In this document: positions 1 through 12,051 of the stretch, piece by piece | Position numbering within the stretch: the stretch's first letter is position 1 | Layout: each line of letters opens with the position of its first letter | NCBI GenBank assembly: GCA_046536775.1 | Contig: JAWDMD010000014.1 | Span: 1-12,051, forward strand | From: Candidatus Nanopusillus sp. | GTDB taxonomy: Archaea; Nanobdellota; Nanobdellia; Nanobdellales; Nanobdellaceae | Direction of reading: 5' to 3' | Length of the DNA stretch: 12,051 bases | Translations under genes and position numbers: made by a program | The notes under the pieces: model-generated | Told to the model about the DNA's origin: nothing | Seen by the model: the letters and a program-made list of their open reading frames with translations, nothing else | Database searches by the model: none

Positions 1-2
1 TA

Positions 3-515
3 TTGGTAAATGAGGATAAAACTACAAGGCTTTTTGGATATTATATACCAGAAGTAAAGGATGTTGTAATTGGAAAAGTAATTGATGTACTATCAAATTT
101 ATGGATAATTGATATAAATTCTCCATATATGGGAAAATTATCTTTAAAAGATAGTGGAGCAGATCCCAACGACTTATATACCTATGGCGATTATATATTA
201 TGCCAGATTATAAAAGTAACAAAAAATAAATTAATAGATTTGGAGATTAAGAAAAGGGAAAAATTAAATGATGGGTTAATATTAAAAGTAGATCCTGCAA
301 AAATTCCGAGGTTGATTGGAAAAAACTCTTCAATGTTAAATTCAATCAAAGAAAATTTGAAAATAGATATAATAATTGGAAAAAACGGTAGAATATATTT
401 AAATGGTGATGTAAAAGATGTATCGAAAGCAGTAGATATTATCAGATTTATTATAAATAATTCTCATAAAAGGGGTTTAACTGAAAAGGTTAAAGAAATT
501 TTGGAAAATAAATAA
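3..515 (+). CDS. rrp4: Exosome RNA-binding cap subunit Rrp4 (S1 + KH domains); 5' end lies upstream of the window
   Basis: S1-like segment LFGYYIPEVKDVVIGKVIDV...WIIDINSPYMGKLSL. KH-like segment PAKIPRLIGKNSSMLNSIKENLKIDIIIGKNGRIYLNG. Stop is 2 nt before rrp41, the canonical rrp4-rrp41 order. The M at position 3 in the track is only the frame start at the window edge. Confidence 0.85.
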   Translation: MVNEDKTTRLFGYYIPEVKDVVIGKVIDVLSNLWIIDINSPYMGKLSLKDSGADPNDLYTYGDYILCQIIKVTKNKLIDLEIKKREKLNDGLILKVDPAKIPRLIGKNSSMLNSIKENLKIDIIIGKNGRIYLNGDVKDVSKAVDIIRFIINNSHKRGLTEKVKEILENK

Positions 516-517
516 AA

Positions 518-1273
518 ATGGTAAAAAGATTTGATGGTAGAGAATATAATGAACTAAGGAAAATAAATATAAAGTTAAATGTAGTGGATAATGCAAGAGG
601 ATCTGCAATATTTTCTTTTGGTGATACTGTTGCATTGGCTGCTGTATATGGACCAAAACCTTCAAAAATGTCCATAGATTATGATAAAGCATTCTTAAGG
701 GTTAGATACAATATGCTGACATTTTCTACACCTGAAAGAAAGAAACCTACACCGGGTAGAAGAGAGATTGAGCTATCTGAAGTAATTAAGAGAGCATTAG
801 AACCAGCATTATTATTAGAAGAAATTCCTGGGAGTATTATAGATATATATATTGAAATATTAAACGCAGATGCTGGAACAAGGACCGCAAGCATAAATGC
901 CGCATCTTTGGCATTATCTTTATCAGGTATTCCAATGAAAGATTTAGTAGTAGCTCTAGCAGTTGGAAAAATTGGAGAAAAAATCGTTGCAGATTTAAAT
1001 AAGGAAGAAGAAGATTACGATTCTGAAAAATTAAAGAAAGATCATGAGAAATCAAAATATATACAATATTATGGAGAAGGAAGAGCTACAGATATACCGG
1101 TTGCAATAATTCCTTCTGAGAAGAGATTTACTTTAATACAGTTGGATGGAGAAATTTCAAATAAAGAACTAAATGATGCATTAAATTTAGCATTAGAAAA
1201 AGCTTTAGAAATAAAAGATCTAATGAAGAATAGTATATTGGGACATTTATCTTCAGATAATTTTATTTATTAG
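518..1273 (+). CDS. rrp41: Exosome catalytic subunit Rrp41 (RNase PH fold)
   Basis: Rrp41 hallmarks: R-DGR-x-NELR near the N-terminus, GSA-F-GDT-A-AAVYGP, RY-M-FS-ERK-P-RRE-E-S, ADAGTRTASINAASLAL, and TDIPVA before LIQLDGE. Contains an extra ~20 aa block relative to the Rrp41 sequences I remember. Confidence 0.9.
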   Translation: MVKRFDGREYNELRKINIKLNVVDNARGSAIFSFGDTVALAAVYGPKPSKMSIDYDKAFLRVRYNMLTFSTPERKKPTPGRREIELSEVIKRALEPALLLEEIPGSIIDIYIEILNADAGTRTASINAASLALSLSGIPMKDLVVALAVGKIGEKIVADLNKEEEDYDSEKLKKDHEKSKYIQYYGEGRATDIPVAIIPSEKRFTLIQLDGEISNKELNDALNLALEKALEIKDLMKNSILGHLSSDNFIY

Positions 1274-1319
1274 TATTTTTATAACAAATTTTATAAAGTA
1301 CAAAATATTCTTAAATCAT

Positions 1320-2645
1320 ATGGGGAAAAATTATAAATATCTTATAATATTAATTTCTATTTTAAACTTTACCAACATTTATTCACAATCAAATAATTAT
1401 GTTTATACATGGTATAATGAATCTATAGGTACATTATATATAGATAAACAATTATTAGAATCAACCGCTAGTATGCTTTCTCAATATTTTAGTGCGCTTT
1501 CTCAATACTTAGGTCCTTTAGCACCAATTATTTTAAAAAATTTACCATATATAATAGAAAATTTACCAATTATAGCTTCATTTCTTGCTCTATTTTTTAT
1601 ATTTTATAGATTCCTAAATATTATTAATGAAAAATTGAATATTATCGATGAACATCCAAAAACAATCATTGGTATATTCTCACTGGGAATATCTCTAGTT
1701 GCTGCATACTTATTTTGGCCTTTTGTTATACCTATATTAGGTACCGCATTTATAATAAAAATATTTAGAATTGGTAAATCTAAATTGGAAAGTTTTAAAG
1801 AAAGCTTAGGTAAGATTAATCCTGGATTAATAAATTTCTTCTCAAAAGCAACAACAAATATTAGAGATTTTGATAAAGATACTGGTAAAGTTCTAAAAGA
1901 CATAAATAAAATAGATAAAATAATAAATCATCCTCGCATAAGAGAATTATTAAATTCTATAGAAAAAGATATAGAAACTTTAAATAATATAATATCCCAC
2001 CTATTAAAAGAAACTGAAAATGAGAAATTAACTCCATATAAATTAATAGCTTATTCATCAAAATTTGATCTAACATATAAGAATGCTATAAATAAAATCG
2101 AACAGTTAAATAGAACAATAAATACTATGCTTAATCCTTACTTATTGAGAAGAGTTGGAAATACAATATTTAGAACAAATAAATTTACACCAAAGTATTT
2201 AAGAGAACTAATAAATATATCAAAAGACTTGGATGGGAGATTAAAAAATACATACAATGAGGGTTATAAAATATTTGAAGGTTTAAAGGGATTCTTAATT
2301 TCTGCAGAAGCTACTAGTAGGGAATATAAAATTAAAATAAATAATAATTTAAACAGAATTCTTAATAATAGGAATTTTTTACCTCTATTTAATAACAATA
2401 AATCTATGACAAGAAAACTACAAGAAATAGAGAACACCGTCGTTGCTATTGATAAAAATCAAAATATACCTCCATTGAAAAAAGTGGAAATATTATCCGA
2501 AATACTTAACTTTACAAAAAAATTATCTAAATATTTACGTAAATTTAAGGGAAATCCAAAAAAATTATCAAACTTTATCAACAAAAATTTTAAGAAAATA
2601 ATTAACTCAACTGGAAGTGATTTAAAAACCTCTAAAAAACGTTAA
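1320..2645 (+). CDS. Hypothetical membrane-anchored protein: N-terminal signal/anchor, short ectodomain, about 3 TM helices, then a ~290-aa Lys/Asn-rich helical domain
   Basis: Long ORF in an AT-rich genome where random ORFs are short. Hydrophobic N-terminus YLIILISILNFTNIYSQ. TM segments LPIIASFLALFFIFYRFL and TIIGIFSLGISLVAAYLFWPFVIPILGTAFII. TATA-like ttttataaa sits about 25-30 nt before the ATG. No family recognised. Confidence 0.75.
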   Translation: MGKNYKYLIILISILNFTNIYSQSNNYVYTWYNESIGTLYIDKQLLESTASMLSQYFSALSQYLGPLAPIILKNLPYIIENLPIIASFLALFFIFYRFLNIINEKLNIIDEHPKTIIGIFSLGISLVAAYLFWPFVIPILGTAFIIKIFRIGKSKLESFKESLGKINPGLINFFSKATTNIRDFDKDTGKVLKDINKIDKIINHPRIRELLNSIEKDIETLNNIISHLLKETENEKLTPYKLIAYSSKFDLTYKNAINKIEQLNRTINTMLNPYLLRRVGNTIFRTNKFTPKYLRELINISKDLDGRLKNTYNEGYKIFEGLKGFLISAEATSREYKIKINNNLNRILNNRNFLPLFNNNKSMTRKLQEIENTVVAIDKNQNIPPLKKVEILSEILNFTKKLSKYLRKFKGNPKKLSNFINKNFKKIINSTGSDLKTSKKR

Positions 2646-2816
2646 TTAGAGCTAATTTGCGAGATTATTATATTCTTATTGAACTATTTACAAGAGTACA
2701 ATGTCCATAGCATCTAGTTATAGAGCTTTAAAATTAAAATAAAATGATAAAATTGTATTTAAGAAACTCAAATCTTTAGAAGGATCTATTAATAAAAGAT
2801 GCTTTTACTATCTTAC

Positions 2817-2948
2817 AGGTGATCTAAAAGATCTAACTAAACTTTACAAAAAACATCTTAATTTTTCATTTCCTAAATATTAAAGAAGATCTCTTCCTCT
2901 GAAATTCTCCAGCATAATTTACCAATCTTTCCAAACCTATAGAAATAC
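2817..2948 (-). pseudogene. Decayed partial copy of the Lhr-type helicase gene (antisense to the + strand) with an apparent ~396-nt internal deletion
   Basis: 2900-2939 is identical to 5104-5143 (40/40). The minus-strand reading gives IGLERLVNYAGEFQR, matching helicase residues ~169-183, with synonymous caa>cag and aga>agg at the edge. It then jumps to a tct tct tta (SSL) match with helicase T316-L319 (+ strand taaagaagat at 2881-2890 = 4692-4701). Further collinear short anchors: ttcc, catct (2854 vs 4661), aggtga (2817 vs 4638). Stops are present in frame. Only the 40-mer and its immediate flanks are secure. Confidence 0.5.
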
Positions 2949-3065
2949 GAAATTTCAAATAAAGAATTAAATGATGCATTAAATTTAGCATTAGAAAAAT
3001 CTTTAGAAATCAAAGAAATAATGAAGAATACAATCTTGAATACATATAAAGCCAGTACATTATAA
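2949..3065 (+). pseudogene. Orphan copy of the 3' end of rrp41 (38 codons plus stop, no 5' part)
   Basis: Hand alignment to 1151-1273 gives 82/90 nt identical over the first 30 codons, with only 1 difference in the first 51 nt. In frame it reads EISNKELNDALNLALEKSLEIKEIMKNTILNTYKASTL*, against EISNKELNDALNLALEKALEIKDLMKNSILGHLSSDNFIY* in rrp41. Homology starts abruptly at 2949. Confidence 0.85.
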
Positions 3066-3171
3066 CCTTTTATTTATTTAATATTTTTTATTTAATTTTT
3101 CTATATCTATTCCCTTTTTGTTATAATTATAAGAAAATAATTTATAAATTTTAACAAATTTATATAACAAA

Positions 3172-4491
3172 ATGGAAGGTACAAAAAATATTAATAAGAA
3201 GTTACTAATAACTATATTTACTTTTTTATTTCTAATAAGGTTTATATTTTCAGTATATCCCCAAGCAACATCTCCACAGAATAATGCAGCAAGTAGCTTA
3301 GAATCGAATTCTATTATTCAATGGATTATTAACTCTTCAGTTAGTGGTTATTCAACTGCAGGTCAATATTTAGCTAATTTTTTATCTATTAATGGAGTAC
3401 CATCCGATGTTTGGCCTATTATAGTATTTTTAATGACTACTTTATTCTTTATTGGAATATATACATTTATTTTTGAAATATTTGTACGAAGAATTGGATC
3501 AAACGAAGAAACAACGACAATGAAAAAAGCAAAAATATTATTTATATTTGCTCTAAGCTTATTTTCTGCAATATCAATAGGTTATGCTATACCATTTTTA
3601 TTTAGTCTTTATGGATTTGTTTTATTAATTGTTTTATTAATAGTTTTATTTTTCTTTGGAAGAGCTATTGTTTCTTATGGAAAAATTTTTCATCATTCAG
3701 TTGATCTTTTTGCAGCTCAGGTAAAAAAAAGTTTAATAGAGGCAGAAAAAGCAGCAAAAGATCTTCCTAAAGAAGAAGCAAATCTAATAACAGAAGGAAT
3801 AAAAAAGATTGAGGATCCTTATAATGCTGCAGAAAATGCATTGAAAGATGCAGAGAACAAATTTGAAAATGCTTTAAATATTATAATAAATGAACATGAA
3901 GAATTTATTAATAGTTTAATAAATGATTATAATAAATTTTTAAATAGTGGTATTGCAGCTTCATGGTCACCTAATGATCGAGATCTTGTAACTAAGCTTA
4001 TTGGAGAATCAAAAAATAAAATATATACAAATGAAGAAGAAGTAAGAAAAATATTAAACAATCCAGATAAACGAAATATACAAAATATACAACAAATCAA
4101 ATCAATAAGACAACTTCGTGATGATATATCAAACTACATCCAGGGACTTGGATTAAACGATGTACAAAAACAAGAATTACAAAATATATTACAGAAAGAC
4201 TATCAGGATACTATTAAAAAATATGAATATAAAATATCATCAGAAATAAATGAGTCAATAAATAAATACAGAGAAGCAGAAAATGCATTAGGGACACTCC
4301 AAGTATATGAAAAATTACTTGATAAACCTGTCTTAAAAATTAGGAGATCTTTAGGTGTTTATGGTGATGAAAAAGTAGAATTAGCAATGTTATCTAAATT
4401 AGAAGAATCAAAAAAAGGAATAGAGATATTAAAAAATTTAGTTAATGAAAGAATACAATCTATTGAAAAATTTCGAGCAACTATTTCTTAA
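3172..4491 (+). CDS. Hypothetical membrane-anchored protein, same architecture as 1320-2645; the helical domain includes a HEPN-like segment
   Basis: Signal/anchor LLITIFTFLFLIRFIFSVYPQ. TM segments WPIIVFLMTTLFFIGIYTFIFEIFV and ILFIFALSLFSAISIGYAIPFLFSLYGFVLLIVLLIVLFFFG. A ~275-aa helical region follows. Shares QYL, PII and LFFI (residues 91-94 in both) with the 441-aa protein. Residues 219-278 are collinear with the HEPN-like region of the 576-aa protein. TATA-like atttataaa sits ~25 nt before the ATG. Confidence 0.75.
   Translation: MEGTKNINKKLLITIFTFLFLIRFIFSVYPQATSPQNNAASSLESNSIIQWIINSSVSGYSTAGQYLANFLSINGVPSDVWPIIVFLMTTLFFIGIYTFIFEIFVRRIGSNEETTTMKKAKILFIFALSLFSAISIGYAIPFLFSLYGFVLLIVLLIVLFFFGRAIVSYGKIFHHSVDLFAAQVKKSLIEAEKAAKDLPKEEANLITEGIKKIEDPYNAAENALKDAENKFENALNIIINEHEEFINSLINDYNKFLNSGIAASWSPNDRDLVTKLIGESKNKIYTNEEEVRKILNNPDKRNIQNIQQIKSIRQLRDDISNYIQGLGLNDVQKQELQNILQKDYQDTIKKYEYKISSEINESINKYREAENALGTLQVYEKLLDKPVLKIRRSLGVYGDEKVELAMLSKLEESKKGIEILKNLVNERIQSIEKFRATIS
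3825..3851 (+). repeat. 27-nt exact repeat (copy 1) tgctgcagaaaatgcattgaaagatgc, encoding AAENALKDA
   Basis: Identical to the reverse complement of 8240-8266. Both copies are in frame in their genes. Confidence 0.95.
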
Positions 4492-4496
4492 GTAAT

Positions 4497-5648
4497 TTAT
4501 TTTTCCAATACAAACTTTTTAATTGCCAAACTTTCTGCATAATCATCTATATCCGTTGTAATTATATATCCAATAGATACTTCATGCAATTTATGACCTG
4601 CCCTTCCAATCCTTTGTATTAACCTTGTAACCTGTCTAGGTGAATTATATTGAATAACAGCATCTACATATCCAATATCTATTCCAAGTTCTAAAGAAGA
4701 TGTCGCAATAATTGCCTTAATTTTCCCTTCCTTAAATAATCTTTCATTTCTTTCCCTTACTTCCCTTGATAAAGAACTATGATGTATTTCAATTTTATAT
4801 TCAGGTAACCAAACCTTAAATCTCGAAGATAATAATTCCGCCATTTCTCTTGTATTTACAAATATTATTACAGATTTATGCTTATCTAATATTTCTTTTA
4901 TTTTTCTTAAGCTCCATGCTATTTTTGGATTCCAATTATATTTCTTTGCTAATTCTAAATCTTCTTCACTGATTTCTGGATAATATACTTCTATATGATA
5001 TTTTTTCTCTGAATACCAATATGCAATTTTATGATCCCTATATCCAAAAACAAATTTTGCAGCTTCATCCAGATCCCCTATTGTTGCAGATAATGCAATT
5101 CTTTGAAATTCTCCAGCATAATTTACCAATCTTTCCAAACCTAAAGATAATTGTATTCCTCTTTTTTCATTTAATAATTCATGTAATTCATCTACAATAA
5201 CATATTTTACTGTTTTTAGTTGTTCTCTTAATCTTTTTCCTAAAAATAATATTTGAAAAGTTTCTGGTGTTGTTATTAAAAATTCTACAGGTTTTTTAGA
5301 TAATCTTGCTCTTTCTTTTTCTTCTGTATCTCCATGTCTAACTGCAACAGATATACCTAAATTATCACACCACCATTTTATTCTATCTAATACATCTCTA
5401 TTCAATGCTCTTAATGGTGATATATAAATTCCTAATAATTGATTTTCAATCCCTTTTTCCTTTAATTCCAATATTTTTGAAAATACAGGTAATATTGCAG
5501 CTTCTGTTTTTCCAGATCCTGTAGGAGCAACAATTAAAGTATTATTTCCATTTAATATTTCAGGAATTGCTATCTTTTGAATTGGATAAAAATCTCCAAA
5601 TCTTTCAAAGAATAATTCCTCTACTTTTTTATTAAGATTATATGTCAT
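4497..5648 (-). CDS. lhr: Lhr-type (large helicase-related, SF2 DEAD/DEAH) helicase, RecA1+RecA2 core only
   Basis: Motifs: Q-motif FYPIQ; I APTGSGKT; Ia YISPLRALNRD; TTPE; II DELH; III SAT; V ATSSLELGIDIG; VI QRIGRAGH. YISPLRAL plus DELH plus ATSSLELGID is the Lhr-like flavour. The ORF ends ~35 aa after motif VI, so it is far shorter than the ~850-900 aa Lhr proteins. Its stop is 5 nt from the stop of the convergent 3172-4491 gene. Confidence 0.88.
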   Translation of the reverse strand: MTYNLNKKVEELFFERFGDFYPIQKIAIPEILNGNNTLIVAPTGSGKTEAAILPVFSKILELKEKGIENQLLGIYISPLRALNRDVLDRIKWWCDNLGISVAVRHGDTEEKERARLSKKPVEFLITTPETFQILFLGKRLREQLKTVKYVIVDELHELLNEKRGIQLSLGLERLVNYAGEFQRIALSATIGDLDEAAKFVFGYRDHKIAYWYSEKKYHIEVYYPEISEEDLELAKKYNWNPKIAWSLRKIKEILDKHKSVIIFVNTREMAELLSSRFKVWLPEYKIEIHHSSLSREVRERNERLFKEGKIKAIIATSSLELGIDIGYVDAVIQYNSPRQVTRLIQRIGRAGHKLHEVSIGYIITTDIDDYAESLAIKKFVLEK

Positions 5649-5818
5649 AGATGATTTATATATTTGAATATATTCTTTATTAAACTTACATTTATATTCT
5701 CCAAGAAATTTTTATAAGGTATTCAAAGGATTTAGGGGAAAATTAAAAAATCCTTTTAAAAAGGTATAAAACTTAAATAAGAAATGATAGAAAGAAAATT
5801 TTCAATGACCTTACTAAA

Positions 5819-6358
5819 TTGCAAAATATTTTAAGGCAACAGAAGTTTATAGGATCATATTGTAATTATAATAAATATAGAACAATTTTAGGTAATAATT
5901 TAATATCTGAAATTTGTAAAGTTTCTAGCATTATAGATACAATGTCTGAATCAGTTTATAGAGAACGCGTTAGAATAGCAAGAGACATCGGAATATTAGA
6001 TAAAGAATTGCATAAGTATGTTAAAATATATGAGGAGGCATCATTACAAAATAGAAAAGATATTATAAAAGAATTAGAAGAACAAAAGTCAATAGTAGTA
6101 GAGGAATTAAATTCGGAAGTACAAGAAGAAAGACTTCTTAAAAATATTATTAGTTTACATAATGAAAAAGAAAAATTAGTAAATAATTTAATAACAATAA
6201 TTAGAAATAACGCTGTGAAGAAAGATTTTAATGAATTAAATAAATTAATCAAAAATGAAAAAAAGATAATAAATGAATTAAATAAATATATGAAGGAAAA
6301 TGAAAAGACTCTCAAAAATGAAGAAGGATCAATAAATAAGACAGAGCATATTATATAA
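5819..6358 (+). CDS. Hypothetical coiled-coil protein (Glu/Lys/Asn-rich)
   Basis: The open frame has no recognisable motifs. The track start at 5819 is TTG. The first ATG is at 5942 (MSESVYRERV...), which may be the true start. Confidence 0.5.
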   Translation: MQNILRQQKFIGSYCNYNKYRTILGNNLISEICKVSSIIDTMSESVYRERVRIARDIGILDKELHKYVKIYEEASLQNRKDIIKELEEQKSIVVEELNSEVQEERLLKNIISLHNEKEKLVNNLITIIRNNAVKKDFNELNKLIKNEKKIINELNKYMKENEKTLKNEEGSINKTEHII

Positions 6359-6369
6359 TATTAAAATTT

Positions 6370-7041
6370 TTAGTTTTTAATTTCTTTTTCTTCAATTAAA
6401 ATTCCATCTAATGTATATACTTCATATTTTTCTATTCTCTTTGTAATCGGACCATGAAATTCTCCAACATCCCATGATCCCGCCAAATCGGAAAATGCTG
6501 GTAAGATTATAATTACTTTATTATCTTTATATCCAAATATAAAAACTTTTTCATATATACTTTCTCCAATACTTGTAGAAATGCTTTTTGCAAAATGATG
6601 ATGTCCAACAACATAATATTTCCCCTTTAATTTTGTATTTAAATGTCCATGAGTAAATACAACATTTTTTATTTTAAGTGCTTTTAAAATTTTAACATTA
6701 TTTATCCCAGAAACCAATTCCTCAATGTCCCCATCATGATTTCCCTTTATTATATATATTTTCTTGAAGTATTGAGAACTTTCATTTATAAAATATGGAA
6801 TATCTGACATTTCTTGTAAACTTGTTTCAGGTATATTATGTTTTAAATCTCCATCAATGATTAAGTACTTTATTTTATATTTTTCATAAATTTTCCTTAT
6901 TTTATTTATATAATAATTTACTTGAGAAGGAATATTTATTCCCTTCCTATATAATTCCCTTTCGATTCCTATATGCAGATCAGAAATAACTAAAATTTTA
7001 TTAAAAAATATTAAACCCTCAGTTCCAGTAAATTTAAGCAT
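6370..7041 (-). CDS. Calcineurin-like metallophosphoesterase, MPE/PdeM-like (SbcD/Mre11-related small phosphoesterase)
   Basis: Complete metallophosphoesterase motif set: ISDLHIG, IDGDLKHN, IKGNHD, FTHGH, VVGHHH. The DLHIG-x-ERELYRKGINIP stretch after motif I resembles the DLHLGK...G..vP pattern of the ligase-associated PdeM/MPE family as I recall it. The start overlaps the L35Ae stop by 8 nt (ATGCTTAA). Confidence 0.85.
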   Translation of the reverse strand: MLKFTGTEGLIFFNKILVISDLHIGIERELYRKGINIPSQVNYYINKIRKIYEKYKIKYLIIDGDLKHNIPETSLQEMSDIPYFINESSQYFKKIYIIKGNHDGDIEELVSGINNVKILKALKIKNVVFTHGHLNTKLKGKYYVVGHHHFAKSISTSIGESIYEKVFIFGYKDNKVIIILPAFSDLAGSWDVGEFHGPITKRIEKYEVYTLDGILIEEKEIKN

Positions 7042-7378
7042 TAATTAAAATACTCTTTATTTGATTTATGTATTTTGCATTTTTTATTTTTTCCCTTATT
7101 TCATTTATTTTATCTATATTATCAATTAATAAAACAATATCTCCTAAAGCTTGTCCAGGTATTCCTTTATTAAATCTAGCCCTTAAATTACCTTTACTCC
7201 CATGTATATCAACAATCTTTCCAATAAAAATTTTCTTTCCTGGACTTACCCAAATTACATGCCTTCCAATATATTTACTTGCCTCATACTTATTATTTAT
7301 ATTTTCAAATTTTACTATTACCTGATTTGGATATATATGGTGCCTACCCATCCTATAATTTAATATTATTCCTCTCAT
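7034..7378 (-). CDS. rpl35ae: 50S ribosomal protein L35Ae with a ~27-aa C-terminal extension
   Basis: ILNYRMG...NQVIVKF...EASKYIGRHVIW...GKIVDIHGSKGNLRARFNKGIPGQALGDIV closely follows archaeal L35Ae, for example the Pyrococcus [22 protein letters not shown] block as recalled. Confidence 0.92.
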   Translation of the reverse strand: MRGIILNYRMGRHHIYPNQVIVKFENINNKYEASKYIGRHVIWVSPGKKIFIGKIVDIHGSKGNLRARFNKGIPGQALGDIVLLIDNIDKINEIREKIKNAKYINQIKSILINA

Positions 7379-7380
7379 CT

Positions 7381-9111
7381 CTATTTTGATATATAATAAT
7401 CTTTAAATATTTTATTTAGTAAACCAATAACATTATTATCTAGATAACTTAAACCATCTTTACTGAGATCTTTAATCATTTCTTCTCCATATTTTGGATC
7501 ATTAAATGTACCAATCTTATTCCCATTATAATCATATACTTCAATTTCATTTTCTGTTGCTATATATAATTTGGATTTTGACAAATATATATCATAATTT
7601 TTATTTTTTTCTTTATCGATTATAGAATACTTAAATCTTAATAATATTTCTTCCCTCTTATTTTCAATTAAATTTCTTATATTCCTAATATGATATAACA
7701 AAGATTCCTTTAATTTTTCCAATTCAATTATATCATACTTCTTTTCTTTATAATTCTTAATATCATTTTCCAAATTTTCTAATCCACTATATTCTATTGG
7801 CATTTTTTCTTTTACATAATTATTATATTCAACATTAAATAAATCTTGGAATTTTGTTTTTAATTCCTCATAAATTAATATATAATTATCCATAATCTTC
7901 TTTTCATTTTCTTTATCGATAATTTGCTTTATATTTTTCATTTCGGATATAAATTTCTCGGCTTTTTCAAATACATTCATTAAATCTTCATATTTATATT
8001 CATTCACCTTACCATGTTCAAAATCTTTCCTCATTTTCCATACTTCAGATAATATATTTACATATTCAATATTTAATATTCCTCTATCTACAAATAATTT
8101 TTTTAACATATCGGGAGTTTGTTTTGGATCTCCTGGTAATAAACCAGAATCCATTATTACTGCTTGAGCAGAAGTAACCATTGCAACTGCCAAATCTTCA
8201 ATTATCAAATTATTTATTATGTTTTTCAATTTATTTCTAGCATCTTTCAATGCATTTTCTGCAGCAATTATATATTTATTAGCAGCTTCTTGTGATGGTT
8301 TTAGAATTCCTTTCAATAATAATTGCTTCCATGAAATAAACATTCCCCTATCATATAATGGTATACCATCTCTTAAGAATGTAATTATTACCGGATTTGA
8401 TTCTGACATTGCTAACCAGAATTCTGTTAAAGTATAAACTTGTGGATGTAATTCTTTATTAGAGTTCACTAATATTTTTGCCTCCATTGCCTTATTTATT
8501 ATTAAATCCATCAATTTTATTTTTAATTCCTCAAATGTATGTTGTTTAACATCGGTATCATCAATTACAACATATATATCTACATCAGAAGATTCAACAC
8601 TACTCCCTTTTACTTGAGAACCTGCTAAAACATATGCAACAACATATCTTTGTAATATATCAATTATTAGTTTTTTATGAACACTTGTTAACCTAAATAT
8701 TTCAAATATTCCTTTATCATATATTATATTACCAACAGACAATAAATCCAATAATTCAAATCTTGAGTCCATTGCAATATTTTTTATGTCTTCAATCAAT
8801 AAAACATCTAACCATATATCCAACTTTTCATTTTTTATTTTCTGAAGATATTTTTCTAAAAATGATGCCTTTAATTTTATTTTTTCTTCTGGACTTAAAT
8901 CAAAATCTGATAAAATTATTATCCAATGCTTATAAACTTCTATCTCTCTTTTATATTTTTCAAACAAGTCATCACTTACCATTATGGAACCATAATAAAT
9001 TAATTCCTTCAATAGATTGTTTATATTCTCATTCTTTTCTTTAAATTCCATTATTCCAATTACTCTATCTTTATACTCACTATTTAATATATCGTCCTTA
9101 AGATCTACCAT
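7381..9111 (-). CDS. Pol-beta-superfamily nucleotidyltransferase fused to a HEPN domain, with an N-terminal degenerate NTase-like repeat and a ~170-aa C-terminal extension
   Basis: NTase signature LAGSQVKGSSVESSDVDIYVVIDD (GS...DxD). The downstream helical domain carries an R-x4-H motif, MRKDFEHG (R361-H366, 8014-8031), followed by EDLMNVFEKAEKFISEM, the typical HEPN layout. Residues ~60-160 (IIILSDFDL...LLDLLSVGNIIYDKG) parallel residues ~175-260 (DIYVVIDDTD...IITFLRDGIPLYDRG). The stop is 2 nt before the L35Ae start. Confidence 0.8.
   Translation of the reverse strand: MVDLKDDILNSEYKDRVIGIMEFKEKNENINNLLKELIYYGSIMVSDDLFEKYKREIEVYKHWIIILSDFDLSPEEKIKLKASFLEKYLQKIKNEKLDIWLDVLLIEDIKNIAMDSRFELLDLLSVGNIIYDKGIFEIFRLTSVHKKLIIDILQRYVVAYVLAGSQVKGSSVESSDVDIYVVIDDTDVKQHTFEELKIKLMDLIINKAMEAKILVNSNKELHPQVYTLTEFWLAMSESNPVIITFLRDGIPLYDRGMFISWKQLLLKGILKPSQEAANKYIIAAENALKDARNKLKNIINNLIIEDLAVAMVTSAQAVIMDSGLLPGDPKQTPDMLKKLFVDRGILNIEYVNILSEVWKMRKDFEHGKVNEYKYEDLMNVFEKAEKFISEMKNIKQIIDKENEKKIMDNYILIYEELKTKFQDLFNVEYNNYVKEKMPIEYSGLENLENDIKNYKEKKYDIIELEKLKESLLYHIRNIRNLIENKREEILLRFKYSIIDKEKNKNYDIYLSKSKLYIATENEIEVYDYNGNKIGTFNDPKYGEEMIKDLSKDGLSYLDNNVIGLLNKIFKDYYISK
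8240..8266 (-). repeat. 27-nt exact repeat (copy 2, inverted), encoding AAENALKDA (residues 283-291 of the NTase-HEPN protein)
   Basis: The reverse complement equals 3825-3851. Confidence 0.95.
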
Positions 9112-9135
9112 AAAATAATTTTTTGAAATATTTAT

Positions 9136-9660
9136 TTATATTCTTTTTTCAAACCACTGATTTAGCGATTTATAATCTATGTCTTTTTTAATTTCTTCCT
9201 TTTCTTCGGTTTCTTCCTTTTTTTCAGAATTTAAATAATTTTGACTTATTTTTATTAATTCTGTAGTTATATAGTTCTTTAATTCTTCTAAAAAAGACGG
9301 ATCTTCTCTAAATCTATTGAAATATATCTTAATATTATCATCTTTAAACCTTGGTATAACTTGAATAATAATGTGTTTATGTTTTTGACCAGTTTCTCCA
9401 GAAGATAACAAAATATTTAATCCATCAAATTTCAATTTATTTTTTAATATTATTGATATATATTTTGAAATCGTAAACATTTTCTGATTTATTTCATCAC
9501 TTAAACTTGTATAATCTTCTATATGTAATTTTGGAAAAATTAAAAAAGATCCTTTTGAAGGAGGCAAAATATCTAATACACACATTATATCATTATCTTC
9601 ATATAAAATATAAGATGGTAATGTTTTATTTGCAATTCTACAATATATACAATCATCCAT
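9136..9660 (-). CDS. HIT-superfamily protein with a degenerate histidine triad and an acidic/lysine-rich C-terminal tail
   Basis: N-terminal C-x-x-C (CIYCRI), then YEDNDIMCVLDI.P.SKGSFLIFPKLH, and GQKHKHIIIQVIPRF. This aligns without gaps to GQEVNHVHFHIIPRY of a Methanocaldococcus HIT protein as I recall it. Confidence 0.85.
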   Translation of the reverse strand: MDDCIYCRIANKTLPSYILYEDNDIMCVLDILPPSKGSFLIFPKLHIEDYTSLSDEINQKMFTISKYISIILKNKLKFDGLNILLSSGETGQKHKHIIIQVIPRFKDDNIKIYFNRFREDPSFLEELKNYITTELIKISQNYLNSEKKEETEEKEEIKKDIDYKSLNQWFEKRI

Positions 9661-9696
9661 AGAAAATTATTAAATCTTGATAGTTATTAATCTTTT

Positions 9697-10677
9697 ATGA
9701 CAAATTACCTAATAATTATCATATCAACCCTAATACCTTTACTTATATATGCTTTTCTAATATACTTATCTGAAAACATTATATTAAAGTACATTGGAAA
9801 ATATTCAAAATACTACTCTTCATGGCCAGAACATTATTTATTAATATATACAGCAGGAATAGCCTCCGCTTTGCAATCTTTTTTACCAGGTCTAGTAGTA
9901 GCATTAAATGGAGACCCAAAGCTAGGATATTATTTTCAATTATATAATGTAGTATTAGATTATACAATTACTTTAGGTACTTTTATATTAGCATTTAATT
10001 TTGAAAAGGGAATGATTGATAGCAATGTACTTTCCTTAATTATGATTTCAATAATAGCACAGGTTTTTGTATTAATATTTAAACAAATAAATTTCTTTTC
10101 TGGATCTATTTTATACATCATATTTATTGCGATTTCTATATTTTTATTATATAAATATAGAAGAAAAAGTGAAAAGAGTATATATATACCAAAAAGTTCA
10201 TTTTATGAATATTTTAAGGCAATGGTTTTTTCTTTAGAAATTGCTCTAGCAATATCAATAATATATATTGGTGGAAATATATTAAATAATATTTCAAATA
10301 CTTTACAAGGATTAAATCTATCTATACCATTAATTGGTTATGCAATATCCTTAATTTTATTTACATTACCAGATATAGTATATGGTCATTTTTCTTGGTT
10401 TAAAAAGAAGGATCTTAATATTAGTATGGCATCAATATCTGGAGAAGAGATATCAGAATTTACAATATTTACAGGAATTCTTGGAATGATATCTCCCATA
10501 AAATTTTCTAGCCAAGATGTTATACCAATTATTTCGTCATTTTTAGTTTTATTAATTTCTATTGTAATATTATACATATCCTCATATAAAAAAAGAATAC
10601 CAAAATGGGTCGGAATTTTATTGATTTCTTTAGGTATTATAATTGGATTTGTAGATGGTGTAGCAAATCTATCATAA
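9697..10677 (+). CDS. Polytopic integral membrane protein (~9-10 TM), possibly a divergent CaCA (Na+/Ca2+ exchanger-like) family member
   Basis: Almost continuously hydrophobic 326-aa ORF. Two spaced motifs, SSWPEHYLLIYTAGIAS and FTLPDIVYG, loosely resemble the paired GTSxPE alpha-repeats of cation/Ca2+ exchangers. The family call is weak. Confidence 0.7.
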   Translation: MTNYLIIIISTLIPLLIYAFLIYLSENIILKYIGKYSKYYSSWPEHYLLIYTAGIASALQSFLPGLVVALNGDPKLGYYFQLYNVVLDYTITLGTFILAFNFEKGMIDSNVLSLIMISIIAQVFVLIFKQINFFSGSILYIIFIAISIFLLYKYRRKSEKSIYIPKSSFYEYFKAMVFSLEIALAISIIYIGGNILNNISNTLQGLNLSIPLIGYAISLILFTLPDIVYGHFSWFKKKDLNISMASISGEEISEFTIFTGILGMISPIKFSSQDVIPIISSFLVLLISIVILYISSYKKRIPKWVGILLISLGIIIGFVDGVANLS

Positions 10678-10709
10678 TTTAAAAATATTATTATCATTTA
10701 TTATTTTGA

Positions 10710-10826
10710 ATGAGGAGAAGTTCAAGGAGATGGAAAAAATACCTAAGATCTAGATGGAAATGGCAGAGGAGAAGAATTAGAGAGGAAAAAAGACTAAGAA
10801 AAATAGCTAGAATGAGAGCTTTATAA
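10710..10826 (+). CDS. rpl41e: 50S ribosomal protein L41e (38 aa), below the ORF-track length cutoff
   Basis: Translation is MRRSSRRWKKYLRSRWKWQRRRIREEKRLRKIARMRAL*. This is an extremely Arg/Lys/Trp-rich micro-protein with the RSSRRWKK...RWKW...R pattern of archaeal L41e. TATA-like tttaaaaatatt sits ~25-30 nt upstream. Confidence 0.85.
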   Translation: MRRSSRRWKKYLRSRWKWQRRRIREEKRLRKIARMRAL

Positions 10827-10829
10827 ATA
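10820..10829 (+). promoter_or_regulatory. Candidate TATA box (tttataaata) for the 16S rRNA transcription unit
   Basis: Consensus-like archaeal TATA element, ~165 nt before the mature 16S 5' end and overlapping the L41e stop. A/T-rich boxes are frequent by chance in this genome, and tttttaaaatatt at 10836-10848 is an alternative. Confidence 0.25.
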
Positions 10830-10871
10830 TTAAGATTTTTAAAATATTATGGTAATATTGTGTTAGTATAG

Positions 10872-10904
10872 CTATGTACATCATATATCATATGATGTAC
10901 ATAG
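10872..10904. repeat. Perfect 33-nt palindrome (15-bp arms, 3-nt centre) ctatgtacatcatat-atc-atatgatgtacatag
   Basis: The arms are exact reverse complements. Each arm contains the self-complementary octamer atgtacat. A further palindromic acatatgt lies at 10906-10913. Confidence 0.95.
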
Positions 10905-10925
10905 AACATATGTAGAGGATATCTG

Positions 10926-10994
10926 AAAGGGGATAACTGTAGCGGAATCTGCGGTCGTACTTTTCGGGCTAGGCCTGCGGCGGAAATCCGCCGA
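10926..10994 (+). other. GC-rich 5' flank of 16S (probable pre-rRNA leader / 5' half of the processing stem)
   Basis: Composition switches abruptly from AT-rich to GC-rich ~70 nt before the mature 5' end. A small hairpin, cggcgg-aaat-ccgccg, lies at 10978-10993. The 3' partner of any processing stem lies outside the window. Confidence 0.5.
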
Positions 10995-12051
10995 ATTCCC
11001 GTTGATCCTGCGGGGGGCCATCACTATCTCCCTCCGACTAACCCATGGGAGGCTAGGGATACCGGGCATGGTATCCCGTCGTACGGCTGAGTAACACGTC
11101 GATAACTCTGCCTCGGGAGGAGAATATCCTCGGGAAACTGAGGATAATTCTCCATAGGAAATGGGGTGTGAAATTCCCCCATTTCCGAAAAGGACTGGGA
11201 TAATCCCTCTCAGTTCCGCCCGAGAGGAGGTCGGCGGCCTATCAGGTAGTTGGCGGGGTAATGGCCCGCCAAGCCTAAGACGGGTAGGGGCCGTGAGAGC
11301 GGAAGCCCCCAGATCGGCACTGAGACAAGGGCCGAGGTCCTACGGGATGCACCAGGGGCGAAACCTCCGCAATGGGTGAAAGCCTGACGGGGGGAGGGAG
11401 AGTGCCTGGAGTTTTCTCCAGGCTTTTGAGGAGTGTAAAAAGCTCCCAGAATAAGCAGTGGGCCAGAGGGGTGGCAGTCGCCACGGGAATACCCCCGCTG
11501 CAAGCGATGGCCTCGATTACTGGGCCTAAAGGGGCCGTAGCCGGACTAGTGTGACTCCTGTGAAATCCACGGTAATAATTCCGTGGGCGTGCAGGGGTTA
11601 CTACTAGTCTAGAGGACGGAAGAAGCCAAGGGTATTCCCGGGGGAGTAGCGAAATGCAGCAATCCCGAGAAGACCACCCGAGGCGAAAGCGCTTGGCTAT
11701 TCCGATCCTGACGGTGATGGCCGAAAGCTGGGGGATCAAAAGGGATTAGAGACCCCTGTAGTCCCAGCTATCAACGCTGTGAGCTACCTGCTGGGTGGAC
11801 TTAGAGTCCACTTAGTGGGATAGGGAAGCCGTTAAGCTCACCGCCTGGGGAGTACGGCCGCAAGGCTGAAACTTAAAGGAATAGGCGGGGGGGCACACAA
11901 GGGGTGGGGTGTGCGGTTTAATGGGACCTAACACCGGAAACCTTACCGGGAGCGACAGCAGGATGATGGTCAGGCTGAAGACCTTACCGGACACGCTGAG
12001 AGGAGGTGCATGGCTGCCGTCAGCTCGTGCCGTGAGGTATCCTGTTAAGTC
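10995..12051 (+). rRNA. 16S (SSU) ribosomal RNA, archaeal, 5' ~1057 nt; 3' end beyond the window
   Basis: Starts with attcccgttgatcctgcgg. Contains ctacggg...gcaatggg, the 530-loop region, gggcctaaag, ggattagagacccctgtagtcc, aaacttaaaggaataggcggggg, and gtgcatggctgccgtcagctcgtgccgtgagg in the expected order and spacing. All track ORFs here are artefacts. Confidence 0.97.

Follow-up and report, generated by a model that had tools for sequence, protein, structure and literature searches.

The rrp41–lhr interval of Nanopusillus as a likely long-standing variable locus for stacked, membrane-anchored helical proteins

How can two neighboring genes encode proteins of the same architecture, yet differ almost beyond recognition, while the noncoding scraps beside them remain nearly identical to their parent genes? 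This arrangement is found in a 12,051-nucleotide stretch of Candidatus Nanopusillus sp. (GCA_046536775.1, JAWDMD010000014.1:1-12051; hereafter the window), an archaeal sequence with 24% GC and an SSU rRNA gene at 10995–12051. The first-pass annotation offered two explanations: either the gene had diversified very rapidly after duplication, or different alleles of a hypervariable locus had been stacked by recombination. The left anchor of the locus is rrp41 (518–1273, + strand), encoding the RNase PH exosome subunit (Pfam RNase_PH, 1.5e-34), and the right anchor is the core of an Lhr-like helicase (4497–5648, − strand; 383 aa; Pfam DEAD 5.5e-42, Helicase_C 3e-25), which converges on the second of the two genes across a 5-nt gap. 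Rrp41 shares 92–100% protein identity within the Nanopusillus/Nanobsidianus clade that carries the first gene (A) and 76–84% with more distant Nanopusillaceae; for Lhr, the values are 92–100% in metagenome loci, 94–98% in close genome loci (L053–L059) and 81–85% in distant ones (L060–L062). Among the same relatives, flank proteins that are 92–100% identical stand against 48–99% for A and ~42–71% for the second gene (B), which confirms the description of a fast-evolving cassette between conserved anchors.

ORF A (1320–2645, + strand; 441 aa) and ORF B (3172–4491, + strand; 439 aa) both start with a K-rich segment, followed by a hydrophobic, signal-like stretch closing in [IV]-Y-[SP]-Q (NIYS before QS in A, SVYP before QAT in B). 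Next come 45–55 residues almost without charge in the position of an ectodomain (~55 residues in A, uncharged in B), a transmembrane (TM) helix, TM1, at residues 81/82–107/108 in both proteins, a short charged loop and a second hydrophobic stretch of 36–55 residues. The remainder is an all-helical tail of ~270–290 aa in the AlphaFold2 models (tail pLDDT ~80–95). In A, the TM region spans residues 81–152 and the basic tail residues 153–441; in B, an N-terminal membrane domain with three TM helices (3172–3680, residues 1 to ~170) precedes a hypervariable helical tail (3681–4491, residues ~171–439). ORFs, hydropathy and structural models thus bear out the layout that had been proposed as common to both products, and the translations place the collinear motifs at the residues claimed (SQYL 61–64 in A vs GQYL 64–67 in B, LPII 82–85 vs WPII 81–84, and LFFI 91–94 in both). 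As had also been claimed, no nucleotide similarity between the two genes was detected, and BLASTP of A against B returned nothing (best E 0.53). ORF A had no match in Pfam, PHROG, PADLOC or PDB; the Pfam match of ORF B to Sec8_N (18.5 bits) lies under the 26.8-bit cutoff; PHROG, PADLOC and PDB searches with both proteins gave coiled-coil-level matches only, and Foldseek searches of the pdb and viral libraries gave none with E < 0.001. TATA-like boxes reading TTTATAAA are located upstream of both genes (1290–1297 and 3141–3148, + strand), their last letters 22 nt short of the start codon in A and 23 nt short of it in B, and C-type genes (see below) in other loci have a TATA-like box upstream of their ATG as well. 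The box at 1290–1297 is a putative promoter of A's own, with a leader that would be short or absent.

The scraps lie in the spacer between A and B. A noncoding stretch 3' of A, termed X (2646–2896), is kept only at the orthologous position, where identity is 68–99%, and is deleted in some relatives; away from that position no similarity was found, and it is not lhr-derived. It is followed by a 47-nt copy, on the − strand, of an internal piece of lhr (lhr', 2897–2943; parent 5101–5147, codons ~167–183; 96% identity over 47 nt with a 40-nt exact core, E 6e-18), by 5 nt of filler, AATAC (2944–2948), which on direct comparison with both parents marks an illegitimate junction, and by a copy of the end of rrp41 (rrp41', 2949–3149, + strand). 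The parent of rrp41' is the last 41 codons of rrp41 (1151–1273). Positions 2949–3038 copy the last ~40 codons (91% over 90 nt with 1151–1240; blastn E 4e-31), and weaker similarity to the rrp41–A intergenic region extends to ~3149, corresponding to 1338. Because a stop codon lies just upstream and in frame (2940–2942), rrp41' is outside any ORF. The reported near-identity of the scraps to their parent genes is therefore real and far beyond chance (91% over 90 nt; 96% over 47 nt). This scar is common to ~40 loci, in which its boundaries are the same: rrp41' begins at parent position 1151/1152 in all of them, and lhr' reaches at most parent 5085–5149. Virtually all related loci that continue beyond A have it downstream of that gene, and it occurs only in loci with A, relatives without A having no scar. 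Partial or complete deletions are seen in L005, L019, L025 and L053, and in L039 the lhr'+rrp41' scar is present twice, flanking an additional insertion of two genes (D1–D2). The spacer (262–303 nt long in L013, L053, L019 and L025), X included, evolves near the silent-site rate, with a Jukes–Cantor distance of ~0.15; Rfam yielded no match to it even at E values as high as 1, and its folding shows no excess stability (z-score 0.28).

The scar also dates the arrangement. Scar fragments are as similar to the parents in other genomes (identity 0.85) as to their own parent (0.856), while fragment-to-fragment identity is 0.81 and parent-to-parent identity 0.93, a pattern that implies independent neutral decay without gene conversion and a short stem. 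Divergence from the parents amounts to 4–9% in the window and ~15% on average across loci, and the stem preceding the radiation of the clade is estimated at ~0.02 substitutions per site vs ~0.095 per lineage afterwards. The scar thus arose shortly before the radiation of the clade, and with so short a stem, A and B must have differed already at the time of stacking. The scraps look nearly identical to their parents only because little time has passed since the clade arose and because the parent genes have barely changed. Orthologues, 77–90 for each gene, are abundant: the 77 orthologues of A (48–99% identity), which include Nst1_241 and Nps_03185, all fall in Nanopusillus/Nanobsidianus-type sequences, none of them outside this group, and B orthologues share 42–100% identity across the A-carrying clade. 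The two genes are adjacent in the complete genome of N. acidilobi, in Nst1 and in ~40 metagenome contigs, nearly all with the scar; neighboring orthologue pairs include Nst1_241/Nst1_240, Nps_03185/Nps_03190 and RXQ68_02810/02805, and synteny in Nst1 is identical (rrp4-rrp41-A-B-lhr-phosphoesterase-L35Ae). By these comparisons, A and B are an old, conserved pair and not the outcome of a recent duplication.

What else occupies the interval bears on its history. In distant Nanopusillaceae, the space from rrp41 to lhr is taken up by one B-type gene; a lone B-type gene is found beside lhr in L061, L062 and L071, B-type genes adjoining lhr even in distant relatives, and YN1 has a B-type gene as well (hmmsearch 1.5e-16). 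In near-identical backgrounds, the lhr-proximal slot holds either B or a third type, C: the flanks of L032 (A+C) are 96% identical to those of L053 and L025 (A+B). By profile comparison, C is demonstrably homologous to B (hhalign 95.7%, score 70.6, collinear). Unrelated genes for soluble coiled-coil proteins, D1 and D2, also enter the interval in some loci, D1/D2 or other ORF content varies, and the interval houses one to four genes in total.

Within B, variation is concentrated in the tail. Mean pairwise identity per 20-residue block is 67–84% in the N-terminal domain and 31–51% (aa) in the tail. At the nucleotide level, the window is 96–100% identical to L002 over 881–3680, mostly 100%, drops to 54–77% in the B tail (3681–4491) and recovers to 94–99% in lhr beyond; the B N-domain is 97–100% identical to both L002 and L004. 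Clear recombination breakpoints thus bound the B tail at ~3681–4491. The dS of the B tail is 0.31 vs ~0.01 for A, and the similarity matrix of B tails is discordant with those of A and of the B N-domain; for instance, the L053 tail is closest to those of L037 and L006, and its A gene and B N-domain are closest to those of L013, L019 and L025. Nei–Gojobori dN/dS is 0.04–0.12 for rrp41 and lhr, 0.4–0.6 (N-domain) and 0.9–1.5 (tail) for A, and 0.6–0.75 (N-domain) and 1.4–2.0 (tail) for B, with a B-tail dN of 0.59–0.70; these are values from a counting method in a 24% GC genome, and the tails align poorly at 30–40% identity. Tail ratios of 1.4–2 would be consistent with positive selection, near-neutral drift or somewhat older allele classes, which they do not cleanly separate. 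In the B tail, the three codon positions differ to an even extent, vs a concentration at position 3 in lhr; the tail shows all substitution classes as well as indels, with reading frame and helical character kept despite the change. Fast evolution is thus a property of the helical tail, marked in B and more moderate in A, and amino-acid change there proceeds at the neutral rate or above it. The tail was also considered as a target of a diversity-generating retroelement and rejected: no reverse transcriptase domain was found in the 10 largest ORFs of the window, A and B included, no repeat copy of the tail exists within the window, and the substitutions show no adenine-only pattern.

Of the two explanations offered at the outset, the second is supported by single B-type genes in the outgroups, by a scar that accompanies only A, by a slot that holds B or C and by B tails swapped between strains. 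We consider it likely that the rrp41–lhr interval is a long-standing variable locus for a lineage-restricted family of membrane-anchored, all-helical proteins, in which A was stacked beside the resident gene and tails or genes were exchanged. Ancestrally, the interval would have held just one gene, of the B type, that converged on lhr. One recombination event in the ancestor of N. acidilobi, Nst1 and the organism of the window would then have put the already very different A between rrp41 and the resident, on a donor segment complete with an rrp41 3' end of its own; its junction with the recipient would have been illegitimate, leaving the displaced rrp41 3' end and the ~60-nt lhr piece as a scar in the A–B spacer. 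Since then, scar and spacer have decayed at the neutral rate, and strains have traded tails, or the entire second gene (B to C), through homologous recombination that would use the conserved N-domain or the spacer as one anchor and lhr as the second. Homology-facilitated illegitimate recombination, like tandem-duplication junctions, is a known class of mechanism. The A unit resembles its products in being seamless inside rrp41 on one side, whereas its other end is joined illegitimately, with 5 nt of filler and part of the target left as a displaced copy; the isolated ~60-nt internal lhr piece departs from the simple model and calls for later deletion or templated filler. Since X is not lhr-derived, a tandem-duplication or Campbell-type model likewise needs an extra deletion, unless the lhr piece is templated filler.

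Other origins explain parts of this evidence. If one gene and its flanks had recently been duplicated in tandem and the two copies had then diverged at extreme speed, this would predict the observed junction of lhr (5147) with rrp41 (1151), as from a duplication of 1151–5147, and would accord with the similar length and layout of A and B and with tails changing at or above the neutral rate. However, every scar-bearing genome has a distinct A and a distinct B, whose N-domains are 76–77% identical within each family and unalignable between them although the scar is young; over a stem of ~0.02 substitutions per site, the genes could not have gone from identical to unalignable, and neither hypermutation machinery nor a repeat copy of the tail was found. 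Rapid divergence after duplication, the first of the initial explanations, is refuted by these observations, and we regard a recent duplication as highly improbable. Better placed, albeit still quite unlikely, is the view of A, X and the scar as the remnant of a mobile element that integrated site-specifically at the rrp41 3' end in the manner of tRNA-targeting integrative elements. Direct repeats of the rrp41 3' end do flank A (1151–1240 and 2949–3038), each copy starts at parent 1151/1152, L039 has the scar on both sides of D1–D2, and relatives without A lack the scar, as after excision through the repeats. Against this, searches of the unit and of the window revealed no integrase or other mobility gene, A is the only gene of the unit, of chromosomal type and with a putative promoter of its own, single ancestry accounts for the identical boundaries, and the duplication of the whole lhr'+rrp41' scar in L039 fits recombination between scar-bearing chromosomes better than an independent att event. 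That the scar is a functional element, acting on lhr or rrp41 mRNA as antisense or decoy RNA and kept similar to these targets by selection, is very unlikely: it persists in ~40 loci of a reduced 0.6-Mb genome, and lhr' on the + strand is antisense to lhr mRNA, but it decays at a neutral rate, resembles the parents in other genomes as closely as its own, has been partly or wholly lost in four loci and has neither an Rfam match nor excess fold stability. A chimeric assembly uniting the alleles of two strains might be suspected in a 12-kb contig of a metagenome-assembled genome; the arrangement recurs, however, in CP010514, which is the complete genome of N. acidilobi, in the single-cell assembly of Nst1 and in dozens of metagenome contigs of independent origin, so that the probability of an artefact is negligible.

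The stacking scenario leaves room for two views of how A and B are related. From profile comparisons, they appear to be at most ancient paralogues. The common layout points this way, as does a weak N-domain signal: the A N-domain profile has the outgroup B-type gene of L061 as its best nonself match (E 4e-5; collinear, residues 3–127 vs 4–135), and the N-domain hhalign score of A against B is 27 vs 16–17 for reversed controls. Landmarks of the two N-domains also follow each other with offsets of only a few residues (an [IV]Y[SA]Q close to the signal-like segment, a QYL motif, TM1 at 81–108). It is also possible, though somewhat unlikely, that A and B are unrelated, merely have a membrane-anchor and helical-bundle layout in common and met in an interval serving as a dumping ground. 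The empty BLASTP comparison, a full-length hhalign score (46, 74%) in the same range as reversed-profile controls (26–58), the lack of signal between A and C profiles and the arrival of the unrelated D1 and D2 in the interval favor this alternative; the N-domain evidence speaks against it.

Replacement-type flexible genomic islands, e.g., O-antigen and capsule loci or the strain-variable envelope-gene islands of marine bacteria and archaea, offer the closest parallel. Here, too, the locus is fixed between highly conserved anchors, near-identical strains have nonhomologous or highly divergent content, and flanks recombine homologously around a variable part that is discordant with their phylogeny; conserved flanks with divergent content, breakpoints and discordant phylogeny, the features of a replacement-type hypervariable locus, are all present. 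In contrast to such islands, the exchanged unit consists of one or two genes, or just the 3' two-thirds of one, the A, B and C products are not glycosylation enzymes, and the predicted topology has the variable part on the cytoplasmic side.

This orientation bears directly on function. The ectodomain has 0–4 K/R residues, the loop after TM1 in B and the start of the tail are K/R-rich, and the TM helices that follow the signal segment are odd in number in both B and C. By hydropathy and the positive-inside rule, the ectodomain would thus lie outside and the tails in the cytoplasm. The small ectodomain is the conserved part, so that the first-pass reading of a surface-variation or host-interaction locus, itself marked as speculative, finds no support. 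An extracellular tail serving a surface-variation or host-recognition cassette is doubtful, given the charge distribution, the odd helix count in B and C and the conservation of the ectodomain. It would nonetheless suit the strain-level replacement of alleles with dN/dS of at least 1, the great abundance of the B orthologue in N. acidilobi and the elevated density of nonsynonymous SNPs that Jarett et al. (2018, PMC6142677) report for Yellowstone Nanoarchaeota in hypothetical proteins of the membrane or the exterior, as well as a model in which the second hydrophobic stretch of A (36 residues) forms one helix and the A tail would come to lie outside. The organisms and habitats of that study match those of the A/B carriers, and the proteins it highlights are a cytochrome bd-I oxidase and a FlaJ/TadC homologue, not A or B. 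In the N. acidilobi proteome (Wurch et al. 2016, PMC4935971, Supplementary Data 1), the B orthologue Nps_03190 accounts for 0.66% of spectra, ranking 33 by spectral count, 20 by MS1 and 32 by MIT; the A orthologue Nps_03185 was not detected in the same proteome. The searchable literature contains no mention of Nst1_240/241 or Nps_03185/03190. Very tentatively, A, B and C could form an abundant membrane scaffold whose cytoplasmic bundle drifts under constraint on composition or structure only or is driven by an antagonist, be it a virus or a host factor at the cell–cell contact. A more specific proposal, about as doubtful as the extracellular tail, is that B and C (and A) constitute a membrane system specific to Nanopusillaceae, in which the bundle mediates strain-specific recognition of, or counter-defense against, viruses or contact-site host factors; hyperdiversity would be kept by selection, cassettes would be shuffled, and the rrp41 3' end would be a reusable landing site for stacking.

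Chlamydial Inc proteins such as IncA resemble A and B in that a hydrophobic TM hairpin leads into a long tail, a coiled coil or helical bundle, and both groups are lineage-restricted and fast-evolving in obligate symbionts or parasites. Unlike A and B, Incs have no N-terminal signal-like segment or ectodomain, and A and B show no sign of secretion into a host membrane. The match of the B-family profile to IncA (6e6a_B; E 0.004) is marginal, covers only the tail and is no better than coiled-coil noise, appearing in the same list as apolipophorin, MCP and designed bundles. Similarly, the best Foldseek match of the B model is ClyA (4phq_A, E 0.034), and Hbl-B appears in the profile search (E 0.07); with TM-scores of 0.2–0.3 and an rmsd of ~26 Å, the ClyA/Hbl-type comparison is not significant, and the likeness looks like that of generic long antiparallel helices in the predicted model.

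The window is archaeal DNA of 24% GC in which rrp4 (3–515) and rrp41 (518–1273), both on the plus strand, are followed by ORF A (1320–2645, +; 441 aa), a non-coding A–B spacer of 526 nt (2646–3171) and ORF B (3172–4491, +; 439 aa). A Lhr-like DEAD/Helicase_C gene (lhr; 4497–5648, −; 383 aa) converges on B, and the SSU rRNA gene occupies 10995–12051. The first-pass annotation had proposed that A and B share one architecture despite having diverged almost beyond recognition, and this observation as a whole was confirmed. Hydropathy, sequence layout and AlphaFold2 bear out the common plan: the N-terminus is K-rich and leads into a hydrophobic segment whose last residues are [IV]-Y-[SP]-Q; next come 45–55 nearly uncharged residues and a first transmembrane helix (TM1; residues 81/82–107/108), after which a short, charged loop precedes another hydrophobic block, 36–55 residues long. 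The remainder of each protein is an all-helical tail modelled confidently by AlphaFold2 (pLDDT about 80–95), and the membrane part is poorly modelled. The small collinear motifs reported between the two N-termini are present where they had been placed, and no match emerges when A is compared with B by BLASTP (best E 0.53). A 421-aa protein on a different, higher-GC archaeal contig (P0190; L070, 5001–6266) has the same layout, with a signal-like end (..AGAQ), TM1, charged loop, TM hairpin and K/E-rich helical tail; its match to the B profile is weak (E 7e-5), and its unrelated genomic context makes this distant relative uninformative.

Far from being a fresh duplication, A and B form an old, conserved pair. 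There are 77 homologues of A (48–99% identity) and 90 of B (42–100%), all of Nanopusillus/Nanobsidianus type. The two genes adjoin in Nst1 (Nst1_241/Nst1_240), where the surrounding synteny is identical to that of the window, in the complete N. acidilobi genome (Nps_03185/Nps_03190), in other MAGs and in ~40 metagenome contigs. Between them lies a scar made of copies of both flanking genes, which the first pass had recognized and which is far beyond chance (blastn E 4e-31 and 6e-18). Its first part, lhr', duplicates 47 nt from inside lhr (2897–2943 vs. 5101–5147, 96% by blastn); five filler bases separate it from rrp41', a copy of the last ~40 codons of rrp41 (2949–3038 vs. 1151–1240, 91% by blastn), past which fainter similarity runs into the rrp41–A intergenic region. 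Nearly every locus that reaches past A has this lhr'|rrp41' junction with identical boundaries, which rules out a chimeric assembly.

Two explanations had been offered for genes more diverged than the scraps beside them: very rapid divergence after duplication, or stacking of different alleles of a hypervariable locus by recombination. The age of the scar removes the first of these. Across 27 loci, rrp41' is 0.856 identical to its own parent gene and 0.85 to the parents in other genomes, with fragments 0.81 identical to each other and parents 0.93; for lhr' (11 loci) the corresponding values are 0.81, 0.81, 0.72 and 0.95. Such a pattern fits fragments that decayed neutrally and independently, each starting from a sequence near its slow-evolving parent, with no concerted evolution. 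Gene conversion that keeps the scar young is rejected by the equal closeness of fragments to their own and to other genomes' parents. The stem from scar formation to the radiation of the clade amounts to only ~0.02 substitutions per site, and the N-terminal domains of orthologues retain 76–77% identity for both A and B; A and B were thus not mutual copies when the scar formed. Explosive divergence after duplication is thereby refuted, and the explanation that the evidence supports is the stacking of different residents in a hypervariable locus. The youth of the clade and the slow change of rrp41 and lhr are enough to explain why the scraps look near-identical.

The spacer itself behaves neutrally, with a JC distance of ~0.15, about the silent-site level (the silent third-position distance of the flanks is 0.126). 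A role as an RNA gene or regulator was rejected, as there is no Rfam match, no excess fold stability and a neutral rate, and deletions are tolerated, some genomes having the spacer cut to 262–303 nt. Gene callers place ORFs of 27–41 aa on its minus strand in two loci (L001, L002), again at a neutral spacer rate. The 526 nt have no detectable function and are nonetheless retained in a reduced genome of ~0.6 Mb.

Whether A and B are homologous was addressed by profile–profile comparison. At full length they align collinearly over 345 columns (probability 74%, score 46), within the range of reversed-profile controls (26–58) because of coiled-coil bias. Restriction to the N-terminal membrane domains removes this bias, giving an hhalign score of 27 against reversed controls of 16–17. 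The best non-self match of the A N-domain HMM is an outgroup B-type gene (L061; E 4e-5, 18.5 bits), collinear over residues 3–127 vs. 4–135. From these profiles it seems fairly probable, though unproven, that A and B are ancient paralogues.

Comparison of the rrp41–lhr interval among relatives, ordered by nucleotide identity of the flanks (rrp41 + lhr) to the A clade (the A-carrying Nanopusillus/Nanobsidianus relatives), suggests how the pair may have arisen. L062 (flanks ~82–84%), as well as L061 and L071, which lie outside the flank matrix, has just one B-type gene, which adjoins lhr (phmmer 1e-15 and 8e-8), and YN1 (L060; flanks 81–83%) has three genes, one of them B-type (1.5e-16). Just outside the A clade, L058, L059 and L057 carry C-type or C-like genes, with or without the minus-strand coiled-coil genes D1 and D2, and have neither A nor scar; the scar is absent from A-less loci. 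Within the A clade, A and the scar are accompanied by B or C, and D1/D2 intervene in some loci. The third gene type, C, shares the layout of B and, judged by profile alignment, is its homologue (hhalign 95.7%, score 70.6, collinear; reversed controls 31–38). The flanks of an A+C locus (L032) are 96% identical to those of two A+B loci (L053 and L025), which shows B and C substituting for each other in closely related genomes. The B/C-type gene and lhr are always convergent in relatives with a gap of a few bases, and the helicase, consisting of the two-domain core (DEAD + Helicase_C) only, is 383 aa long in all of them. D1 (~236 aa) and D2 (~243 aa) encode soluble coiled-coil proteins and occur in L039 (1907–3406), L043–L046 and L058 (8755–10298), in the last directly after rrp41; in L039, D2 is broken and the entire lhr'+rrp41' scar is present twice, on both sides of D1/D2.

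In the simplest history, a single B/C-type resident would be ancestral and A would have been added once. The A unit has a seamless left end within rrp41, and its right end is an illegitimate junction that would have displaced the 3' end of the recipient's rrp41. These ends fit homology-facilitated illegitimate recombination; a circle that came from an rrp41...lhr locus and integrated in Campbell fashion would fit as well. However, the 250 nt after A (X, 2646–2896) are not lhr-derived, which implies either that most of the lhr' segment was later deleted or that the ~60-nt lhr piece is templated filler. For X, blastn and tblastx return orthologous X alone and no lhr or B match, and an origin as decayed lhr or B sequence was rejected. 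No A-type gene was found outside the A clade, hence there is no known donor. That the A unit is a site-specific mobile element is less likely than its addition by recombination, given that there is no integrase and that L039 duplicates the whole composite scar around D1/D2 with no fresh rrp41 repeat.

In the alignments, variation is concentrated in the tails. Across metagenome loci the rrp41 and lhr proteins are 92–100% identical, A 48–99% and B 44–71%. Mean pairwise identity of B per 20-residue block is 67–84% over residues 1–180 and 31–51% beyond; in A it drops to 36–52% in the last 100 residues. Nei–Gojobori dN/dS is 0.04–0.12 for rrp41 and lhr, 0.4–0.6 for the A N-domain and 0.9–1.5 for its tail, and 0.6–0.75 for the B N-domain and 1.4–2.0 for its tail (dN 0.59–0.70). 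Differences are even across codon positions in B tails (e.g., 0.21/0.20/0.19) vs. 0.03/0.02/0.16 in lhr, and silent third-position divergence at conserved codons is 0.158 in B tails, only modestly above the 0.126 of the flanks. Together these values indicate that tail evolution is as fast as neutral change or faster. Tail reading frames of ~260 codons stay open despite 24% GC and the tails are still confidently helical, which points to selection on form, not sequence. Selection possibly favours change, and Nei–Gojobori estimates on these tail alignments do not separate diversifying selection from composition-constrained drift. On the same silent divergence (0.158 vs. 0.126), the idea that tail diversity stems from ancient balanced alleles alone was rejected, and the allele classes may be somewhat older than the flanks. 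A diversity-generating retroelement (DGR) or hypermutation was likewise rejected, as neither an RT nor a template repeat is present and substitutions are of every type.

Recombination redistributes the tails. The window and the near-identical strain L002 are 96–100%, mostly 100%, identical from 881 to about 3680 (rrp41 end, A, spacer and B N-domain) and only 54–77% identical in the B tail (3681–4480), after which lhr returns to 94–99%. The contrast in dS between A (~0.01) and the B tail (0.31) and adjoining part of lhr (0.13) indicates that the tail was imported together with a bit of lhr. On alignment, tail similarity is also discordant with the rest of the locus elsewhere: the B N-domains of L053, L013, L019 and L025 are 93–98% identical and their tails only 34–49%, the L053 tail being 69% identical to that of L037 and 61% to that of L006. 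When L053 is compared with L025, an internal breakpoint can be seen at about residue 225.

Searches of Pfam, PHROG, PADLOC, PDB sequences and Foldseek (PDB, viral) returned nothing over generic helical-bundle noise, and a defence-system or phage origin was rejected, with PADLOC, PHROG and BFVD yielding coiled-coil noise alone. The family is lineage-restricted, since a profile search of 1.84 billion representatives gave only 12 proteins at E <1e-10. Hydropathy and the positive-inside rule would place the short ectodomain outside and the tail in the cytoplasm, A being ambiguous. Because the ectodomain is the conserved part, this topology argues against simple surface variation; the host-interaction or surface-variation role suggested in the first pass remains speculative and is weakened. 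The published proteome of N. acidilobi places the B orthologue Nps_03190 at rank 20–33 in abundance, with the A orthologue Nps_03185 undetected (PMC4935971, Supplementary Data 1). Jarett et al. 2018 reported that non-synonymous diversity is raised among the hypothetical membrane proteins of these archaea, without singling out the rrp41–lhr locus (PMC6142677). Neither Nst1_240/241 nor Nps_03185/03190 is mentioned in the searchable literature.

The locus is an uncharacterised new case of a replacement-type variable locus between conserved anchors, and the most variable stretch amid a highly conserved neighbourhood. Very few DPANN symbionts exist in co-culture, Nanopusillus and Nanobsidianus being two of them. 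Since a product of the locus ranks with the most abundant N. acidilobi proteins and comes from a lineage-specific family that lacks annotation, and since strains otherwise identical over kilobases differ here, the locus is a concrete, testable candidate for strain-level phenotype and a handy strain-tracking marker in hot-spring metagenomes; with an abundant protein of a cultivable DPANN symbiont involved, we consider it of moderate interest. More generally, it provides a clean worked example that near-identical scraps beside unalignable genes can mean old alleles stacked in a young clade and need not mean explosive divergence.

Some smaller features of the window were also recorded. An identical TTTATAAA box at 1290–1297 and 3141–3148 ends 22–23 nt before the ATGs of A and B, and a third copy (10820–10827) lies ~170 nt upstream of the 16S rRNA gene; the overall count of the motif across the window is not above chance. 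The B tail (3825–3897, +) shares 73 nt at 77% with 8194–8266 in a minus-strand gene (7381–9111) for a 576-aa nucleotidyltransferase-like protein, corresponding to 23 aa at 65% (AAENALKDA.NK..N, BLASTP E 1e-4). Similarity to the window's B tail is likewise seen in the Nst1 orthologue of this gene, and the shared stretch may be a helical motif that arose by chance, or a small patch of sequence. Between lhr and a phosphoesterase gene, a 179-aa coiled-coil ORF (5819–6358, +) without Pfam match is missing in N. acidilobi and Nst1 and only 38–39% identical to its L057 and L058 versions; it is a second variable spot, on the opposite side of lhr.

Follow-up and report, generated by a model that had tools for sequence, protein, structure and literature searches.

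The analyzed stretch of DNA, "the window" in the following, is a 12,051-bp MAG contig from Candidatus Nanopusillus (Nanoarchaeota), a tiny archaeon of hot springs. The functional rrp41 gene for the exosome RNase PH subunit is located on the plus strand at positions 518 to 1273, and the minus strand carries the N-terminal half (383 amino acids) of an Lhr-type DEXH helicase at positions 4497 to 5648. Both gene identities given in an earlier note, made from the sequence alone, hold: Rrp41 possesses RNase_PH and RNase_PH_C (Pfam) and matches TIGR02065 (NCBIfam), while the helicase has the DEAD and Helicase_C domains (Pfam) and matches positions 18 to 408 of the 877 positions of PRK13767 (NCBIfam). 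A look-up of the exact Rrp41 and helicase proteins of the window returned no record. In relatives, the helicase gene is 94 to 97% identical at the nucleotide level. A search for tRNAs found none.

All features between these two genes are on the plus strand. Codons 212 to 241 of rrp41 (1151 to 1240) are the left copy of a duplicated segment of ~90 nt, followed by the inserted "A-module" (1241 to 2948), which contains a new rrp41 tail with its stop codon, the gene A promoter region, gene A, a segment "x," a fragment "h′," and a 5-nt filler. Gene A (1320 to 2645) encodes 441 amino acids and belongs to no Pfam or NCBIfam family. Segment x (2646 to 2896) comprises ~250 non-coding nt and has homologues only at the same position in gene-A-bearing loci, h′ (2897 to 2943) is a copy of helicase codons 168 to 183 from positions 5101 to 5147 that is non-coding here, and the filler AATAC occupies 2944 to 2948. 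The fragment "F" (2949 to 3065) is the displaced native rrp41 3′ end from codon 212 to the stop, ending in ...EIKEIMKNTILNTYKASTL. The native spacer between rrp41 and gene B (3066 to 3171) contains a TTTATAAA box ~30 nt upstream of the gene B start, which, judged by its position, is likely the gene B promoter. In this haplotype, the resident cassette gene is gene B (3172 to 4491, 439 amino acids), which shares the architecture of gene A and is extremely variable.

The gene A protein begins with a signal or anchor at its N terminus; hydrophobic segments follow around residues 75 to 152, and the C-terminal domain consists of helices throughout. Residues 160 to 430, the C-terminal ~270 residues, were confidently helical in the AF2 model (mean pLDDT of 68.5), and a Foldseek search against the PDB gave generic long-helix matches alone, with E > 0.1. 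The family is confined to the Nanopusillus/Nanobsidianus clade: all 77 database clusters come from there and all are at least 48% identical. Its dN/dS is 0.7 to 0.9. Relatives of gene A were not found in IMG/VR viral contigs, and Pfam and NCBIfam searches found no integrase, transposase, or recombinase domains in gene A, gene B, orf179, or the genes of the C and D cassettes described below. Gene A was located directly downstream of rrp41 in all 36 gene-A-bearing loci (36/36), a count from assemblies, which cannot reveal circular forms.

The joint of two gene fragments

When the window was compared with itself by a repeat search and by blastn of positions 2600 to 3200 against the rest, the two matches described before were both recovered, and blastn gave no further significant match. 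The exact 40-nt helicase copy at 2900 to 2939 on the plus strand is part of a match of 2897 to 2943 with 5101 to 5147 (45 of 47 positions; E = 4.6e-17), and the synonymous Q/Q and R/R changes noted at its edge are present. A codon-by-codon comparison with the minus-strand gene indicated that the similarity ends abruptly at both edges. Positions 2949 to 3038 match 1151 to 1240 of rrp41 at 82 of 90 nt, and the gapped alignment extends to 3088 versus 1280 (E = 2.9e-32). The list of substitutions was also right, with 8 nucleotide changes in the rrp41 copy that account for A>S, D>E, L>I, and S>T plus three synonymous ones. F starts at codon 212, is in frame, and has its own TAA stop at 3063 to 3065, while an in-frame TAG at 2940 to 2942 closes it upstream. 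The joint marks an additive rearrangement and not a chance similarity.

The order at the joint is head-to-tail, h′ at 2897 to 2943 and then F at 2949 to 3065, both fragments being in the orientation of their parent genes. The filler between them matches neither the rrp41 nor the helicase parent, and in all loci the joint contains it in the conserved form AA(A/C)(T/C)A(C/T). Segment x was considered as the decayed 3′ half of a helicase gene and rejected as such: neither the codon comparison nor blastn and tblastx against all loci revealed helicase in it. An nhmmer profile of 18 x-h′ sequences gave helicase similarity over ~50 nt alone, and in the consensus of 30 h′ copies, near-identity to the helicase genes is likewise limited to ~50 nt. 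None of the 250 nt preceding h′ is helicase sequence, so that only ~50 nt of lhr were copied. For annotation, positions 2949 to 3065 should be flagged as a gene fragment and not as a small open reading frame.

Insertion into the 3′ end of rrp41

Comparison of the interval in relatives revealed that single-unit and double-unit configurations both exist. The A-module is missing from the otherwise collinear loci L053, L054, and L055, which have the order rrp4-rrp41-B-helicase without gene A, x, or h′; in L055, an rrp41 encoding 249 amino acids is directly followed by gene B and then the helicase gene. Positions 1 to 1227 and 2949 to 3937 of the window both align to L055, with an overlap of 77 nt, and the same two-sided alignment, with an overlap of 76 to 77 nt, was obtained for L032 versus L055, which are from one WGS project. 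The empty-site loci contain the repeated rrp41 segment once, and it aligns to both window copies. The insert thus reaches from 1228 or 1241 to 2948, with ~77 to 90 nt of rrp41 doubled, which is an insertion with target duplication, collinear on both sides and with a single repeat at the empty site. The earlier note had proposed two units, 1151 to 2939 and 2949 to 5143; the first approximates the extra DNA, but the two are not copies of each other.

The intact rrp41 genes of L053, L054, and L055 end with ...NTYKASTL, which is the tail encoded by F. Positions 2949 to 3171 of the window are identical to the gene end and spacer of L053 at 210 of 223 positions (94.2%) versus 73% identity to the window's own gene end, and the spacer at 3066 to 3171 is collinear with the empty-site loci and conserved in aligned gene-A-bearing relatives of the B type. 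Window positions 1241 to 2948 were thus inserted into the rrp41 3′ end, and F is the displaced native end. On this point the earlier reading does not hold: F is the original, and the newcomer is the 3′ tail now on rrp41.

A pairwise comparison of the window with an empty-site strain needs to consider that precise excision via the direct repeats would mimic non-insertion. Excision and non-insertion look alike for any pair of strains, so the polarity rests on outgroups. The last ~10 codons of the window rrp41 (1241 to 1273, ...GHLSSDNFIY), the "type 1" tail, are restricted to genomes that carry gene A or, in the case of L007, a gene A remnant. The remaining Nanoarchaeota Rrp41 proteins have tails of the ..(N/E)(K/T)YK.. 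type, and F-type tails are present in L005, L006, L008 to L011, and 26 further Nanoarchaeota clusters. From this distribution of sequences, and from the confinement of the gene A family to one clade, the type 1 tail is the derived one, brought in by the insertion, and F is of the ancestral type. The flank trees are not fully congruent, with L005 changing its position, and recombination blurs the picture of a single gain on one stem.

The joint is very probably the right edge of a piece of DNA that entered the rrp41 3′ end once, long ago. The ancestor would have had the order rrp4-rrp41 (ending with ...NTYKASTL)-cassette gene-helicase, which is still found in some strains. A piece of ~1.7 to 1.8 kb, comprising a 10-codon tail with a stop, gene A with its promoter, and the 250 nt of x, was joined after rrp41 codon ~241, and the same event doubled the ~90 nt of codons 212 to 241. 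At the right junction, it left the 5-nt filler and ~50 nt of helicase sequence, the source of which lies 2 kb downstream. The native rrp41 end at 2949 to 3065 was thereby cut off from its gene and remains upstream of gene B, where it is not translated. Subsequently, the module was probably moved between haplotypes by homologous recombination, using the ~90-nt repeats and the conserved rrp41 and helicase flanks, and the downstream B, C, or D cassettes are probably swapped through the same process. The lasting effects are a rewritten Rrp41 C terminus and an extra gene for a membrane protein.

As judged from the anatomy of the site, the event was probably illegitimate and replication based, with template switching. 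Two illegitimate junctions are located 50 nt apart and no other part of the helicase gene was copied, so the helicase piece is read as a templated filler. Short templated filler insertions occur at junctions of illegitimate recombination, by microhomology-mediated break-induced replication and template switching. The site resembles these in that ~50 nt from a locus 2 kb away are placed between junctions without homology, together with a small number of untemplated bases and a duplication at the site. It differs in its weak junction microhomology, which is at most 2 to 3 nt and not compelling, and for Nanoarchaeota this mechanism is a proposal.

Genomic islands and integrative elements double a gene 3′ end at their integration site, which results in duplications of the attL/attR type; tRNA, tmRNA, or protein genes are the targets, and archaeal examples are SSV-type and pNOB8-type elements. 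As in these systems, a conserved gene received the A-module at its 3′ end and a replacement end with it, the native end was left on the far side, direct repeats (82/90) flank the module, and occupied and empty alleles coexist. Unlike these systems, the insert and its vicinity encode neither an integrase nor another recombinase, a single gene forms the cargo of a unit that totals 1.8 kb, the ~90-nt repeats are ~91% identical instead of forming an exact core, the right end of the module contains a fragment of a neighboring gene, and the searches yielded neither an extrachromosomal nor a viral copy.

Two other origins had been suggested for the joint. In a Campbell-type integration, another haplotype would have supplied a circularized segment reaching from rrp41 codon 212 to helicase codon ~168, this circle would have entered by one crossover in the ~90-nt homology, and ~600 nt of the helicase 3′ part would have been deleted later. 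The topology fits this exactly, because the homology region is present twice, as direct rrp41 repeats around the inserted DNA, and the joint is located where the circle would have closed. The end points are inside both conserved flanking genes, as expected of such a fragment, and the repeat copies are hybrid-like in some genomes. What does not fit is the content of the joint, with only ~50 nt of helicase and unrelated sequence in the adjoining 250 nt of all ~30 loci. The lack of the helicase 3′ sequence in ~30 loci means that an extra deletion is needed before the lineages diverged, and the helicase piece and the 5-nt filler require an additional illegitimate joining. The circle is hypothetical, and a donor haplotype with gene A as the sole cassette was found in 0 of 36 gene-A-bearing loci. 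This origin is possible but doubtful.

The second suggested origin, a tandem duplication in place of the rrp41 3′ end, the cassette gene, and the helicase 3′ part, with the copies diverging into A and B, is very improbable. The joint has the fragment of the downstream gene followed by that of the upstream gene, in native orientation, as at the junction of a tandem duplication, and genes A and B are alike in length and architecture, with marginal cross-matches (E = 3e-4 to 8e-4). Nevertheless, A and B are not recognizable as copies: they could not be shown to be paralogues, with a BLASTP E value of 0.5 and an hhalign probability of 55% over 8 columns, and comparisons of the two families by all-versus-all BLASTP and hhalign gave marginal similarity or similarity in transmembrane regions alone. 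Gene B is closer to a gene of the distant L009 and L010 (E = 1e-17) than to gene A, which is the wrong order for a duplication within the clade. The window "units" are not copies of each other, since 1151 to 2939 and 2949 to 5143 are similar in nothing but the two short end pieces, and unit 1 has no remnant of the helicase 3′ part. The two rrp41 ends are of different tail types from the start, with the downstream one being ancestral. The scar is 5 to 10% diverged from its parents, yet A and B cannot be aligned.

Age and decay of the scar

The order x-h′-filler-F left by the insertion is shared by 32 loci, one of them in the closed genome CP010514 of the cultured N. acidilobi; this number is that of the gene-A-bearing loci that reach far enough, from 36 gene-A-bearing loci recovered overall. 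The assemblies with the joint are a closed genome, single-cell genomes, and JGI/ENA metagenome contigs, and one metagenome contig is ~100% identical to the window over 881 to 3700. A recent or strain-specific joint does not agree with this distribution, because the joint is common to Nanopusillus and Nanobsidianus lineages, the flanking genes of which differ by 20 to 30% at synonymous sites (pS 0.20 to 0.30). The joint is old and very probably goes back to one insertion event.

Between lineages, x and F are 11 to 23% different, and x, h′, and F diverge almost as fast as the synonymous sites of the flanks. F contains frameshifts or stops in L001, L003, L004, L020, L025, and L031; h′ is missing in L043 and L044, is half-missing in L001, and has 1-nt indels in several loci; and x was deleted in L001. 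RNAalifold of 12 x-h′ sequences gave no conserved structure (−1.5 kcal/mol, no covariation), a search of Rfam gave no match, and no conserved open reading frame was found in x. The scar evolves roughly neutrally and is dispensable, with no function detected. The earlier note had read the substitutions in F as those of a diverged but functional allele under purifying selection. F shares 94% identity with the functional rrp41 3′ end of L053, in agreement with the first part of this reading, but the second part fails, because the F copies of relatives hold frameshifts and stops. The tidy F of the window reflects recent functional ancestry and not selection on the fragment. That h′ of the window is exact over 40 nt is due to one T>C change matching its own helicase gene. 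This match could be the result of a gene conversion, and the scar would then not be entirely passive. In 30 loci, the polymorphic site in h′ did not track the state of the resident helicase gene.

Alternatively, the fragments may have been kept for a function, as antisense RNA to the helicase mRNA or as homology anchors for the exchange of cassettes. A plus-strand h′ transcript would complement the helicase mRNA, the window copy being exact over 40 nt, and the joint is homologous to both conserved flanks of the variable slot. The losses and indels of h′, the near-synonymous divergence of all three parts, and the absence of a conserved secondary structure or covariation stand against this, as does the truncation of the helicase that would follow if its gene recombined with h′; a retained function is extremely unlikely. 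An assembly chimera or mis-join, conceivable for a MAG contig since repeats can mis-assemble, has next to no probability, as the joint is present in 32 of the 32 gene-A-bearing loci long enough to show it, in independent assemblies including CP010514 and the ~100% identical contig.

Cassette exchange between rrp41 and the helicase gene

The interval between rrp41 and the helicase gene contains B only, C only, D plus C, A plus B, A plus C, A plus D, or A plus D plus B. It is a fixed slot with alternative, highly divergent gene sets between flanks that are 90 to 97% identical, as in flexible islands for envelope components. Gene B, with 91 database clusters, is related to the single gene of L009 and L010 and has a dN/dS of 1.1 to 1.6, compared to 0.05 to 0.2 for the neighboring genes. 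The window and L018 are ~100% identical save the C-terminal ~265 codons of gene B, which were swapped. The F sequence and the spacer co-vary with the downstream cassette: at C-type loci, F equals the real gene end of L005, and at D-type loci, it equals that of L006. The functional rrp41 of L019 has an "EIM" variant that is found elsewhere in B-type fragments and B-only genes. Variant sites of the repeat are shuffled among copies and haplotypes, with 90 nt being too short for mapping of crossovers. The B, C, and D cassettes are interchangeable, have dN/dS values close to 1 or higher, and are shuffled by homologous recombination.

Flexible genomic islands of the replacement or additive type encode envelope components and owe their diversification to homologous recombination within the conserved sequences that flank them (Lopez-Perez et al. 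2014, PMC4033161), and the cell-wall island of Haloquadratum walsbyi is a comparable flexible envelope island (PMC4535781). The slot described here is like these in its fixed position, its very divergent envelope genes, which are non-homologous or barely homologous, and swap break points in or at the flanks. Unlike them, it is a miniature with 1 to 4 genes in an ectosymbiont genome of ~0.6 Mb, and it encodes single membrane-anchored helical proteins instead of glycosylation gene clusters.

For Yellowstone Nanoarchaeota, "hypothetical external" proteins with a high density of non-synonymous SNPs are described by Jarett et al. 2018 (PMC6142677). These proteins are from the same clade, with L004 being labelled as single-cell genome isolate SCGC AB-777_F03, and they belong to the same gene class, with an N-terminal hydrophobic helix, no annotation, and a fast evolution of the proteins. 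The searched passages of that paper give SNP densities at the level of categories, and no mention of the locus, the insertion, the scar, or cassette swapping was found in them.

The A-module may be considered as a minimal, recombinase-free mobile cassette and the rrp41-lhr slot as the main locus for host recognition or host range, an idea that is speculative and rather unlikely as a whole. If it were true, the ~90-nt repeats would let the A-module loop out as a 1.8-kb circle and re-enter a naive rrp41 by a single crossover. A host-interaction gene would then spread in Nanopusillaceae populations, with the essential target gene always repaired by the module's own tail, and the B, C, and D cassettes would be swappable and under positive selection.

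Aside from this idea, this locus documents that the essential exosome subunit Rrp41 had its C-terminal tail replaced in nature. An obligate ectosymbiont with a genome of ~0.6 Mb still acquires genes, probably through illegitimate recombination, and the scar is a dated and directional marker of such an event. Homologous recombination between strains is frequent enough for cassettes to be shuffled, and in near-identical strains the break points can be resolved to 60 nt. The proteins encoded in the slot, which evolve at or above the neutral rate (dN/dS of 0.7 to 1.6), are candidates for host attachment or host range in Nanopusillus and Nanobsidianus.

Gene layout and two fragments between the cassette genes

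The window is AT-rich (~24% G+C) and starts with an exosome operon (3-1273) composed of rrp4 (3-515) and rrp41 (518-1273). Many archaea carry rrp42 in the slot after rrp41; here, no rrp42 follows, and variable cassettes are found there instead. These are gene A (1320-2645) and gene B (3172-4491), separated by a 526-nt spacer with fragments of other genes. A convergent helicase gene on the minus strand (4497-5648) encodes the N-terminal half of an Lhr-type protein and covers positions 18-408 of the 877-position model PRK13767, i.e., the two RecA-like domains; its C-terminal half is either absent or encoded at another place. Past the helicase, orf179 (5819-6358) is followed by genes for a metallophosphoesterase, L35Ae, a 576-aa nucleotidyltransferase-domain protein, a HIT protein, and a membrane protein. 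The contig end cuts an archaeal 16S rRNA gene (10995-12051) after its 5' 1,035 positions, about the 5' two-thirds. The G+C content of this part is ~57% versus ~24% in the remaining window, and the long minus-strand ORF located inside the rRNA gene (11275-11739) is spurious.

Comparison of the window with itself identified 2949-3038 as a copy of 1151-1240 in rrp41 (82/90 nt identical; up to 3088 versus 1280 after gapped extension, E = 2.9e-32) and 2897-2943 as a copy of 5101-5147 in the helicase gene (45/47 nt, with 2900-2939 exact; E = 4.6e-17). Both have the orientation of their parents, and no further repeat anywhere in the window approached these two matches. The repeat search and blastn thereby reproduced both matches of the earlier note at its coordinates, and a codon-by-codon comparison bore out its list of substitutions. 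The helicase fragment, h', represents codons 168-183, with an abrupt loss of similarity on both sides in the codon comparison. After the filler AATAC (2944-2948), the rrp41 fragment, F (2949-3065), begins at codon 212 in frame and ends with its own stop codon at 3063-3065; upstream of F, an in-frame TAG at 2940-2942 closes the reading frame. The segment between gene A and h' (2646-2896) is designated x.

Rrp41 tails, the empty site, and the age of the joint

Related Nanopusillaceae loci, numbered with the prefix L, were obtained from a genome scan with Rrp41 (12 loci), a metagenome scan with gene A (31 additional loci), and exact-protein look-ups (7 more). Their Rrp41 C-termini are of two types. 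A tail ...(G/K)HLSS(D/N/SG)NFIY-stop is present in the window, L001-L004, L007, and every other gene-A-bearing locus, and a tail of the type ...(N/E/H)(K/T/E)(Y/F)(K/S)... in L005, L006, L008-L011, and 26 further Nanoarchaeota clusters. F encodes ...NTYKASTL-stop, which is the general Nanoarchaeota type. This predicted genomes that use the F sequence as a working rrp41 end, and such genomes were found. In L053, L054, and L055, rrp41 ends with ...EIKE(I/V)MK(E/K)TILNTYKASTL-stop; downstream of it lie the same spacer, gene B, and the helicase, and gene A, x, and h' are all missing from the rrp41-helicase interval.

Positions 2949-3171 are identical to L053 at 210/223 nt, versus 73% identity to the window's own gene end and spacer. 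In pairwise alignment, L055 was matched by both 1-1227 and 2949-3937 of the window with an overlap of 77 nt. The gene-A-bearing locus L032 gave the same pattern against L055, with gene B alleles ~90% identical. These alignments with empty-site loci show that 1241-2948 was inserted into the rrp41 3' end, that ~90 nt were duplicated along with it, and that 2949-3065 is the native rrp41 end, displaced. That the gene-A-bearing state is derived fits the gene A family, which is limited to this clade in the database clusters. L032 and L055 belong to one WGS project, WYEB01, which suggests coexisting strains binned together.

Downstream of gene A, ~250 nt of x, then h', a 5- to 6-nt filler, and F were found in 32 of the 32 gene-A-bearing loci that were long enough (window included), independent of what lies further downstream. 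Among them are the closed genome of the cultured N. acidilobi, in which x and half of h' are deleted, and a metagenome contig ~100% identical to the window across 881-3700, so that an assembly error is ruled out for this joint. The joint is also not recent, since it is shared with relatives differing from the window at 20-30% of synonymous positions in rrp4, rrp41, and the helicase. In these relatives, x and F have diverged from the window by 11-23%, F carries frameshifts or stops in several lineages, h' has been lost from L043/L044, and RNAalifold revealed no conserved RNA structure in x-h'. This indicates that the scar behaves as dispensable, roughly neutral DNA. In the window, F is in frame and 94% identical to a functional allele. 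The best explanation for this good preservation is that F descends recently from an rrp41 end that worked, rather than that selection acts on the fragment. The 40/40 match of h' depends on one T>C change equal to the window's own helicase; gene conversion of h' by the helicase is possible, and the state of h' does not follow the resident helicase across 30 loci.

Possible origin of the joint

The junctions x/h' and h'/F are non-homologous and only 50 nt apart. The stretch between them is a copy from a gene located 2 kb away, and a few untemplated bases plus a local duplication go with the joint. This is the pattern of an illegitimate, replication-based join with templated filler, and h' may be such filler. 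This reading is tentatively preferred to integration of a circularised fragment, at a likelihood somewhat short of even. The idea of the earlier note that an additive integration involved a diverged but functional allele is correct; F plus spacer is 94% identical to the working end in L053. A complete circularised rrp41-to-lhr fragment could have been integrated, with ~600 nt of the helicase deleted afterwards, and this course of events is considered somewhat less likely. Neither the codon comparison nor blastn/tblastx identified the 250 nt left of h' as helicase DNA, and an nhmmer profile aligned with helicase genes across ~50 nt only. No gene-A-only haplotype was present among the loci recovered with gene A and its database clusters, no gene A was found in the viral-contig scan, and Pfam and NCBIfam indicated no recombinase in any cassette. 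A tandem duplication, the other option of that note, is dismissed: in blastn of the window against itself the two supposed units are alike in their end pieces only, x is not helicase, genes A and B are not recognizable as duplicates (BLASTP E = 0.5; hhalign probability 55% over 8 columns), and gene B resembles the single gene of L009/L010 (E = 1e-17), which are more distant, more closely than it resembles gene A. The scar itself is genuine and well preserved; as a displaced 3' gene end with junction filler, it belongs to a general kind already known, and no sign of a function was found.

The variable slot and its cassette proteins

Between rrp41 and the helicase lies a variable slot. It holds only a B-like gene in L009, L010, and L053-L055, only a C-type gene in L005, two minus-strand genes plus a C-like gene (D type) in L006, and three genes in L008. 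Gene A is combined with B in the window, L001-L004, and many other loci, with C in L019, L022, and L037, with D in L042-L044, L049, and L051, and with D and B in L050; in L007, a truncated gene A is fused to D-like DNA. Protein identity across loci is 90-97% for the flanking genes, 48-80% for gene A, and 42-71% for gene B orthologues. The helicase-metallophosphoesterase interval (5649-6369) is a second variable slot. Its orf179 is absent from L001-L004, which have a spacer of ~165 nt there, and is no more than 36-39% identical in L005/L006/L039; in L055, the slot contains a 217-aa gene that is unannotated.

F and the spacer after it vary together with the cassette that lies downstream: F matches the real rrp41 end of L005 in A+C loci, that of L006 in A+D loci, and that of L053-L055 in A+B loci. 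Due to this co-variation, the inserted module and the downstream cassettes appear to have recombined between haplotypes via the conserved rrp41, F, and helicase sequences. Further observations point to continuing exchange. In L019 (5130-5264), the functional rrp41 3' end has an "EIM" variant otherwise found in B-type fragments and B-only genes, and its own fragment has "DLM," which speaks for exchange, either from one copy of the repeat to the other or among haplotypes. L050 contains two joints of helicase and rrp41 fragments (4461-4586 and 6172-6401). The second is decayed; it has the minus-strand D-type genes on one side and, on the other, a plus-strand gene with a B-type promoter region upstream. 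This implies a further additive event. Gene A of L007 is cut to its first ~26 codons and fused at 8806-8883 to DNA homologous to the L006 cassette, which is another illegitimate joint in the slot, inside gene A. The near-identical L018 departs from the window in nothing but the C-terminal ~265 codons of gene B (40-78% nt identity), the stretch 3700-4490 being of particular note; the break points are at the transmembrane/helical-domain boundary and the helicase stop.

The ORFs of A and B are intact across dozens of AT-rich genomes and are thus genes. Neither was assigned to a family in Pfam or NCBIfam. Both proteins begin with a hydrophobic leader, contain two or three hydrophobic segments, and have a C-terminal part that is long and helical. 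In the AF2 model of A, residues 160-430 form a C-terminal domain that is confidently predicted as all-helical and matches no fold in the PDB. The dN/dS ratios against orthologues were 0.05-0.20 for the flanks, 0.71-0.92 for gene A, and 1.10-1.57 for gene B, the latter two coming from alignments of very divergent sequences and being of a kind inflated by allele mixing. No description of the locus or the scar was found in the literature searched. In Jarett et al. 2018 (PMC6142677), a "hypothetical external" class is enriched in non-synonymous SNPs in Yellowstone Nanoarchaeota, and the A and B cassette proteins fit this class. The locus that the scar marks is of more interest than the scar: in an archaeal ectosymbiont with a reduced genome, it is a miniature flexible island that encodes fast-evolving membrane proteins and is frequently recombined between strains.

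Follow-up and report, generated by a model that had tools for sequence, protein, structure and literature searches.

An exact 27-nt sequence is shared, in inverted orientation, by two genes in a 12,051-nt stretch of DNA (the window) from Candidatus Nanopusillus sp., a tiny archaeon of hot springs: the gene for a membrane protein, here called mem2, and the gene for an NTase-HEPN fusion protein. In the reading that we favour, and to which we give a probability of about 0.62, some 18-27 nt were copied by ectopic, non-reciprocal gene conversion from the NTase-HEPN gene (8240-8266, minus strand) into mem2 (3825-3851). The relevant features are as follows, in window coordinates.

3172-4491, plus strand: mem2, a 439-aa membrane protein with a transmembrane region and a helical C-terminal domain
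3750-4491, plus strand: hypervariable, mosaic C-terminal part of mem2, delimited by a drop in identity and by dN/dS
3825-3851, plus strand: 27-mer in mem2, the putative recipient, with exact identity and lineage-specific changes toward the NTase sequence
3827-3844 (minimum) to 3825-3851 (maximum), plus strand: putative conversion tract in mem2, with mismatches to the NTase gene at the adjoining bases 3824 and 3852
3825-3897, plus strand: 73-nt similar stretch in mem2, the probable pairing substrate, 77% identical to the reverse complement of 8194-8266
4276-4289, plus strand: second AENAL site in mem2, a 14-nt exact copy of 3829-3842
7381-9111, minus strand: NTase-HEPN fusion protein, 576 aa, conserved across DPANN archaea
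7933-8274, minus strand: HEPN domain, residues 280-393, from PF05168 and PDB 2hsb profile matches
8014-8031, minus strand: R-x4-H motif (R361..H366) of the NTase-HEPN protein
8194-8266, minus strand: second arm of the 73-nt similarity, located in helix 1 of the HEPN domain, from nucleotide and BLASTP comparison
8240-8266, minus strand: 27-mer where HEPN helix 1 begins, the putative donor in the NTase-HEPN gene, kept in Nanopusillus/Nanobsidianus orthologues
8440-8667, minus strand: minimal nucleotidyltransferase (Pol-beta-like) domain, residues 149-224, PF18765, MntA-like

Properties of the shared 27-mer

The sequence TGCTGCAGAAAATGCATTGAAAGATGC at 3825-3851 (plus strand) has its exact reverse complement at 8240-8266, and these are the only two copies in the window, lying 4.3 kb apart in inverted orientation, each being sense in its own mRNA. 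Coordinates and translations bear out the claim of the first-pass annotation that the repeat is in frame in both genes and reads AAENALKDA in each; it runs from the third base of codon 218 to the second base of codon 227 in mem2, and the NTase-HEPN copy begins at the third base of codon 282 and extends to codon 291. The identity is real and far beyond chance. None of 200 dinucleotide shuffles contained a match to the 27-mer with up to three mismatches allowed, and when the codon order of mem2 was shuffled 3000 times, no word in common with the remainder of the window exceeded 23 nt (14-15 nt being typical), compared with the 27 nt observed. Even given the same peptide, use of the same codons has a p value of only about 0.009, and both copies contain TTG, which accounts for just 13% of the Leu codons here.

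All 27 bases match and mismatches begin at once at 3824 and 3852, within flanks that are about 70-77% similar; an identical block with sharp borders in diverged surroundings is what is looked for in ectopic conversion. The wider similarity is ungapped over 73 nt (77%; 3825-3897 against 8194-8266) and corresponds at the protein level to 23 aa with 65% identity (BLASTP E=1e-4, as a single comparison). Mutagenesis of the DGR type was considered and rejected, as the differences between the 73-nt arms are not adenine-specific and the proteins of the window include no reverse-transcriptase domain.

The recurrence of AENAL within mem2, which had also been pointed out before, is present as the 14-nt exact copy at 4276-4289, though on its own a 14-mer is no more than chance would yield in a window so rich in AT (BLAST E=0.46). 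The match relies on AAA>GCA at codon 369 (4285-4287), a lineage-specific change at a place where relatives have AAA or AAC.

Distribution of the 27-mer among alleles and contigs

Among JGI metagenome contigs the exact 27-mer was found in four, once in each and always in the NTase gene; no other of these contigs carried it in mem2, and viral contigs did not contain it. With two copies in the window and this distribution among the contigs searched, a dispersed repeat or mobile element was rejected.

The window allele of mem2 is known from a single metagenome-assembled contig (its protein cluster, P0001, has one member on one contig), and a look-up of the protein in the contig index returned nothing. 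It is therefore conceivable that the 27-mer of mem2 is an assembly, binning or consensus artefact that exists in no real cell, the more so as the mem2 region is strain-variable and the contigs of relatives break around it. We consider this decidedly unlikely, as the flanks on either side of the patch are unmistakably mem2 in character and unbroken, the gene remains in frame, and the two genes would previously have had a word of only some 13 nt in common, not enough to lead an assembler astray. A chimeric join at the 27-mer was likewise rejected, both flanks being mem2-like.

Other mem2 alleles match the NTase 27-mer at 7, 10, 13, 14, 18, 19, 21 and 21 of the 27 positions, against 27 in the window. 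This bears on the proposal, made in the first-pass annotation as an alternative to micro gene conversion, that the bases themselves are constrained. One form of this would be a 27-nt site, the same in both mRNAs, that is recognised by one trans-acting factor such as a small RNA or RNA-binding protein. Such a site would fit with both copies being sense in their respective mRNAs, but mem2 orthologues in near-clonal and related genomes vary freely (7-21 of 27), the NTase copy differs at synonymous positions between species, and the region contains no Rfam family; a constraint of this kind is thus extremely improbable, and of the two proposals it is conversion that holds up. Selection on the peptide does not force the bases either, since the L012 allele encodes AENAL with different codons (GCT CTT).

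The NTase-HEPN protein and its copy of the 27-mer

Judged from profile matches and conserved residues, the 576-aa protein carries a genuine NTase and a genuine HEPN domain. PF05168 is matched over its positions 4-116/117 (E=0.006, below the Pfam gathering score) and the family profile matches PDB 2hsb (AF0298, UPF0332) over residues 282-396 (E=9.3e-7); R361, K362 and E365 are invariant in the family and position 366 is His in 23 of 27 sequences. For the NTase domain, PF18765 gives E=6e-6 (26.7 bits against a cut-off of 26.9 bits) and the MntA-like match E=5e-6, below its curated cut-off, while G164, S165, D176 and D178 of the G-S...D-x-D catalytic motif are invariant. The protein resembles the MNT-HEPN class (type VII toxin-antitoxin MntA-HepT; UPF0332, 2hsb) in having a Pol-beta-type NTase followed by HEPN with a conserved R-x4-H. 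However, MntA-HepT is a two-gene toxin-antitoxin pair, whereas this is a single fusion with extra N- and C-terminal regions, conserved across DPANN archaea and located among housekeeping genes. The membrane protein mem2 is not a member of the class.

All Nanopusillus/Nanobsidianus orthologues of the NTase-HEPN gene keep the 27-mer with synonymous or D/E changes only, encoding AAENALK(D/E)A with nearly the same codons. As far as these orthologues indicate, the 27-mer is ancestral in this gene.

Absence of a detectable HEPN module in mem2

The mem2 family is confined to Nanopusillaceae and consists of a conserved N-terminal transmembrane region (residues 1-175) followed by a helical C-terminal domain. 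The patch had been taken as part of a collinear similarity of about 60 aa, with the mem2 tail beginning in a HEPN-like, catalytically altered module. Only the 23-aa portion of that similarity aligns significantly; when the patch was deleted and Smith-Waterman scores of the remainder were compared with shuffles, z was 1.4-1.8 (p about 0.07-0.1). Pairwise alignment, profile comparison and the predicted structure all failed to reveal significant similarity beyond these 23 residues.

The HEPN module itself found no support in any of the searches. Comparison of the mem2 C-terminal family with the HEPN region by hhalign gave a probability of 1.5% over 27 columns (E=0.033), and hhalign of the full-length proteins did not support the module either; the mem2 tail had no HEPN (PF05168) match in Pfam even at E<=10, and NCBIfam and PADLOC were also negative for HEPN. 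The best matches in a PDB profile search were IncA, Hbl-B and apolipophorin, with no HEPN protein. An exhaustive HMM search with the tail profile against 1.84 billion representatives recovered 14 proteins and no HEPN relatives, 11 of the 14 being family members at E<=1e-10 and three borderline and unannotated. In the AlphaFold model residues 200-390 have pLDDT>90 and the patch lies in the middle of a 58-residue helix, in place of the compact four- to five-helix up-down bundle with a helix 1 of about 25 residues that is characteristic of HEPN; Foldseek with the AlphaFold2 model against the PDB returned only generic long helical bundles, none of them HEPN. The R-x4-N of QLRDDISNY, which had been put forward as an altered form of the HEPN motif, is not conserved in the mem2 family, so that neither R-x4-6-H nor a variant of it is present: its R is T, Y, H or L elsewhere and its N is variable too. 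Neither QLRDDISNY as a whole nor SGIAASWSPNDRD is conserved.

True homology, with the mem2 tail beginning in a degenerate HEPN-derived module of which the patch is the best-preserved remnant, is therefore highly improbable. A gapped local alignment can be drawn through all three segments that were originally proposed, the only hhalign match falls on the same helix, and the mem2 family consensus itself resembles AENALK-A. However, besides the negative profile and structure searches, the NTase family has GLLPxDPKETP and R-x4-H without variation, whereas in mem2 they are absent or variable, and ancient kinship would leave the identity at synonymous sites unexplained. On the sequence and model comparisons made here, the mem2 and NTase-HEPN genes are not detectably homologous and mem2 has no HEPN module.

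Polarity of the change in mem2

The patch lies at the 5' edge of the hypervariable, mosaic C-terminal helical domain of mem2. Variation is limited to this domain, the transmembrane half being nearly invariant: over 3750-4491 identity is 58-82% to near-clonal relatives that are 98-100% identical elsewhere, and between near-clonal genomes dN/dS for the C-terminal part is 1.27 (dS 0.25, dN 0.32). At the patch the family consensus is Y-N-E-A-E-N-A-x-x-x-A-(D/E)-x-K-F-x-N, an amphipathic helix, and in the 73-nt stretch the family conserves A-(D/E)-x-K-F-x-N-x-L, with A227, F231 and L235 invariant or nearly so.

In a codon alignment of the window allele with alleles L001, L015, L011 and L012, parsimony gave the ancestor as AAT GAA GCA GAA AAT GCA TCG GAA GAT GCA, which has 23 of the 27 bases of the NTase sequence, including an exact core of 13 nt. 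The changes specific to the window (GAA>GCT, TCG>TTG and GAA>AAA) comprise four bases, all of them toward the NTase sequence, whereas those that the lineage shows immediately beyond the tract (GAT CCT upstream, AAC downstream) are not. Thus the donor copy would be ancestral and the recipient derived, with the derived changes directed toward the donor, which is the second pattern looked for in ectopic conversion.

Completion of the match by point mutation, in a rapidly diversifying helix that already resembled HEPN helix 1, would also account for an identity of this kind. Each residue of A-E-N-A-L-K-D-A is the commonest or second commonest at its column in the 90-member mem2 family, related alleles already match at 18-21 of 27 bases, and the domain evolves fast. 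We nevertheless regard such chance convergence as unlikely: the four changes must have hit only the four mismatches and produced the right base each time, for which our own calculation from the codon alignment gives about 6e-7; the first Ala (GCT) of the mem2 patch is unique among the 90 family members; and neither the rare TTG in both copies nor a shared word longer than any obtained by codon shuffling would be expected.

Gene conversion, a known kind of event, could have proceeded as follows. The mem2 family already carried a fortuitously similar helix-coding stretch, which may have seeded pairing over the 73 nt; the similar stretches would have paired as a heteroduplex in recombinational repair, and a short patch of it would have been resolved in favour of the NTase strand. 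A crossover presumably did not take place, gene order and orientation being the same in all relatives. Several points tell against this reading. The tract is extremely short and its flanks, only about 70-77% similar, are a poor substrate for homologous recombination. The ancestor was reconstructed by parsimony from four alleles in a mosaic, recombining region. Compared with L001, the window allele differs by about 23% in the flanks and at 6 of 27 positions (22%) in the patch, so the patch is not an island of difference. Nor is the direction fully settled: mem2 often has Asp at the position concerned, and the GAT (Asp) by which the NTase gene of this clade is marked could in principle derive from it.

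Elsewhere in the locus, a relic of the 3' end of Rrp41 and of a helicase gene at 2897-3065 is 91-96% identical to its parent genes. In one related locus (L010) a substitution found nowhere else is common to parent gene and relic, which points to conversion of short tracts here and to a local precedent. Only the closest relatives have an intact copy of the 41-aa ORF that crosses the junction of the relic on the minus strand (2866-2991), so it is probably not a gene.

Comparison with known systems

In human CYP21A2/CYP21A1P, microconversion between dispersed paralogues copies tens of bases and leaves an identical block in otherwise diverged sequence; there donors and recipients are paralogues, whereas here no homology is found outside the patch. 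Segmental gene conversion serves antigenic variation at vlsE of Borrelia. It is also described, in PMC7485966, for antigenic variation of the ves genes of Babesia bovis. As in these two systems, a variable membrane or surface protein would gain short patches from other places in the genome and become mosaic, but ves and vlsE draw repeatedly on dedicated arrays of homologous donor cassettes, compared with a single patch from a housekeeping-type gene here. There is a likeness in mechanism with Sulfolobus acidocaldarius, where the tracts of short-patch conversion can span no more than one marker (Mao & Grogan 2012, as cited in the Grogan review PMC4471258). In both cases the transfer would be short, sharply bounded and non-reciprocal, through a heteroduplex and without crossover, in a hyperthermophilic archaeon without MutS/MutL. 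In Sulfolobus, however, the partners are true homologues introduced experimentally, whereas here they are two unrelated chromosomal genes with 73 nt at 77% identity, and the event is deduced from comparative data only.

It may be asked whether in Nanopusillaceae the C-terminal domains of mem1, the other membrane protein of the pair, and mem2 are habitually diversified by templated short-patch copying from similar helix-coding stretches genome-wide. A search of nine loci for further donor patches in mem1/mem2 from other genomes, as exact repeats of at least 17 nt, gave only chance-level AT-rich 17-19-mers beside the ancient relic (in N. acidilobi, one of 18 nt links Rrp41 with this same site of mem2), and so provides no support for habitual patching, which we hold to be very unlikely. 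There are hints in its direction: the double change AAA>GCA at codon 369, specific to the window and toward the core of the 27-mer, an apparent concerted evolution of the nearby gene relics, and the mosaic pattern of alleles. If true, it would amount to a cassette-free, antigenic-variation-like mosaic mechanism in an archaeal ectosymbiont.

In architecture mem1 and mem2, each a transmembrane hairpin followed by a long helical bundle, bear a faint resemblance to IncA, a fusion protein of chlamydiae. In Nanoarchaeota of the Yellowstone type, non-synonymous variation is in excess among hypothetical membrane proteins (Jarett et al. 2018, PMC6142677), and mem1 and mem2 likewise show a non-synonymous excess, as do the hypothetical surface/membrane proteins of that study; it reports gene categories, and the mem2 family was not found named there.

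Implications

The result reveals neither a new HEPN-bearing membrane protein nor a new system, and the event is without evident function, adding a further variant to a domain whose diversification (dN/dS above 1) is already under way. If the conversion reading is right, it would carry a caution for annotation, in that two proteins may have a patch exactly in common without sharing a domain. It would also illustrate, in a clean natural case, how short conversion tracts may become in a hyperthermophilic archaeon whose genome is reduced, about 20 bases having been copied between genes that are alike by chance in one helix only, and would thereby add one small observation on how archaea recombine in nature. 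For Nanopusillus itself, it would mark the fast-evolving mem1/mem2 pair as candidate host-interaction proteins.

An exact 27-nt identity between the mem2 and NTase-HEPN genes

The 27-mer TGCTGCAGAAAATGCATTGAAAGATGC, located at 3825-3851 in the gene for the second membrane protein (mem2), has its exact reverse complement at 8240-8266 in the NTase-HEPN gene, and in both genes it is read in frame as AAENALKDA. The repeat described by the first-pass annotation is thus real, and its 27-nt length was never reproduced by shuffling. Dinucleotide shuffles gave no match to the 27-mer, even when three mismatches were allowed, and in 3000 codon-order shuffles of mem2 the longest match to any other part of the window typically measured 14-15 nt, with a maximum of 23 nt. 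Given the codon usage of the window, the probability that the same peptide in a second gene would use exactly these codons was about 0.009, the rarity of the Leu codon TTG being the main reason. The shuffles and the codon usage together therefore indicate that the 27-nt identity is a fact at the DNA level and not the by-product of a common peptide.

The window, a Nanoarchaeota MAG contig of 12,051 bases from Candidatus Nanopusillus sp. (G+C about 24%), has a gene order common to N. acidilobi 7A, Nanobsidianus stetteri and other relatives.

Features of the window (coordinates, strand, description)
3-515, +, Rrp4 (3' part)
518-1273, +, Rrp41
1320-2645, +, mem1, 441-aa membrane protein
3172-4491, +, mem2, 439-aa membrane protein
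4497-5648, -, DEAD-box helicase
5819-6358, +, 179-aa ORF
6370-7041, -, metallophosphoesterase
7034-7378, -, ribosomal protein L35Ae
7381-9111, -, NTase-HEPN protein, 576 aa
9136-9660, -, HIT protein
9697-10677, +, 326-aa membrane protein
10995-12051, +, 16S rRNA (5' part; Rfam RF01959, 929 bits; gene continues past the window end)

A near-perfect palindrome of 33 nt (10872-10904) precedes the 16S rRNA gene by about 90 nt and is perfect in the related metagenome contig L001. The 179-aa ORF between the helicase and phosphoesterase genes occurs in the closest relatives only and had no match in Pfam, NCBIfam or PADLOC. Among the related loci compared, tblastn found none in L007-L010 and the ORF was not called in L012; L005 matched a C-terminal fragment only, and the match in L006 was split at residue 23/24.

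The similarity does not extend to a HEPN module in mem2

Ungapped similarity around the 27-mer reaches 73 nt (77% identical), corresponding to 23 aa with 65% identity (BLASTP E=1e-4 as a single comparison). A collinear similarity of about 60 aa had been proposed, and although a single gapped local alignment can be run through its segments, their contribution is close to nil: once the 23-aa patch was taken out, the best local score was only z=1.4-1.8 against shuffles. The additional segments fall where the mem2 family varies most and is rich in indels, and their NTase-HEPN counterparts (GLLPxDPKETP, R-K-x-x-E-H) are almost invariant.

The suggestion that the mem2 tail begins with a HEPN-like module failed every test. 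Homology by hhalign was rejected (probability 1.5%), a Pfam search of mem2 gave no HEPN match at E<=10, and a PDB profile search returned coiled-coil or helical-bundle proteins as top matches (IncA, Hbl-B, apolipophorin). An exhaustive search of 1.84 billion representatives with the mem2 C-terminal profile found 14 proteins, 11 of them strong matches within the family and three borderline and unannotated. The AlphaFold2 model of mem2, confident at residues 200-390, consists there of very long helices, with the 27-mer patch in the middle of one of 58 residues, and Foldseek matched it to generic long bundles only (E>=0.01). The best solved-structure match of the mem2 profile was the Chlamydia inclusion membrane protein IncA (6e6a; E=0.003, residues 209-333, positions 3796-4170), which likewise combines a transmembrane hairpin with a helical bundle and takes part in membrane fusion; this match is weak, and coiled-coil composition may account for it.

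In the 576-aa protein NTase and HEPN domains are genuinely fused; it matches PF18765 at residues 149-224 and the whole PF05168 profile at residues 280-393; its family profile matched the HEPN structure 2hsb with E=9e-7, and R-x4-H is conserved in the family. Here the 27-mer patch forms the first turns of HEPN helix 1. The protein is a single fusion, unlike MNT-HEPN toxin-antitoxin systems, which are two-gene pairs, and it has long additional N- and C-terminal regions. It is 90-99% conserved in the genus and about 30-40% in Woesearchaeota and other DPANN archaea, and its gene is always adjoined here by those for L35Ae and HIT.

The 27-mer lies at the edge of a hypervariable domain

The metagenome contigs L001 and L002 are 98-100% identical to the window nearly throughout; between about 3750 and the 3' end of mem2 the identity drops to 58-82%. 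In this comparison mem2 has an identical N-terminal transmembrane half (dS 0.012) and a C-terminal half with dN 0.32, dS 0.25 and dN/dS 1.27. Neighbouring genes have dN/dS of 0.04-0.23, and mem1 resembles mem2 (0.87). The mem2 alleles are mosaic, near-identical blocks alternating with blocks below 50%, and the contigs of relatives often stop near this region. The collapse of identity and the mosaic alleles thus place the 27-mer at the 5' edge of a hypervariable domain. Hypothetical membrane/surface proteins of Nanoarchaeota have previously been reported to carry an excess of non-synonymous variation (PMC6142677).

Both mem1 and mem2 have almost invariant transmembrane N-terminal halves and hypervariable helical C-terminal halves, and the pair is surrounded by highly conserved housekeeping genes. 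The two proteins are distantly related (about 23% identical, hhalign E=2.6e-5), and their family is limited to Nanopusillaceae.

The NTase-HEPN copy as the original

Comparison of orthologues indicates that the 27-mer is ancestral in the NTase-HEPN gene. AAENALK(D/E)A is encoded with almost the same codons in all Nanopusillus/Nanobsidianus orthologues, and the closest relatives of the window carry the exact 27-mer in this gene. In JGI metagenomes it was found in four contigs, one copy each and always in the NTase-HEPN gene; it was not found in viral contigs. The mem2 alleles match the NTase 27-mer at 7, 10, 13, 14, 18, 19, 21 and 21 positions, and the window allele at 27. AENALK-A is near the column-wise consensus of the mem2 family (n=90), in which the first Ala is unique to the window, and the L012 allele encodes AENAL by other codons (GCT CTT).

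Aligned by codon, the window, L001, L015, L011 and L012 give as parsimonious mem2 ancestor, inferred within a recombining region, AAT GAA GCA GAA AAT GCA TCG GAA GAT GCA. The window-specific changes (GAA>GCT, TCG>TTG and GAA>AAA) amount to four bases, all toward the NTase sequence; those just outside the patch (GAT CCT upstream, AAC downstream) are not toward it. For the Asp codon (GAT) the direction of change is ambiguous. By our own arithmetic, the probability that four random substitutions would all fall on the four mismatched sites and each give the matching base is of the order of 1e-6. The patch differs from L001 at 6/27 positions, no more than the flanks (about 23%), and the converted mem2 allele was seen in one MAG contig only.

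A second AENAL site of mem2 (4276-4289) repeats 3829-3842 exactly over 14 nt. It owes this identity solely to AAA>GCA, a two-base change at codon 369 that is specific to the window (AAA or AAC in relatives) and is a further derived change of several bases in the direction of the 27-mer core. In N. acidilobi 7A (L009), an 18-nt exact repeat, TATAATGAAGTAAGAAAA (YNEVRK; 7703-7720 and 10658-10675), joins the 5' part of Rrp41 to the mem2 site that holds the 27-mer in the window. This AT-rich repeat is no more than chance would give in a 21-kb locus, though its position is a curious coincidence.

A probable duplication relic between mem1 and mem2

The gap between mem1 and mem2 holds, head to head, a helicase fragment (2897-2943; 47 nt, 96% identical to 5101-5147) and the Rrp41 3' end with its stop codon (2949-3065; 91-94% identical to 1151-1240). 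Every Nanopusillus/Nanobsidianus locus examined has this relic. It has the appearance of a junction from an old tandem duplication running from 1151 to 5147, which would have created mem1 and mem2 as paralogues. As a whole the relic is 91-96% identical to its parent genes, far closer than mem1 is to mem2, which suggests concerted evolution of the relic with those genes. In L010 one unique substitution is common to parent and relic. These data hint at short-tract exchange in the locus.

A 41-aa ORF (2866-2991, minus strand) crosses the helicase-derived fragment in the original frame and has been annotated as a gene in JGI contigs. Only the closest relatives have it intact, and in L007-L010 and L012 it is broken; it is therefore probably no real gene.

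A proposed short conversion tract in an archaeon

The first-pass annotation had offered recent micro gene-conversion or nucleotide-level constraint, and it is the former that we favour as the best explanation of the 27-nt identity, at roughly three chances in five. The mem2 family has a helix-coding stretch, A-E-N-A-x-x-x-A-(D/E)-x-K-F-x-N-x-L, that by chance resembles the start of the HEPN domain; A227, F231 and L235 do not vary in it, or hardly so. The two similar stretches (73 nt, about 77% identity, with a 13-nt exact core) are inverted and 4.3 kb apart; they may have paired in recombinational repair, a patch of 18-27 nt then being resolved for the NTase strand without crossover. No inversion at the locus was found in any relative. 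Conversion in short, discontinuous patches has been described for Sulfolobus acidocaldarius (PMC4471258). When nine loci were scanned for other ectopic patches, only chance-level AT-rich 17-19-mers appeared, and there is thus no evidence of habitual patching.

The 27-nt event is of a kind already known, and no function is evident for it. It would be of interest chiefly as a naturally occurring archaeal case of very short conversion tracts, and it also draws attention to the fast-evolving mem1/mem2 pair.
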